A DNA stretch of 64,000 nucleotides from Amaricoccus sp. (GCA_048594665.1 JBMDWT010000033.1:48094-112093); one strand, 5' to 3'; shown: positions 1 through 64,000, counted from the first letter of the stretch. Made by a program: numbers and translations. The notes: generated from the letters alone by a model not told the origin.

Positions 1-141
1 CGATCCGGGGCTAGGGCATCTTCGGCGAAAGTGTATTCGGTTTCGCAATTCGAAAATGCGCAATATCAAACAGCCAGAGGGATTTTCATGAAGCGGAGAT
101 CATGGAAATCCCTCTGAGTCCCCCCCGGGCGTTTGAAGGGA

Positions 142-639
142 TCAGGCCAGCGCCTGAACCCCGCGATTGCGGTTCCAGACGGAAAAGTTCAGCGCCGAGG
201 CATAGGATACCCAGACCAGATAGGGCAGCATCAGATATGCCGCGAAATGGGACACCTGCCAGAAGGCAAGAATCGTCAGCGCGATGGCGAGCCAGAGGAA
301 CAGGATCACCACCAATGCCGAGCCGAGCTGGCGCAGGCCGAAGAACACCGGGCTCCAGAGGGCATTGAGAACCATCTGCCAGCTCCAGAGTGCAACGGCG
401 GGCAGGGTCCAGATCGAACTGGTCATCGAAACCCACCAGACTGCGATGGCCATCAGGATATAGAGCAAGGTCCAGGCGATGGGGAAGAGCCAGTCGGGCG
501 GGGTCCAGACCGGCTTGGACAGGGTCCGGTACCAGGGCCCGGGCTTGAAGAACGCCCCGGTCGCAGCCGCGCTGAAGGTCGCGGCCATATAAGCCAGCAG
601 CGCGAACCAGACCGGCGCGCTTGAATTCATCCAGGCCAT
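142..639 (-). CDS. tspO: TspO/MBR tryptophan-rich sensory protein
   Basis: WYRTLSKPVWTPPDWLFPIAWTLLY and LNALWSPVFFG motifs, several TM segments; ATG at 639 preceded by GAGGGAGAG. Confidence 0.92.
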   Translation of the reverse strand: MAWMNSSAPVWFALLAYMAATFSAAATGAFFKPGPWYRTLSKPVWTPPDWLFPIAWTLLYILMAIAVWWVSMTSSIWTLPAVALWSWQMVLNALWSPVFFGLRQLGSALVVILFLWLAIALTILAFWQVSHFAAYLMLPYLVWVSYASALNFSVWNRNRGVQALA

Positions 640-714
640 TATTCTCTCCCTCGGATCTTCCTGAAGCAAATGACCGGTCGGGGGGAAATGTCAAATGACT
701 CTCCCGGTGCTCCG

Positions 715-730
715 CTAACGTCTCGGTAAC
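715..730 (+). promoter_or_regulatory. Possible CtrA-type site (CTAA-N7-GTAAC) upstream of the SLT-flhA operon
   Basis: Matches TTAA-N7-TTAAC with 2 mismatches and sits directly before a TTGACT -35-like hexamer; CtrA control of alphaproteobacterial flagellar genes is established, this site is inferred. Confidence 0.35.
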
Positions 731-780
731 CTTGACTGCCTAGAGCTTGCGGATACGGCGGTTCGAGGAGAGGCCTTGCG

Positions 781-1587
781 ATGACGCCCCGGCTCAGAAC
801 AGTGCCACTCATCCTGATGGTGCTCCTGTCGTCCCTTGTCCCGGCGATGGGGCAGGATATGGACGATGCCGATGCCACGCGCTGCGAGCAGGCGATTGCC
901 AATGCCGCGCGCCGGGGCGGTGTGCCGCCGGATGTCCTGCTCGCCGTCGCCCTGACCGAGACGGGCCGCAGGTCAGAGGGGCGATTGCGTCCCTGGCCCT
1001 GGGCGATCAATCGCGAGGGCAAGGGCTACTGGTTCAAGACCGAGGAAGAGGCGCTTGCCTTCGGCAAGGAGAGCTTGGCCGCCGGCCGGACAAGTTTCGA
1101 CGTCGGTTGCGTCCAGATCAATTACCGCTGGCATGGCCGTGCCTTCCCCTCGCTCGAACAGATGTTCAATCCCGAATATACGGCGACCTACGCGGCGCAG
1201 TTCATCCGCAATCTCTATGAGGAGCGCGGCAACTGGTCGGAGGCCGCCGGCGCCTATCATTCCCTGACGCCCGACAAGGCCGCGATCTACCGAAAGCGCT
1301 TCGACCAGGTGCTGGCGGAGCTGGAACCGGGCACGCTGCCTGACCCCGAAACACTGGTGGCCACGGCGACGCCGATCGATCGGCTGAGCACCCGACAGGA
1401 ACGGCGCGAGGCTCAGCGGTTGGAACTGGCAACGCGGATCGCCAGCGCGGGGCCGCCGCCGGATCCGATCATGGGGTCGGTCGCGGCGGTGCCGACCCGA
1501 CCGGCCGGTGCCCTGTTGATTCAGGGCAACCCGTTGCTGACCCCCGGGAAACCGATGTTCTCCGCTCCCAAAGGGGGATTGTTCTGA
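781..1587 (+). CDS. Flagellar-associated lytic transglycosylase (SLT domain)
   Basis: Signal peptide; AVALTETG catalytic Glu, FDVGCVQINYRWH, AAGAYHS motifs; stop overlaps the flhA start. Confidence 0.88.
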   Translation: MTPRLRTVPLILMVLLSSLVPAMGQDMDDADATRCEQAIANAARRGGVPPDVLLAVALTETGRRSEGRLRPWPWAINREGKGYWFKTEEEALAFGKESLAAGRTSFDVGCVQINYRWHGRAFPSLEQMFNPEYTATYAAQFIRNLYEERGNWSEAAGAYHSLTPDKAAIYRKRFDQVLAELEPGTLPDPETLVATATPIDRLSTRQERREAQRLELATRIASAGPPPDPIMGSVAAVPTRPAGALLIQGNPLLTPGKPMFSAPKGGLF

Positions 1588-3683
1588 TGCAGGCTGCAAT
1601 GACCAATCAGTTGAACATGCGGGCAGTCTTTCACCCGACCGTTCTGCTTGCGATGGCGCTCATGGCCGTCATCGCGATGATGATCCTGCCGATGCCCATC
1701 TGGGTGCTCGACATGGGGCTCGCGGCTTCGTTCGCGATCGCGATCCTGATCTTCACCATCACGCTCTTCATCCAGCGCCCGCTCGATTTTTCGTCGTTCC
1801 CGACGATCCTGCTGGCGAGCCTGATGCTGCGCCTGTCGCTCAACGTCTCCTCGACCAAGCTGATCATCGGCCAGGGTTACAAGGGTACCGACGCGGCTGG
1901 CCACGTGATCGAGGGCTTTGCCAATTTCATCATGGGCGGCTCGGTGTTTCTCGGGCTTGTGGTGTTCGGTGTTCTCCTGATCGTCAACTTCATCGTCATC
2001 ACCAAGGGCGCCGGTCGCATGGCCGAGGTCAGCGCCCGCTTCGCCCTCGATGCCATGCCCGGCAAGCAGCTTGCCATTGACAGCGACATGGCCGCCGGGG
2101 CGATCACCCACGAACAGGCGCGCGAGCGGCGGCGGATCGAGCAGGAGGAAACCACCTTCTTCGGTTCGCTCGACGGCGCCTCGAAATTCGTCAAGGGCGA
2201 CGCGGTGGCTGGCCTGCTGATCACGCTCCTGAACCTGGTCGTCGGCCTGGCGATGGGGGTCTTCGTCCATGGGATGCCGGTCGGCGATGCCTTCGAGACC
2301 TATTCGATCCTGACGGTTGGCGATGGTCTGGTGACCCAGATTCCGGCTGTGATCATTTCCATCGCCAGCGCCATGCTGCTCTCAAAGGGTGGGGCGGTCG
2401 GCTCCACCGACCGCGCCCTGATCAAGCAGCTCGGCGGCTATCCGGTGGCGCTGGCCACGGTGGCGGTGCTGATGGCGTTCTTCGCCTTCGTGCCTGGCCT
2501 CCCCTTCATTCCCTTCATCATTGGCGCGGGATGCCTTGGCGGGGCGGCCTGGGTCTCACAGAACACGATGAAAAAGGAGGCCGCCGAGCAGGCCAAGCCG
2601 GAGGAGCAGGCGGCCCAGGCCCCGAAAAAGACCCTCGGCGATCTTCTCGATGTCGACGAAATCCACATGGAATTCGCGCCGAATCTGGTGCCGGTGGTGA
2701 TGGACGCGGCGACCGGCCTTGATGCGCGGATCCTGAACATGCGCAATCATATCGCCCAGTCCTTCGGCCTGATCATGCCCGAGATTCGCCTGACGGATAA
2801 TCCTGGCCTGTCCCCCGGCACCTATTGTATCCGCATCCAGGGTGTGGAGGCCGCGCGGAGCCGGATCGAAACGGATCAGGTTCTGGTCCTTCTGCATGAC
2901 GAAACCACGCCGGCGCCGGAGGGCCGCAGCGTCGCCGAGCCGGTCTATGGCGCTCCCGCCCGCTGGATCGCGAGCAACCTCCAGGAGGAGGCGGCGCTGA
3001 TGGGGCTTAATGTCATCACCCCGACGGAAGTGGTGGCGACCCATCTCATGGAGATCGTGAAGCAGAATTTCGGGCGCCTGTTCAACCGCCGGGCCCTGCG
3101 TAAGCTGCTCGACGAGTTCGTGACTCTCTCGGACACCAAGCGGGCCGAGGCCAACCGGCGTATGATCGACGATTTCATTCCGGACAAGTTTCCCATCGAC
3201 AGTCTGCAGGCGGTTCTGAGGCTGCTCCTGGAGGAGAGGGTATCGATCCGGAACCTTCCCCTGATTTTCGAGGCCATCGCCGAGGTTTATGCTCCACAGA
3301 ACAGCCCGGCGGTGATCTGTGAGCATGTGCGTCACCGCCTGGGCTTCCAGCTCGTTTCCGAGGTTCAGGAGGCGGACGGCGCCCTGCCTCTGATCCAGCT
3401 CTCACCCTCCTGGGAGGAGATGTTCCAGAAATACCAGTTGCCGGAAGGCTCAGGGATCGTCGATGTCGCCCTGCCACCGGGGGAATTCAACCGGCTGGCC
3501 AATGCGATCGCCGAGAAGATCGCCAAGGCCGGGGCACAGGGGCGCTATCCGGCGGTGGTGACATCGACCAAGCGGCGGCGATTCCTCCATACGGTGCTGA
3601 GCGCCAAGGGCATCCGCAACCCCGTGCTCAGTTTCGAGGAAATCGGCACGACGGCGCGCCCGGCCGTGCTCGGACTCGCATGA
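1587..3683 (+). CDS. flhA: Flagellar export apparatus protein FlhA
   Basis: FHIPEP motifs RFALDAMPGKQLAIDSD, GSLDGASKFVKGDA, GDGLVTQIPA; 698 aa. Confidence 0.97.
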   Translation: MQAAMTNQLNMRAVFHPTVLLAMALMAVIAMMILPMPIWVLDMGLAASFAIAILIFTITLFIQRPLDFSSFPTILLASLMLRLSLNVSSTKLIIGQGYKGTDAAGHVIEGFANFIMGGSVFLGLVVFGVLLIVNFIVITKGAGRMAEVSARFALDAMPGKQLAIDSDMAAGAITHEQARERRRIEQEETTFFGSLDGASKFVKGDAVAGLLITLLNLVVGLAMGVFVHGMPVGDAFETYSILTVGDGLVTQIPAVIISIASAMLLSKGGAVGSTDRALIKQLGGYPVALATVAVLMAFFAFVPGLPFIPFIIGAGCLGGAAWVSQNTMKKEAAEQAKPEEQAAQAPKKTLGDLLDVDEIHMEFAPNLVPVVMDAATGLDARILNMRNHIAQSFGLIMPEIRLTDNPGLSPGTYCIRIQGVEAARSRIETDQVLVLLHDETTPAPEGRSVAEPVYGAPARWIASNLQEEAALMGLNVITPTEVVATHLMEIVKQNFGRLFNRRALRKLLDEFVTLSDTKRAEANRRMIDDFIPDKFPIDSLQAVLRLLLEERVSIRNLPLIFEAIAEVYAPQNSPAVICEHVRHRLGFQLVSEVQEADGALPLIQLSPSWEEMFQKYQLPEGSGIVDVALPPGEFNRLANAIAEKIAKAGAQGRYPAVVTSTKRRRFLHTVLSAKGIRNPVLSFEEIGTTARPAVLGLA

Positions 3684-4459
3684 TCCAAGGACTCGCCGCC
3701 CTGCTCGACAGGAGCGAAGCCGGTTTCTTCGTGGCGATCATGGTCTTCACGCGGGTGGGCGCGATCGTCGCCCTCTTGCCCGGATTTGGCGAACAGATGA
3801 TCCCGGCGCGGGTGCGGCTCGGGATCACGGTGGCTTTTACCATGGTGGTCTGGCCGATGGTCCTCGCACAGGCCCCGGCGGCCGAGGCCGGGCGCGACAT
3901 GCTCCGGATGATGCTGATAGAGGCGGCGATCGGCCTGTTGCTGGGCCTTTCGATCCGGCTGATGGTGTTTGCCCTGCAATTCGCAGGTTCGGTCATTGCG
4001 CAATCCACCGCCCTGACCCAGATTTTTGGCGCCGGGGTCGCACCGGATCCGATGCCCGCCATCGGCAGCATCCTGATGCTGACCGGTGTTACCCTCGCCG
4101 TCGCCGCCGGCCTGCATGTCAAGGTTGCGATCCTCATGGCGCGATCCTACGAGATCCTGCCGATGGGTCTGATGCCGGCCGGGTCGGACGTCGCCGCCTG
4201 GGCCACGGAGCGGATCGCCTCGGCCTTTGCCCTGGGCTTTTCGTTGTCGGCGCCGTTCGTGATCGCGGCCTTTGCCTATAACCTCGCGCTCGGGGCCATC
4301 AACCGCGCGATGCCGCAGCTCATGGTCGCCTTTATCGGCGCGCCCGCGATCACGGCGGGCGGGCTTCTGCTTCTGATCCTGGCCTCCCCCGTGATGCTGC
4401 ACTACTGGCAGGGCAGGCTCGATGCCACGCTCGCGGACCCCCTGAGTGTCCTGCGATGA
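3680..4459 (+). CDS. fliR: Flagellar export protein FliR
   Basis: Hydrophobic 259 aa, LPGFGEQMIPARVR, INRAMPQLMVAFIG; between flhA and flhB. Confidence 0.93.
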   Translation: MIQGLAALLDRSEAGFFVAIMVFTRVGAIVALLPGFGEQMIPARVRLGITVAFTMVVWPMVLAQAPAAEAGRDMLRMMLIEAAIGLLLGLSIRLMVFALQFAGSVIAQSTALTQIFGAGVAPDPMPAIGSILMLTGVTLAVAAGLHVKVAILMARSYEILPMGLMPAGSDVAAWATERIASAFALGFSLSAPFVIAAFAYNLALGAINRAMPQLMVAFIGAPAITAGGLLLLILASPVMLHYWQGRLDATLADPLSVLR

Positions 4460-5544
4460 GCAGTGAAGGCGACAGCGGCGAAAAGGTATTCGACCCAACG
4501 CCCCAGAAGCTGCTTGAGGCCCGGCGTCGGGGCGATGTGCCAAGGTCGATGGATGTCAGCGCGGCGCTCGCCTATCTCGCGCTGCTGATCGCGATCGGCG
4601 CAGGGGGGGCCTACGCGGTGCGAACGGCGGGCACCCCCTTGGTGGCTTTGATCGCCCAGCCAGACCGGCTGGCGCACCTGTTCCTGGGGCCGGGCGGTCC
4701 CGGCCTTTCCGCCACCTGGATCGGCGATGTGATGGTCGGACTGTCGCCGATCTTCCTTTTCCCCCTGCTCGCGGTGCTGATCGGCCTCCTCGCCCAACGG
4801 GCGGTCGTTTTTTCCGGCGAGAAACTGATGCCGAAACTGTCGCGGCTGTCGATGCTGGTGGCGGCGAAGAACAAGTTCGGTCCCTCGGGCCTGGTCGAGT
4901 TCGGCAAGTCGACGCTCAAACTCGTGGCCATCGCGATTGCCCTGTTTGTCTATCTGTCGCGCGAGCTGGACAAGATGATCGGCGCGGCGACCATGGACGC
5001 CGGTGAAGTGCCGTCGCTGATGATGAAAACGCTCTATATGCTGCTCGCGATCACCACTGTGATCTCGATCGTGATCGCCAGCGCCGATGTCCTGTGGCAG
5101 CGATTCAATCATGCCCGGAAATTGCGTATGTCGCTTCAGGATATGCGAGACGAGCACAAGCATCTTGAAGGCGATCCGCATGCGAAGAGTCTCCGTCGTC
5201 AGCGGGGCCAGGAAATCGCGATGAACCGGATGCTGCTCGATGTTCCCAAGGCGGATGTGATCATCGTCAACCCAACCCACTACGCCGTTGCCTTGAAATG
5301 GAGCCGGGCGCGGGGAAGCGCGCCGGTCTGTGTTGCCAAGGGCGAGGACGAGATCGCCCTGCGCATCCGCGAGATCGCGGAAACGGCGCGGATCCCGATC
5401 CACAGCGATCCTCCCACCGCGAGGGCGCTCAATGCCACCGTGGAAATCGGGCAGGAAATCCGGCCCGAGCATTACAAGCCGGTGGCCGCGGCCGTCCGGT
5501 TCGCCGACCGGATTCGCCGGGCCAGCAAGGAAAGGGGCGTGTGA
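4456..5544 (+). CDS. flhB: Flagellar export protein FlhB
   Basis: EKVFDPTPQKL N-terminus, NPTH autocleavage motif (IVNPTHYAVALKW), EGDP. Confidence 0.96.
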   Translation: MSSEGDSGEKVFDPTPQKLLEARRRGDVPRSMDVSAALAYLALLIAIGAGGAYAVRTAGTPLVALIAQPDRLAHLFLGPGGPGLSATWIGDVMVGLSPIFLFPLLAVLIGLLAQRAVVFSGEKLMPKLSRLSMLVAAKNKFGPSGLVEFGKSTLKLVAIAIALFVYLSRELDKMIGAATMDAGEVPSLMMKTLYMLLAITTVISIVIASADVLWQRFNHARKLRMSLQDMRDEHKHLEGDPHAKSLRRQRGQEIAMNRMLLDVPKADVIIVNPTHYAVALKWSRARGSAPVCVAKGEDEIALRIREIAETARIPIHSDPPTARALNATVEIGQEIRPEHYKPVAAAVRFADRIRRASKERGV

Positions 5545-5960
5545 TGCAACGCGACAAGATGGAAATCCTGGTGCGGCTGGCCGAGGCCCGCAAGACCGGG
5601 GCGCTGGCGCGTCTGGAAATCCTGATGGCGCAGGTCCGCGCCTGCGAGGCGGAGATCATCGACGCCGAACAGACCTTCGCCCGGGATTTCGCGGAACAGC
5701 AGGAAACACCCATGGCCCAGCTCGCCCGCAGATCCGCCTGGGTGGACCAGAGGATCGCCCTGGCGCGGCGGCGGATCGCGGCGCTTGCCCCGGCCATCGC
5801 CGCGGCCCGAAGCGCGGCCATCCAGGGGCTGGGCAAGCACAAGGCGCTGGAGACCCTGGCCGAGAGAGCGGAACGCACGGAGCGCCAAGCCCTGGCGGCG
5901 CGCGTCGAGCGCGAAACTCCGCCACCGGACTCGGAAGGGGAGAAGCCCGGGCAAGATTGA
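5544..5960 (+). CDS. Coiled-coil protein, FliJ-like by size and position
   Basis: ATG at 5544 overlapping the flhB stop (GTGATG); ~138 aa Ala/Arg/Glu-rich helical sequence; part of track ORF 5298..5960. Confidence 0.55.
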   Translation: MQRDKMEILVRLAEARKTGALARLEILMAQVRACEAEIIDAEQTFARDFAEQQETPMAQLARRSAWVDQRIALARRRIAALAPAIAAARSAAIQGLGKHKALETLAERAERTERQALAARVERETPPPDSEGEKPGQD

Positions 5961-5983
5961 AAAGACTGAAAAGACTGAAAAGG
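5958..5983. repeat. 9-bp tandem repeat (TGAAAAGAC x ~2.8)
   Basis: tgaaaagac-tgaaaagac-tgaaaagg read directly; begins at the stop codon of the upstream gene. Confidence 0.8.
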
Positions 5984-6012
5984 CCGCTCTCCCCTTTGCC
6001 GGGAGAGCGGCC
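5982..6012. terminator. GC-rich hairpin between convergent genes, likely bidirectional terminator
   Basis: ggccgctctccc-ctttgcc-gggagagcggcc, perfect 12-bp stem; A-rich tract on the left gives a U-tract for minus-strand transcripts. Confidence 0.55.
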
Positions 6013-6035
6013 ATTCTCCCCCGGGGGGAGGGGAG

Positions 6036-6578
6036 TCAGGTGTCCTGACGGGCGATGTCGGTGATCAGGACTTCGGAAATCGGCGGCTCGGGAAGGGTGT
6101 TTTTCGCGGCCTCCAGAAGGCCGGATTTCAGGTCGCGCATCTTCTGGCCTGCGGTAAAGCTGCCATCGAAACCGCCCGAGTTGGCGTGACGGAACATCAC
6201 CTTGAGATAGGCATCGCGCAACAGCGGCTCCGCGGCCTTCACGGCGGATTCGGATTCCTTGCCAACCGCGTTCGACAGGGAAACAACCACCATCGCCACG
6301 ACCTTGTCATCCTTGAAGATCGGAATCACGAAGGGTTTTTCGAAGGCGACATAGATCTGCTCCTCCTCGCTTTTCCCATGTTCCCCTTCTTTCGCGGGCG
6401 CTTCGTAGGGATCGGCGGCGGCGGCCGGGTCGCAATGCTCGGTCGAGCCCTCCGGGCAGGCTGCCTTGGCCGCGTCATGGGGCTCCTCGACGGGCGGCGG
6501 GGGTTTCAGCATCAATCCGGCGCCGGCGCCGGCTCCCAGACCGACGAGCACGAGCACTATGGGTATGAGCAGTTTCAA
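6036..6578 (-). CDS. fliL: Flagellar basal body-associated FliL-like protein
   Basis: N-terminal TM helix, Pro/Glu linker, FEKPFVIPI and LLRDAYLKVM segment; follows flgH. Confidence 0.7.
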   Translation of the reverse strand: MKLLIPIVLVLVGLGAGAGAGLMLKPPPPVEEPHDAAKAACPEGSTEHCDPAAAADPYEAPAKEGEHGKSEEEQIYVAFEKPFVIPIFKDDKVVAMVVVSLSNAVGKESESAVKAAEPLLRDAYLKVMFRHANSGGFDGSFTAGQKMRDLKSGLLEAAKNTLPEPPISEVLITDIARQDT

Positions 6579-6588
6579 CGCGTTCTCC

Positions 6589-7320
6589 TCAATAGGGCAG
6601 GACGACGTCCGTCCCTTGTTGAACCAGCCGGGGCTGTTGCGCGCTGGTCAATTGTCCACGGCCGCCATAGGAAATGCGTGCGCCTGCGATCCGGTCATAA
6701 TCGACTTCGTTATAGCGCGAGATGTCGCCGGGCTGGACGATACCGGAGACCTGAAGATCGCGCAGTTCGTTGTTCAGCCGGACTTCCTGATCACCCTGGA
6801 TCACCAGTTGCCCATTGGGAAGCACTTCGACCACGGTGGCGGCGACCCGCAGCTGCAGCTTTTCGTTCCGTTTGGTCGAGCCATTGCCCTTGTATTGCGA
6901 ATCTCCTGACACATCGAGGGTGGGCGAGAGCATGTCCACCTTGAAGGGCAGGATCTTCTCCAGCCCGAAGGCCGCGTTGAGCCCTGCCTGTTCGCTGCCC
7001 GACCGGGTGCGGGTGGTGGTGTTCTTCATCTCGCCTTCATCGTCGATCGAAATATTGACGGTCAGAAGATCGCCGAGCTTGCTTGCCCGCTTGTCGCCCA
7101 GAAGACCGGTGGGGCCGGTGCTCCAGAGCGAGGCCTGCTGGTAATTGTACCGGGCCGCCTCGGGCGGCGGGACCGCCAGGGCGGCGCGCTCGGGCGTCAG
7201 GAGCGGCGGCGCATTCTCCGCGACCTTCCCGATGGTGGTCATTTCCGGAGGCTGGCCAATGCCACAGGCGGACAGGGCGCAGAACAGGGCCGGGAGCAGG
7301 CGCAAAGCACGGTTCATCAT
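6589..7320 (-). CDS. flgH: Flagellar L-ring lipoprotein FlgH
   Basis: Lipobox LSAC, DKRASKLGDLLTVNI, VLPNGQLVIQG, IAGARISYGGRG. Confidence 0.95.
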   Translation of the reverse strand: MMNRALRLLPALFCALSACGIGQPPEMTTIGKVAENAPPLLTPERAALAVPPPEAARYNYQQASLWSTGPTGLLGDKRASKLGDLLTVNISIDDEGEMKNTTTRTRSGSEQAGLNAAFGLEKILPFKVDMLSPTLDVSGDSQYKGNGSTKRNEKLQLRVAATVVEVLPNGQLVIQGDQEVRLNNELRDLQVSGIVQPGDISRYNEVDYDRIAGARISYGGRGQLTSAQQPRLVQQGTDVVLPY

Positions 7321-7739
7321 TTCACCTCGACGCTTCCATCGGCTGCCACGGCGCCGGTCACCGTTTGTTTGGAGGTCAGGTTCATGACCCGGACTGCTTC
7401 GCCCACCCCGGCGCGATCAAGCGCGCGCCCCTCCGCCGTGATCCGGAGCGGGCCCGAGACATACGTCATCCGCACCAGCTGATTGCGCTCGACCACGGCC
7501 GGGGCGCCGATCTGACTTTCGAGGATCGGCCGACCGGTATAGAGCGTGACTTTCGCCTCGCGGCCCACCGCCGCATTGATGTCGGTGAGGGCACCGGGAG
7601 TGGCTTCGTCCACCGTCGTGAGATCGGAGGCCACCAGCATCGTATGGACCCGGATGGGCCGGATGGGAACCACGGTCTGCGCGGCAACCTCGGCGGCGGA
7701 CAGCAGGGACAAGGCCAGGATTGTCGCGCGGATTTTCAT
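7317..7739 (-). CDS. flgA: P-ring assembly chaperone FlgA
   Basis: Signal peptide, SAF-like segment, AEGRALDRAGVGEAVRVMNLTSKQTV. Confidence 0.9.
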   Translation of the reverse strand: MKIRATILALSLLSAAEVAAQTVVPIRPIRVHTMLVASDLTTVDEATPGALTDINAAVGREAKVTLYTGRPILESQIGAPAVVERNQLVRMTYVSGPLRITAEGRALDRAGVGEAVRVMNLTSKQTVTGAVAADGSVEVK

Positions 7740-8524
7740 CAGCGGACCTGAACGGTCGCGGAGAGCATCTCGTCGGCGGCGGTGATCACCTTGGCGTTCA
7801 TCTCATAGCCGCGCTGGGCTTCGATGAGGCCGGTGATCTCGCGAACCGCGTCGACCGAGGAGCTTTCGAGATAACCCTGGCGGATCGTGCCGCGCCCGTC
7901 TTCTCCCGCCGCGCCCGGATTGGGCTGACCGGACGCCTCGGTTTCCTTGAACAGGTTGTTCCCCGTCGCTTCGAGTCCTTGCGCATTCACGAATGTGGTG
8001 AGGTTGAACTGGCCGAGCAACTGCGGCTGCACCTGGCCATTGAAATAGGCATAGACCTCGCCCGCCGAATTGATCGAGACTTCGGTGGCATCCTGCGGAA
8101 TGGTAATGTCCGGTGCGACCGGAAAGCCGTCGGAGGTCACGATCACCCCGTCCGGACTGCGCTTCAGCGCTCCGTCGCGAGTATAGGCTGTATCGCCGCT
8201 GGGCAGCGTCACCTCCAGATAACCGTCGCCCTCGATCGCGAGATCGAGAGATCCGCCGGTCTGCGTGAGCGAGCCCTGCCCCAGCTCCACCGCGACGGCG
8301 GAGGTCCGTACGCCGAGCCCGAGCTGGATGCCCGCCGGCAGGATCGTCCCGTCCGTCGAGTTGATCGTGCCCGGCCGTTCGACCTGCTGGTAATGCAGAT
8401 CGGTGAACTCGGCCCTGCGCGGGTTATAGGCGGTGGTGCTCATGTTCGAGAGGTTGTTCGAAATCACCTCGACCCGCTGCTGCTGCGCCGCCATGCCCGT
8501 CGCCGCGATATTCAGTGCACGCAT
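7739..8524 (-). CDS. flgG: Distal rod protein FlgG
   Basis: MRALNIAATGM...ISNNLSNMST, GYLESSSVD...LIEAQRGYEMNAK; 261 aa. Confidence 0.97.
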   Translation of the reverse strand: MRALNIAATGMAAQQQRVEVISNNLSNMSTTAYNPRRAEFTDLHYQQVERPGTINSTDGTILPAGIQLGLGVRTSAVAVELGQGSLTQTGGSLDLAIEGDGYLEVTLPSGDTAYTRDGALKRSPDGVIVTSDGFPVAPDITIPQDATEVSINSAGEVYAYFNGQVQPQLLGQFNLTTFVNAQGLEATGNNLFKETEASGQPNPGAAGEDGRGTIRQGYLESSSVDAVREITGLIEAQRGYEMNAKVITAADEMLSATVQVR

Positions 8525-8550
8525 CTTACTCTCCTTCCGATACCGGTGGC

Positions 8551-9273
8551 TCAGGCGTTCGTTCCGAGGACACGCACAACCTCGCGGATGCGCTCGTCCT
8601 CCTGGTCGAGCAGTTTCTGGCCGTATTCATAGGCACGCTGCACTTCGATCATGCGTGAGATTTCCCGAATGGGATTGACGTTGGACTGCTCGACAAAGCC
8701 TTGGAGCACCCGGCCATTCTCGACCGGCACCGTGCCGCCGTCCGAGCGGAAGAGCACACCGGCCTCGCGAAAGAGCTTGGTCTGGTCCTCGACCCGAACA
8801 ACGCCGATCTTGGCGAGGGGTGATCCGTCCACCGACATCGTGCCGTCGGTGGCGATGCCGATGCTCTTTGCCTCGGGTGGGATGGTGATGCTGCCACCGC
8901 CCTCGTCGAGCAGGAGATCTCCCTCGGCGTTGACGACATCGCCATTGTTGTTGCGCATGAAGGCACCGGCCCGGGTCAGGCGCTGACCCGCCGGGGTCTG
9001 GACCATAAAGAAGCCGTCGCCCTCGATCGCCATGTCCAGCCGGCCGTTGGTCTGCTGCAGCGATCCCTGCAACTCGTCGGTGTAGCGTGCCCGGGCATCG
9101 GTCATCGCGACGGAGCCGCCCTCCGCCGGCAGGGCCTTGACCTCCTCGGAGAACATGATGCCCTCGCGGCGGTAGCCCGTGGTCGAGGCATTGGCGATGT
9201 TGTTGGCAACGGACTGCATTTCCCGAAGCAGACCCGACTGGCGGCTCAGCGCGACATACCCTGCAAGATCCAT
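8551..9273 (-). CDS. flgF: Proximal rod protein FlgF
   Basis: VANNIANASTTGYR, LDMAIEGDGFF, GFVEQSNVN...MIEVQRAYE. Confidence 0.93.
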   Translation of the reverse strand: MDLAGYVALSRQSGLLREMQSVANNIANASTTGYRREGIMFSEEVKALPAEGGSVAMTDARARYTDELQGSLQQTNGRLDMAIEGDGFFMVQTPAGQRLTRAGAFMRNNNGDVVNAEGDLLLDEGGGSITIPPEAKSIGIATDGTMSVDGSPLAKIGVVRVEDQTKLFREAGVLFRSDGGTVPVENGRVLQGFVEQSNVNPIREISRMIEVQRAYEYGQKLLDQEDERIREVVRVLGTNA

Positions 9274-9488
9274 CTACTCACTCCAGCCTGCTGTGTGCTT
9301 CGCGCAACCCTTTGCGCTTGCCGGGAACAATGCGGGGGCCATGGTAAATAATTCCTCAAGGATGCTTGTAAAGAACCGGGCATTTTTCCGGGAGATATTA
9401 ACGAAACCAGAGGCGCATGATTTAACTCATGATTCCTCTGTTCACGATCATGTTGAACTCTGACTGAGAGATCAGATTGCGATTGTGA

Positions 9489-9755
9489 TCAACGCTGTGC
9501 GATCAGCGGGATGATTTCGTTCTGATAGAACTGCGTCAGCGTATGGCCGGAGAAGCTCATGGTTGCCCAGAAGACCACGAGAATCGCCCCCAGCTTGGGA
9601 ACGAAGGTCAGCGTCATTTCCTGAACCGAGGTCAGCGCCTGCACCAGACCGATCGCGAGACCCACGACCAGGGCCACCGCGAGGATCGGCGTCGACACCA
9701 TCAACGCCGTCCAGAGCGCGGAGCGCAGGATATCGAGGATCCCGGCTTCCGTCAT
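9489..9755 (-). CDS. fliQ: Flagellar export protein FliQ
   Basis: 88 aa from ATG 9755 (MTEAGILDILR), QALTSVQEMTLTFVPK motif. Confidence 0.95.
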   Translation of the reverse strand: MTEAGILDILRSALWTALMVSTPILAVALVVGLAIGLVQALTSVQEMTLTFVPKLGAILVVFWATMSFSGHTLTQFYQNEIIPLIAQR

Positions 9756-9783
9756 GGCGCGCCGGTCCCCCCTGATGGCTGGG

Positions 9784-10077
9784 TCAAACCGGCATCCGCA
9801 GGATTTCCTGATAGGCTTCCACAACCTTGTCGCGCACCGCCACCGCCGTCTGGACGGCGAATTCCGTCGCGGCCAGCGCCTCGACGACGGCCTGCGGATC
9901 AGCGCGCCCCGCCAGACCCGCCTTCACCGTTTCCTCGCCGGAGCGCATTGTCTCCATGAAATCGCTGGCGGCCGACCGGAAGGCGGCCCCGGCGGTCTGG
10001 CCGGGAACCTCGGCGGGACGCGCGGCGGTCTGGGTTTGCGAATAGAGCTGGGACGCCAGGGTGGAACGTATATCCAT
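9784..10077 (-). CDS. fliE: Hook-basal body protein FliE
   Basis: C-terminal VAVRDKVVEAYQEILRMPV. Confidence 0.95.
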   Translation of the reverse strand: MDIRSTLASQLYSQTQTAARPAEVPGQTAGAAFRSAASDFMETMRSGEETVKAGLAGRADPQAVVEALAATEFAVQTAVAVRDKVVEAYQEILRMPV

Positions 10078-10210
10078 AGTTCATCGGCCTTTCCGAGGGC
10101 GATTTCAGGTCAGGTGAACTCACCTGCCGATCAAGAATCGCGACAAAGCAACGTTACAGAGCGGGCGATCCGATGCTCGGACCGGAGACCGCTCCGGGAA
10201 CAGGGAAATT

Positions 10211-10606
10211 TCAGCGCCTGAGCAGATCGAGCAGCGAGCTCGCCATCTGCCGGGCCTGATCGAACATGCGCAAATTCGCCTCGTAGGAACGGTTGGCTTC
10301 CCGTGCGTCGGCGATCTCGATCATCAGATCGACATTGGAGCTTTCGAGATAGCCATCCTTGTTCGCGAGCGGATTGCTCGGCGCATAGATGAAGTTCAAC
10401 TCCTTCTGATCCAGCGTGACCGGACCCGTCTCGACGCGCGCGGGCTCGCCCGGCCGCGTCAGCACATCCTCGAAGGTGACGGTCTTGCGCCGATAGCCGG
10501 GAGTATCGGCGTTCGCGATATTCTCCGAACTCAGACGCATCCGCGCGGCCTGGGCCTGCATGCCACTGGCCGAGGTCGCCATTGTCTTGGTCATCTCATT
10601 CATCAT
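10211..10606 (-). CDS. flgC: Rod protein FlgC
   Basis: SENIANADTPGYRRK, SNVDLMIEIADAREANRSYEAN. Confidence 0.96.
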   Translation of the reverse strand: MMNEMTKTMATSASGMQAQAARMRLSSENIANADTPGYRRKTVTFEDVLTRPGEPARVETGPVTLDQKELNFIYAPSNPLANKDGYLESSNVDLMIEIADAREANRSYEANLRMFDQARQMASSLLDLLRR

Positions 10607-10631
10607 GCACCTCCGTTACCGCCCAAGTGAA

Positions 10632-11018
10632 CTACCGTCCGAGTGAGCCGCGCAGGATGTCGAGCGATTTCTGATAGACGCCCAACGCCATATCGTGGCT
10701 CTGCCGGACCTCGGCGGCCCGCATCATCTGATCTTCAAGTGACACCGAGTTCCCGTTCGGCGATTCGGCCCCTGGAATCGTCGCGTCCAGAACGCGGAAC
10801 TGGCTCTCGGTGGTGAATGGAATATGCTGGGGCCGGGTCATTCGTGCCGAGAGCGGGGCGAGCCGGTCGCCGAGCGCCGAACTGAATTCCTCGACATCAC
10901 GCGCCCGAAAGCCGGGCGTGTCGGAATTGGCGATGTTTTCCGAAATGATCGCTTGCCGGGTCGAGGAGTAGGACGCAAGCCCGCTCGCGAGGCGCAGCAC
11001 ATTTAGGTTAAGATCCAT
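10632..11018 (-). CDS. flgB: Rod protein FlgB
   Basis: ISENIANSDTPGFRARD, NGNSVSLEDQM. Confidence 0.93.
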   Translation of the reverse strand: MDLNLNVLRLASGLASYSSTRQAIISENIANSDTPGFRARDVEEFSSALGDRLAPLSARMTRPQHIPFTTESQFRVLDATIPGAESPNGNSVSLEDQMMRAAEVRQSHDMALGVYQKSLDILRGSLGR

Positions 11019-11112
11019 CCCGCGAACTCTCCAAACTCAACAGATGCAACGAGGATTTAACCCTTGATGGTTGATAAAGTGTAAGCGAAGCCCGTTAACC
11101 GGACAGGACCAG

Positions 11113-12429
11113 ATGTTTACCAATTTCAACGCCCTCGAGGCCGAGTTCTCCCGGATTTCAAACCACAGGAGGGTGGGCCGGGTGGCGGCGGTCAGCACGG
11201 CCTCGCTGGAAATCGCAGGCCTCACCCATCAGGCGCGGATCGGCGACCAGGTCGCCATCACGATGAAATCCGCCAATCCGCTGGGGGGCGAGATCGTCGC
11301 CATCTCCGCCCAGAACGCGCGGGCGATGACCTATCAGCCGAGCGACGGCGCGGCGGTGGGCAATATCGTGACCCTGCTCGGGCGCGCCGGAGTGCATCCG
11401 GACGAAAGCTGGGTGGGCCGGATCGTGGATGCCTTCGGCCAATCGCTGGATGGCCGCCCCCTGACCTCGGGCTCGGCCAGCGCGGCCCTGCGGCGCGCCC
11501 CGCCTCCTCCCGCCACGCGCAAGGGGCTGGGGGGGCGGCTCGCCACCGGTCTCTCCGTTTTCGACACCGCCCTGCCCATTGCCCGGGGTCAGCGCATCGG
11601 CGTTTTCGCAGGCTCAGGGATCGGCAAGTCGATGCTGCTCGCCGATCTCGCCCGCGGGATCGAGGCGGATGTGGTGGTCCTGGCGCTGATCGGCGAACGG
11701 GGCCGCGAGCTGCGCGACTTTGTCGACAATGTCCTCGGCGAGACCGGAATGCGGCGCTCCGTCGTGGTCGCGGCGACCTCCGACCAGGCCCCCCTGATCA
11801 AGCGCCGCGCCGCCTGGATGGCCATGGCCACCGCCGAGGTCTTTCGCGACCAGGGCAAGCATGTGCTGCTCCTGATCGACTCGCTGACCCGTTTCGCCGA
11901 GGCCCATCGCGAGATTGCCCTGACCGCCGGCGAGGCGCCGTCGCTGCGGGGCTTTCCACCCTCGACCGCGAACCTGATCGCGGGCCTGTGCGAGCGGGCG
12001 GGTCCGGGGCCTTACGGCAAGGGCGACATCACTGGCATCTTCAGCGTCCTGGTGGCGGGATCGGACATGGACGAGCCGATCGCGGATATCAGCCGGGGCG
12101 TGCTCGACGGGCATGTGGTGCTCGACCGCGGGATCGCGGAACGCGGCCGGTTCCCGGCGATCGATGTCCGCCGCTCGGTCTCGCGCAGCCTGCCGGGCAT
12201 TGCCACGCCCGAGGAGAACACCCAGCTCTCGCGGCTCCGGCGGATCCTGACCGCCTACGAGAACGCGGCGCTGATGATCCAGACCGGCCTCTATGCGCCG
12301 GGCAGCGATCCGGCCATCGACGAGGCGATCCGGCTCTGGCCCCGGCTCGACGCCTATTTCACCACCCGCTCGCCCGAGGGCGTCGCCGAGAGTTTCCAGC
12401 GCCTGGCCGCGATTCTGGAAAACCCGTAA
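11113..12429 (+). CDS. fliI: Flagellar export ATPase FliI
   Basis: Walker A AGSGIGKS, IGERGRE, DSLTRFAEA, GVLDGH, FPAIDV; divergent from flgB; start taken at ATG 11113. Confidence 0.95.
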   Translation: MFTNFNALEAEFSRISNHRRVGRVAAVSTASLEIAGLTHQARIGDQVAITMKSANPLGGEIVAISAQNARAMTYQPSDGAAVGNIVTLLGRAGVHPDESWVGRIVDAFGQSLDGRPLTSGSASAALRRAPPPPATRKGLGGRLATGLSVFDTALPIARGQRIGVFAGSGIGKSMLLADLARGIEADVVVLALIGERGRELRDFVDNVLGETGMRRSVVVAATSDQAPLIKRRAAWMAMATAEVFRDQGKHVLLLIDSLTRFAEAHREIALTAGEAPSLRGFPPSTANLIAGLCERAGPGPYGKGDITGIFSVLVAGSDMDEPIADISRGVLDGHVVLDRGIAERGRFPAIDVRRSVSRSLPGIATPEENTQLSRLRRILTAYENAALMIQTGLYAPGSDPAIDEAIRLWPRLDAYFTTRSPEGVAESFQRLAAILENP

Positions 12430-12602
12430 ATCGGTCGTGGAGCGGGAAAATGAAACAACCTGAAGGTGAGAGAGGCAAAACAGAAGGCAAAAGTCGTCGC
12501 GTCCGGGGTTGAAGCCAACTGGCCGGTTCATTAGGGCTGGTCGGAGAAACAGGTCCGATCTCGCTCCAGGGTGCCGCGCGCTTGGAATTCCCGTTCGGGA
12601 GG

Positions 12603-13775
12603 ATGGGTCGACGCTCAGGGTGGAAAGTGTCTGTCAGTCCCGTCTCCTTGCTTCTTGTGATCCTCGCCCTGGTGATCGCGCTTCAGGTCGCCACGGTTTC
12701 GCTGGTCCTGTGGCGGTGGCGCGGGGCAGGGCGGCGTGCTCCTGTCGCGGATCTCCCGGCGCTGACGGTTCTCAGGCCGGTGCGCGGTCTCGACGCGGGA
12801 CTGGAGGAGGCGCTGACCTCCAGTTTCTCCGCGCAGGCCATCGACTACGAGGTGCTGTTCTGCGTCGCCGACGCCGATGATCCGGCGGTGCCGCTCTGCC
12901 GGGCGATCGTTGCGAAATACGGCGAGGGGCGAGCGCGTCTTCTGATCGGCGACGACCGGATCAGCGCCAACCCCAAACTCAACAACATGGCCAAGGGCTG
13001 GGCGGCGGCGCGTCATGACTGGGTGGTCATGATCGACAGCAACGTGCTCCTGCCGACCGACTATGTCCAGACGCTCTTTGGAACCTGGACCAAGGGCACC
13101 GGCCTTGTCACCTCGCCCCCGGCGGGCGTGCGCGCCCTTGGCTTCTGGGCCTCGGTCGAGGCCGGGTTTCTGAACGGCTATCAGGCGCGCTGGCAACTCG
13201 CGGCCGACCAGATCGGCCTCGGCTTCGCGCAAGGCAAGGTGCTGATGTGGCGACGCGAGCTTCTCGACCGGGCGGGCGGCATCGCCATGCTGGGCAGCGA
13301 TCTGGCCGAGGATGTCGCTTCGACCAAACTGGTCCGCGCGGCGGGATTGAAGGTGCGGGTCCTGCCGCGTCCGTTCCCGCAACCTTTGTACAAACGATCG
13401 GCGCGCGAGGTCTGGTCCCGGCAGAAACGCTGGGCCTGCCTGCGACGCGATGGCTTTCCGGCACTCTTCGCGCTCGAGCCGCTCAGCTTCGCCCTCCTTC
13501 CGGCACTGGCGGGCGGGGCACTGGTGGGCGCCGGGACCGTTCCCGCGACGGTGGCGCTGGCCTCGGCCGTCCTGTGGTACGGGCTGGAATGGCTCCTCGT
13601 CCGCCGGGCGGGCTGGCCCGCGTCGATCGCACAAATCCCGGCCTGGCTTTTGCGCGATCTCATGATGCCGGTCATCTGGCTGACCTCGCTCGGAACCCGG
13701 GACTTTGTCTGGAGGGGCAACGAAATGTCGGCGGATCCTGAGCATCCCCCCGTCAAAGATTCGGTCCGCTCGTGA
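12603..13775 (+). CDS. Ceramide glucosyltransferase-like glycosyltransferase (GT21 / HpnI-like)
   Basis: N-terminal TM, LRPVRG, NPKLNN, DSNV, LAED and RQKRW (Q/RxxRW) motifs, C-terminal TMs ending FVWRG; exact start uncertain. Confidence 0.85.
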   Translation: MGRRSGWKVSVSPVSLLLVILALVIALQVATVSLVLWRWRGAGRRAPVADLPALTVLRPVRGLDAGLEEALTSSFSAQAIDYEVLFCVADADDPAVPLCRAIVAKYGEGRARLLIGDDRISANPKLNNMAKGWAAARHDWVVMIDSNVLLPTDYVQTLFGTWTKGTGLVTSPPAGVRALGFWASVEAGFLNGYQARWQLAADQIGLGFAQGKVLMWRRELLDRAGGIAMLGSDLAEDVASTKLVRAAGLKVRVLPRPFPQPLYKRSAREVWSRQKRWACLRRDGFPALFALEPLSFALLPALAGGALVGAGTVPATVALASAVLWYGLEWLLVRRAGWPASIAQIPAWLLRDLMMPVIWLTSLGTRDFVWRGNEMSADPEHPPVKDSVRS

Positions 13776-14353
13776 CCGCGGGAACCGAATGGATCGTTCA
13801 GACGGTCGAGACCCAGGGCATGGCGCTGCTCTTTCCGCTCGCCATCCTCGAAGGCCCGATCGTCTCGGTGATCGCGGGCTGGCTTTCCAAGCTTGGATAT
13901 GTCTCGCTCGTCTGGGCCTATGTCCTGCTGGTCATGGCCGATCTCGTCGGGGACGTGGGCTTTTACGCGCTGGGCCGCGGGGGGCTCGGGCTCTTTCCCG
14001 AACGATGGCGGGAACGGCTCGGTCTCACCGAAAACCGGCTCTCGGCCCTCTCGGCGCATTTCGAAGAGGAGGGGGGCCGCACCCTGATCGTGGCCAAGCT
14101 GACCCACACCCTGGGCTTCGCGGCGCTGGTGGCGGCGGGCGCGGGGCGCATGCCGGTCTCGCGGTTCCTCTGGTTCAACCTGCTCGGCACCCTGCCAAAG
14201 ACGCTGGTCTTCGTTCTGATCGGCTATGCCTTGGGTCAGGCGCATGGCATGATCGGGAACTGGATCTGGCGGGCCTCGCTCGTGGGCCTGGTGCTCAGCC
14301 TGGTGATCGTTGGGATCTGGTATGTTCGGCGGCGCAAACGGGGCGGCCTGTGA
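13772..14353 (+). CDS. DedA family membrane protein
   Basis: LEGPIV, ADLVGDVGFYALGR, AGAGRMPVSRFLWFNLLG; GTGA overlap with the upstream stop. Confidence 0.88.
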   Translation: MTAGTEWIVQTVETQGMALLFPLAILEGPIVSVIAGWLSKLGYVSLVWAYVLLVMADLVGDVGFYALGRGGLGLFPERWRERLGLTENRLSALSAHFEEEGGRTLIVAKLTHTLGFAALVAAGAGRMPVSRFLWFNLLGTLPKTLVFVLIGYALGQAHGMIGNWIWRASLVGLVLSLVIVGIWYVRRRKRGGL

Positions 14354-15075
14354 CGACGGGGGTCTCCTGCGTGATCCCGGCCTTCAACGAAGGTCCCCGG
14401 ATCGCCGCCGTCCTTGAAATCACCACCAACCATCCGCTGATATCCGAGGTGGTGGTCGTGGATGACGGCTCGACCGACAACACCGGCGCCGTCGCCTCGA
14501 CCTTCCCCGGGGCCCGCCTGATCCGACAGCCGCGGAACGGCGGCAAGACCCGGGCGCTTGCGACGGGGATCGAAGCGGCGGCTCACCCCTACCTGCTTCT
14601 CGTCGATTCCGATCTGCAGGGTCTTGGTCCCGCCGATCTGACCGCCTTGATCCGGCCGGTTCTGAACGGACAGGCCGATCTTGCGATCAGCCTGCGGGGC
14701 AATGCGCCGGCGCCCTGGCGGTGGCTCGGGATCGATTATATCTCCGGCGAGCGGATGCTGCGGCGCGACCTGATCGCGGCGAACCTGAGTGAGCTCAACT
14801 CCCTGCCACGATTCGGGTTCGAGGTCTGGATGAACCGGCTCTCGATCCGGGCGCGGGCGCGGATCGCGGTGGTGCCCTGGCCGACGGTGGCAAGCCCCCT
14901 CAAGAACCGGAAATACGGGCTCGCGGCGGGGGTGATGGCGGATCTGCGGATGATCCTCGATTTGGGCCGGACCGTCGCTCCGCCGCGGCTCTTGCGACAG
15001 ATCTGGCTCATGCGGCGGAGCGCCGTTCTCTGCGCGCGCGAGATGCGCCGGGCGGAACGGCCGGGCCGCCCGTGA
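14350..15075 (+). CDS. GT2 family glycosyltransferase
   Basis: GTG start overlapping the DedA stop; VSCVIPAFNEG, VVDDGSTD, GGKT, LLLVDSD. Confidence 0.87.
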   Translation: MTTGVSCVIPAFNEGPRIAAVLEITTNHPLISEVVVVDDGSTDNTGAVASTFPGARLIRQPRNGGKTRALATGIEAAAHPYLLLVDSDLQGLGPADLTALIRPVLNGQADLAISLRGNAPAPWRWLGIDYISGERMLRRDLIAANLSELNSLPRFGFEVWMNRLSIRARARIAVVPWPTVASPLKNRKYGLAAGVMADLRMILDLGRTVAPPRLLRQIWLMRRSAVLCAREMRRAERPGRP

Positions 15076-15102
15076 ATCCAAGCAACTGACCCGACCGCGC
15101 TC

Positions 15103-15930
15103 TCAGCGCCTCTGGTGCCAGGTTCGTCCAATGGCGGTTCGACTGAGGGCTTCGGCGCAGACGCGGACGATGATATGGAGCGCGACCCCGGCGGCGGTGT
15201 CGCGGGATGTCAGGCCGGACAGGACCGCGCGGCGCTGTCCGGCTGTTCTGGTCAGATCGAGACCCAACCGAGCCAGTTCGCGCTCTCCGGTGCGCCACCG
15301 GGCGCGGACATAAACCCAATCCCGGAAACTGTTCGGCGGACGTGTCGTGATCACGGCCGCGGGCACCACCCGACGACGCTCCGCCGGGATCATCGCCTCG
15401 ATGAAATTGTCGTCGCCGAAGGTCCGGGGAAACCGGCCCCAGCGCGCACGACCCGATGCGCTGAGGCCAAGCAGGTGGTGATAGGCATTCGTTCTCGCAT
15501 GTGGGAGGGCAAGCCAGGTTCTGGCCAGCATCCGGCTCGACGTCGTGGCATTCGTGAGATCCCAGCGGATCGCCGGAGAGACGAGATCGGCACCGCCGGA
15601 CTCCAGAACGGCGCACAGCTCCTGGAAAATCCCCGGCCGCGCTTCGACATCCGCGTCGAGATAGAACCGTGGGAACAGGGTGGCCACGGCATCGCCCGCG
15701 TCGAGCGCGGCGGTTTTGCCCGCCTCCGGCAGTTCGAGCACCCTGATGTCGGGGCGACCGATGCACAGGGCGCGAAGAAGATCGGCGCTGTCATCCTCGC
15801 ATCCGTTGCAAACGAAGATAACCTCCGCGCCATCTCCTTCCGTCGCGGCCAGAAGAGACGGAACTGTTCGTCCCAGGATGCGTGCCTCGTCGTGGACCGG
15901 CACGACCACGCTGTAGGGCGGGACTACCAT
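15103..15930 (-). CDS. GT2 family glycosyltransferase
   Basis: SVVVPVHDE, VCNGCEDDS, GKTAALDAG, YLDADV DxD motif, GDD; start overlaps the NOS stop by 7 nt. Confidence 0.85.
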   Translation of the reverse strand: MVVPPYSVVVPVHDEARILGRTVPSLLAATEGDGAEVIFVCNGCEDDSADLLRALCIGRPDIRVLELPEAGKTAALDAGDAVATLFPRFYLDADVEARPGIFQELCAVLESGGADLVSPAIRWDLTNATTSSRMLARTWLALPHARTNAYHHLLGLSASGRARWGRFPRTFGDDNFIEAMIPAERRRVVPAAVITTRPPNSFRDWVYVRARWRTGERELARLGLDLTRTAGQRRAVLSGLTSRDTAAGVALHIIVRVCAEALSRTAIGRTWHQRR

Positions 15931-17207
15931 GGCATCCGTCGCCAGAGTTTCCAGCGCCGGTGGATCCGATCCAGGCTGCGCTGGAACAGGTTCTGCCGTC
16001 CATCGCCATAAAACGGCATGAGCCGCCAGCCATCCGCCGCACGGGCATTGTAGAAATTCGGCACCGGATGGAAGTTTCGCATCGGGAGATGAAACACTCC
16101 GCAGCCGGCGCCCGCCTGGGGCGGCACGATCCAGCGCCAGTCCGCCGCCACCCGGCGGCCCCGGCCCTGTTCGCGCTGGTGGAACTCCATGAACTGCTCG
16201 CTCGCCTCGTGATGGTCGATCATCGTGACCCCGGCCGCGCGATAGGAATGCAGCACCGCGCGATTAAGCTCCGTGAGCGCCGTATCCCGCCAGAAGGGAT
16301 CCGCGCGCGATGGATCGAGGCCGAGGGCGCGGGCGACGTCGGGCAACAGGTCGTAGCGCTTGCGGTCGGCGAAATCGCGCGAGGCGATCTCGGTGCACAT
16401 GTAAAAACCATTGAAGGGCGCGCAGGGATAGTCGATCCCGCCGATGGTCAGGATCATCCCGCTGACACAGGGAACGGCATACCAGCGCAGGCCGAGCTCC
16501 GCGAGTCCGGGCACCGTCGGATGGGCGATCGGGATTTCGCGAAAGGCTGGCTCCGGCGGCATATGGATCGACCGGCGATCCTGCCTGTCGCGGATGACAT
16601 AGGGCAGGAGGTCGAACCGGCCGGGCGTCCCGGGTGGCTGCCATCCCAGCGAGCGGGCAACGCGGGTCGCCTCGACATTCTGCCGGTCGCCAAGGATCGA
16701 TCCGTCCGGCCGGAGGTAGCCCGCGTATTGGGTGATCTGCGCGCTTTCGACATAGGAAGGCAAGGCGGTGCCCCGGACCGGGGAAAAGACGGAGATGACC
16801 GAACGGATGCGCCCATCTCCCAGGGCCGTCGTCATGTGGCGCGCAATCTGCGCGGCCATTGCCTCGGGCTGGTCGATCCCGCGGCAGTCGAAGACCTCGA
16901 GGCTTTCCCAGAATCGCCGCCCGATACAGCGCCCGTGGTTGCGCCAGGCCAGGCGGGCCCCGAAGGCCAGTTCCTCGGGTGTGTGGTCATAGCTGCCAGA
17001 GCGGCGCAACGCGCGGTCCACCTCGCTCCGCCGCCGGCGCAGGGCCGGGTCTCCGAGCCCGCCCTCGCGATGGAAGGTTTCGAGGAACGCGTGGGCTTCC
17101 TCGCGTCTTTCGCGGCGCGAGAGCCACCGCAACCGCCGCTCGAGAGAGCTGGAGGGCTCGACATAGGACAGACGGGCGGCGAAGGCGGACCAGCGTTCGA
17201 AGGACAT
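15924..17207 (-). CDS. nos: Nitric oxide synthase oxygenase domain protein (no reductase domain)
   Basis: GARLAWRNHGRCIGR heme-thiolate Cys94, QYAGY, WYAVPCV, APFNGFYMCTEI (substrate Glu273), IDHH, ADWRWIVPP: ordered NOS oxygenase motifs. Confidence 0.93.
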   Translation of the reverse strand: MSFERWSAFAARLSYVEPSSSLERRLRWLSRRERREEAHAFLETFHREGGLGDPALRRRRSEVDRALRRSGSYDHTPEELAFGARLAWRNHGRCIGRRFWESLEVFDCRGIDQPEAMAAQIARHMTTALGDGRIRSVISVFSPVRGTALPSYVESAQITQYAGYLRPDGSILGDRQNVEATRVARSLGWQPPGTPGRFDLLPYVIRDRQDRRSIHMPPEPAFREIPIAHPTVPGLAELGLRWYAVPCVSGMILTIGGIDYPCAPFNGFYMCTEIASRDFADRKRYDLLPDVARALGLDPSRADPFWRDTALTELNRAVLHSYRAAGVTMIDHHEASEQFMEFHQREQGRGRRVAADWRWIVPPQAGAGCGVFHLPMRNFHPVPNFYNARAADGWRLMPFYGDGRQNLFQRSLDRIHRRWKLWRRMPW

Positions 17208-17210
17208 GCG

Positions 17211-18761
17211 CTACATCAGCCCATCGAACTGCCGGGCGGCGGGTCGGATTTCCCGGCGGTTGATCTCGAAAACCGCGCGCAGGGCCCGGGCCTTGGCGCG
17301 TCGGTAGGCGGCGTCGCCCGCGCCCGCGGATCGGTATTCCGCGCGGCCCCGGCGGGCGGTGAGGCGGGTCACCTCCATGCCCGGGAGCGACTGCCTGCCC
17401 ACGACCGCGTCATAAATCGGTGTATCCTGGAGCAGCGAGAATTCGTTGAACCGAACACGGTCGAGATAAGGAACGTGGTCCTCCAGGAAGCGGGCCGTGG
17501 CCTCCATGTCATCCGCGGTCTCGCCGGGGAAGCCCTTGAACATCGAGCAGCGCACGCTCAGGCCCGCCTCGTGCGCCTCGCGGATGAACTGGGAGTTACG
17601 CTCCACATTCGAGCCTTTGACCATCAGGTCGAGCAGGCGCTGGCTGCCGCTTTCGAGGCCGAAGCTGATCCGGCGCATGCCGCCTGCGACCGCGAGCGCG
17701 AGATCCCGACGGGAAAGGCCATTGTCGGCGCGCAGGTCGACATGGACGGTGCCGACCCATTCGGCGCCCTGGACATAGCCCTGGATCTCGGAGGCGATGC
17801 CGCGGATCATGTCGGGATAGGAATTGAGCTTGAGATCCAGAAACAGGAAATTGGTCGTCGCATGGCGGCGGGACTGTTCCTGCATTTCGAGCAGCACGTT
17901 CTGGACCGAGCGCGTCCGGAAGGTTCGACCGCTGACCGAGATCACATCGCTGCAGAAGAGGCATTTGTCCCACTGACAGCCGCGCCCGGTCATCAGGGGT
18001 ACGATGCGTACCGGATACCGGTCCCAGGGAAAGTCGGTGTAATCGGGGACCGGTGTCTGGTCGAGCTGGCGCAGCGGCGGCGCCTTGGGTCCGCGACGAC
18101 CGTCCGGCAGGGTCACGCCGGCGAACCGGGTGAGATCTCCGCCGTCGCAAAGGGTTTCGACGAGGGCGGGAATGTCGCGATCCACTTCGGCCCCGACAAT
18201 GGCGGCCAGCCCGGGCAGGGAGCGCCAGGCGTCGGTGACATCCTCGAGGTTGAACATGCCTCCTCCGAGCAGGATCGGGACATTTGCCCCGGCGCAGAGC
18301 TTTCCGATCTCCTGGACGGTGTGGAAATGCTGGAGATAGGCCGACAGCAGAACCGCGTCCGGCCTTCGGTCCAGCGCGCGCCGCACTTCGCGCAGGACCA
18401 CCGGATGCGGTTGCTCCCGTTGCCATGTCCGCAGATCGCGCAATCCGTCGCGCGGAAGCCGGACGAGTGGATAGGTCGAGAGATGAACCCGGCGTTTGAC
18501 GTGATCGAGCCAGGTCTCCCGGCGCTCCCGCTGCGCGGCCGGTACGTCGTGGGCGAGCGGACAGATCACCTCGACCTGATGGCCGCGCTCGCGGAGCGCC
18601 GCCACGATCAGCCCGATGGCATGAGTCGGGAAGGTCGCGAAATTGTTCAGATCAAGCAGGAGGATTCGCCGCCGATGCGCCAGGTCTGCCCGCGCGAGGA
18701 TCACGGGCTCTGGCACGGCTCGGGCAGGTCGAAGAAGTCTGGAACGACGATCAATGGTCAT
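17211..18761 (-). CDS. B12-binding-domain radical SAM protein (class B-like)
   Basis: N-terminal FPTHAIGLIVAALRERGHQVEV cobalamin-binding-like domain, ILLGG, PDYTDF, GRGCQWDKCLFC cluster motif, FGLESGSQRLLDLM. Confidence 0.85.
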   Translation of the reverse strand: MTIDRRSRLLRPARAVPEPVILARADLAHRRRILLLDLNNFATFPTHAIGLIVAALRERGHQVEVICPLAHDVPAAQRERRETWLDHVKRRVHLSTYPLVRLPRDGLRDLRTWQREQPHPVVLREVRRALDRRPDAVLLSAYLQHFHTVQEIGKLCAGANVPILLGGGMFNLEDVTDAWRSLPGLAAIVGAEVDRDIPALVETLCDGGDLTRFAGVTLPDGRRGPKAPPLRQLDQTPVPDYTDFPWDRYPVRIVPLMTGRGCQWDKCLFCSDVISVSGRTFRTRSVQNVLLEMQEQSRRHATTNFLFLDLKLNSYPDMIRGIASEIQGYVQGAEWVGTVHVDLRADNGLSRRDLALAVAGGMRRISFGLESGSQRLLDLMVKGSNVERNSQFIREAHEAGLSVRCSMFKGFPGETADDMEATARFLEDHVPYLDRVRFNEFSLLQDTPIYDAVVGRQSLPGMEVTRLTARRGRAEYRSAGAGDAAYRRAKARALRAVFEINRREIRPAARQFDGLM

Positions 18762-19363
18762 GGGTCAAAATTCCCCTTAAAGAACTGTACGGTCCGGTGA
18801 GCCGTTAACGATTGCAAGGGCCTTGGCCAAAGTCGGTCGCGAAAATGCACGAATGATCGAAAGGATATTCTTTTGGCGAAAGCTTCCGAGGCAGCTTGCC
18901 CTGTGCCGATGAATGCCACCGTGAGATCAAGAATAGCCGAGCGGAACGCGTAGTCAAAAACTTTTCGGTCCCTGGTAAATCCTGGCTGCGAAGTTCGAAT
19001 CTGAGCCGCGTGTCCGGTTTCGGAGGGACGAATCCGGCCCTGAGTTGGTCGTGCGCGGTCGATGGCCATGTCAGTCGTCCGGAGCCGCGGGAAAGCGGCT
19101 GTTCGCCTCCAGGCTTACCAGAGGCCGGGCCGTCGCCGCCCGCGCTCAAATTCCGACGCCCGATGGAGAGACTCATTCCAGGCAACGTCACATCGTATGA
19201 ACCGAAGGCCGGTCCAACCGGGTCAATCTCGCCGCGATCAGATCGCAGAGACCCTGCGCAATCGGCTGTGGAAGAGTCCTGAAGCAGTCTGGAAAAACCG
19301 CTTCAGTCTGCCCCGCTACGTTCCGCTCCCGGTCCGGCGAGGGTCCGCCGGCCCAGGCCTCTG

Positions 19364-20854
<1,491 letters not shown>

Positions 20855-20885
20855 CTATTCCATGGACGGCGACAAAAGAAAACCC

Positions 20886-21611
20886 TCACCCCGCGCCGGG
20901 CGCCTTCCTGAATCCGGTGGCGACGACATATTTTTCCGACGAATCCGACCGGCTGGCAGGGGGCTTCACCTGGGCGACCTTGGCAAAGGCGAGGTTCAGC
21001 CGCCGCACCAGACCGATCTCCGCGCCCCCGGCCAGAACCTTGGCCACGAAGGTTCCGCCCGGCTCCAGCACTTCGACCGCGAAATCGAGCGCCGCCTCGC
21101 AGAGCGCCATGATCCGCAGATGATCCGTCGGCTGATGACCGGAGGAAGCCGCCGCCATGTCCGACATCACCACATCGGCCCGCCCGCCCAGCCACTCGCG
21201 CACCTGGGCATCCGCCCCTTCGCTCAGGAAATCGAGCACATGCAGATCGGCGCCCGCGATCGGCTCCACCTCGCGCAGGTCGATCCCGAGCACCCGGCCC
21301 ACCGGCTTGCCGCGCGTCTCGCCGAGCGCATTGACCCGGGCCACCGCGACCTGGCTCCAGCCGCCCGGCGCATGGCCGAGATCGACCACCCGCGCCCCCG
21401 GTTTCAGGAACCGGTATTTGTCATCCAGTTCGATGATCTTGTAGGCCGCCCGCCCGCGATAGCCCTCGGCCTTGGCCCGGGCGACATAGGGATCGTTGAG
21501 CTGCCGGGCGAGCCAGAGCGTGGAGGAGAGCTTGCGCCCCTTGGCGGTCTTGACCCGGACGCGCAGATCGCGCCGACCCCGGCCGGAATTGGGCTTCTTG
21601 TCGTCGCTCAC
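20886..21611 (-). CDS. rlmE: 23S rRNA Um2552 methyltransferase RlmE
   Basis: [38 protein letters not shown]. Confidence 0.95.
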
Positions 21612-21737
21612 GTCATGCTCCCCCTGATCCCGCCTCTTGGCCGCGACCGCCCGCCAAGGTCAAGGGCCGATCGCGGGAGCGCCCCGCGGGAGAGTCCGCT
21701 TGGCGCCGACCGTCCGCCGAGCCCGCCTGTGTTCGCC

Positions 21738-21899
21738 GCGATTTCCTGACCGGCAGGTGAGATCACCTGCCTCGAAATCGCACGCCATTGCCTGTCGCGA
21801 TTTCTTGACCGGCAGGCGATCCCGCCTGCCTCGAAATCGCGCGCCTTTGCCTGTCGCGATTTCTTAACCGGCAGGTGAGATCACCTGCCTCGAAATCGC
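21738..21899. repeat. Three tandem 59-bp units, each with a 44-bp nested hairpin (REP/BIME-like)
   Basis: Units start at 21738, 21797, 21856: gcgatttc-N6-ggcagg(t/c)g-N4-c(a/g)cctgcc-tc-gaaatcgc. Confidence 0.9.
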
Positions 21900-21900
21900 T

Positions 21901-23028
21901 TTATTCAGCGCGCATTCCGCCCTGGAACACGCCCTTGGCGCTCATCATCGCAAAGAGCATGCCCTCGCGCAGGCCCCGGTCCGCCACCCGCATCGATTCG
22001 GTGGGCCAGATCCGGAGCAGGGTCTGGAGGATCGCGGCCCCCGACATGATCAGTTCCGACCGGTCGCGCCCCAGTCCGATGTCATTGCGCCGCCCCTCCG
22101 GCCCCAGCCGCAGGAACCGGCTGATCACCTCCTCGATGGCGCGCGAGGTCAGGCACATGCCATCGACCTTGCGCCGGTCATAGCGCTTGAGGCCGAGATG
22201 CGCGGCCCCGACCGTGGTCACCGTCCCCGAGGTGCCGATCATCTGGAACCGCGAGGCATCGGCCTCGCCCAGGGTTTCGAGATAGGGTTTGAAGCCGACG
22301 ATCTGTTCCTCGAAATACCAGGACATCAGGGCAAATCGCGCGCTGTCGTCCACCACATCGGCGAACCGCTCGTGCAGGGTGGCGACCCCGAGCGGGACGG
22401 AGATGAAATCGACGGTGCGCGCCCCGCCCGGCATGCATTTGCCGCCATTGACTTCGAGATTGAGGATGGCCTCCGCCCGTTTTTCCGGCGGCACGTCGCC
22501 GAGATCGATCCAGACCAGTTCGGTCGAGCCGCCGCCGATATCGAAGACCAGCACCTGGCTCGCATCCTGTGACACGAGCGGCGCGCAGGAGATCACCGCG
22601 AGCCGCGCTTCCTCCTCGGGGCGGATCACTTCGAGCCTGAGGCCGGTTTCGCGCGTCACCATGGCCAGGAAATGCGAGCCGTTGCGGGCCCGGCGACAGG
22701 CCTCGGTCGCGACCAGCCGCGCATTCTTGACATGATAGCGCCGCAGTTTCTCGGCGCAGATTTCGAGGGCGGAGAGGGTACGGCTGATCGAGCCGCGTGA
22801 CAGATGTCCGGTGCGTTCCAGTCCCGAGCCAAGCCGGACGGATTTTGCAAAAGCATCGACCACCCGGAAGTGGCCGGCTTCCGGGGTAGCAATCAACATC
22901 CGACAACTGTTCGTTCCCAGATCAAGGGCCGCGAACAGTTCGGGTTCAGCCTGCGCAGGCCTATAGCTTGGGCGCCGAAGCGCCAGTGCGACATTTTCCT
23001 GCGCGGACTCGGGACAGTCCTGCGCCAT
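21901..23028 (-). CDS. ppx: Ppx/GppA family phosphatase
   Basis: AALDLGTNSCRML, EEEARL, FDIGGGSTE, GTSGT, RGLREG. Confidence 0.9.
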   Translation of the reverse strand: MAQDCPESAQENVALALRRPSYRPAQAEPELFAALDLGTNSCRMLIATPEAGHFRVVDAFAKSVRLGSGLERTGHLSRGSISRTLSALEICAEKLRRYHVKNARLVATEACRRARNGSHFLAMVTRETGLRLEVIRPEEEARLAVISCAPLVSQDASQVLVFDIGGGSTELVWIDLGDVPPEKRAEAILNLEVNGGKCMPGGARTVDFISVPLGVATLHERFADVVDDSARFALMSWYFEEQIVGFKPYLETLGEADASRFQMIGTSGTVTTVGAAHLGLKRYDRRKVDGMCLTSRAIEEVISRFLRLGPEGRRNDIGLGRDRSELIMSGAAILQTLLRIWPTESMRVADRGLREGMLFAMMSAKGVFQGGMRAE

Positions 23029-23254
23029 ACAACAGCCAATTCCAGATCATGCGGAGCCTTCCGCCGTTTGGATGAACGTTACATGACGGATTGCCGCAAA
23101 GCAACAATCGCGGAGGACCGCGCGGTCTCCGAACAAATTCCGTTGATGTCGCCGATTTTCGGGGCAGGGGGGAAATACGCCTGCCAATGCGATGATTTCA
23201 CGGGGAGTATCGCCGTGCGCCACTCCCCGTGAACATCCCGCGGTGGAGCGGGCC

Positions 23255-24139
23255 TCAGGCCTCGGCCACCTGAGAGAGCGGCGCCGCCGCGTAGCCCAGC
23301 GCCTGACAGACGTCGAAGGTCAGATTCGGATTGTTGAGGGTATAGACATGCAGATGCTCGACCCCGGCGGCGATCAGTCCATCGACCTGTTCGCAGGCGA
23401 TCGACACCGAGAGGGTATAGGCTTCCTCCGGGGTTTCCGCCCGGGCGAAGGCCGCGTGCATCCACTCCGGCACCCGCGCCTGACAGCGTCCCGCGAAATT
23501 CACCATCTTGGCGAAATTCTCGACCGGCAGCAGCCCGGGCAGGATCGGCGCATGGATTCCCGCCGCCGCGCAGGCGTCGCGGAACCGCAGGAAATCCTCG
23601 TTGTCAAAGAAGAACTGCGTGATCGCGTTCGCGGCCCCCGCGTCGAGCTTGCGCTTGAGATTGTCGATATCCGCCGCCAGCGACAGAGCCTCCGGATGCT
23701 TCTCGGGGTAGGCGCCCACGGAAATCTCGAAATCCCCGACCGACCGCAACCCGGCCACCAGTTCCGCGGCGCTCGCAAATCCGTCCGGATGCGGCGTGAA
23801 ATGCGTCTGGCCCTTGGGCGCGTCCCCGCGCAGCGCCACGATCCGCCGCACGCCGAGCCGCGCATAGCCCCGCGCCACCTCCAGCGTTTCCTCGCGGCTG
23901 GCCCCGACGCAGGTCAGATGCCCCGCCACATTGAGGCGCGCCCGCTCCAGGATGGTCTGGATCGCGACATTGGTCCGATCCCGGGTGGTCCCGCCGGCCC
24001 CATAGGTCACCGACACGAACCGCGGCCCCAGGGGCGCCAGACGCTCGACGGAGCGCCAGAGCCTGAGGCTCGCTTCCGGGGAATGAGGGGGGAAAAATTC
24101 GAAAGACAGGCTCGGAAGAGCCCCTTTGTTCTCTGACAT
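23255..24139 (-). CDS. metF: 5,10-methylenetetrahydrofolate reductase
   Basis: SFEFFPP, FVSVTYGAGG, HLTCV, ALRGD, YPEKH, ITQFFFD; start at ATG 24139. Confidence 0.95.
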   Translation of the reverse strand: MSENKGALPSLSFEFFPPHSPEASLRLWRSVERLAPLGPRFVSVTYGAGGTTRDRTNVAIQTILERARLNVAGHLTCVGASREETLEVARGYARLGVRRIVALRGDAPKGQTHFTPHPDGFASAAELVAGLRSVGDFEISVGAYPEKHPEALSLAADIDNLKRKLDAGAANAITQFFFDNEDFLRFRDACAAAGIHAPILPGLLPVENFAKMVNFAGRCQARVPEWMHAAFARAETPEEAYTLSVSIACEQVDGLIAAGVEHLHVYTLNNPNLTFDVCQALGYAAAPLSQVAEA

Positions 24140-24243
24140 CTGCACCGGTCCATACCGACAATGAAGTTTGCAAGGGGCAACATATGTCTGGAATCGATTC
24201 CCGGCAATGTTTATCTGCCTCAAACGCATTGGAACGGACAGTT

Positions 24244-24549
24244 ATGCCACAGGTCACCATCGTCTACTGGCGCGATATCCCGGCGCAGGTCATCGTGGGG
24301 GCGGGCCGCCGTGCCACCAAGGTCCAATTGCCCGAACGCTTCGAACAGGCCATCGACCGATGTGCGATGAAGGTTGGTGCCCGGGACTCCGACGCCTATC
24401 TCGCCGATTGGCGCAAGAGCGACCCCTATGACGTCGAAGGCGAGCCCGCCGATGTCGCATCCAGAGAGGCGGCGCGACTGGAAGTCGAGTTTAACCAGAC
24501 CATGCTACAGGACCTGCTCGCCCGGGGTGGCTGGCACACATCCCGTTGA
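24244..24549 (+). CDS. 'Virulence factor' family small protein typical of corrinoid/folate methyl-transfer clusters
   Basis: IVYWRDIPAQV and FEQAIDRCAM signature; 101 aa. Confidence 0.75.
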   Translation: MPQVTIVYWRDIPAQVIVGAGRRATKVQLPERFEQAIDRCAMKVGARDSDAYLADWRKSDPYDVEGEPADVASREAARLEVEFNQTMLQDLLARGGWHTSR

Positions 24550-24560
24550 AGGAGATCCGA

Positions 24561-25454
24561 ATGGCCGAAATCATCCCCTTCCTCCGCCGGTCGCGCGTCG
24601 CCGCCCAGGATCTGTCGCACTTCCTCTCCGGCTTCTCGATCGAGGTCACGCCGCGCACCGCCGCCCGGGTCGAAAATTTCCGCGACCTGCTGCCGAGGGG
24701 CACCCGCGTCTATGTCGCCCATATCGATGGCACCAATCTCGCCGACATGCTGGCCACCGCCCGCCGCCTGGTCGACGATGGCTTCGCCGTCATGCCGCAT
24801 GTCCCGGCCCGCGGAATTCGCGACCGCTCCGAACTGCGCAACCGGATCGCCGCCTATTCGGACGTCGGCGTGCATCAGGCGCTGGTGATCGCGGGCGGCA
24901 TCCCCCGCCCGCGCGGCGACTTCTCGGATTCGATGCAGCTGCTCGAAACCGGGATCTTCGACCGGTACGGCTTCACCGACCTGCATGTCGCGGGCCATCC
25001 GGAGGGGTCGCGCGACATCGCCGATCCGGCCGCCGCCCTGCGCTGGAAGAACGACTTCCAGACCCGCACCGACGCCCGCATGGCCCTCACCACCCAGTTC
25101 TGCTTCGAGGCGCAACCGATCATCGACTGGGCCGAACGGATCCGCGACCAGGGCATCACCCTGCCGGTCCATATCGGCATCGCCGGTCCCGCCAAGCTCC
25201 AGACCTTGTTGAAATTCGCCATGACCTGTGGCATCGGACCCTCATTGTCCGTCCTGCATCGCCGGGCCGCCGATCTCTCCCGGCTGATGCTGCCGTTTGA
25301 ACCCACCGACCTGCTGGCAACCCTCGCGCGCCACAAGGCCGCCCATCCGGAGTTCGCCGTGGAACGTGTCCATCTCTTCCCGCTCGGGGGCATCACCGCC
25401 ACCACCGATTTCGCCGCCCGCCACGCGGTCCGGCCCCGGCGGGCGCGCGCATGA
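24561..25454 (+). CDS. MTHFR-like flavoprotein (second MetF paralog)
   Basis: FSIEVTP, VMPHVPAR, VAGHPEG, TTQFCFE, GIAGPA. Confidence 0.8.
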   Translation: MAEIIPFLRRSRVAAQDLSHFLSGFSIEVTPRTAARVENFRDLLPRGTRVYVAHIDGTNLADMLATARRLVDDGFAVMPHVPARGIRDRSELRNRIAAYSDVGVHQALVIAGGIPRPRGDFSDSMQLLETGIFDRYGFTDLHVAGHPEGSRDIADPAAALRWKNDFQTRTDARMALTTQFCFEAQPIIDWAERIRDQGITLPVHIGIAGPAKLQTLLKFAMTCGIGPSLSVLHRRAADLSRLMLPFEPTDLLATLARHKAAHPEFAVERVHLFPLGGITATTDFAARHAVRPRRARA

Positions 25455-26110
25455 CCGCGGCCCTGCTCTTCGACCTCGACGGCACGCTGATCGACACCGA
25501 CCTGTTGCACCACGCCGCCTATGTTACCGTGATGGCCGAACGCGGGCGCGATCTCACGCTCGATGAATACCGCCAGCATATCATGGGCAAACCCAACGCC
25601 GATATCGTGGCGCGCTATTTCCCGGACGCTCCCGACGCCGAGGCTCTGGTGCATCGCAAGGAATCGCTCTTTCTGGAAAAACTGGGCACGTCCGTTCCGC
25701 CGCTCCACGGGCTCGCGGCCGTGCTCGACTGGGCGGTGGCCCATGACATCGGGATGGCCGTCGTCACCAATGCCCCGCGCACCAATGCCGAGGCGATGCT
25801 GCGCGCCGCAGGTCTCACCGACCGGTTCCCGACGCTGGTGATCGGGGACGAATGCGAACGCGCCAAACCGGACCCGCTGCCCTACCAGACCGCGATGCGG
25901 CGCCTCGGCGTGACCCCCTCCCGCTCCATCGCCTTCGAGGACAGCCCCTCGGGCCTGCGCGCCGCCCGCGCCTCGGGCGCCTATGTCTTTGGCCTGACCA
26001 CCGGTCTTTCGCCCGAAACCCTGATCGGCGCGGGCGCGCACCGGACGATCGCCGACTATACCGATCCCGCGCTCTGGGACCGCCTCGAAACGCTCAAGAG
26101 CGCCGGATGA
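25451..26110 (+). CDS. HAD-superfamily hydrolase (subfamily IA)
   Basis: FDLDGTL motif I, VVTNA, KPDP, FEDS motif IV. Confidence 0.9.
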   Translation: MTAALLFDLDGTLIDTDLLHHAAYVTVMAERGRDLTLDEYRQHIMGKPNADIVARYFPDAPDAEALVHRKESLFLEKLGTSVPPLHGLAAVLDWAVAHDIGMAVVTNAPRTNAEAMLRAAGLTDRFPTLVIGDECERAKPDPLPYQTAMRRLGVTPSRSIAFEDSPSGLRAARASGAYVFGLTTGLSPETLIGAGAHRTIADYTDPALWDRLETLKSAG

Positions 26111-27030
26111 CCCGCACCGTCGTCGAGTCGAAAACCCGCTCCGCCATCATCGGCTTCGATCAGCCGTTCTGCGTCATCGGCGAGCGGATCAATCCCACGG
26201 GGCGCAAGCGTCTCGCCGCCGAGCTGGAGGCCGGGGATTTCTCGACGGTGGAACGCGATGCGCTGGAGCAGGTCGCCTGTGGTGCCAGCCTGCTCGATGT
26301 GAACGCGGGCGTGGTCTATCATTCGAACCCGAACCCGAACGAGACCGAGCCGCCGCTTCTGGCCGAAATGATCCGGCGCATCCAATCTCTGGTCGATGCG
26401 CCGCTCTGCATCGATTCGAGCGTGCCGGAGGCGCTGCGGGCGGGGCTCGAAGCCTGCGAGGGCCGCCCCCTGCTCAATTCCGTCACCGGCGAGGAGGAGC
26501 GGCTGGAGCGCGTCCTGCCGCTGGTGCGCAAGTTCAACGTCCCCGTCGTTGCAATCTCCAATGACGACAGCGGGATTTCGATGGATCCCGACGTGCGCTT
26601 CGCCGTCGCCAGGAAGATCGTCGAGCGCGCCGCCGACCATGGCATTGCGGCCGCCGATATCGTGGTCGATCCGCTGATGATGCCGGTGGGGGCCTTGGCC
26701 GACGCGGGTCTCCAGGTCTTCGCGCTGGTCCGCCGCCTGCGTGAGGAACTCGGGGTAAACACCATCTGCGGCGCTTCGAACGTCTCCTTCGGCCTGCCCA
26801 ATCGTCATGCGATCAACGCGGCTTTTCTTCCGATGGCGATCGCGAGCGGGATGACCTCGGCGATTCTCAATCCGGTCAATCCGCGCGAGATGGAGGCGGT
26901 GCGCGCCGCCAATCTGCTGATGAACCGGGATGCGCATGGCGCGGTCTGGATCCGGACGAACAAGCCGCCGCTGGCGGAGGGCGAAGCCCGCCCCGGCGCC
27001 CGCGAGGGCCGAAGGCGTCGGCGCGAATGA
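26107..27030 (+). CDS. Pterin-binding methyltetrahydrofolate:corrinoid methyltransferase (stand-alone MetH pterin domain)
   Basis: VIGERINPTGRK, LDVNAG, LCIDSS, DPLMMP, GASNVSFGLPNR. Confidence 0.9.
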   Translation: MTRTVVESKTRSAIIGFDQPFCVIGERINPTGRKRLAAELEAGDFSTVERDALEQVACGASLLDVNAGVVYHSNPNPNETEPPLLAEMIRRIQSLVDAPLCIDSSVPEALRAGLEACEGRPLLNSVTGEEERLERVLPLVRKFNVPVVAISNDDSGISMDPDVRFAVARKIVERAADHGIAAADIVVDPLMMPVGALADAGLQVFALVRRLREELGVNTICGASNVSFGLPNRHAINAAFLPMAIASGMTSAILNPVNPREMEAVRAANLLMNRDAHGAVWIRTNKPPLAEGEARPGAREGRRRRRE

Positions 27031-27335
27031 CCCCGCCGCCGTGGCGTGAGGTTCCCGGTGGCGTGGAGCTGGCCGTGCGGTTGACCCCGCGCGGGGGCAA
27101 GTCCGGCATCGACGGCATCGCGGAGTGGGACGGCCAACCCTGTCTGCGCCTGCGCGTCGCGGCCCCGCCGGTCGAGGGGGCGGCCAACGCCGCCCTGATC
27201 CTGTTTCTGTCCAAGGCGCTGGGCCTGCCCAAATCCGCGATCACGATCCTGTCCGGCGACCACTCCCGCCTCAAGCGCCTGCGCCTCATGGGCGAGGGTC
27301 TCGACACTCGCCTCGCTCTGCTCACGCAGTCATGA
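27027..27335 (+). CDS. DUF167/YggU family protein
   Basis: VRLTPRGGKS, LRVAAPPVEGAANAAL, GDHSRLK. Confidence 0.85.
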   Translation: MTPPPWREVPGGVELAVRLTPRGGKSGIDGIAEWDGQPCLRLRVAAPPVEGAANAALILFLSKALGLPKSAITILSGDHSRLKRLRLMGEGLDTRLALLTQS

Positions 27336-27477
27336 CTAGGACGGACCAAGCGGTCTTCAGTAATCTTAGGCGCCTATGATCAGTCGCTATGTGATAGGAA
27401 AAAACACGTGAGAAACGATCTCGCCGCCTCAATCCGGGTTTGGATGCGACATTTCGCGCCAAATCATGCGCCAAGAC

Positions 27478-27642
27478 CTAGGCCGCCCTCCGGCTGGAGT
27501 TCAGACTGCCCCCTTCCAGAGGCAACTCGGGCTCCATGCGGCTCACGTTCCTATGCCTGATGCGATAAGCCAGAGCCATGATCCCCGTTGCGATGGCGCC
27601 CAGCGCGACCAGAAAGACCGACAGACCGACGATGTATCCCAT
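27478..27642 (-). CDS. Small single-TM protein, 54 aa (not in the ORF track)
   Basis: Hand-translated MGYIVGLSVFLVALGAIATGIMALAYRIRHRNVSRMEPELPLEGGSLNSSRRAA*; GGAGG 8 nt before the ATG; starts 3 nt after the upstream stop. Confidence 0.55.
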   Translation of the reverse strand: MGYIVGLSVFLVALGAIATGIMALAYRIRHRNVSRMEPELPLEGGSLNSSRRAA

Positions 27643-27645
27643 AGG

Positions 27646-27903
27646 CTAACCCTCCGGTTCCAGGTACGATAAAACCGCATGTGCGAAACAATGAAGCACC
27701 AGCGCGGCTATCAACGCAGGCCATATTACATCTTTCAGGAATGAAAGACCTGATAACATGTCCCCGCTTGGCTTCCCTCTCGCTTCACTCAATTTGGTCA
27801 CAATCGGCGCGATGACAGCCAAGCCGAACGTGCCGATCGCTGTCGTGTTCAGCGCGGTCACCACGAGCTTGACATGCTCGTTCCACCGCTTGGCGGTCAT
27901 CAT
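27646..27903 (-). CDS. Small two-TM hypothetical protein
   Basis: 85 aa with two hydrophobic segments; lower-GC islet. Confidence 0.6.
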   Translation of the reverse strand: MMTAKRWNEHVKLVVTALNTTAIGTFGLAVIAPIVTKLSEARGKPSGDMLSGLSFLKDVIWPALIAALVLHCFAHAVLSYLEPEG

Positions 27904-28180
27904 GCTTTTGCGTATCCCTCAACTTACGATTCTAATCGATCGTTCCATATTTTTTGAGGGTACGATGCGGATCTAATATTGGCTATCGTAAATTTCAAAC
28001 AACGGTGCTCGCGGAGCGGACCTCCTCCCGTCAATGCGCGCGCTGAAGCCGGGTGTCTGGAGCGCGAGGGATATGCGTGCCCATTCCGGTTAAAACTTTA
28101 TGAGCGCTAGAAGAGAAAATGTTTTATTTCAAATACATAGATAGGTGCGCACGCGTGCGCGCCCACCAGGGGGCGGGGGG

Positions 28181-30172
28181 ATGACGGTGTCTGATCCCCT
28201 GGTGATCTTCACCCCCTCCGGCAAGCGGGGCCGGGTTCCGGCGGGGACATCGGTCCTGTCCGCCGCCCGGAGCCTCGGGGTCGATCTCGAGTCCGTCTGC
28301 GGGGGGCGCGGGATCTGCTCGCGCTGTCAGGTGACCCCCTCCCCCGGGGCCTTCCCCCGGCATGGGGTGACGGTGTCGGAGGGGGCCCTCTCGCCCTGGA
28401 ACGCCGTCGAGGAGCGCTACCGATCGAAGCGCGGCCTGGGGGAGGGGCGCAGGCTCGGCTGTCAGGCCCTGATCCTCGGGGACGTGGTGATCGATGTGCC
28501 CCCTGAATCCCAGCTCCACCGGCAGGTCATCCGCAAGCGCGCCGAGGCCCGACAGGTCGTGATGGACCCCGCCACCCGTCTCTGTCTCGTCGAGGTCGCC
28601 CCTCCCGACATGCGCGATCCTTCGGGGGATTTCGAGCGCCTCCGGCGGGCGTTGACCGGGCAATGGGGCCTGACCGGGGTGACGGCGGACCTCCGTCTCC
28701 TCCGGCGCCTTCAGCCCGCGCTGCGGGAGGGCGACTGGACCGTTACCTGCGCGATCCATTCGGGGGAGGAGGGGGCGCGGATCCTCGACATCTGGCCGGG
28801 GTTTCACGAGGGGCCGATCCATGGGCTTGCCATCGATCTCGGCTCGACCACGATCGCGGGCCATCTCTGCGACCTCGTGACCGGAGAGGTGCTGGCCTCC
28901 GCCGGCCTGATGAACCCCCAGATCCGTTTCGGAGAGGATCTGATGAGCCGGGTCAGTTATGCGATGATGAACCCCGGCGGGGCGGCCGACATGACCCGGG
29001 TGGTCCGGGAGGCGCTGAACGCCCTCGTCGCGCAGTGCGCCGCCGAGGCCCGTGTCGCGCCGGAGACGATCTTCGAGGCGGTGATCGTCTGTAATCCGGT
29101 GATGCATCATCTCCTGCTCGGGATCGATCCGGTGGAGCTGGGGCAGGCGCCGTTTGCCCTGGCGACCGCCGGGAGGGTGGTGGCGCGGGCCGTCGAGATC
29201 GATCTGCGGCTCCATCCGGGCGCCTGGATATATATCCCGCCCTGCATCGCCGGTCATGTCGGGGCCGATGCCGCCGCCGTCGCCCTGAGCGAGGCCCCGC
29301 AGCAGTCGGATGATCTGATGCTGATCGTCGATGTCGGGACCAACGCGGAGATCCTGCTCGGAGACCGGACCCGGGTTCTCGCCTGTTCCTCGCCCACCGG
29401 TCCCGCGTTCGAGGGCGCCCAGATCTCCTCCGGTCAGCGCGCCGCCCCCGGTGCCATCGAGCGGGTCGAGATCGATCCGGTCACCCGCGAGCCCCGCTTC
29501 AAGGTGATCGGCTGCGACCTCTGGTCCGACGACCCGGCTTTCACCGCCGCCGTGACCGGTATCTGCGGCTCTGGCATCATCGAGGTCATCGCCGAGATGC
29601 GTCTGGCCGGTCTCCTGGATGCAAGCGGCCTGATCGGTTCCGCCGCCCAGACCGGCACCGACCGCTGTGTTCCCGAAGGCCGCACCCACGCCTATCTGCT
29701 CTACGACGGCGATCCTCGCATTCTGGTGACCCAGGGGGATGTCCGGGCGATCCAGCTGGCCAAATCGGCGCTCTATGCCGGGGCGCGGCTGTTGATGGAC
29801 CAGCGGGGGGTCGATCACGTCGACCGGATCGTGCTCGCGGGAGCCTTTGGGGCGCATATCAGCCCGAAACATGCGATGGTCCTCGGTATGATCCCCGATT
29901 GCGACCTCTCGCGCGTCACATCCGCTGGCAACGCGGCGGGCACGGGGGCCCGTATCGCCCTCCTGAGCCGGGCCGCCCGCCGCGAGGTCGAAACCCTCGT
30001 CACCCGTATCCACAAAGTCGAGACCGCGATCGAGCCCCGATTCCAGGAGCATTTCATCAACGCCAGCGCGATCCCTCATGCGACCGATGCCTTTCCGCGG
30101 CTGTTGGAAGCGGTGACGCTCCCCGATGTTTCCTTCAATCAACGCCCCCAAGGAGGGCGGCGCCGGCGATGA
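28181..30172 (+). CDS. ASKHA-domain reductive activator of corrinoid proteins (RACo/RamA-like, DUF4445) with N-terminal 2Fe-2S domain
   Basis: CGGRGICSRC...RLGCQ ferredoxin motif, AIDLGSTT, DVGTNAE, GPAFEG, GICGSG, LAGAFG, GNAAG. Confidence 0.9.
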   Translation: MTVSDPLVIFTPSGKRGRVPAGTSVLSAARSLGVDLESVCGGRGICSRCQVTPSPGAFPRHGVTVSEGALSPWNAVEERYRSKRGLGEGRRLGCQALILGDVVIDVPPESQLHRQVIRKRAEARQVVMDPATRLCLVEVAPPDMRDPSGDFERLRRALTGQWGLTGVTADLRLLRRLQPALREGDWTVTCAIHSGEEGARILDIWPGFHEGPIHGLAIDLGSTTIAGHLCDLVTGEVLASAGLMNPQIRFGEDLMSRVSYAMMNPGGAADMTRVVREALNALVAQCAAEARVAPETIFEAVIVCNPVMHHLLLGIDPVELGQAPFALATAGRVVARAVEIDLRLHPGAWIYIPPCIAGHVGADAAAVALSEAPQQSDDLMLIVDVGTNAEILLGDRTRVLACSSPTGPAFEGAQISSGQRAAPGAIERVEIDPVTREPRFKVIGCDLWSDDPAFTAAVTGICGSGIIEVIAEMRLAGLLDASGLIGSAAQTGTDRCVPEGRTHAYLLYDGDPRILVTQGDVRAIQLAKSALYAGARLLMDQRGVDHVDRIVLAGAFGAHISPKHAMVLGMIPDCDLSRVTSAGNAAGTGARIALLSRAARREVETLVTRIHKVETAIEPRFQEHFINASAIPHATDAFPRLLEAVTLPDVSFNQRPQGGRRRR

Positions 30173-30251
30173 TCGACGCTTCCAAAATCCGGACATTGTT
30201 CGGGCGATGGACTTGGCCTATGGACAGAACCGGAGCCCGGAAAGGAACCCC

Positions 30252-30947
30252 ATGCGACCGCGTCACTCCGAACATCATCTCGTCTCGCGGATCGGTTGGC
30301 TCCGGGCGGCTGTGCTGGGGGCGAATGACGGGATCCTCTCGACCGGCAGCCTGATCGTCGGGGTCGCGGCGGCGGCCAATTCCGCCAGCGAAGTCCTGAT
30401 CGCAGGCGTCGCAGGCCTGGTCGCGGGAGCCTTTTCCATGGCGGCGGGGGAATATGTCTCGGTCAGCTCCCAGTCGGATACCGAACGGGCCGACCTCGCC
30501 CGCGAGAAACTGGAGCTCGAAACCCAACCCCGGGAGGAACGGGCCGAACTCGCGGCGATCTATGTGAAACGGGGCCTGACCCCCGAACTCGCCGACGCGG
30601 TGGCGGGGCAGTTGATGGCCAAGGACGCGCTCGGGGCCCATGCGCGGGACGAACTGGGGATCTCCGAAATCTCGACGGCCCGGCCGATCCAGGCGGCGCT
30701 GACCTCGGCCGCCACCTTCGCGGCGGGGGCGGCGATGCCGCTCCTGACGGTTCTGATCGCCCCCAAGGACTGGCTCGGGCTCGCCGTCTCCCTGGCCTCG
30801 CTGCTGGCTCTGGCCCTGCTGGGGGCGATCGGGGCGCATTTTGGCGGGGCGGGGGTCTTCAAGGCCATGGCGAGGGTCACCTTCTGGGGCGCGCTCGCCA
30901 TGGGCTGCTCGGCGGGGATCGGGGCGCTGGTCGGACGGGCGGTCTGA
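30252..30947 (+). CDS. VIT1/CCC1 family transporter
   Basis: LRAAVLGANDGI, SMAAGEYVSVSSQ, AHARDELG. Confidence 0.92.
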   Translation: MRPRHSEHHLVSRIGWLRAAVLGANDGILSTGSLIVGVAAAANSASEVLIAGVAGLVAGAFSMAAGEYVSVSSQSDTERADLAREKLELETQPREERAELAAIYVKRGLTPELADAVAGQLMAKDALGAHARDELGISEISTARPIQAALTSAATFAAGAAMPLLTVLIAPKDWLGLAVSLASLLALALLGAIGAHFGGAGVFKAMARVTFWGALAMGCSAGIGALVGRAV

Positions 30948-30988
30948 TCTTGACCCGGCCCTGATTTCGGGCTAACCGGAGCGGACAG

Positions 30989-31062
30989 GCGGGTGTAGCT
31001 CAATGGTAGAGCTTTTGCTTCCCAAGCAAGTGACGAGGGTTCGATTCCCTTCACCCGCTCCA
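30989..31062 (+). tRNA. tRNA-Gly (CCC)
   Basis: GCGGGTG/CACCCGC acceptor stem, anticodon loop TTCCCAA, GGTTCGATTCC T-arm, encoded CCA; 74 nt. Confidence 0.95.
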
Positions 31063-31376
31063 TTCCCCTGAAAATCTCGGATCCAGTACCGCGCCGCGAT
31101 CTGTCCGCGCTCGGGCATAGGATTAAGCTGTTGATTTCAATGGATTATCCCCCATGGCGCTGTCCGGGACGCATCGGCGTCGCGCGGACAGACACAAGCG
31201 GGCATCCGGGAAAGACCGAAGGCCGGGAGGCAAGGCCCGCCAATGTGGGAAGACCTATCCCTCGAAGGGTCTTTGACCTGAGGATATTGAGGCGAAATGG
31301 CCCCCCGGGGACAAAACCCCAGAAGCGACGGGATCAGTCGCGGGCGCCTGTCCTGTGTCTGTCCGGAAAGGGAATC

Positions 31377-31814
31377 ATGCGGGTTTATCTGTCCACCGCC
31401 TTGATTTACGCGGGCGCCGCCCTCGCGGAAATTGTCGGGTGCTTCGCCTTCTGGGCATGGCTTCGCCTCGGCAAATCCGCATGGTGGGTCCTGCCGGGTC
31501 TCGCCGGGCTGATCGCCTTCGCTACGCTGCTCACCCTCGCGCCAAGCGACCATGCCGGACGGGCCTACGCAGCATAGATCGGACGATCTGACTGCGCCGG
31601 ATCGTCCGATCCATGACTTTGTTTTGTCACGATTTCTTAATCCGCAGGTGATCCACCTGCCTGGAAATCGCTCTATGGCGGCGTCTATATCGCGGCCTCC
31701 GTCCTGTGGTCCTGGCTGGCCGAGGGGAGCCCCCCTGACCGCTGGGACATGATCGGCGCGGGGCTGGCATTGGTCGCGGCGGCGATCATCCTCTTTGCCC
31801 CCCGCGCCGCTTGA
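31377..31814 (+). pseudogene. ynfA: YnfA/UPF0060 (SMR-like) gene interrupted by an insertion
   Basis: [17 protein letters not shown]...GRAYAA (31377-31574), then TAG; same frame resumes at 31674 YGGVYIAASVLW...PDRWD...FAPRAA*; the halves total 112 aa. Confidence 0.85.
31575..31675. mobile_element. 97-bp non-coding double-hairpin insertion flanked by TA (MITE/REPIN-like)
   Basis: TA at 31575-76 and 31674-75; hairpin gatcggacgatc/gatcgtccgatc, then a copy of the 21738-21899 repeat unit at 31630-31671. Confidence 0.6.
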
Positions 31815-31962
31815 TGTTCACAGGAGCCTGTCGGAGCTTCGGAGGTGAGAGCGCGATCCGACCGGAATGAAACGAGGATCGGACAGATTGTGCATCAAAT
31901 CATAGAGCTGGAGCGCGCGACCTGACCCCGCCGGGCCGGAACGCGCGAGAGCGGAGGAGAAG

Positions 31963-32589
31963 TCAGGAGGACGGGGCGTTCGGCTGGTCGCTTGCAATCC
32001 GGGCCGGGCGGCCTTCGAGGCGCAGGACGCGGGTGGCGAGGCGTCGGGCCTCGGTTTCGGAATGGGTCACGATCACCGTCGCCGTCGCCCGGGGGGCGAG
32101 AAGGCGCGCGGTCAGGGCCAGCATCTCCTCGACCAGAGCCGCGTCGAGCGAGACGAAAGGTTCGTCCATCAGCAACAGATCCGGATCGGCGGCGAGGGCC
32201 CGGGCCAGGGCGAGGCGGCGTTGCTGGCCCAGCGACAATTGGCCGGGCAGGGCGGGCCCGCGGCCCCCGAGCCCGACTTCGCCCAGCAGGCGGTCGGCGA
32301 CCTCCGCCGTCGCGCCGGTCGCAAGACGGATATTGTCCCGCGCCGAGCGCCAAGGCAGCAGAGTGGGTTCCTGAAACACCATCGCGGCGCGGGGCGGGCG
32401 CTGGATGTCGCCGGTGAAATCCTCGTCGAGACCGGCGAGGATGCGCAGGAGAGTGGTCTTGCCGATGCCGGAGGGGCCGGTCAGGGCGACGACCTCGCGC
32501 GGGGCGAGCGAGAGGGAGAGCGGGCCGAGGATCGGCGTCTGTCCGAAACTTTTCCCGCGCAGGGCCAGGGTGATCACGGGCGGCGCCAT
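31963..32589 (-). CDS. ABC transporter ATP-binding protein (NitT/TauT type)
   Basis: GPSGIGKTT, VFQEPTLLPW, LSLGQQRR, LLLMDEPF. Confidence 0.9.
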   Translation of the reverse strand: MAPPVITLALRGKSFGQTPILGPLSLSLAPREVVALTGPSGIGKTTLLRILAGLDEDFTGDIQRPPRAAMVFQEPTLLPWRSARDNIRLATGATAEVADRLLGEVGLGGRGPALPGQLSLGQQRRLALARALAADPDLLLMDEPFVSLDAALVEEMLALTARLLAPRATATVIVTHSETEARRLATRVLRLEGRPARIASDQPNAPSS

Positions 32590-33338
32590 GCGCTCACCGC
32601 CTTTTCCCAGGGCCGGAAGATCAGCGCTTCGATCAGGAGCATCACCGCCACGAAGGAGAGCGCATAGACGAGCACCATTCCGACATCGAACAGCTGGAAA
32701 TAAAGGTGGATCTGGAAGCCGACGCCGTTCGAGCGGCCGAGGAATTCGACGACAAGCACGATCTTCCAGATCAGCGAAATGCCCGAGCGGCCAGCGGCGA
32801 CCCCATAGGGCGCAAGCTGCGGTATGACGACATGGCGCAGGCGGGCGCGGCGCGACATGCGAAAGACCCGCGCCATGTCGTCGAGCCGGGGATCGAGAGC
32901 GCGCGCCCCCTCGCGGATGGTGACGACGACCGTCGGGATCTTGTTGGCGGCGACCGCGAGCACGGCGGCGGTCTCGTTGAGGCCGATCCAGAGATAGGCG
33001 AGCACGATCGTCACCAGCGCCGGAAGGTTGAGGAACACCGTGAGCCAGGGGTCGAGCCAGCGGTCGGCGCGCCGGTTCCGGCCCATCAGAAGGCCGATGG
33101 CAAGGCCGAGGCTCATCGCCAGGGCGAAGGAGAGCAGGACGCGGGTCAGGGTCGCGGCGAGGTTGGCGAAGAGCGCGCCCGAGGCCGCCTCGCGCAGCAT
33201 CAGGGGTCCGACGACCCAGGGACCGGGCAGCAGGCGGGGATTGGTCTGGAGGAGGGCTGCGACCGACCAGAGGGCGAGGAGCGCCGCGATGGAGGCCGCG
33301 GCGATCCAGCGATCGGTGTCAGGTTCCCGGTTGGACAA
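32574..33338 (-). CDS. ABC transporter permease (NitT/TauT type)
   Basis: TLTRVLLSF, REGARALD EAA-like loop, WKIVLVVEFLG; probable TTG start at 33338. Confidence 0.88.
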   Translation of the reverse strand: MSNREPDTDRWIAAASIAALLALWSVAALLQTNPRLLPGPWVVGPLMLREAASGALFANLAATLTRVLLSFALAMSLGLAIGLLMGRNRRADRWLDPWLTVFLNLPALVTIVLAYLWIGLNETAAVLAVAANKIPTVVVTIREGARALDPRLDDMARVFRMSRRARLRHVVIPQLAPYGVAAGRSGISLIWKIVLVVEFLGRSNGVGFQIHLYFQLFDVGMVLVYALSFVAVMLLIEALIFRPWEKAVSAWRRP

Positions 33339-34293
33339 AGAGACCTTTCGGGAGGGTTGTCGCGGTGCCGACGAGTTCCGCGCCGCCGATGCGGGCCATG
33401 AGGACGAGCATGTCGTTGGCGGCCTTTTCATTCACGGGGCCGGGATCGGGGATTCCGGCGATGAAGCCAGCCTTGAGGGCTTCGAACTCCTCGTCATTCG
33501 CCGCGTTCATCATCGGGCGCAGGCGATCCCAGGCGGTGGGATCCTTGGCCAGCAGCGCCTTGGCCTCGCGTGAGGCATTGGCGAGACCGGAGACGATTTC
33601 AGGATGCTCACGCTGAAGATCGCCGCGCAGGACATAGCCGAGCAGGGGCGTGGCGGGGTCGAGGCCGAGCGCGGTGGCGGCGGTATCGACGCTGATCAGT
33701 TCGCGCATGCCGGCGACTTTCATCTTGGCGAGGAAGTGCCAGAAGTTGATCGCCCCGGCGACCTGTCCGATCTCTCCGACTTCCGCGATCAGGGGCGGGG
33801 CCCCGAAGACCTGTTCGGTTTCGGCCTTAAGGTCGAAGCCGTACTCCTTCTGGGCATAGGCGCGCAGCAGGATCCAGCTCTTGTCGAGCGGGCCGCCGGC
33901 CACGCCGATCGAGTGGCCCTTGAGATCCTGAAGGGTTTTGGCCTCGCTGAACTCGGGGACCATCAGTCCGCCGACCGCCTTGGAATAGGGGATGAAGATG
34001 AAGTCATCGCCAGCCGCGCGTTGGCGCGCCACCCAGATCCAGTCCGAGACGATGGCATCGGCCTCTTTGCCCTGAAAGGCGATCTGGGCCGCCGGACCGG
34101 CGGCGACATCCATGATTTCGAGGGTAAAGCCGTTGGCCTCGTCGAGTTTGTTGGCCTTGATCGTGTCCAGTTCCCAGTTCACGGTGCCGGACTTCTGCGA
34201 GGCGATCCTCAGGACTGGCGGCGCCGCCATGACTCCCGCGCTTGTCAGTGTCGCGATCGCGAGGCATGCCGCGAACATGCCGATGCGCATCAT
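33319..34293 (-). CDS. ABC transporter substrate-binding protein (NitT/TauT type)
   Basis: Signal peptide, SGTVNWELDTI, VSDWIWVARQR, GVAGGPLDKSW, FGAPP. Confidence 0.88.
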   Translation of the reverse strand: MMRIGMFAACLAIATLTSAGVMAAPPVLRIASQKSGTVNWELDTIKANKLDEANGFTLEIMDVAAGPAAQIAFQGKEADAIVSDWIWVARQRAAGDDFIFIPYSKAVGGLMVPEFSEAKTLQDLKGHSIGVAGGPLDKSWILLRAYAQKEYGFDLKAETEQVFGAPPLIAEVGEIGQVAGAINFWHFLAKMKVAGMRELISVDTAATALGLDPATPLLGYVLRGDLQREHPEIVSGLANASREAKALLAKDPTAWDRLRPMMNAANDEEFEALKAGFIAGIPDPGPVNEKAANDMLVLMARIGGAELVGTATTLPKGLFVQPGT

Positions 34294-34392
34294 TTTCGTG
34301 CTCCTCCCATTTTTATCCCGAACCTTACATTCGATCGGGTTCCGACAGTATGCGACGAAGGGCCAACCCGTGTCACGGGCGACTTCGCCCCG

Positions 34393-35364
34393 TCAGGGGT
34401 GGGCGGTGTTCGCCTCTTCCAGGAAGGTGGTATCTATGCCCTCGGTCCAGGCGAGGGGGCTGAAGATGTCGCGGCGGAAGGCGCAGTTCAGGGCGGTGAG
34501 CACGCGAAAGCGGCTCCGGGACAGGCCATAGAGTTCGGTGAATATGGCGCGGGAGGCGGCGTCTCCCTGCGCGAAAGCGGCGGCGATGGCGCGCATCTGG
34601 GACTTGCGGGTTCCGGAAAGGTTGCTTACCTCGGTTTCGCCATTGATCCGGCGGAGCCATTTCTGTTTCCAGCGGTCATAGGCGATCGCGTCGAAATGTC
34701 CGACATACATTTCGGACCCCGCGTGCCCGAGGCTCGCGGCCCAGACGGAAATGAGTTTGTCGTTGCGTTCGGCGGTGTGGTTGCTGATCCTGGAGTAGCG
34801 GCGGTTGGTGCGTACGAACTGTTTGCCAGCGATATGCCCGGCCAGTCCATTGCGCAGATAGGGCGTGATCTTGCCATAGATCAGGCGTCGTGTGAACCGC
34901 CAGACCAGATCATTGCGCCAGACGAGCCGGAAATAGCTGCTTCCGTAGGGGGTGTTGATATCGTCCCCGGGGCCCCAGACCGCCTCCGCCGTCGGGAGCC
35001 GGACCGAATCGACATTTTCCGGCAGCCAGTCGAGGAATTGGGCGACCGGGCGGTCTCCGAAGACGAATTCGTCGGCATCCACCACCAGCATCCATTCGGT
35101 CTGGCAGGCCATCTGGCCTTCCCTGTAGACGGCGTATTGACGCTCCTCGATGCCGGCGGGCCTGCCGCCCCGGCTGTTCCAGAAGTCGTCGTCGCATTCC
35201 GTGATCGTCACATCCTCGGCCCGGAGATCCGAGAGCTGGTCAGTCGGACCGTCATGGTAGATGTGCATATGCCCAGCGCCGAGAGCCCGGTAATACTTAA
35301 TAAACTGGGCAACGACCGCGGGATCCTCTTTCATCAGAGAAACCGTTGAAAACAGACTGTTCAC
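34393..35364 (-). CDS. Glycosyltransferase (GT2-like, Glyco_tranf_2_4 type)
   Basis: FIKYYRALGAGHMHIYHD, WMLVVDADEF DxD motif, GKQF, HF motif. Confidence 0.7.
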   Translation of the reverse strand: MNSLFSTVSLMKEDPAVVAQFIKYYRALGAGHMHIYHDGPTDQLSDLRAEDVTITECDDDFWNSRGGRPAGIEERQYAVYREGQMACQTEWMLVVDADEFVFGDRPVAQFLDWLPENVDSVRLPTAEAVWGPGDDINTPYGSSYFRLVWRNDLVWRFTRRLIYGKITPYLRNGLAGHIAGKQFVRTNRRYSRISNHTAERNDKLISVWAASLGHAGSEMYVGHFDAIAYDRWKQKWLRRINGETEVSNLSGTRKSQMRAIAAAFAQGDAASRAIFTELYGLSRSRFRVLTALNCAFRRDIFSPLAWTEGIDTTFLEEANTAHP

Positions 35365-35638
35365 CCAAAACCACCACTTCTTTTACAACAACATTCGCAG
35401 GCTTCGAACAGTCCAGGCGTATGTCGCCGCGTTTGACTCGTCCGGCGAGGGGAGATTCGCCGTCGATCGAGCCTGGATCAAACGCGGCCGCGGTGATCTG
35501 CTCGAATATGCTTCTCTCCTGTTTACCGTCCCGCGCGCGTTTCAGCCAGAAGGTTTGTCGCCTTGACGGCGCATTTGCATCATCCCTCCGGTGAAACGGC
35601 CCGGGCAAGGCAGTTGGTTACCCCCCGGGCCCAAATTT

Positions 35639-36091
35639 TCAGCGTGATCCGTCTGAATCGGGAACCCCCGATTGCGCCGCGAGGAGCGAAAGCGTCAGGG
35701 AATCAGACTTGCCGTCGAAGAATACATCCAGCGTACTCTGGAAAACGGGGCGATCGGGCGCGGCGGCGGCGAAGAGCGTCATGCAAGAGTGGAATTTCAA
35801 GGCATCCACTTGTCCGAAAATCGCCTGAATCGTCCGGTCCGGATGTCGCAGGACCAGATCGCTCGCCTCCCCAAGCCGCGGCCCGAGCAGGGGATGGGCG
35901 AGATAGTCGCGGGCCTCCCCGAGGCCGGCAAGGGCATAGCGGACGGACATGCCACTCCGCCCAAGACCCAGCAGTTGCGGAAAGATGAACCACATCCAGT
36001 GACTGCGCTTCTGTCCGGCGGCGAGTTCCGCCGTGACCGAGGACCAGACCGGGGCCTGGGCGGTTACGAAACGATCCAGATCGGTTTTCAT
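35639..36091 (-). CDS. DUF1810 family protein
   Basis: LDRFVTAQ, GQKRSHWMWFIFPQ, YLAHPLLGPRL, KFHSCMTLF. Confidence 0.88.
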   Translation of the reverse strand: MKTDLDRFVTAQAPVWSSVTAELAAGQKRSHWMWFIFPQLLGLGRSGMSVRYALAGLGEARDYLAHPLLGPRLGEASDLVLRHPDRTIQAIFGQVDALKFHSCMTLFAAAAPDRPVFQSTLDVFFDGKSDSLTLSLLAAQSGVPDSDGSR

Positions 36092-36651
36092 CGCGACCCC
36101 GCCAGCCGCCGGGTTTCGGCGTCGACGGGTGCGCGCAGCGCGGCGATCAGGGGATGGGCGGCGGTATGCGACTGGCCATATTCAAGATTGAAGGCATAGT
36201 CGAAATCCGGCGGATTGGCCCCTTGTGTATGCTGAAGCACGGTTTCCAGCCGGTCGAGGCCCTTGGCCAGACGCGACGCAGGCGTTCGCAAGGCGTTGTA
36301 TTCCTCCCAGAGCCCAAGCAGGCGATCCCTCGCCGGGCCGGGCAGGGAGGCGAGCAGGCCCAGAAGATCCGCCCGCTCATCGGCGGTCTTGTCGCCGGTT
36401 TGCAAAGGCGCGGGAATGTCGCCGCCGACCGCCTCGGCCAGGTCATGCACCACCAGAAGGCGCAGGAGATGGCCGACATCGATCCCCGGCAGGTCATCCT
36501 CCAGGGCCACGGCCATCAGGCACAGCCGCCAGCTGTGCTCGGCCGTGCTTTCCGGTCGGCCGCCGCTGGTGAAGCCGCTGCGCATCGTGTCCTTCAGCGC
36601 CTCGGCGGCGCGAAAGAAGGTCAGGTAGGCGTCGATCTGTTCAGGTGACAT
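36088..36651 (-). CDS. HD-domain hydrolase (YfbR/HDDC2-like)
   Basis: ESTAEHSWRL, VHDLAE...GD, KGLDRLE; start MSPEQID at 36651. Confidence 0.85.
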   Translation of the reverse strand: MSPEQIDAYLTFFRAAEALKDTMRSGFTSGGRPESTAEHSWRLCLMAVALEDDLPGIDVGHLLRLLVVHDLAEAVGGDIPAPLQTGDKTADERADLLGLLASLPGPARDRLLGLWEEYNALRTPASRLAKGLDRLETVLQHTQGANPPDFDYAFNLEYGQSHTAAHPLIAALRAPVDAETRRLAGSR

Positions 36652-36685
36652 CCTTGCACCCTTCGCGGCGGCCCCGGCGGGCGTT

Positions 36686-39433
36686 TCAGACCTTGCCGTG
36701 GCAGTGCTTGTATTTCTTGCCCGAACCGCAGGGGCAGGGATCGTTGCGTCCGCTGCGGGCCCAGGTCGCGGGATCGTTGGCATCGACCCCCCCCATCGCC
36801 GAGAGGCCGACCGGCGCCGGAGCCGCCCCGACCTCGGCCATCGCGGGTTCCCGCGGCGCCGGAGCCGGAGCCGGGACCGGCTGCGCGGCGGCGGCGGCCT
36901 GCTGGGCACGGGTTTGCATCTCGGCGATCATCGCCTGCTGTTCCTCGACGGTCATGACCTGCACATGCGCGAGCATCCGCGTCACTTCCACCCGGAGCTT
37001 GTTCAGGAGCCCCTCGAAAAGCTGGAACGCCTCCGACTTGTATTCGTTCAGCGGATCGCGCTGGGCGTAGCCGCGGAAGCCGACGACGCTGCGCAGATGG
37101 TCGAGCGTCACCAGATGGTCGCGCCAGTTCTGGTCGATGGTCTGGAGCAGAACCTGCTTTTCGATCGAGCGCATGGTTTCCTCGCCATAGCGGGCGAGTT
37201 TCTCGATCATCTTCGCATCGGCGGCGGTGGTCAGGCGCTCGCGGATCGCCTCGTCATCGACCCCTTCCTCCTCGGCCCAGGCCGGAACCGGCAGGTCGAG
37301 ATTGAAGATCTGGCTGACCTTCTCCCTCAACCCCTCCACATCCCATTGGTCGGCATAGGCGCGGGCGGGAATATGCTCGGTCACCAGATCGTCGATGACC
37401 TGATGGCGCATGTCGTCCACCACCTCGGACAGATCCGCCGATTCCATGATCTCGCGGCGCTGGGCAAAGATCGCCTTGCGCTGGTCGTTCATCACGTCGT
37501 CGAATTTCAGCAGGTTCTTGCGGATGTCGAAGTTGCGCGCCTCGACCTTGCCCTGGGCCTTTTCCAATGCCTTGTTCACCCAAGGGTGAATGATCGCCTC
37601 GCCCTCCTTCATGCCCAGCCGGTGCAGCATGGTGTCGAGCCGGTCCGAGCCGAAGATCCGCATCAGATCGTCTTCGAGGCTGAGATAGAAATTGGTGCGC
37701 CCCGGGTCGCCCTGACGCCCCGAGCGGCCCCGGAGCTGGTTGTCGATGCGGCGGCTCTCGTGGCGCTCGGTGGCCAGAACATAGAGCCCGCCCGCCTCCA
37801 GCGCGCGTTGCTTGCGCTCGGCGACCTCCACCTCGACCCGGGCGCGGATCGCGGCGGGATCGGTGCCTTCCTCATCCTGTTCGAGCGCGTCGATCACATG
37901 CATCTCGACATTGCCGCCGAGCTGGATGTCGGTTCCGCGGCCCGCCATGTTGGTGGCGATCGTCACGGCGCCCGGCACGCCCGCCTCGGCGATGATCCGG
38001 GCTTCCTGCTCGTGATAGCGCGCGTTCAGAACATTGTGCGGAACGCCGGCGGCCTTGAGCAGGCCGGACAGCATTTCGGATTTCTCGATCGAGGTCGTCC
38101 CGACGAGGATCGGCTGGCCCGCCTTGTGCGCCCGCCCGATCTCCTCGACGATGGCGGCGTATTTTTCCTTGGCGCTGCGAAAGACCTGGTCGTCGTTGTC
38201 CTTGCGGATCACCGGCTTGTTGGTCGGGATTTCCACCACGCCGAGCTTGTAGATTTCAAAGAATTCCTCCGCCTCGGTGGCGGCGGTGCCGGTCATGCCG
38301 GCGAGCTTCTCATAGAGACGGAAGTAGTTCTGGAAGGTCACCGAGGCGAGGGTGACGTTTTCCGGGCGGATCGGCACGCCCTCCTTGGCCTCGATCGCCT
38401 GATGCAGGCCCTCGGACAGGCGCCGGCCCGTCATCATGCGGCCGGTGAATTCGTCGATCAGCATCACCTCGTCGCCGCGGACGATATAATCCTTGTCGCG
38501 CTTGAAGAGCACATGCGCCTTGAGCGCCTGCGTCACATGATGGACGATGGTGGTGCTCTCGGGGTCGTAGAGCGAATCCTCGGGTTTCAGCAGCCCCAGT
38601 TCATGCAGGCGCTGTTCAAGAAATTCGTTGCCTTCCTCGGTCAGCGTGGTGGTGCGCTGTTTTTCATCGAGATCGTAATGGGCGGCGGTCAGTTCCGGGA
38701 TCACCCGGTCGATGGTCGAATAGAGTTCGGAGCGGTCCTGGCTCGGCCCCGAAATGATCAGCGGCGTGCGCGCCTCGTCGATCAGGATCGAGTCCACCTC
38801 GTCGACGATGGCGAAATAGTGATCGCGCTGGAGCACCTGGCTCAGTTCCGACTTCATGTTGTCGCGCAGATAGTCGAAGCCGAGTTCGTTGTTGGTGGCA
38901 TAGGTCACGTCGGCGTCGTAGGCGATCTTCTTGTCGGGCTCGGTCATGCCGGGGACGACCACCCCCACCGACAGGCCGAGGAAGTGATAGACCTTGGCCA
39001 TCCATTCCGCGTCGCGTTTGGCGAGATAGTCGTTGACGGTGACGACATGCACGCCGCGCCCGGTCAGCGCGTTGAGATAGACGGGCAGGGTGGCCATGAG
39101 GGTCTTGCCCTCGCCGGTCTTCATCTCGGATATGTTGCCCTGATGGAGGAAGATCCCACCGATCAGCTGGACATCGAAGGGGCGCAGGCCGAGGGCGCGA
39201 TGCGCCGCCTCGCGTGCGTTGGCAAAGGCTTCGGGGAGCAGGTCGTCGAGGGTTTCGCCCTTTTGAAGGCGCTCCTTGAATTCCGCGGTCTTGGCCCGGA
39301 TCCCCTCGGCGGACAGCGCCTTGAATTCCGGCTCAAGGGCATTTATGCGCTCGACTATCGGGCGCGTTGCCTTGACTCTGCGATCGTTCGGTGTCCCGAA
39401 GACCTTTCGGGCAATGTTGCCTAATCCAAGCAT
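36686..39433 (-). CDS. secA: Preprotein translocase SecA
   Basis: [45 protein letters not shown]-terminal [13 protein letters not shown]. Confidence 0.99.
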
Positions 39434-39719
39434 CGACTGTCGTCCTTAAACCCCATGGCACGCCGCCGTTGCGTCGGGCCGTCCTCGTTCCCAGGCGTCA
39501 ACCAGCCCACCGAAATGTCATGACGGGGGCGCTTGTTCACTGGCGCCTAACGGTCTAAACCTGCGCCCTGCGCGATCCAGCGACCATCTACCGGCTAGGG
39601 ATGTAAGCGGAGCGGTCGTGCCTGTCAACGGCGCCTCCCGGGCCAAGAGGGTCCGGCCGGGCAGCTTTGGTAAAGGGATGCGCGGCCCCTCGGGGGGTTG
39701 GCGTGAACAGGAGAACTTG

Positions 39720-40571
39720 ATGCGCAGGATTTTCATCGCCGGGCTACTGGCCGGCTCGGCACTGGTCTCGCCCGTCCTGGCCGCGGATGCCGCCTATGAT
39801 GCATCGACCGTGCTGGCGACGGTGAATGGCACGAAGATCACCTTGGGCAATATCATCGTGATGCGCGAGCGTCTTCCCGAGCAGTATCAGCAGTTGCCGG
39901 ACGAGACATTGATGAACGGTATTCTTCAGCAGCTGATCGATCAGTCGCTGCTGGCCGACACCATTTCGAAATCGCCGGAGACCGACCCGCTGTCGATCAA
40001 GCTGCATCTGGAAAACGAGCGGCGCGGCGCCCTGGCGGGCGATGTCGCGGCCGCCAAGATGGCGGAGCCGGTCGACGACGCGGCCATCAAGGCCGCCTAT
40101 GAGAAGTCCATCGCCGATTTCAAACCGGTCCCGGAGTTCGACGCATCGCATATTCTCGTGAAGACCGAGGAGGAGGCGAACAAGCTTCTGGCGGAGATCA
40201 AGGGCGGGGCGGATTTCGCGACCGTCGCCAAGGCGAATTCGACGGACGGATCGGCGCAGGCGGGTGGCGAGCTCGGCTGGTTCAGCGAGGGCCAGATGGT
40301 GCCCGAGTTCGAGGCCGCGGTGGTGAAGCTGACGCCCGGCGAGGTGGCCGGTCCGATCAAGACGCAATTCGGCTGGCATATCATCAAGCTGAACGCCAAG
40401 CGTGACAGCGCGCCCCCCGCGCTCGACACGGTGCGTCCGCAGATCGAGGCGCAGCTGCATCAGGAGGCGCTGAAGTCCGAGATCGATAGCCTGCGCGGGC
40501 AGGCCAAGATCGAGATGAACCCGGCGACCATTCCGGCCACCGCGATCCGCGACGTGAAACTGGTCCAGTAA
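39720..40571 (+). CDS. PpiC/parvulin-type peptidyl-prolyl isomerase
   Basis: Signal peptide, ASHILV, GGELGWF, MVPEF, TQFGWHII. Confidence 0.92.
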   Translation: MRRIFIAGLLAGSALVSPVLAADAAYDASTVLATVNGTKITLGNIIVMRERLPEQYQQLPDETLMNGILQQLIDQSLLADTISKSPETDPLSIKLHLENERRGALAGDVAAAKMAEPVDDAAIKAAYEKSIADFKPVPEFDASHILVKTEEEANKLLAEIKGGADFATVAKANSTDGSAQAGGELGWFSEGQMVPEFEAAVVKLTPGEVAGPIKTQFGWHIIKLNAKRDSAPPALDTVRPQIEAQLHQEALKSEIDSLRGQAKIEMNPATIPATAIRDVKLVQ

Positions 40572-40583
40572 GGGCGAGGCGCG

Positions 40584-41852
40584 ATGACCCAAACGAAGCA
40601 GAAGCCCGCCGTTTCGCCCCTGGCACCGGCGGAGGGTTTTCCGGATCTGCCGGTCATCGCCGGTGTCCGTTTCGCCGCCATCGAGGCCGGGGTGCGTTAT
40701 CCCGGCCGACTGGATCTGATGCTGGCGGAGGTGGAGGCGGGCGCGTCAATCGCCGGTGTCTTCACCCGCTCGGCCACGCGCTCCGCGCCCGTGCTCTGGT
40801 GCGAGGAAAATCTGGCGACGCTCGGCGAGGATGCGACCCCCTCGGGCTTTGCCATTCTGGTGAATTCCGGCAACTCCAATGCCTTTACCGGAGCGGTCGG
40901 GCGGCGTGCCGTGCAGGAGACGGTCGAGGCCACCTCCGCCGCCCTGGGGATCCCGCCCGGGCATGTGTTCATCGCCTCGACCGGCGTCATCGGCGAGCCG
41001 CTGCCCTTTGAACGCATCACCTCTCAGCTTCCCGCCCTGCGGGACCGGCTGGAGGCCGGGGCGGCGGAGCAGGCGGCGCGCGCGATCATGACCACCGACA
41101 CCTTTCCCAAGGGCGCCACGGTCGCGGTCGAGATAGAGGGAACCCAGGTCCTGATCTCCGGCTTTGCCAAGGGGTCGGGTATGATCGCTCCCGACATGGC
41201 GACGATGCTCGTCTTCATCTTTACCGATGCCGCGATTGCGCGGGAACCGCTTCAGGCGATGGTGTCGGAACTGAATGCGACGACCTTCAACTGCATCACC
41301 GTCGATGGCGATACATCCACCTCCGACAGCCTGATCCTGGCCGCGACCGGCAAGGCCGGAATGGCAACGATCGAGACTTTGGACGATCCCCGCGCCGCCG
41401 CTTTCCGGGAAGGTCTGGCAACGGTCATGCGGGATCTCGCCCATCAGGTCGTTCGCGATGGCGAGGGGGCCACGAAGTTTGTCGAGGTCGCGGTAACCGG
41501 GGCGGCATCCGATCAGGCCGCCTGGAAGATCGGCATGGCGATTGCGAATTCACCCCTGGTCAAGACGGCGATCGCGGGCGAGGATCCGAACTGGGGTCGT
41601 ATCGTCATGGCGGTCGGCAAATCCGGCGAGGCCGCGGACCGGGATCGGCTTGCCATCAGGTTCGGTGATATCCGCGTGGCCGAAAACGGCGCGGTGGCGC
41701 CGGACTATGCCGAAGCCGCGGGAGCGGCCTATATGAAACAGTCGGATCTGGTGATCGGGGTCGATATTGGCATCGGATCCGGGGCGGCGACGGTCTGGAC
41801 CTGCGACCTGACGCACCGATATATCGAAATCAACGCGGACTATCGTTCGTGA
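40584..41852 (+). CDS. argJ: Ornithine acetyltransferase ArgJ
   Basis: NSGNSNAFTG, STGVIG, KGSGMIAPDMAT, DTSTSD, DGEGATK, INADYRS. Confidence 0.97.
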   Translation: MTQTKQKPAVSPLAPAEGFPDLPVIAGVRFAAIEAGVRYPGRLDLMLAEVEAGASIAGVFTRSATRSAPVLWCEENLATLGEDATPSGFAILVNSGNSNAFTGAVGRRAVQETVEATSAALGIPPGHVFIASTGVIGEPLPFERITSQLPALRDRLEAGAAEQAARAIMTTDTFPKGATVAVEIEGTQVLISGFAKGSGMIAPDMATMLVFIFTDAAIAREPLQAMVSELNATTFNCITVDGDTSTSDSLILAATGKAGMATIETLDDPRAAAFREGLATVMRDLAHQVVRDGEGATKFVEVAVTGAASDQAAWKIGMAIANSPLVKTAIAGEDPNWGRIVMAVGKSGEAADRDRLAIRFGDIRVAENGAVAPDYAEAAGAAYMKQSDLVIGVDIGIGSGAATVWTCDLTHRYIEINADYRS

Positions 41853-41865
41853 AAAGGCTGTCGCC

Positions 41866-42264
41866 GTGAAGCTGGTTCTGGTCGCGGCTGTTGCCCTGAT
41901 CGATCCCGACGGGCGCGTGCTGCTTGCACAGCGTCCCGAGGGGCGGTCGATGGCGGGCCTTTGGGAGTTCCCCGGCGGCAAGATCGAATCAGGGGAAACG
42001 CCCGAGGCCGCCCTGATTCGCGAACTCGAGGAGGAACTCGGGATCGGAACCTGGGCAAGCTGTCTCGCACCCCTGACTTTTGCGAGCCATGCCTATGAGG
42101 ATTTCCACCTGCTGATGCCTTTGTTTGCCTGCCGGAAGTGGGAAGGCATACCGCGCGCGCGCGAACATCAGGTTCTGCGCTGGGTTCGGGTTGAGGAGCT
42201 TTCGCGCTATCCCATGCCCCCCGCGGACCGTCCGATTATTCCGATCCTGCGGGATTGGCTCTGA
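41866..42264 (+). CDS. mutT: 8-oxo-dGTP diphosphatase MutT
   Basis: Nudix box WEFPGGKIESGETPEAALIRELEEELG. Confidence 0.92.
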   Translation: MKLVLVAAVALIDPDGRVLLAQRPEGRSMAGLWEFPGGKIESGETPEAALIRELEEELGIGTWASCLAPLTFASHAYEDFHLLMPLFACRKWEGIPRAREHQVLRWVRVEELSRYPMPPADRPIIPILRDWL

Positions 42265-42660
42265 CAACCGGCAGATTCGCACTCCTCCTGTTGCATATCT
42301 GTCGCTTAGAAATCGTTTCATTAAATCAATATATTTCTGTAGTAACTTGTAGGTTACTTGAATTTCATCTTTATTTTCTTGATAAGCGCTGTTCCAAGGC
42401 TGCGAAGGCTCTCAGATAGCAGAAAATCCTACAACCTTCGGTTTTGTTCAAGCGAAAATCCCTTACGAAATTTCGCATATTGGATTCTTCTCATTATTTT
42501 CGTGCGCAGTCGCAGCATGGCGTCCGATCGGTACGAAGGTTGGATACAGCGTTAACGAATTATTCGTGACAGTTTGTTAAACATACTTTATTGCTGACCC
42601 AACAGCGGGCAGCTCAGCCCGATAACAAACGGCCTCGGGCCTCCAAGGGGTGGACATAAA

Positions 42661-42858
42661 ATGTACCAGACTATCCAGGTTTCCAGCTGTATCTCGATCC
42701 AGGGTGAGTTCGTCGAAACGCTTGCCTCCGGCGAAATCATCGTCCGGGATGGTGGCACCGAATATCGCGGTCGTCCGATCTCGCGTCTCAAGGCCGGCGC
42801 CGCCGCTCCCCTGATCGTCCGCATGGACATCGGTCGCGCAGCTCCGGAGCATATCTAA
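42661..42858 (+). CDS. Small hypothetical protein (65 aa, beta-rich)
   Basis: GGGGTGGA RBS-like upstream, plausible codon usage, followed by a hairpin with T-tract. Confidence 0.6.
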   Translation: MYQTIQVSSCISIQGEFVETLASGEIIVRDGGTEYRGRPISRLKAGAAAPLIVRMDIGRAAPEHI

Positions 42859-42916
42859 GCCAACTTAAAACCGAGGAGCGAGGTCTACTTGCTCCCAGAC
42901 GACCAGGACTTTGAAG

Positions 42917-42966
42917 CGGCCGACAGATGCGCGATAAAGGCGCACCCTCGTCGGCCGATTGTTTTT
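42917..42966 (+). terminator. Nested hairpin plus T-rich tract after the small gene
   Basis: cggccgac...gtcggccg outer stem, tgcgc/gcgca inner stem, then attgttttt. Confidence 0.45.
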
Positions 42967-43024
42967 AAGCTATCCTCAATCGAATGAAGCCCATCCGACG
43001 ACCCAGCGGGGGCCCCCGGAGGCG

Positions 43025-44083
43025 TTACACCCAGCCCGACATCTCGCGTTCGAGAATCGCCATGATCATGTCGATATGCGCGGAATCGTCGTTCAGGCAG
43101 GGGATATAGGTGAATTCCCCACCGCCCGCGTGGTGGAAGCTCTCCTGAATCTCGCCATTGATTTCTTCCAGAGTCTCCACGCAGTCCGAGGAGAAGGCAG
43201 GCGCCATCACCGCGATGCGTTTGACCCCGGTCGAGGCGAGCCGGGCGACCTCCTCGACGGTATAGGGTTTCAACCATTCCTCGGGTCCGAATTTCGACTG
43301 GAAGGTCACGGCGACTTCCGCCTCGGTGAAACCCAGCCGGGCGCGGAGCAATCGCGTCGTCTTGCGGCAATGGCAATGATAGGGATCGCCCTCGGTCAGA
43401 TAACGCTCCGGCATCCCATGATAGCTGGTCAACAGGATATCGGGGCGATGGTCGAGCTTGGCATAGGTACGCTCGACGGACTGCGCCAGCGCCTCAATAT
43501 AGAGCGGATGGTCGTGATAGGCGGGCACGGTCCGGATGCTCGGCTGCCATTTCATCTTCATCAGCGCCCGGAAGGCCTGGTCATTGGCGGTCGCGGTCGT
43601 CGGCGCGGAATATTGCGGATAGAGCGGGAAAAAGACGATTCGCTCGCACCCCTGGTCCTTGAGCTTTCGGATGACCGATTCCGTCGAAGGATTGCCATAG
43701 CGCATGGCGAAATCGACCCGCACCCGGTCGCCATGACGTTCGGCCATGCGCGCGGCCACCGCCTCGGCCTGGGCCCGCGTCGTGGTCAGGAGAGGGCTCT
43801 CATTCAGCTCGGTGTTCCAGATCCCCGCGTAGTTCCGGCCGGAGCTGCGCGGGCGCTTGCTCAGGATCACCAGTTGCAGCAGAGGCTGCCAGAGCCAGGG
43901 CGAATAATCGATGACCCTGCGATCCGAGAGAAATTCGCTCAGATAGCGCCGCATCGACCAGTAGTCGGTGGCATCGGGCGTGCCAAGATTGGAGAGCACC
44001 ACCCCGATTCGGGCGGCCGGAAGCCGCGGATGGTCGGGAGCGGCATGGGCGGGACGATCATCGTCGACGGGGTTTCTGCTCAT
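43025..44083 (-). CDS. hemH: Ferrochelatase
   Basis: NLGTPD, YLSEFLSDRRV, MRYGNP, PLYPQYS, SYHG, FQSKFG, DCVETLEEI; start uncertain. Confidence 0.96.
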   Translation of the reverse strand: MSRNPVDDDRPAHAAPDHPRLPAARIGVVLSNLGTPDATDYWSMRRYLSEFLSDRRVIDYSPWLWQPLLQLVILSKRPRSSGRNYAGIWNTELNESPLLTTTRAQAEAVAARMAERHGDRVRVDFAMRYGNPSTESVIRKLKDQGCERIVFFPLYPQYSAPTTATANDQAFRALMKMKWQPSIRTVPAYHDHPLYIEALAQSVERTYAKLDHRPDILLTSYHGMPERYLTEGDPYHCHCRKTTRLLRARLGFTEAEVAVTFQSKFGPEEWLKPYTVEEVARLASTGVKRIAVMAPAFSSDCVETLEEINGEIQESFHHAGGGEFTYIPCLNDDSAHIDMIMAILEREMSGWV

Positions 44084-44135
44084 GGCTGCGTCATACATGG
44101 GGGCGGTATCCTCGACAATGCCGTTCAATTTTGGT

Positions 44136-44990
44136 TCAGGGGCGGGGCTTGCCGTCCGTGCCCTGCTCATGGGTTCCGAGTGCATCGGCGAGGCGTGCCT
44201 TGGCCGATCCGGGTCGCAGGGCGCGTGGCTGATCGGGAGAGGGTGCCCAACCCGTCAGAAACACCACTTCGAAGGTCGCCGGCACTCTTCCGTCCGCCGT
44301 CCCGAATCGTTCTGCGTAAGTCCGCGCGGCAAGGGCCAGCATATCGCGGCGCATCGGGCGGCGCAGGCGCTCGGTCATCACATTGGTTTCCCCCATTGCC
44401 CGCAGATCCCGCATCAGATCGACGGCGGAGGGATAGGTCACGTCGTAGCGGGACGAATCGGCGACCGGCATTGCGAATCCGGCCCGCCCCAGCAGCCCCC
44501 CAAGCTCACGGATTTCCCCCATGGGCGCGATTCGCGGGCTGAGTCCGCCGAGGCATTCGATTTCGGCGGCGGCTAATGATTGGCGCAATTCCTGCAATGT
44601 TTCGCCCGCGAAGAGCGCTGCGATCAACAGACCGTCGGGCCGGAGGGCGCGGCGCGATTGCGCCAGTTGGCCGACGGGATCATTGGCCCAGTGCAGCGCA
44701 AGCGCATGGACCACGAGATCCGCGCTCTCGGGCCGCAGATCGAGCGTGTCCGTGTCGGGAATGAGGCGGGGAGGGGGGAGTCCCGCGTTCCCGAGGATTT
44801 CAGCCCAGAGTGGTCCGCGTGGCCCGATGACGACCGGATCGCGAAAGCTCCTGTTAATCTCGCTGAGCCTTTCTGACACCTCATGTGCGACCGCTTCGCG
44901 CAGGAAGTCGGCCTTTCCGGGTCCCCGCGCCGCGCGGTCCCGGCGGCGGGCGAGCAATTCGGGATCGAACAGGGTGGGCGGTGACTGCAT
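44136..44990 (-). CDS. SAM-dependent methyltransferase (BioC/NDUFAF5-like)
   Basis: LALHWANDPVG, GETLQELRQS, RIAPM, DLRAMGE, ATFEVVFLTGW. Confidence 0.85.
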   Translation of the reverse strand: MQSPPTLFDPELLARRRDRAARGPGKADFLREAVAHEVSERLSEINRSFRDPVVIGPRGPLWAEILGNAGLPPPRLIPDTDTLDLRPESADLVVHALALHWANDPVGQLAQSRRALRPDGLLIAALFAGETLQELRQSLAAAEIECLGGLSPRIAPMGEIRELGGLLGRAGFAMPVADSSRYDVTYPSAVDLMRDLRAMGETNVMTERLRRPMRRDMLALAARTYAERFGTADGRVPATFEVVFLTGWAPSPDQPRALRPGSAKARLADALGTHEQGTDGKPRP

Positions 44991-45024
44991 CGGACTTACC
45001 TCACGCCGCGGGACATAGGGGCTT

Positions 45025-45816
45025 ATGACGCGCTTTGCCATGCTGGATGCGGTGAAAACCGCGGTTATCAACACGATCTATCCGCCGCGGTGCATCGCCT
45101 GCGCCGGGCAAACCGACGCGGCGCATGGATTGTGCGCGACCTGCTGGCGGGAGACCCATTTCATCTCGGGGCCCGCCTGCCTGAAATGTGGCGTGCCGCT
45201 GGTCGGGGACGGTGGAGCAGGGGATTGCTGCGAGACCTGCGCGACAACCCCCCCCTCCTGGGATCGGGGCGCGGCCGCGGTGCTTTACCGCGGCTCGGCG
45301 CGGTCGGTGATCCTGGGGCTCAAGCACGGAGATCGGCTGGATATGGTCAGGCCTCTCGCGGGATGGCTCCGGACCGCCGGAGCCGAGTTGCTGGAGGCGG
45401 CCGACCTGATCGCCCCGGTGCCGCTTCATTGGCGCAGGTTGCTGAAACGTCGGTACAACCAGTCCGCCGAACTGGCGCGGCATCTCGGGGCGCTGTCGCA
45501 TCGGCGCACGGTTCCGGATCTCCTGACGCGGCGTCGGTTCACGACCCCTCAGGAGCATATGGGCCCAGAGGAACGCCGGAAGAATCAGGCCGGGGCGTTC
45601 GAAGTGACACGACGGCATCGCGCCCTGGTGACGGGCAAATCGATAGTGTTGATTGACGACGTTCTGACGACCGGCGCCACCTTGTCCTCCTGCGCCGATG
45701 CGCTCCGCGAGGCGGGAGTGATCCGGGTCGACGTTCTGGCCCTTGCACGCGTTGCCATGGATGAACAGGTGAGTATACTCAGGCAACCTCACAGTCAGGA
45801 CACCGAATGCCCCTGA
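45025..45816 (+). CDS. comF: ComF family protein (double zinc ribbon + PRTase)
   Basis: CxxC x4, PVPLHWRR, RRYNQS, LIDDVLTTGAT. Confidence 0.9.
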   Translation: MTRFAMLDAVKTAVINTIYPPRCIACAGQTDAAHGLCATCWRETHFISGPACLKCGVPLVGDGGAGDCCETCATTPPSWDRGAAAVLYRGSARSVILGLKHGDRLDMVRPLAGWLRTAGAELLEAADLIAPVPLHWRRLLKRRYNQSAELARHLGALSHRRTVPDLLTRRRFTTPQEHMGPEERRKNQAGAFEVTRRHRALVTGKSIVLIDDVLTTGATLSSCADALREAGVIRVDVLALARVAMDEQVSILRQPHSQDTECP

Positions 45817-46064
45817 TCACACTTTATACGACCCCTTTTTGCGGGTATTGCGCGGCCGCGAAGCGTCTATTGGCGCAGAAAGGCGTCAGTTATACCGAAA
45901 TCGACGTATCCGAGGACCCGGAACGCCGGGCGGAGATGGTGAAACGGTCGGGCGGCGGTCGGACGGTTCCGCAGATCTTTTTTGGCGAGAGACATATCGG
46001 GGGGTTCGACGATATGAACGCGCTTGAGCGGTCGGGAAAGCTCGATCCTCTCCTGGCGGATTGA
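45807..46064 (+). CDS. grxC: Glutaredoxin 3
   Basis: CGYC active site, TVPQIF, GGFDD. Confidence 0.95.
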   Translation: MPLITLYTTPFCGYCAAAKRLLAQKGVSYTEIDVSEDPERRAEMVKRSGGGRTVPQIFFGERHIGGFDDMNALERSGKLDPLLAD

Positions 46065-46068
46065 ACCT

Positions 46069-46923
46069 GTGCGGGTGGGGCTCGTCCAGCTTTGTGCATC
46101 CGACGATCCGAAGGCGAATCTCCCCGTCACCGAAGGCCTGATCCGGGAAGCCGCCGCCGCTGGCGCACGGCTGATCCTGACTCCGGAGGTCACGAATATC
46201 GTGTCATCCAGCAGAGCGCGGCAACGCGCGGTTCTCGCGATCGAAACCGAGGACGAAACCCTGGCCCGACTGCGAGAGGTGGCGGAGGCGTTGGGCGTGT
46301 GGCTTCTCCTGGGTAGTCTCGCCGTCAAGACCGATGATCCCGATGGACGTTTTGCCAACCGGTCCTTCCTGATCGATCCCGGTGGAGAGATCGTGGCGAA
46401 GTACGACAAGATCCATATGTTCGATGTCGAACTGGCCGGAGGAGAGAGCTACCGTGAGTCGGCGGGCTTCCGGCCGGGAGAGCGAGCCGTGGTGGCCCGG
46501 GCGGATGACGTCGCATTGGGCCTTAGCATCTGCTATGATATTCGGTTCCCCGGGCTGTATCGGACTCTCGCCCAGGCGGGCGCGACCGTGCTCGCAATTC
46601 CGGCCGCGTTCACGGTACCGACGGGGCAAGCCCACTGGCATGCCCTGTTGCGCGCCCGTGCGATCGAAACAGGCTGTTTTGTGCTCGCACCGGCCCAGTC
46701 CGGCACACATGCGGCGGTGGAAGGGGTATCGCGCCGAACCTATGGGCATAGCCTTGCCGTGTCGCCTTGGGGCGAGGTGATCGCGGATGGGCAGGAAGGA
46801 ATTGGCCTGACGCTGGTTGATCTCGATCTCTCAGAGGTCAACAAGGCCCGGAGGATGATCCCCTCCCTTGAGCACGATCGCGTGTACGAGGCAGCCATCC
46901 CTCTCGTTTTGGAAGTTTCGTGA
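46069..46923 (+). CDS. Carbon-nitrogen hydrolase (Nit family)
   Basis: LTPE, YDKIHMFDV, ICYDIRFP catalytic triad, RARAIE, YGHS. Confidence 0.92.
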   Translation: MRVGLVQLCASDDPKANLPVTEGLIREAAAAGARLILTPEVTNIVSSSRARQRAVLAIETEDETLARLREVAEALGVWLLLGSLAVKTDDPDGRFANRSFLIDPGGEIVAKYDKIHMFDVELAGGESYRESAGFRPGERAVVARADDVALGLSICYDIRFPGLYRTLAQAGATVLAIPAAFTVPTGQAHWHALLRARAIETGCFVLAPAQSGTHAAVEGVSRRTYGHSLAVSPWGEVIADGQEGIGLTLVDLDLSEVNKARRMIPSLEHDRVYEAAIPLVLEVS

Positions 46924-47387
46924 CTCAAGACACGACTCGTGACCCGATGGTCATTGTTTTCTTCAGTGAAATCGTAATGATCGAACAGCTTGCACGCAGT
47001 CGCCTGTCTCGGGCTCTACCCAAAGGCATGGAGCTGTCCCATTTCATGGTCTTGAATCACTTTGCACGCCTGGGTGGCGAAAAAACGCCTGCGCAACTTG
47101 CCCGCATTTTTCACGTTTCAAAAGGCGCAATGACGAATACAATGCAACGGCTGGAAGATGCTGGCTATATCCATATTCGCCCTGATTGGGACGACGCACG
47201 GCGAAAATGGGTGAGTATTAGCCCGGCTGGACAGGCGGCGCGCGATCGCGCAGTTATCGCGATGGCACCCGTGTTTGACGATGTTTTGGCAGTGCTTGGA
47301 GTTCAAAGTCTAAGAAGTGCTTTGCCGGCGCTTAGGGCAATAAGGGCTATACTTGGGGCGGATGAAAGTGCATTAACCCCGAGGTGA
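46920..47387 (+). CDS. MarR family transcriptional regulator
   Basis: wHTH TPAQLA...SKGAMTNTMQRLE, DARRK. Confidence 0.88.
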   Translation: MTQDTTRDPMVIVFFSEIVMIEQLARSRLSRALPKGMELSHFMVLNHFARLGGEKTPAQLARIFHVSKGAMTNTMQRLEDAGYIHIRPDWDDARRKWVSISPAGQAARDRAVIAMAPVFDDVLAVLGVQSLRSALPALRAIRAILGADESALTPR

Positions 47388-47448
47388 GTTCGGTAAGCGG
47401 GCAATAGAATACGCTTATATTATCGGATTAATTTGAAGAGGGGCAGAG

Positions 47449-48228
47449 GTGAGCAATATCAAAACTGTCCTGATACTTGGAAGCGCGCCAGATGTATTGG
47501 ATGCCCGAGAGTGGGGCCGCGATGGAATCGATCAGATCGTCGCCATCAACAACGCTTGGCGGGTTCGCGATGACTGGGATAGGTTGCTGCATCCGGAGGA
47601 TTTTCCTATCGAGCGACGGCCGACCCGTCTGCGCAAGGCTCAGGTCATACACACTTATCTGGACTATGTACCCGCGGTGAATGACTTTGGGGGATTTGTC
47701 TTTTGTGGCGGTACGATGGCCTTCACTGTCGGCTATTGGGCCCTTCGGGCTCTTCGTCCCCAACTGATTGCCTATTTCGGCTGTGACATGAATTATACAC
47801 AGTCGGGAAACACGCATTTCTATGGGATCGGCAATCCGGACCCCATCCGGCCCGATCCAACGCTCCAAAGTCTCGAGGCAAAATCTGCCCGGCTCCACTT
47901 GCTGGCCGCTTCGCAGGGGTGTGCCATCGTCAATCTCTCCGAAAACGAAACCAGCCGCCTGGTCTTTCCTCGGTTACAGCACGAGGAGCTTGCGGAATGG
48001 ACCCCGGCGGACACTCAGGACTATTACAGCCATATTCTTGGCGGGGGAGTTCGGGCGACGATTGGGAATATTCGAAGGGCCGAAAACAGTCTCGGCTATG
48101 ATGCTCCATCCGGAAAATATTGGGAAGAACTCAGGCGCTTTGATCCGAAGCTTTTGCGGTCCATAGACGATCAATGGCTCGCCGCGTTCTCGGCGTTCGA
48201 GGCAAGGATCAAATGGGCGGCGGCTTGA
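47449..48228 (+). CDS. Hypothetical protein, possibly glycosyltransferase-like
   Basis: ILGSAP, AINNAW, FGCDM, HFYG motifs recall GT29/DUF115-type folds; family not certain. Confidence 0.55.
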   Translation: MSNIKTVLILGSAPDVLDAREWGRDGIDQIVAINNAWRVRDDWDRLLHPEDFPIERRPTRLRKAQVIHTYLDYVPAVNDFGGFVFCGGTMAFTVGYWALRALRPQLIAYFGCDMNYTQSGNTHFYGIGNPDPIRPDPTLQSLEAKSARLHLLAASQGCAIVNLSENETSRLVFPRLQHEELAEWTPADTQDYYSHILGGGVRATIGNIRRAENSLGYDAPSGKYWEELRRFDPKLLRSIDDQWLAAFSAFEARIKWAAA

Positions 48229-48235
48229 GATGCCG

Positions 48236-48991
48236 TCAGGCCCGGGGGCGGACACTGGCAGTGACATAATTCACCGAAAGATCACGGTCGGATATCCGCC
48301 AGCTCCAGGCAATGGGATTGAAGACAAAGCCCTTGCGATCGACCGGCTCAAGCCCCGCCCGGGTGATAAGATCGAAGAGTTCGTCGGGCGTCAGAAACCT
48401 GCGCCAGTCGTGGGTTCCCTTGGGCAGCCAGCGCATCACATGTTCCGCGCCGATGATCGCCATGACGAAGCTTTTGGGATTTCGGTTCAGCGTCGAGCAG
48501 ATCATCAGCCCGCCCGGTTTCAACAGATCGTGACAGGCGGTCAGGTAGGCCAGCGGATCGGCCACATGTTCGACTACCTCCATGTTCAGAACCACGTCGA
48601 ACCGTTCCCCGGCCTCGGCCAGAGCCTCCGCGGTCGTGTGCCGGTAATCGATGGCAAGGCCGGACTGTTCGGCATGGAGCCGGGCCACGGGAATGTTTCG
48701 CGGGGCCGCGTCCGCTCCCACCACCTCCGCGCCCAGCCGGGCCATCGGTTCCGAAAGCAGCCCGCCGCCGCAACCGATATCGAGAAGCCGCAAGCCTTCG
48801 AACGGGCGGGATGCCTTGGCGTCGCGCCCGAATTCCGCGCAGATCTGGTCGATCACATAATCCAGACGGCAGGGGTTGAGCATGTGCAGGGGCTTGAACT
48901 TGCCGTTCGGATCCCACCATTCGGCGGCCATCGCCTCGAACTTCGCGACCTCGCCCGCGTCGATCGTTCCCGTGGAGGACGTTGCAACCAT
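48236..48991 (-). CDS. ubiG: Ubiquinone biosynthesis O-methyltransferase UbiG
   Basis: [40 protein letters not shown]. Confidence 0.96.
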
Positions 48992-49041
48992 TTTGCCAAC
49001 CTGCGATTGTCTAGACTCTCGTCGAGATACATAGTGCGGTC

Positions 49042-50016
49042 ATGAAAGAAAACCCAAACCCGGGCGGAAGTGGTCCTCGCAGCGGTCTCTATCCGCCGAT
49101 CGAACCCTTTCGTCAGCAGATACTGGACATGCCGGGGGGGCATCGCGTCTATGTGGAGCAATGTGGCCGGCCCGATGGCGATCCCGTCGTGGTGCTGCAT
49201 GGCGGGCCCGGAGGCGGCTGCTCGCCGGGGATGCGGCGCTTCTTCGATCCCTCCCACTATCGGGTGATCCTCTTCGATCAACGCGGATGTGGCCGGTCAG
49301 GGCCGAGCGCCTCGGTCGAGAACAATACGACCTGGGATCTGGTGGCGGATATCGAGCGGATCCGGGTCGAACTCGGGATACCGGCCTGGACGGTCTTTGG
49401 CGGCTCGTGGGGGGCATGCCTTGCCCTGATCTATGCCCAGACCCATCCGGATCGGGTCAAGGCCCTGGTCCTCAGGGGGGTCTTCACGATGACCCAAGGG
49501 GAACTCGACTGGTTCTATGGCGGCGGGGCCGGGGCGTTCTGGCCGGAACAATGGGCCTCCTTCTCGAACATGGTTCCGAGAGAGGAGCGGGCCGACCTGA
49601 TCGCGGCCTATCATGTCCGGCTGTTCGGCGAGGATTCCGTCGAACAGGCGCGGTTTGCCCGGGCCTGGGCGGGATGGGAGAGCGCGCTCGCGGTCCTCGA
49701 TCCGGGCGAGGGGCGGGGCTATCCGTCCGGCTCCTATGCGCTCGCCTTCTCCCGGCTGGAGAATCATTATTTCATCAATGGCGGCTTCCTGGAGGGGGAC
49801 GGCCATATCCTGCGGAATATGCCGAGGATCGCGGATCTGCCGGGATATATCGTTCAGGGCAGGTATGACATGATCTGTCCCCCCCATACGGCCTATGCCC
49901 TGCATCAGGCCTGGCCCGCGTCGGAGCTGAGCATGATCCCGACGGCGGGTCATGCGCTGTCCGAGCCGGGGATCAGCGCCGAACTGGTGGCGATCATGGA
50001 TCGCCTGCGCGGCTAG
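49042..50016 (+). CDS. pip: Proline iminopeptidase
   Basis: HGGPGGG, FDQRGCGRS, GGSWG nucleophile, QGRYD, AGH. Confidence 0.95.
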   Translation: MKENPNPGGSGPRSGLYPPIEPFRQQILDMPGGHRVYVEQCGRPDGDPVVVLHGGPGGGCSPGMRRFFDPSHYRVILFDQRGCGRSGPSASVENNTTWDLVADIERIRVELGIPAWTVFGGSWGACLALIYAQTHPDRVKALVLRGVFTMTQGELDWFYGGGAGAFWPEQWASFSNMVPREERADLIAAYHVRLFGEDSVEQARFARAWAGWESALAVLDPGEGRGYPSGSYALAFSRLENHYFINGGFLEGDGHILRNMPRIADLPGYIVQGRYDMICPPHTAYALHQAWPASELSMIPTAGHALSEPGISAELVAIMDRLRG

Positions 50017-50097
50017 CCTTGGAATTGTCCGCGCTTGGCGAGCGGGCAACCATTTGATATGTATAGGAAATTCAAAAAGCTTCGTTTGGCGTCCCGG

Positions 50098-50595
50098 TCA
50101 GTGCAGCGTCGGGCTGGGGCCGACGGTCAGGTACTGCATGGCCCGCGAGGTCAGGGCGTCGATCCCGGCCTCGTCAAAGCCCGCGTAGGCGCAGACATGG
50201 TTCAGGGCCGGAAACCAGCGTTTAGAGAGCAAACGGTTCAACTGTCCGGGGTAAACCTCGTGACGGTTCCGGGCCGGCAGATGGGTGGGCATGAAACACA
50301 TGGTGATCGCCTGAAGCCCGGTCGTGCGCTTGTCCAGGAAATAGAGCCAGAACGGGAATTTCTCGTCCAGCCGCCGCACGAAGGCCCGCACCTCCTCGAT
50401 CTCGAAAACCTCGCGCGGGTCGTCCTCATATCCCTCGAACTGGACTTCGACCTGTTCACAGGCCTTACGGACCGAAGCCGAATTCTGGAGAAGGATCGTG
50501 AGGGAGGCGAGCGCGCTGGACAGGTTTCTGTCCTCGATCTCCTCGCGGGAAATCATCAAGGTCAGGGACGGAGCGGTCACAGTGGACAGTTTCAT
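50098..50595 (-). CDS. CRR6/DUF1817-like protein
   Basis: FEGYEDDPREVFEIEEVRAFVRRLDEKFPFWLYFL resembles the CRR6 core motif. Confidence 0.65.
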   Translation of the reverse strand: MKLSTVTAPSLTLMISREEIEDRNLSSALASLTILLQNSASVRKACEQVEVQFEGYEDDPREVFEIEEVRAFVRRLDEKFPFWLYFLDKRTTGLQAITMCFMPTHLPARNRHEVYPGQLNRLLSKRWFPALNHVCAYAGFDEAGIDALTSRAMQYLTVGPSPTLH

Positions 50596-50874
50596 GGCAA
50601 AGCCCTTCGTTGTGGATCAAAGCCGTTCGATCCATGCCGCCGGGACGGCTTGGCTCTCATTTGCCCTGTCCTGATTAACGGTTTGCCGCGGAAAATGTTC
50701 CTTGGTCAAGTATAACCAATTGGTGTTTATATCAAATTCATCTCAGAAGCATCGGATTGGCCAAGGCGGTTCACAGGCTCCATCTTATTGCGACGCACAA
50801 GAATGGTTAAGCCGCGCGGCGCGGATCGGGGAGCTGGAGCCCTGTCAAAAAGTCCTGACACAGGAGACACGCGC

Positions 50875-51729
50875 ATGACGAGTAAGGCAAATGCCGGACA
50901 GGAAGATCTCTGGAACGCCGCGCCCGGGCGGAACTGGGCACGGTTTCAGCCGGATATGGATCTGTTGCTGGCCTCCGTCTCGGATCTGGTCCTGCAAGCG
51001 GCACAACCATCCCGAGACGAGCGAATCCTCGATGTCGGCTGTGGCGCGGGCGCCCTGACATTCGCAGCCGCCACCGGGATCGGGGCCGGGGGCGAAGCGC
51101 TCGGGGTCGATCTTTCCACGCCCCTGATCGAGCGGGCGCGGGAGCGGGCCCGCGACCTCGGCCTGTCACAGGTGCGATTCCAGCTGGCGGATGCGCAGAC
51201 CTGTCCGTTCGATTCGGACCGGGACCTGATCCTGTCCCGTTTTGGCGTCATGTTCTTCGAGGATCCGGTCGCGGCCTTTCACAACCTGCTCGGCGCCTTG
51301 CGGCCCGGCGGGCGGCTGGTCATGGCGGCCTGGGCCGAAACCGAGGCCAATCCGTTCTTTTCGGTGCCGGGCCGGATCGCGGTGGAGCGCCTCGGGCGCG
51401 CGGCACCGGGCGATCCGGACGCGCCCGGGCCGATGGCATTTCGCAACCCCGAGCGGGTGGTGGGCATCCTGCTGCGATCGGGCTTTGCCGAGCCCCGGGC
51501 GCAACGGGTCGCGGTGGATCTCTTTCATCCGGGCGGAGCACCGGCGGTCCAGACGCTGCTCGGCCATATCGGAGGGGTGCCGCGCCATATCCGCGACATG
51601 GGCGGCACGGAGGAGGACCTGCGCGCGATCCTGAGCGACGTGGGGGAGGCCTTCGCGCCTTATGTCGCTCCGGACGGTATCCGGATCCCGGCGGTGGTCC
51701 AGATCTATTCGGCGGTCAAGGCTCCCTGA
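50875..51729 (+). CDS. Class I SAM-dependent methyltransferase
   Basis: LDVGCGAG, GVDLS, SRFGVMFF, LRPGGRL. Confidence 0.9.
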   Translation: MTSKANAGQEDLWNAAPGRNWARFQPDMDLLLASVSDLVLQAAQPSRDERILDVGCGAGALTFAAATGIGAGGEALGVDLSTPLIERARERARDLGLSQVRFQLADAQTCPFDSDRDLILSRFGVMFFEDPVAAFHNLLGALRPGGRLVMAAWAETEANPFFSVPGRIAVERLGRAAPGDPDAPGPMAFRNPERVVGILLRSGFAEPRAQRVAVDLFHPGGAPAVQTLLGHIGGVPRHIRDMGGTEEDLRAILSDVGEAFAPYVAPDGIRIPAVVQIYSAVKAP

Positions 51730-51810
51730 ACCGGGGAGCCTTCGCGTTCCTCCCTTTCGGGACGGGGCCTTTCAGGCTATCCTGATGGCCCGGAGCGGAG
51801 GTTTCGGATC

Positions 51811-52341
51811 ATGGCAAAGATCGTCTTCGGAATGAACCTGTCTCTGGACGGTTATGTGGATCACACGCATTTCGCGCCCGATCCGCCGCTTTTTCGGCAT
51901 TGGATCGATTATGTGAGGGGCCTGACCGGCAGTCTCTATGGCAGACGTCTCTATGAGATTATGCGCTACTGGGACGAGGACGATCCGGACTGGCCGCCGG
52001 ACCATCGGGATTTTGCAATGGCCTGGCGCAATCATCCCAAATGGGTGGTGTCCCGCTCGCTGGTCTGCGTCGGTCCGAACGCCAGCCTGGTTTCGGGCGA
52101 TCTCGAAACGGCGGCGCGGGATCTCAGGGCCCGGTTTTCGGGAGAGATCGAGGTCGGCGGGCCGGACCTCGCCGGGAGCCTGAGCCGTCTCGGCCTGATC
52201 GATGAATATCGTCTCTATTACCATCCGGTCGTGCTCGGGGGTGGCCAGCCGTTTTTCACGGGGCCGGTGCCGCGCCTGCGCCTGATCGCGACGGATGCTG
52301 TTGGCGCGGATGTGGTCAGGTTGACCTACGTTCCCGCCTGA
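51811..52341 (+). CDS. DHFR/RibD C-terminal family protein
   Basis: SLDGY, YGRRLYE, GGPDLA, IDEYRL, VLGGG. Confidence 0.88.
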   Translation: MAKIVFGMNLSLDGYVDHTHFAPDPPLFRHWIDYVRGLTGSLYGRRLYEIMRYWDEDDPDWPPDHRDFAMAWRNHPKWVVSRSLVCVGPNASLVSGDLETAARDLRARFSGEIEVGGPDLAGSLSRLGLIDEYRLYYHPVVLGGGQPFFTGPVPRLRLIATDAVGADVVRLTYVPA

Positions 52342-52354
52342 GCCTCGCCGGAGG

Positions 52355-54993
<2,639 letters not shown>

Positions 54994-55013
<20 letters not shown>

Positions 55014-56727
55014 GGCGCTCCGCCTTCGCACCCGGATGAGTGACGGCGCCGAGGTAGGTGGACCCGACGAGCTGGGCATATTTCCAGAGCGCGCCGCTGG
55101 CATAGATCGTCGGGCGCGGGCCGTTCCAGCCCTTGGCCCGTTCGGCCAGTTCCTCATCGGTCAAGGCAACGCTGATCTCGCCCTTGATCGCGTCGAGGGT
55201 GATCATGTCGCCGTCGCGCAGGAGCGCGATGGGGCCGCCCTTCGCCGCCTCCGGGCCGACATGGCCGACGCAGAAGCCCCGGGTCGCCCCCGAGAAGCGC
55301 CCGTCGGTGATCAGCGCGACCTTCTTGCCCATGCCCTGGCCGGAAAGCGCGGCGGTGGTCGAGAGCATCTCGCGCATGCCGGGGCCGCCGACGGGGCCTT
55401 CGTTGCGGATGACGATGACCTCGCCCTCCTTGTAGCTCCGCTTCTGCACGGCTGCGAAGGCGTCCTCCTCGCATTCGAAGACCCGGGCCGGGCCGGTGAA
55501 GACCTGCTCCTCGGGGCTCATGCCGGCGACCTTCACGATCGCCCCCTCGGGCGCGAGATTGCCGGTCAGGCCGACGACGCCGCCCGTCGCCGAAATCGGC
55601 GTCTCGATCGGATAGATCACCTTGCCATCGGGTTCGCCCCGGATCAGGTCGAGCTCCTCGCCCATCGTGCGCCCGCTCGCGGTAACGCAGTCCTCGTGCA
55701 GGAGGCCCGCCTTGCGCAGCTCCTTGAGCACCACGGGCACGCCGCCCGCCTCGAACAGATCCTTGGCCACATAGGCGCCGCCCGGCCGCAGATTCACGAA
55801 ATAGGGCGTGTCGCGGAAGATGTCGCAGACGTCCCCCAGCGTGAAGTCGATGCCCGCCTCATGGGCGATGGCCGGAAGATGCAGGCCGCCGTTGGTCGAG
55901 CCGCCGGTGCAGGCGACGACGCGGGCGGCGTTCTCGAGGCTCTTGCGGGTGACGATGTCGCGGGCGCGGATGTTCTTTTCCAGCAGGTTCATGACGGCGA
56001 TGCCGCTCGCCACACCATACTGGTCGCGGCTCTCATAGGGGGCGGGGGCGCCGGAGGAATTGAAGAGCGCAAGGCCGATCGCCTCCGAGACGCAGGCCAT
56101 GGTGTTCGCGGTATACTGACCGCCGCAGGCCCCGGAGGAGGGGCAGGCGATCCGCTCGATGATATCGAGTTCGGCGTCCGACATCTCTCCGGCCTGATGC
56201 CGGCCGACCGCCTCGAAAACATCCTGAACCACCACGTCGCGGCCGTTCAGCTTGCCGGGCAGGATCGAGCCGCCATACATGAAGACGGAGGGAACGTTGA
56301 GGCGGACCATCGCCATCATCATGCCGGGCAGGCTCTTGTCACAGCCCGCGAGCCCGACCAGCGCATCGTAGCAATGGCCGCGCATGGTCAGTTCGACCGT
56401 GTCGGCGATGGCATCCCGGCTGGCGAGCGAGGAGCGCATCCCCTCGTGGCCCATGGCGATGCCGTCGGTGACGGTGATGGTGGTGAATTCGCGCGGGGTG
56501 CCGAGCGCCTGCTTGACCCCGAGCTTGGCGGCCTGGGCCTGGCGGTTCAGCGCGATGTTGCAGGGCGCGGCCTCGTTCCAGCAGGTGGCGACGCCGACGA
56601 GGGGCTGATGGATTTCCGCTTCGGAAATGCCCATGGCATAGAGATAGCTGCGATGCGGCGCCCGTTCCGGTCCTTCGGTCACATGGCGGCTGGGCAGCTT
56701 GCTTTTGTCGAATTTCGGGGCGTCCAT
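54994..56727 (-). CDS. ilvD: Dihydroxy-acid dehydratase
   Basis: [50 protein letters not shown]. Confidence 0.97.
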
Positions 56728-57204
56728 CGGGCTTACCTTTCCTCCGGCGGCAAAGTCATTGCGTCTCGTAGGCGAGCGCGCGGGAAATCTCAAGCACCCG
56801 GCCAGCTGGTTGTTTTTCGGAGGCCGCCGGACGGTGACGCGAATCGCTAGGCGCGCTTGCGAGAATCTGCTAAAATTCACATAATGCGTTCGTTGATCTA
56901 TCAACTGATCCAGAGAATCCAATCTATTTACGAGTATCGTCCCGGATTCCGGGTTCGGTGAGTTTGAAAGACATATAACCCTCCAAAGATGATCCGGTTC
57001 ACAGGGGCAGGCTCGTGAAGGTATCTCCACGAGATTTCTGGTGGAATGCGGAAATATCAAAGGGAAATATTTTCAAGAACCATACTATAATATATTTTTA
57101 GGATGTGTCTAGATTGTGATAATATGATGTAACAATAAGATCAAAAAGAAGCGCCGTGTTTTGATGATTATATCGACGATAGATTCAAGAGCGGTGTTTC
57201 TTGG

Positions 57205-57552
57205 GTGTCCTATCGAATGGATGGTGGCATGTCAGGTTGTTTCTTAGGGATTTCCCCCCGTTTTTTATTTGTCTTTGCCTTGATAGTCTTTCCGGATCTT
57301 GTCCGGACCGGCCCCGCGTGGGCCGAGGAGAGCCCATCCGGGACCGTTTCGGTGTCCGGGGTGCGGGTGACGCAGGGCGACGGGGTCGAATGCCCGAGGA
57401 TCAGGGACGCCTCCGGACGGGAATATGCCGTTTCCTATCTGCCGCCATCGATCCCGATCGGTTCGCCGGTTTCGGTCCGAGGACCGCTCGTCATCCTGAC
57501 GACCTGCCTGGGCAAGGTGATCCATGTCGAGGAACTGGTTCCCGGACCCTGA
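57205..57552 (+). CDS. Small exported protein, DUF5818-like
   Basis: Hydrophobic leader ending PAWA, GVECP...V.V.G...TTCLG two-Cys pattern; start uncertain. Confidence 0.55.
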   Translation: MSYRMDGGMSGCFLGISPRFLFVFALIVFPDLVRTGPAWAEESPSGTVSVSGVRVTQGDGVECPRIRDASGREYAVSYLPPSIPIGSPVSVRGPLVILTTCLGKVIHVEELVPGP

Positions 57553-57600
57553 GGCCAAATCAAGTCTGGACAGAAAAACCAACAGAAGGGGAAAAGAGTC

Positions 57601-60408
57601 ATGGCACTACCAACGGATCCGCTCCTCGCCAGTCAGTGGCATCTTCACAATCCGAACCCCGCCTTGCTGGACCTGAATGTGTTCGGCGTGTGGAATCCGG
57701 TCGAGGGGCTCGCCTATACGGGCCTGGGCACCCGGACCTTCGTGCTCGACAGCGGAATCGATTTCAACCATCCGGACCTTGCGCCCAACTACAATACCGT
57801 CCTCGATTTCGATTTTGAGACCGGGGCGCTCAGCGCCTTCGGAAGTGACACCGAGTCCCACGGAACCGCCGTGGCCGGCATCATCGGGGCGGCGGCCAAT
57901 GGAACCGGCGCGGTCGGCGTTGCCTATCAGACCAATCTGGTTGGATATCGCACCGCGCAATTCATCAACGACGCCTGGCTTCAGGATGTCCGCGACGGCA
58001 TCCATTTCTTTGCCACCCCGGGCCGCGACGGCGATGTGATGAACATCAGCCAGGGTATCGCCAACGACACGAGCAGCGAATTCGGGGTGGGATACAATGC
58101 CGTCCGCTTCGACGAGATCGAAGCCTCGATCGGCGACGCGGTCAATGACGGCCGGGGCGGCCTCGGGGCTACGATCGTCAAGTCGGCGGGCAATTCGCGG
58201 AGCGCGGATTATGACGTCAATGCCGACGACTGGACCAATGACACACGTCAGGTCGTGGTCGCGGCGGTCGATCAGAACGGTTTTGTCTCCTCCTATTCCA
58301 GCTATGGCGCGGCGGTCCTGGTGTCGGCCTTCGGAACCCCGGGACAGGTGGTGACCACGGACCGCGTGGGGTCGGCCGGTTACAACAGCACGGATTTCAC
58401 GAGTGGGTTCAACGGCACCTCGGCGGCGGCGCCGATGGTCACGGGTGTCGTTTCCCTGATGTACGATGCCAACGCCGGGCTCGGCTGGCGCGATGTGCAG
58501 ACCATCCTCGGGGTTTCCGCGCGGCATGTCGGAACCGACGTCGGTTTCGGAACCGGGGGATCGGAGCGGTTCGCCTGGAACTTCAACCATGCCGAGACCT
58601 GGAACGGGGGCGGCCAGCATTTCAGCAATGACTATGGTTATGGTCTGGTCGATGCGCTGGCGGCGGTCCGGTTGGCCGAGACATGGCATCTGACCGGGAC
58701 GGCCGCGGCCACCACCGGCAACCAGTTTACCAATACGATGGATGTGTTGAATTCGGCCGTGGTCGTGCCCGATGGGAATACCACCGGGCTGACCTTCGTC
58801 GGCAACGCGACTTTTGATGATTATGTGGAGCGCGTGACCGTCCAGATGACGTTTTCAACGACATTCACGGGCGACCTCGAAGTCTATCTGACGTCTCCGG
58901 ACGGCACCGTGAGCCAGTTGATCGCGGACACCGGGGGCGGCAATGATTTCAACGGGACCTGGACCTTCGAAAGCCAGGCGTTCCGGGGCGAGCGGGCGGC
59001 CGGCGCCTGGACGGTCCGGGTCGTGGACGACGCGGGTGGGGACACATTGACCGTGTCCGATATCGTGATCCGCACTTTCGGCGCGTTTTCATCGGATGAC
59101 CGGTATATCTTCACGAACGAATATTCCGATTATGCCGGGCTGTTCGGGCATGACACCAATGTCAGCGATGCGAATGGTGGCATCGATACAGTGAACGCGG
59201 CCGCCGTCGGCACCGGATCGATCATCCGCCTCAATGGCGCCGTCAGCACGATCGATGGCGTGGCTGTGACATTTGCCAATATTGAGAATGCCATCGGTGG
59301 CGACGGCGCCGACAATATCGCAGGAGGCCTTGGGAACAATCTGATCTATGGCATGAGAGGCGCCGATACCCTGACCGGCGGAAATGGGGGAACCGATACG
59401 GTCTATGGCGGCACGGGCAACGACCGGATCGCCGACAATGACCTTGTCAATTTCGATTTCATGGATGGTGGAGACGGTTCGGATACGATCAGCTATGCAA
59501 ACGTGAGCTTCGCCACGGGTGTGGTTACGATCGATCTCGCGGCGGGGCTGACCAGTGTTTCGGGCGGCAATACCGAGACCATTCTGAATTTCGAGAATGC
59601 CTGGGGGTCGCAGGGTGGCGAGACCATTCGTGGGACGTCGGGCGCGAACTCGATCCTCGGAGCGGGAGGCGATGACACGATCCTGGGTGGGACAGGTCGC
59701 GACACGGTGGATGGCGGTTCGGGTAACGATCGCGTCGTCGATACCGATTTCGTGGATTTCGACAGCTACAATGGCGGTACGGGCACCGACACGATCGACT
59801 ATTCCGGTATTGCGTTTGGCAACAACATTGTGACGATCAATCTTGCGACCGGCCTGACCTCGGTCAGCGGCGGGAATACCGAATCAATCATCGCCTTCGA
59901 GAATATCATTGGATCCGGCGGGGCCGAGACGCTGCGCGGGTCAACTGGCAACAATGTGCTTCGGGGCAATGCGGGCGCGGACAGCATCTTCGGCAATTCG
60001 GGCGCTGATTCCATCTATGGTGATCAAGGCGCGGATATCCTGTTCGGCGGCGCCGGGAACGACACGTTTTTCTTCACCAACAAGTCGGAATCGACGTTTT
60101 CCGCCGGGGGGACAACCTGTGACCGCTTGCGCGCGGATGGGGCAAACGCGGCCTTCGCGGGCGCGGGCAACGCGGTGGGTGACAGGATCAATCTCTCTGC
60201 GATCGATGCGAACGAAAGCGTTGCCGGAAACCAGGCCTTCATCTTCGGCGGCGCCGCGACGATTGGCCATTTGCAATGCGTAACCTCGGGCAGCAATACT
60301 TCCGTGCTCGGTTATACGAACGCCACGGCCGGAGCGGATTTCCAGATCCTGATCGAGGATGGCGCGGTGACGGCGGTGACCTACACGGCGGCGGATTTCG
60401 TGCTCTGA
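57601..60408 (+). CDS. Kexin-like S8 peptidase + P-domain + RTX/serralysin-type Ca-binding C-terminus
   Basis: Triad LDSG / SHGT / NGTSAAAP, LGWRDVQ, FSNDYGYG, P-domain (GDLEVYLTSPDGT, GAWTVRVVD), many GGxGxD repeats, DRINLSAIDAN. Confidence 0.92.
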   Translation: MALPTDPLLASQWHLHNPNPALLDLNVFGVWNPVEGLAYTGLGTRTFVLDSGIDFNHPDLAPNYNTVLDFDFETGALSAFGSDTESHGTAVAGIIGAAANGTGAVGVAYQTNLVGYRTAQFINDAWLQDVRDGIHFFATPGRDGDVMNISQGIANDTSSEFGVGYNAVRFDEIEASIGDAVNDGRGGLGATIVKSAGNSRSADYDVNADDWTNDTRQVVVAAVDQNGFVSSYSSYGAAVLVSAFGTPGQVVTTDRVGSAGYNSTDFTSGFNGTSAAAPMVTGVVSLMYDANAGLGWRDVQTILGVSARHVGTDVGFGTGGSERFAWNFNHAETWNGGGQHFSNDYGYGLVDALAAVRLAETWHLTGTAAATTGNQFTNTMDVLNSAVVVPDGNTTGLTFVGNATFDDYVERVTVQMTFSTTFTGDLEVYLTSPDGTVSQLIADTGGGNDFNGTWTFESQAFRGERAAGAWTVRVVDDAGGDTLTVSDIVIRTFGAFSSDDRYIFTNEYSDYAGLFGHDTNVSDANGGIDTVNAAAVGTGSIIRLNGAVSTIDGVAVTFANIENAIGGDGADNIAGGLGNNLIYGMRGADTLTGGNGGTDTVYGGTGNDRIADNDLVNFDFMDGGDGSDTISYANVSFATGVVTIDLAAGLTSVSGGNTETILNFENAWGSQGGETIRGTSGANSILGAGGDDTILGGTGRDTVDGGSGNDRVVDTDFVDFDSYNGGTGTDTIDYSGIAFGNNIVTINLATGLTSVSGGNTESIIAFENIIGSGGAETLRGSTGNNVLRGNAGADSIFGNSGADSIYGDQGADILFGGAGNDTFFFTNKSESTFSAGGTTCDRLRADGANAAFAGAGNAVGDRINLSAIDANESVAGNQAFIFGGAATIGHLQCVTSGSNTSVLGYTNATAGADFQILIEDGAVTAVTYTAADFVL
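59395..60006 (+). repeat. Intragenic 306-bp (102-aa) tandem duplication in the RTX region
   Basis: DTVYGGTGNDR...LTSVSGGNTE.. repeats as DTVDGGSGNDR...LTSVSGGNTE.. at exactly 306-nt offset. Confidence 0.8.
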
Positions 60409-60466
60409 ACTTTGCGGAGCAAGGGCGAGCGCCATACCCGGCACACGAACGTCCGACTCATGTCTC

Positions 60467-61384
60467 TTGCCGAAACCTGGGCCCGTTCCTATCAAGGGCA
60501 TCGGCGGGAGACAGGATTTTGGAGGGATATTGTCCCCTGATCAGGCGCGGTTCGAGGATTTCATCGCTCCGGCCCGGACCAGGCCGGAGCTTTGGCGTCT
60601 GGCGGCGGGATTCGTGCTCGCAATCGCGGTCTGGATGGCCGCGGCCGCGCCCCTGCTTTGGCTGGCGGGGCATCAGGGGGGGCGGGCGGTGCTCCTGACC
60701 TATCTCGCCTCGTTCGGAGCCCTGATCCTGGGGCTCTGGCTCGCCACGCGCCTGTTCCAGAGGCGCGATTTCATGTCCCTGATCGGGCCCGGAGGATTGC
60801 GGCCCGGACCGTTCCTGGCGGGCGCCGCGGTCATTCTCGCGCTGGGCCTTGCAACCGCCTTCCTCCTCGATGCGCCCGTCAGGCACCTGTCTCTCCGGGA
60901 CTGGGTGATCTGGCTGCCCTTTGCCATGACGGCGATCGCCTTGCAGACCGGAGCGGAGGAACTGATGTTCCGGGGCTATCTGACGCAGGGCCTGGCCGTC
61001 CGCTTCCGCGCGCGCTGGATCTGGTGGGGCGTTCCGGCGGTCCTGTTCGGCACCCTGCATTGGAATGGGCCGGAATATGGAGCCAACGCCGGCTGGGTGG
61101 TGGTCTCGGCGATCCTGACCGGACTCATCCTCGCGGATGTGACGGCGCGGACCGGAAATCTCTCATTGGCGATGGGACTGCATTTCGCCAACAATTTCGC
61201 AGCGCTCCTGTTGGTGGCGACGGCCTCGCCCCTGTCGGGGCTCAGCCTGTGGCTCTCGCTCGCGGATCCGACCGATGCCGCGACCTTCCGGACGCGGCTG
61301 ATCCTCGATATGGCAATGACCCTCGCGCTCTATCTCGGCTGGCGGGGGATCAGATCGCGGCGAGAAGAGTTTCGCCGCCGCTGA
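60467..61384 (+). CDS. CPBP (Abi/CAAX) family intramembrane metalloprotease
   Basis: QTGAEELMFRGYL, LFGTLH, AMGLHFANN; start uncertain. Confidence 0.88.
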   Translation: MPKPGPVPIKGIGGRQDFGGILSPDQARFEDFIAPARTRPELWRLAAGFVLAIAVWMAAAAPLLWLAGHQGGRAVLLTYLASFGALILGLWLATRLFQRRDFMSLIGPGGLRPGPFLAGAAVILALGLATAFLLDAPVRHLSLRDWVIWLPFAMTAIALQTGAEELMFRGYLTQGLAVRFRARWIWWGVPAVLFGTLHWNGPEYGANAGWVVVSAILTGLILADVTARTGNLSLAMGLHFANNFAALLLVATASPLSGLSLWLSLADPTDAATFRTRLILDMAMTLALYLGWRGIRSRREEFRRR

Positions 61385-61838
61385 TGTCGCAGGTGCCGGG
61401 GCTGGCTTCGAGATTGAGAACCTTGACCACGCCATCCTCCACCAGCATCGCATAGCGTTTGGAGCGATCGATCAGGCCGACGGCGGGAGCGCTGAAATCC
61501 ATGCCGATCGCCTTGGTGAAGGTCGCCTCGGGATCGGCGAGAAACCGGATCCCCTCCTTGCCCGCGCCGGTCGCCTCGTTCCAAGCCTTGAGCACGAAGG
61601 GATCATTGACCGAAACGCAGACGATCTCATCGACGCCCTTGGCGCGGATCTCGTCGGCGGTGCGCATGAAGCTCGGCACATGCTGGGTGGAGCAGACCCC
61701 GGTATAGGCGCCGGGCAGGGCGAAGACCACGACCTTGCGACCCTTGAAGAGCGCGTCGGAGGGAACCTGCGTCGGCCCGCTTTCGGTCATTTCGATGAAG
61801 GTCGCGGAAGGAGCGCTGTCGCCAATTGCTATCGTCAT
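61350..61838 (-). CDS. Peroxiredoxin (Prx5 type)
   Basis: PGAYTGVCSTQHVP, CVSVNDPFV, RSKRYAM. Confidence 0.93.
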   Translation of the reverse strand: MTIAIGDSAPSATFIEMTESGPTQVPSDALFKGRKVVVFALPGAYTGVCSTQHVPSFMRTADEIRAKGVDEIVCVSVNDPFVLKAWNEATGAGKEGIRFLADPEATFTKAIGMDFSAPAVGLIDRSKRYAMLVEDGVVKVLNLEASPGTCDISGGETLLAAI

Positions 61839-61922
61839 GCTGTCAGACCTTGTCCATGGTTGTAGGTGACCCTCCGCCGGATATAGACGGACGATCAGGG
61901 AAGACCAATCCGGAAAGGCGCG

Positions 61923-63140
61923 ATGATGGACGGGGCAGTGGCACGCATTCTGGTGGTGGGCGCGGGACAGGCGGGCGCCGCGCTCTGTGCCAGGCTGCGC
62001 GCCCTGGGATATGCGGGAACCCTGACACTGGTCGGGGCGGAGACGGCGGCGCCCTATCAGCGGCCGCCCCTGTCCAAGGCGTATCTCAAGGGCGAACTGG
62101 AGCGCGAGCGTCTCCATCTGCGGCCCGCGAGTTTCTATGAGGCGGAGCGGATCGACTGGATCGGTGGCGTGGCGGTGACCGGGATCGACCGGGCGCGGCG
62201 CGTGGCCCATCTTGGGAACGGGCGGGAGCTTGGCTATGATCTTCTGGCCCTGACCACCGGCGCGGAGCCGCGGCGCCTGCCGGCGGAGATTGGCGGGGAT
62301 CTGCCCGGAGTCCTGGTGATGCGCGATCTCGCCGACGCCGATGCGCTGGCGCGGGCGATTCCCGCCGCGCGGCGGGGGGTCATTGTCGGGGGAGGATATA
62401 TCGGGTTGGAAGCGGCGGCGGTCCTGTCGCAGGCGGGGATCGAGGTGACCCTGATCGAGGCGGCGCCCCGAATTCTGGCGCGGGTCGCATCGCCCGCCAC
62501 GGCCGATTATTTCCGCGCCCTGCATCGCGCGCGGGGGGTGACGATCCTGGAGGGTGTGGGATTGACCCGCCTGACCGGGACGGCGCGGGTGACCGGGGCG
62601 GAACTGGCGGATGGAAGGGTTCTGCCCGCCGATCTGGTGCTGGTCGGGATCGGCGTCGCCCCGCGGGATGAACTGGCGCGCGCGGCGGGACTTGTCGTCG
62701 AAAACGGGATCCGGGTGGACGAAGCCGGGCGCACCTCCGATCCCGCGATCTTCGCCGCCGGGGATTGTGTGAGCTTTCCGCATCGCGGCGGGTACATCCG
62801 GCTGGAAAGCGTGCCCCATGCCATCGATCAGGCGGAAGCGGTGGCCGAGGCCATGATGGGGGGCGATGTCCGTTACGAGGCGCGGCCCTGGTTCTGGTCC
62901 GATCAATATGAGGTGAAGCTTCAGATCGCGGGACTGGGGGCGGGGTTCGAGCGGACCGTCACAAGGGCGGGCGGGCGCGAGGGCAGCCAGTCCGTCTGGT
63001 ATTTCCGCGAAGGCCGATTGATCGCGGTCGATGCGATGAACGACCCCCGCGCCTATATGACCGGCAAGCGCTGGATCGAGGCGGGACTGTCGCCCGATCC
63101 GGAGGCGGTGGCCGACGGCGATCTCAAGACGCTGGTCTGA
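61923..63140 (+). CDS. FAD-dependent ferredoxin reductase
   Basis: GAGQAG, YQRPPLSK, GGGYIGLE, TSDPAIFAAGD, PWFWSDQY. Confidence 0.92.
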   Translation: MMDGAVARILVVGAGQAGAALCARLRALGYAGTLTLVGAETAAPYQRPPLSKAYLKGELERERLHLRPASFYEAERIDWIGGVAVTGIDRARRVAHLGNGRELGYDLLALTTGAEPRRLPAEIGGDLPGVLVMRDLADADALARAIPAARRGVIVGGGYIGLEAAAVLSQAGIEVTLIEAAPRILARVASPATADYFRALHRARGVTILEGVGLTRLTGTARVTGAELADGRVLPADLVLVGIGVAPRDELARAAGLVVENGIRVDEAGRTSDPAIFAAGDCVSFPHRGGYIRLESVPHAIDQAEAVAEAMMGGDVRYEARPWFWSDQYEVKLQIAGLGAGFERTVTRAGGREGSQSVWYFREGRLIAVDAMNDPRAYMTGKRWIEAGLSPDPEAVADGDLKTLV

Positions 63141-63703
63141 TGCGCATCATCGCGGGACGGTTTCGCGGGACGGCGCTGACGGCCCTGGGCGCGGGGGACG
63201 CGGCGGCCCATCTGCGGCCGACGACGGACCGGGTGCGCGAGAGCCTGTTCAATCTGCTGGCCCATGGCGGCCATGGCGATCCGGTCACGGGGGCGCGGGT
63301 GCTCGATCTTTTCGCAGGGACCGGGGCACTCGGGCTGGAGGCGCTGTCGCGGGGGGCGGCGGGCGCCGTTTTTGTCGACCGGGGCGCAAAGGCGCTCGAC
63401 CTTGTGCGGCGTAACATTGCAAAGCTCCGCGTCGAGGCCGAGACCGAGGTGATCGCGCGCGATGCCTTGAAACTGGGACCGCGGGCGGGGGAGGGGTTCA
63501 CCCTCGTGTTTCTCGATCCGCCCTATGGCAAGGGATGGGGGGAGAAGGCTCTGGCGGCGGCCCTGGAGGGGGGATGGATCGCGGCGGGGGCGGTGATCGT
63601 CTGGGAGGAAAGCGCACAGGTCGCGGTGCCGCCCGGCTTGACCCCGCTCGACGCACGTCGCTATGGAGACACGATGATCCATATCCTGCGCGCCGCGTCA
63701 TGA
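63140..63703 (+). CDS. rsmD: 16S rRNA m2G966 methyltransferase RsmD
   Basis: MRIIAGRFRG, RPTTDRVRESLF, LDLFAGTGALG, DPPY. Confidence 0.95.
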   Translation: MRIIAGRFRGTALTALGAGDAAAHLRPTTDRVRESLFNLLAHGGHGDPVTGARVLDLFAGTGALGLEALSRGAAGAVFVDRGAKALDLVRRNIAKLRVEAETEVIARDALKLGPRAGEGFTLVFLDPPYGKGWGEKALAAALEGGWIAAGAVIVWEESAQVAVPPGLTPLDARRYGDTMIHILRAAS

Positions 63704-64000
63704 CCGAGGCCTCCGGCGAGGCCCGCCGCCTTCTGGGCGAGGTTTTCGGCTTCCCCGATTTCCGGCCCGGCCAGGAGGAAATCGTCGCCGCCGTCGAGGT
63801 GGGCGAGGACGTTCTGGCGATCATGCCGACCGGCGGCGGCAAATCCCTGCTGTTCCAATTGCCAGCCCTGACGCGGGAGGGGGTGACGCTGGTGGTGTCG
63901 CCGCTCATTGCCCTGATGCGGGACCAGGTGCGGGCCTTGCGGGCGGCGGGGGTGAACGCCGGCGCGCTGACTTCCGGCAACAGCCCGGAGGAAAATGCCG
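63700..64000 (+). CDS. recQ: DNA helicase RecQ (5' part, runs off the window)
   Basis: VFGFPDFRPGQ, MPTGGGKSLLFQLP, VVSPLIALMRDQV. Confidence 0.93.
   Translation, partial: MTEASGEARRLLGEVFGFPDFRPGQEEIVAAVEVGEDVLAIMPTGGGKSLLFQLPALTREGVTLVVSPLIALMRDQVRALRAAGVNAGALTSGNSPEENA

Follow-up and report, generated by a model that had tools for sequence, protein, structure and literature searches.

A radical SAM, nitric oxide synthase and glycosyltransferase gene cassette in Amaricoccus sp. and its possible role in glycoconjugate modification

To our knowledge, the purpose of bacterial nitric oxide synthase (NOS) is largely open beyond P450-dependent nitration, triazole formation and stress protection, and the NOSs of Gram-negative bacteria have hardly been studied. 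The stretch of Amaricoccus sp. DNA analysed here (64,000 nucleotides, hereafter the window) carries a NOS gene between those of a radical SAM protein (rSAM) and a glycosyltransferase. NO is damaging to Fe-S clusters and is also a ligand of cob(II)alamin, so that such a close coupling of a NOS to an rSAM calls for explanation: what do these enzymes do together? The features concerned are as follows.

17211-18761, minus strand: class-B-like radical SAM (rSAM) gene, 516 aa (ORF call and Pfam)
15924-17207, minus strand: oxygenase-only NOS gene, 427 aa (ORF call and Pfam)
15103-15930, minus strand: soluble GT2 glycosyltransferase gene, 275 aa (ORF call and Pfam)
18762-19363, minus strand: 600-nt leader separating guaB from the rSAM gene (promoter scan)

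Gene arrangement and encoded proteins

An earlier note on this DNA described three minus-strand genes with junctions of 3 and -7 nt, and the ORFs and junction sequences agree with this description: a 3-nt gap separates rSAM from NOS (CTG ATG TAG CGC ATG), while the NOS stop and the GT2 start share 7 nt (ATGGTAG). The only sigma-70-like promoter match in the 600-nt leader is located at 18957-18930, an indirect indication of co-transcription, and an Rfam search of the leader returned no match. Two weak terminator-like matches were found near NOS/GT2, i.e., at the NOS 3' end (16028-16014) and inside GT2 (15875-15859), fewer than the mean of 3.1 in shuffled sequence. A 103-aa ORF at 18758-19069 has no Pfam or NCBIfam match, is not conserved at other loci and is unlikely to be a gene. 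Up to about 6 kb away, the cassette is flanked by FliI, a GT21-DedA-GT2 operon, IMPDH, FtsJ, Ppx and MTHFR, among which there is no reductase, P450, H-NOX or NRPS gene, as the same note had stated. The whole genome encodes a single NOS and a single rSAM of the cassette type, and a search of it returned no H-NOX.

The NOS matches PF02898 (NO_synthase; 5e-125, 417.6 bits against a cut-off of 22.7) over profile positions 5-357 of 362; Pfam returned no further domain in the 427 residues, a fused Fe-S/flavin reductase being absent, and no NCBIfam model matched the protein. PDB matches were obtained to gsNOS (3e-90, residues 36-387), syNOS (5e-88) and iNOS (2e-86). The heme-ligand Cys94 (W88-R-N-H-G-R-C94-I-G-R) and the substrate residue Glu273 (TEIASRDF), reported as intact in the earlier note, indeed align with those of gsNOS and syNOS and are invariant among 25 aligned family members. 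Equally invariant are W88, R89, N90, G96 and R97, as well as Q157, Y243, Y269, R277 and W357-x-W359, which together with E273 match their gsNOS/syNOS counterparts; Trp88 is assigned to heme stacking, Glu273 to the guanidinium, and W357-x-W359 represents the pterin-stacking pair.

The protein resembles the stand-alone bsNOS, saNOS and gsNOS in its fold and catalytic residues and in having neither a reductase domain nor a zinc or N-terminal hook motif, yet it carries Val248 (P-C-V248) in place of the bacterial Ile near the heme, and Phe (F268) and Cys (C271) in place of the Trp and Gly of GWYMGTE (G-F268-Y-M-C271-T-E), together with an extra Cys262. It is further distinguished by an obligatory upstream rSAM gene and by conserved N-terminal (~37 aa) and C-terminal (~40 aa) extensions, the latter with a basic, Trp-rich tail and with its start aligned to the post-oxygenase linker of syNOS. 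A canonical bsNOS-type enzyme (GWYMGTE/Ile signature, ~360 aa, no extensions) was thus not matched, and by its sequence the NOS is placed in a distinct clade of oxygenase-only enzymes with predicted arginine-to-NO activity.

The rSAM is composed of an N-terminal Rossmann/B12-binding-like domain followed by a radical SAM barrel. It matches PF04055 (Radical_SAM; 1.5e-13, 51.7 bits, cut-off 29.5), while the match of residues 126-172 to PF02310 (B12-binding), at 26.2 bits, lies below the cut-off of 32.1. In an alignment of 30 orthologues, the cluster motif C262-x4-C267-x2-C270 (CX4CX2C, compared to the canonical CX3CX2C), FGLESGSQ and the C-terminal FDGxM are invariant, as are S140 and G166-G167, which are 26 residues apart and appear to resemble the SxL...GG cobalamin signature. 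The top Foldseek matches of the AF2 model (pLDDT 82.7) were OxsB, TsrM, CysS, MgmA and AprD4 (E 3e-16 to 9e-14, TM 0.54-0.63), which share its three-domain architecture, although identity is 14-17%, the cysteine spacing is not their CX3CX2C and the invariant FDGxM is unlike theirs. Both the cluster and SAM motifs and the fold place the protein in the radical SAM superfamily, and this fold is that of class-B enzymes acting on sugars or other small molecules. The label 'B12-type' given to it earlier is justified by fold and motif (Foldseek and the sub-threshold PF02310 match) and not beyond, cobalamin use being putative; AprD4 is itself a class-B look-alike that binds no cobalamin (PMC12931638). 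The genome encodes CbiC and hence makes cobalamin.

All NCBIfam scores of the rSAM fall far under the family cut-offs. The best, to the RiPP-maturing C-methyltransferases (TIGR03975; 90.1 bits against 281.85), was rejected as an assignment, and no conserved small ORF or precursor peptide was found within 900 nt upstream at 77 loci. HpnJ was likewise rejected (TIGR03471; 71.4 bits against 577.6, in a genome without a squalene-hopene cyclase). By sequence, the closest solved relative is the MCR glutamine methylase MgmA (1.5e-08), and weak NCBIfam matches of similar strength were obtained to RiPP/protein C-methyltransferases and BchE. The GT2 matches PF00535 (Glycos_transf_2; 1.1e-15, 58.4 bits, cut-off 23.3) and carries an acidic DxD-type motif (Y-L-D-A-D-V); its best NCBIfam matches, to the MftF-like glycosyltransferases TIGR03965 and TIGR04283, are weak.

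Conservation of the cassette and dependence of the NOS on the rSAM

The synteny search proposed in the earlier note was positive. At each of the 29 NOS-anchored genome loci with upstream DNA, which represent at least five phyla, an orthologue of the same rSAM (57-73% identity) is located directly upstream of the NOS; the loci belong to Rhodobacterales, Methylorubrum, Hoeflea, Burkholderiales, Granulosicoccaceae, Kiritimatiellae, Pirellulaceae and Verrucomicrobiae. The rSAM-NOS pair was found again at about 95 other loci, and its arrangement is therefore far beyond chance. The exact rSAM-NOS-GT2 trio recurs at at least eight other loci, so that a lack of conservation elsewhere, named beforehand as a point against a functional unit, was not what was found. 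In 41 of the 66 junctions the rSAM stop overlaps the NOS start (-4 or -1). Pairwise identity values of the rSAM track those of the NOS (r = 0.91), indicating that the two proteins co-diverge, and the NOS gene is positioned between rSAM and glycosyltransferase or membrane-protein genes rather than at the cassette edge. The trio is one horizontally mobile cassette present in at least five phyla, and the literature searched holds no description of the rSAM-NOS pairing, in keeping with the proposal that the system is undescribed.

Glycosyltransferases were the only enriched families (GT2, 13; GT4, 5) among 129 neighbour ORFs of 33 loci, which also include three sulfotransferases and three hexapeptide acyltransferases, and no reductase, flavodoxin, P450 or H-NOX; a reductase gene was found in none of about 100 loci. 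Homologues of the GT2 (31-60% identity) lie downstream of the NOS or of the rSAM at 22 of 57 loci. A homologous GT2 or GT4 is present within 3.5 kb at 20 of 31 well-flanked loci, supporting the link to glycosylation suggested earlier, and is missing from the other 11, which shows that the glycosyltransferase is not obligatory in cis. The GT2m and GT4c9 families are mutually exclusive (22 and 15 loci, respectively, and none with both), the GT4 partners being EpsE-like (228 bits) and resembling EPS glycosyltransferases. Some versions of the cassette carry a small membrane protein of four or five helices, a sulfotransferase or an acetyltransferase.

To determine how the rSAM and the NOS depend on one another, rSAM-anchored loci were considered. 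In the 41 metagenome loci, which form the unbiased subset, the NOS is adjacent in 33 and missing in eight, while in the complete set of 74, comprising look-ups and the metagenome scan, it adjoins the rSAM in 66. The NOS-less orthologues retain CX4CX2C, FGLESGS and FDGxM and are scattered over the tree in a manner that requires at least five independent losses. Furthermore, outgroup rSAMs (40-51% identity) adjoin homologues of the same GT2/GT4 families, without a NOS. The dependence is thus one-way, i.e., of the NOS on the rSAM and not the reverse, and the existence of NOS-less rSAMs and of distant relatives paired with a glycosyltransferase only suggests that rSAM and glycosyltransferase form the older core, to which one NOS clade (F268, C262, C271, both extensions) was later recruited. 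These data define a NOS clade with altered pocket residues that always occurs with one particular rSAM and usually with a glycosyltransferase, and they provide a large, as yet unannotated family of radical SAM proteins, recognizable by CX4CX2C and a C-terminal F(D/E)GxM, with a genomic context.

Comparison with known systems

The cassette resembles TxtD/TxtE (thaxtomin) and RufN/RufO (rufomycin), where an oxygenase-only NOS without its own reductase is encoded in a biosynthetic operon and NO serves as a building block (PMC10831120). A NOS-P450 nitration system was, however, rejected, as no P450 is present in the window neighbourhood or among the 129 neighbour ORFs; the partners are instead a class-B-like rSAM and a glycosyltransferase, the NOS belongs to a separate clade, and the cassette is found in Proteobacteria, Planctomycetota, Verrucomicrobiota and Kiritimatiellota, whereas NOS-P450 systems belong to Actinobacteria. 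In the literature searched, the 8-azaguanine cluster is the only case in which a NOS (PtnF/8-AzgA) and a radical SAM homologue (8-AzgG) share a cluster, with NO-derived nitrogen entering the product (PMC7674941, PMC7109123). This cluster is actinobacterial, holds no coupled pair and contains GTP cyclohydrolase and purine genes instead of glycosyltransferases, while 8-AzgG is HemN-like with CxxxCxxC and no B12 domain.

Gram-negative hosts are shared with Sorangium scNOS, Silicibacter SiliNOS and Synechococcus syNOS, but in these the oxygenase is fused to 2Fe-2S/FAD or FMN/FAD (and globin) domains (PMC4436077), of which the cassette NOS has none. The enzyme of Silicibacter TrichCH4B, mentioned in the earlier note as an alphaproteobacterial NOS, is not a precedent, since it bears an N-terminal 2Fe-2S/FAD reductase like that of scNOS (PMC4436077). 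With respect to the other two genes, precedent for head-group remodelling by a glycosyltransferase and a radical SAM enzyme is offered by HpnI/HpnK/HpnJ (hopanoid cyclitol ether) and calditol synthase Cds (PMC13459092), which likewise combine a glycosyltransferase gene with a radical SAM protein carrying an N-terminal Rossmann domain; the conservation of the rSAM-glycosyltransferase pairing across the wider rSAM family parallels these systems, neither of which has a NOS. The analogy with HpnJ, Cds and AprD4 is one of architecture only, given the low NCBIfam scores of the rSAM.

A possible pathway and its alternatives

The cassette combines conservation, a fixed gene order, translational coupling and one-way dependence of the NOS, and the catalytic motifs of each of its three proteins are intact. 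The best reading, which we hold tentatively and at somewhat less than an even chance, is a single short pathway in which radical chemistry alters a glycosyl moiety and the NOS supplies arginine-derived NO or N-oxidation; we infer both the substrate and the reaction, as well as the participation of cobalamin and the transfer of NO itself. In the ancestral core, the GT2 or, alternatively, GT4 would build a glycoside on a lipid or small acceptor, from whose sugar or aglycone the rSAM would abstract a hydrogen and thereby remodel it, as in HpnI/HpnJ, calditol synthase and AprD4. The recruited NOS, reduced by a housekeeping flavodoxin or ferredoxin like other stand-alone bacterial NOSs, would oxidize L-arginine, and NO or an N-oxidized guanidine would enter the pathway to yield an N-functionalized glycoconjugate. 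The NOS keeps the residues for the alpha-amino acid end of free arginine, which speaks against its acting on a glycoconjugate; the connection between the enzymes could then only be NO or N-hydroxy-arginine.

The pathway proposed in the earlier note, i.e., coupling of NO to a substrate radical followed by glycosylation, is compatible with the data. In one specific form, the NOS and the rSAM would act as a coupled pair: the 5'-deoxyadenosyl radical would turn a glycosyl group, or another substrate, into a carbon radical, with which NOS-derived NO would combine directly (radical-radical recombination) to give a C-nitroso compound or oxime. This is a long shot; if true, it would represent a new enzymatic route to C-N bonds and a P450-independent biosynthetic use of NO, the rSAM would tolerate or channel NO, and NOS-less cassettes would make a non-nitrogenous congener.

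A different possibility is a physical partnership with the NOS clade, in which the rSAM would be an electron donor (via its Fe-S cluster or a Rossmann cofactor), scaffold or gate in place of the absent reductase domain and would use its radical SAM chemistry for something else. The close translational coupling is just as compatible with a physical complex. The overlap of stop and start codons at most loci suggests equimolar synthesis, the rSAM is upstream of the NOS in 29 of 29 cases, the roughly 100 loci hold no reductase, and the extensions could dock, the C-terminal one occupying the place of the syNOS linker to its reductase. Furthermore, at locus L030 an intact second NOS follows a degenerate rSAM-like ORF without the cysteine triad, which could point to a non-catalytic role of the rSAM partner, although this remnant, with only 27% identity, might be a pseudogene in decay. 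Against such a role, neither the SAM-binding nor the cluster motifs vary, as expected of a working enzyme, radical SAM enzymes themselves depend on an external reductant, and other stand-alone bacterial NOSs use generic flavodoxins. The occurrence of intact-motif rSAMs without a NOS (8 of 41) and of distant relatives with glycosyltransferases only disfavours, as the main role, the redox partner or regulator proposed in the earlier note, and we consider a physical partnership unlikely.

The same NOS-less orthologues weigh against the rSAM acting as a maturase that modifies a NOS residue (e.g., near C262, F268 or C271) or one of the cofactors, heme or pterin. Such modification is known from the B12 radical SAM methylases of MCR and from the tetrapyrrole-modifying BchE/BchQ/BchR, and the relationship to MgmA, the similarly weak matches to C-methyltransferases and BchE, the strict dependence of the NOS on the rSAM and the position of the clade-specific invariant residues beside the catalytic Glu are all in favour. 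This role leaves the conserved glycosyltransferase partnership of the rSAM family unexplained, however, and with all family scores far under their cut-offs and no conserved precursor peptide upstream it appears very unlikely. Co-regulation of chemically independent activities, in which NO would act as a signal or protectant beside glycan or glycolipid remodelling in a biofilm or envelope programme, is in our view quite unlikely. Elsewhere among bacteria, a Rhodobacterales strain included, biofilm and EPS behaviour is under the control of NO (PMC4436077), the GT4 partners resemble EPS enzymes, and sulfotransferases and acetyltransferases are typical glycan-decorating enzymes; but a fixed upstream partner with overlapping codons over five phyla is rare for signalling genes, the genome has no H-NOX sensor, an FNR/NnrR-type box is absent from 77 leaders, and the NOS sits inside the cassette.

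The three genes represent a testable system for asking how radical SAM chemistry can be reconciled with NO, a poison of Fe-S clusters and cobalamin, from which reductase a NOS of this kind receives its electrons and which N-containing glycoconjugate would result. The NOS clade is carried by hundreds of protein clusters from aquatic and soil bacteria of several phyla.

The cassette and its setting in the window

The earlier note had described three coupled minus-strand genes for a radical SAM protein (rSAM), a nitric oxide synthase (NOS) and a GT2 glycosyltransferase, and this observation proved right in all details. The trio and the operon that faces it are as follows:

17211-18761, minus strand: rSAM, 516 aa (Pfam PF04055, 1.5e-13)
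15924-17207, minus strand: NOS, 427 aa, full-length NOS oxygenase domain (Pfam, 5e-125)
15103-15930, minus strand: GT2, 275 aa (Pfam, 1.1e-15)
12582-15075, plus strand: overlapping genes for an HpnI-like GT21 (179 bits, cut-off 310), a DedA/VTT protein and a polyprenyl-phosphate-type GT2

The rSAM/NOS junction is a 3-nt gap that reads CTG ATG TAG CGC ATG, while NOS and GT2 overlap by 7 nt (ATGGTAG); no NCBIfam model reached its cut-off for rSAM, NOS or GT2. A 600-nt leader lies 5' of the trio on the same strand, followed by guaB, ftsJ, ppx and metF. This leader holds no riboswitch or other known RNA, and no FNR/NnrR box was found among 77 leaders. A 103-aa ORF (18758-19069, minus strand), which overlaps both the rSAM start and a promoter-like site, matched no family and showed no conservation, and is thus probably no gene.

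Downstream, on the opposite strand and convergent with the trio, lie fliI and the three-gene GT21-DedA-GT2 operon, which ends 27 nt from the GT2 gene of the trio. Since four genomes from the family (L127-L130) have this operon alone, the NOS cassette being absent, the juxtaposition of operon and trio is specific to the window rather than conserved; a hopanoid link via the HpnI-like GT21 was discarded, as the genome has no squalene-hopene cyclase. A check of the neighbourhood bore out the earlier claim that no reductase, P450, NRPS or H-NOX gene adjoins the trio, and the whole genome contains one NOS, one rSAM of this type and no H-NOX, so that signalling through H-NOX was rejected. A reading as anti-phage defence was likewise rejected, PADLOC having returned no match.

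Full-text searches pairing NOS with radical SAM or B12 terms returned no description of an rSAM-NOS pairing. A 2022 review of bacterial NO formers covers only Gram-positive, Sorangium, Synechococcus and archaeal types (PMC9500659), and NOS goes unmentioned in a 2026 review of B12-dependent radical SAM enzymes. The Silicibacter enzyme, to which the earlier note had pointed as a precedent, differs in architecture, being a reductase-fused NOS of the scNOS type (PMC4436077). In concept, two precedents come closest: the NOS-P450 cassettes (PMC10831120) and the 8-azaguanine cluster, whose radical SAM homologue is HemN-like and not coupled to NOS (PMC7674941). We class the trio as a biosynthetic cassette that contains NOS and is new in both its NOS clade and the partner of that NOS.

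Conservation of the rSAM-NOS pair and its one-way dependence

A NOS-anchored scan of 185,579 species genomes yielded 31 loci, distributed over Rhodobacterales (Falsirhodobacter, Rubellimicrobium, Roseovarius, Pseudooceanicola, Jannaschia, Seohaeicola and others), Methylorubrum, Hoeflea, Burkholderiales (Hydrogenophaga, Limnohabitans) and Granulosicoccaceae, as well as Kiritimatiellae, Pirellulaceae and Verrucomicrobiae. An rSAM orthologue (57-73% identity) was present directly 5' of NOS in every one of these loci with upstream DNA, and rSAM-anchored look-ups returned the same arrangement. The rSAM-NOS pair, noticed at first in the window alone, is conserved across genomes, and the exact order rSAM-NOS-GT2 recurs in L001, L004, L018, L063, L091, L101, L105 and other retrieved loci. 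At 41 of 66 rSAM/NOS junctions the rSAM stop overlaps the NOS start by 4 nt or 1 nt. In the window the two genes share a frame with TAG CGC between them (17205-17213); a read-through fusion via this in-frame TAG was dismissed, given that the genes are in frame at only 14 of the 66 junctions and that the -4/-1 overlaps dominate. Pairwise identities of rSAM and NOS are correlated (r = 0.91), and rSAM and NOS hence travel as a unit; the phylogeny of this unit cuts across phyla, indicating horizontal transfer. Isolates that carry the cassette include Rubellimicrobium aerolatum DSM 19297, Roseovarius tibetensis and Methylorubrum suomiense. The cassette is rare: when 401 genomes were drawn evenly from the class, the window's genome alone had an orthologue. 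It is nevertheless abundant in metagenomes, which contained 702 homologous clusters, the best 120 of which are all at least 61% identical.

The dependence within the pair runs one way. An rSAM-anchored scan of metagenome contigs returned 41 orthologues whose contigs run on for 700 nt or more downstream; NOS follows in 33 cases and does not in eight (66 of 74 with NOS when all data are taken together). The NOS-less rSAMs retain the cluster, SAM and C-terminal motifs and are scattered over the rSAM tree: in a basal clade (L096, L099, L100) the genes run rSAM-(membrane protein)-GT2, in three loci (L094, L097, L098) they run GT4-rSAM, and L082, L072 and L106 each fall within a NOS-bearing part of the tree. 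A 408-aa ORF in L098 gave no Pfam, PDB or NOS-profile match and, with its low-complexity look, is probably spurious. Furthermore, NOS was never found alongside the distant rSAM relatives (37-51% identity, with CX4CX2C and F(D/E)GxM). Some of these lie beside homologues of the same glycosyltransferase families (GT4 in L043 and L045; a GT2 like that of the window and a GT2c12-like protein in L044), and others have a PhyH dioxygenase or an unannotated protein as neighbour. For the 536-aa rSAM partner in L047, a sequence comparison with solved structures gave no match, and no Pfam family is recorded.

From the orthologues that have intact motifs and no NOS next to them on the contig, and from the distant relatives without NOS, it follows that the rSAM has a function of its own, while the NOS clade was unseen without rSAM. 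The data support an ancestral cassette of rSAM and glycosyltransferase into which a single NOS lineage was inserted and then kept.

Two loci present further arrangements. In another alphaproteobacterium (L038:6517-9776, genome G172), a 38%-identical rSAM is followed about 0.9 kb downstream, on the same strand, by a PhyH-type Fe/2OG dioxygenase, so that a member of this rSAM family is again paired with an oxygenase that depends on O2. A Limnohabitans MAG (L030:1772-4000) carries, just upstream of the main pair, a second, diverged NOS (52% identity, F268 kept, C271 replaced by A). The 356-aa rSAM-like ORF that precedes it (27% identity over residues 238-406) has lost the Cys triad, and this is a duplicate in decay or else a non-catalytic partner.

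Features of the radical SAM protein and of the NOS clade

In 30 rSAM orthologues the cluster motif GRGC-QWxK-C-xF-C-SD (CX4CX2C), the LLSAY...GGxMFN pair of the N-terminal domain and the C-terminal FDGxM are invariant, and FGLESGSQ is common to them. The B12-binding Pfam match is below threshold (26.2 bits, cut-off 32.1), and many class-B NCBIfam models match at 50-90 bits with cut-offs of 250-750. A confident AlphaFold model (pLDDT 82.7, pTM 0.83) found its best PDB matches in four class-B enzymes (OxsB, TsrM, CysS, MgmA) and in AprD4, which has the same Rossmann-like domain and no cobalamin (PMC12931638). The closest solved proteins by sequence are MgmA (1.5e-08) and OxsB. On the strength of these fold matches and this sequence closeness, the label 'B12-type' given in the earlier note holds as a description of architecture, and of architecture only. 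CbiC is encoded, and the genome can make cobalamin.

Residues 36-387 of the NOS align with gsNOS (3e-90), syNOS (5e-88) and mammalian NOS oxygenase domains (about 1e-86), the protein being about equally distant from all characterised types. The heme ligand Cys94 with the WRN motif, Gln157, Tyr243, Tyr269, Glu273, Arg277 and the W357-x-W359 pair are invariant in 25 aligned family members, and from its sequence the clade looks like a putative arginine-oxidising NOS. It differs from known enzymes at several positions: as aligned here, gsNOS and syNOS have the Trp of GWYMGTE where the clade has an invariant Phe268, the Gly of the same motif is replaced by an invariant Cys271, and the Ile near the distal site of bacterial NOS is a Val. 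An extra Cys262 is specific to the clade and invariant. The clade is also extended at both ends, by about 37 conserved residues at the N-terminus (1-37) and by about 40 at the C-terminus (388-427). The C-terminal extension, whose start lines up with the syNOS linker that follows the oxygenase domain, has D392, L396 and P398 ahead of a basic tail that is often rich in Trp. The last tail residues differ among members, and the tail is thus no peptide 'core' for modification; a RiPP precursor was also rejected, there being no conserved small ORF upstream.

The NOS frame is split in two or three in L027, L028, L031 and L054 (MAGs or contigs), as is the GT2 frame in an isolate genome (L004:7290-8031), which may reflect sequencing errors or gene decay. 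In L106, which is closely related to L027 and L028, NOS has been lost entirely.

Glycosyltransferase partners and readings of function

When 129 neighbouring ORFs of 33 loci were pooled, no Pfam families recurred other than GT2 (13), GT4 (5), sulfotransferase (3) and hexapeptide acyltransferase (3). Of 31 loci flanked by 2.5 kb or more on each side, 20 have a homologous glycosyltransferase within 3.5 kb. The window-type GT2 (22 loci) and an EpsE-like GT4 (15 loci) never occur together, suggesting that either can fill the same role. Between NOS and GT2 there is often a gene for a membrane protein that had no earlier annotation, for example:

L039:10819-11313: membrane protein of about 165 aa, encoded after NOS or beside GT2 in many cassettes

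It is present in 15 of the 22 GT2-type loci and absent from the window's genome (further occurrences: L003, L005, L010, L012, L013, L018, L030, L031, L052, L069, L072, L081, L091, L095, L100, L112, L113, L115 and L116). W70 and H72 are invariant within a mostly LQWCHHG-type motif, followed by GWExWLP...STKG and, usually, a TNPKE end. Its AF2 model is confident (pLDDT 86.6) yet has no PDB fold match, and the only family resemblance is a faint match to FA_desaturase.

The most economical reading, which we favour tentatively, is a single short pathway of glycosyltransferase, rSAM and NOS. The glycosyltransferase would make a glycoside, which the rSAM would then remodel by hydrogen abstraction, a step with architectural precedents in HpnI/K/J and calditol synthase (PMC13459092), and AprD4 is named as another; NOS would supply arginine-derived NO or an N-oxidation. 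That NO would directly capture an rSAM-generated substrate radical is a separate and quite improbable proposal. The 'paradox' raised in the earlier note is real chemistry, in that NO attacks Fe-S clusters and cobalamin.

The rSAM could instead be the physical or redox partner of a reductase-less NOS, for which the translational coupling of the pair, the lack of a reductase at any locus, the N- and C-terminal extensions of the NOS, and the L030 case, in which the NOS is intact and its rSAM-like ORF lacks the Cys triad, all speak; as a main role this is nevertheless unlikely, because NOS-less rSAM orthologues exist and the SAM motifs are intact. There is a slim chance that the rSAM is a maturase acting on NOS or its cofactor, and it is improbable that the genes are merely co-regulated, with NO signalling expressed alongside remodelling of surface glycans.

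At four loci (L027:2441-4375 and L028:2456-4165; L011:4654-6261 and L015:2310-3887), an adenine deaminase-like amidohydrolase lies directly 5' of rSAM or a 5'-nucleotidase adjoins the pair, which could hint at adenosyl or nucleotide-sugar chemistry or could be coincidence.
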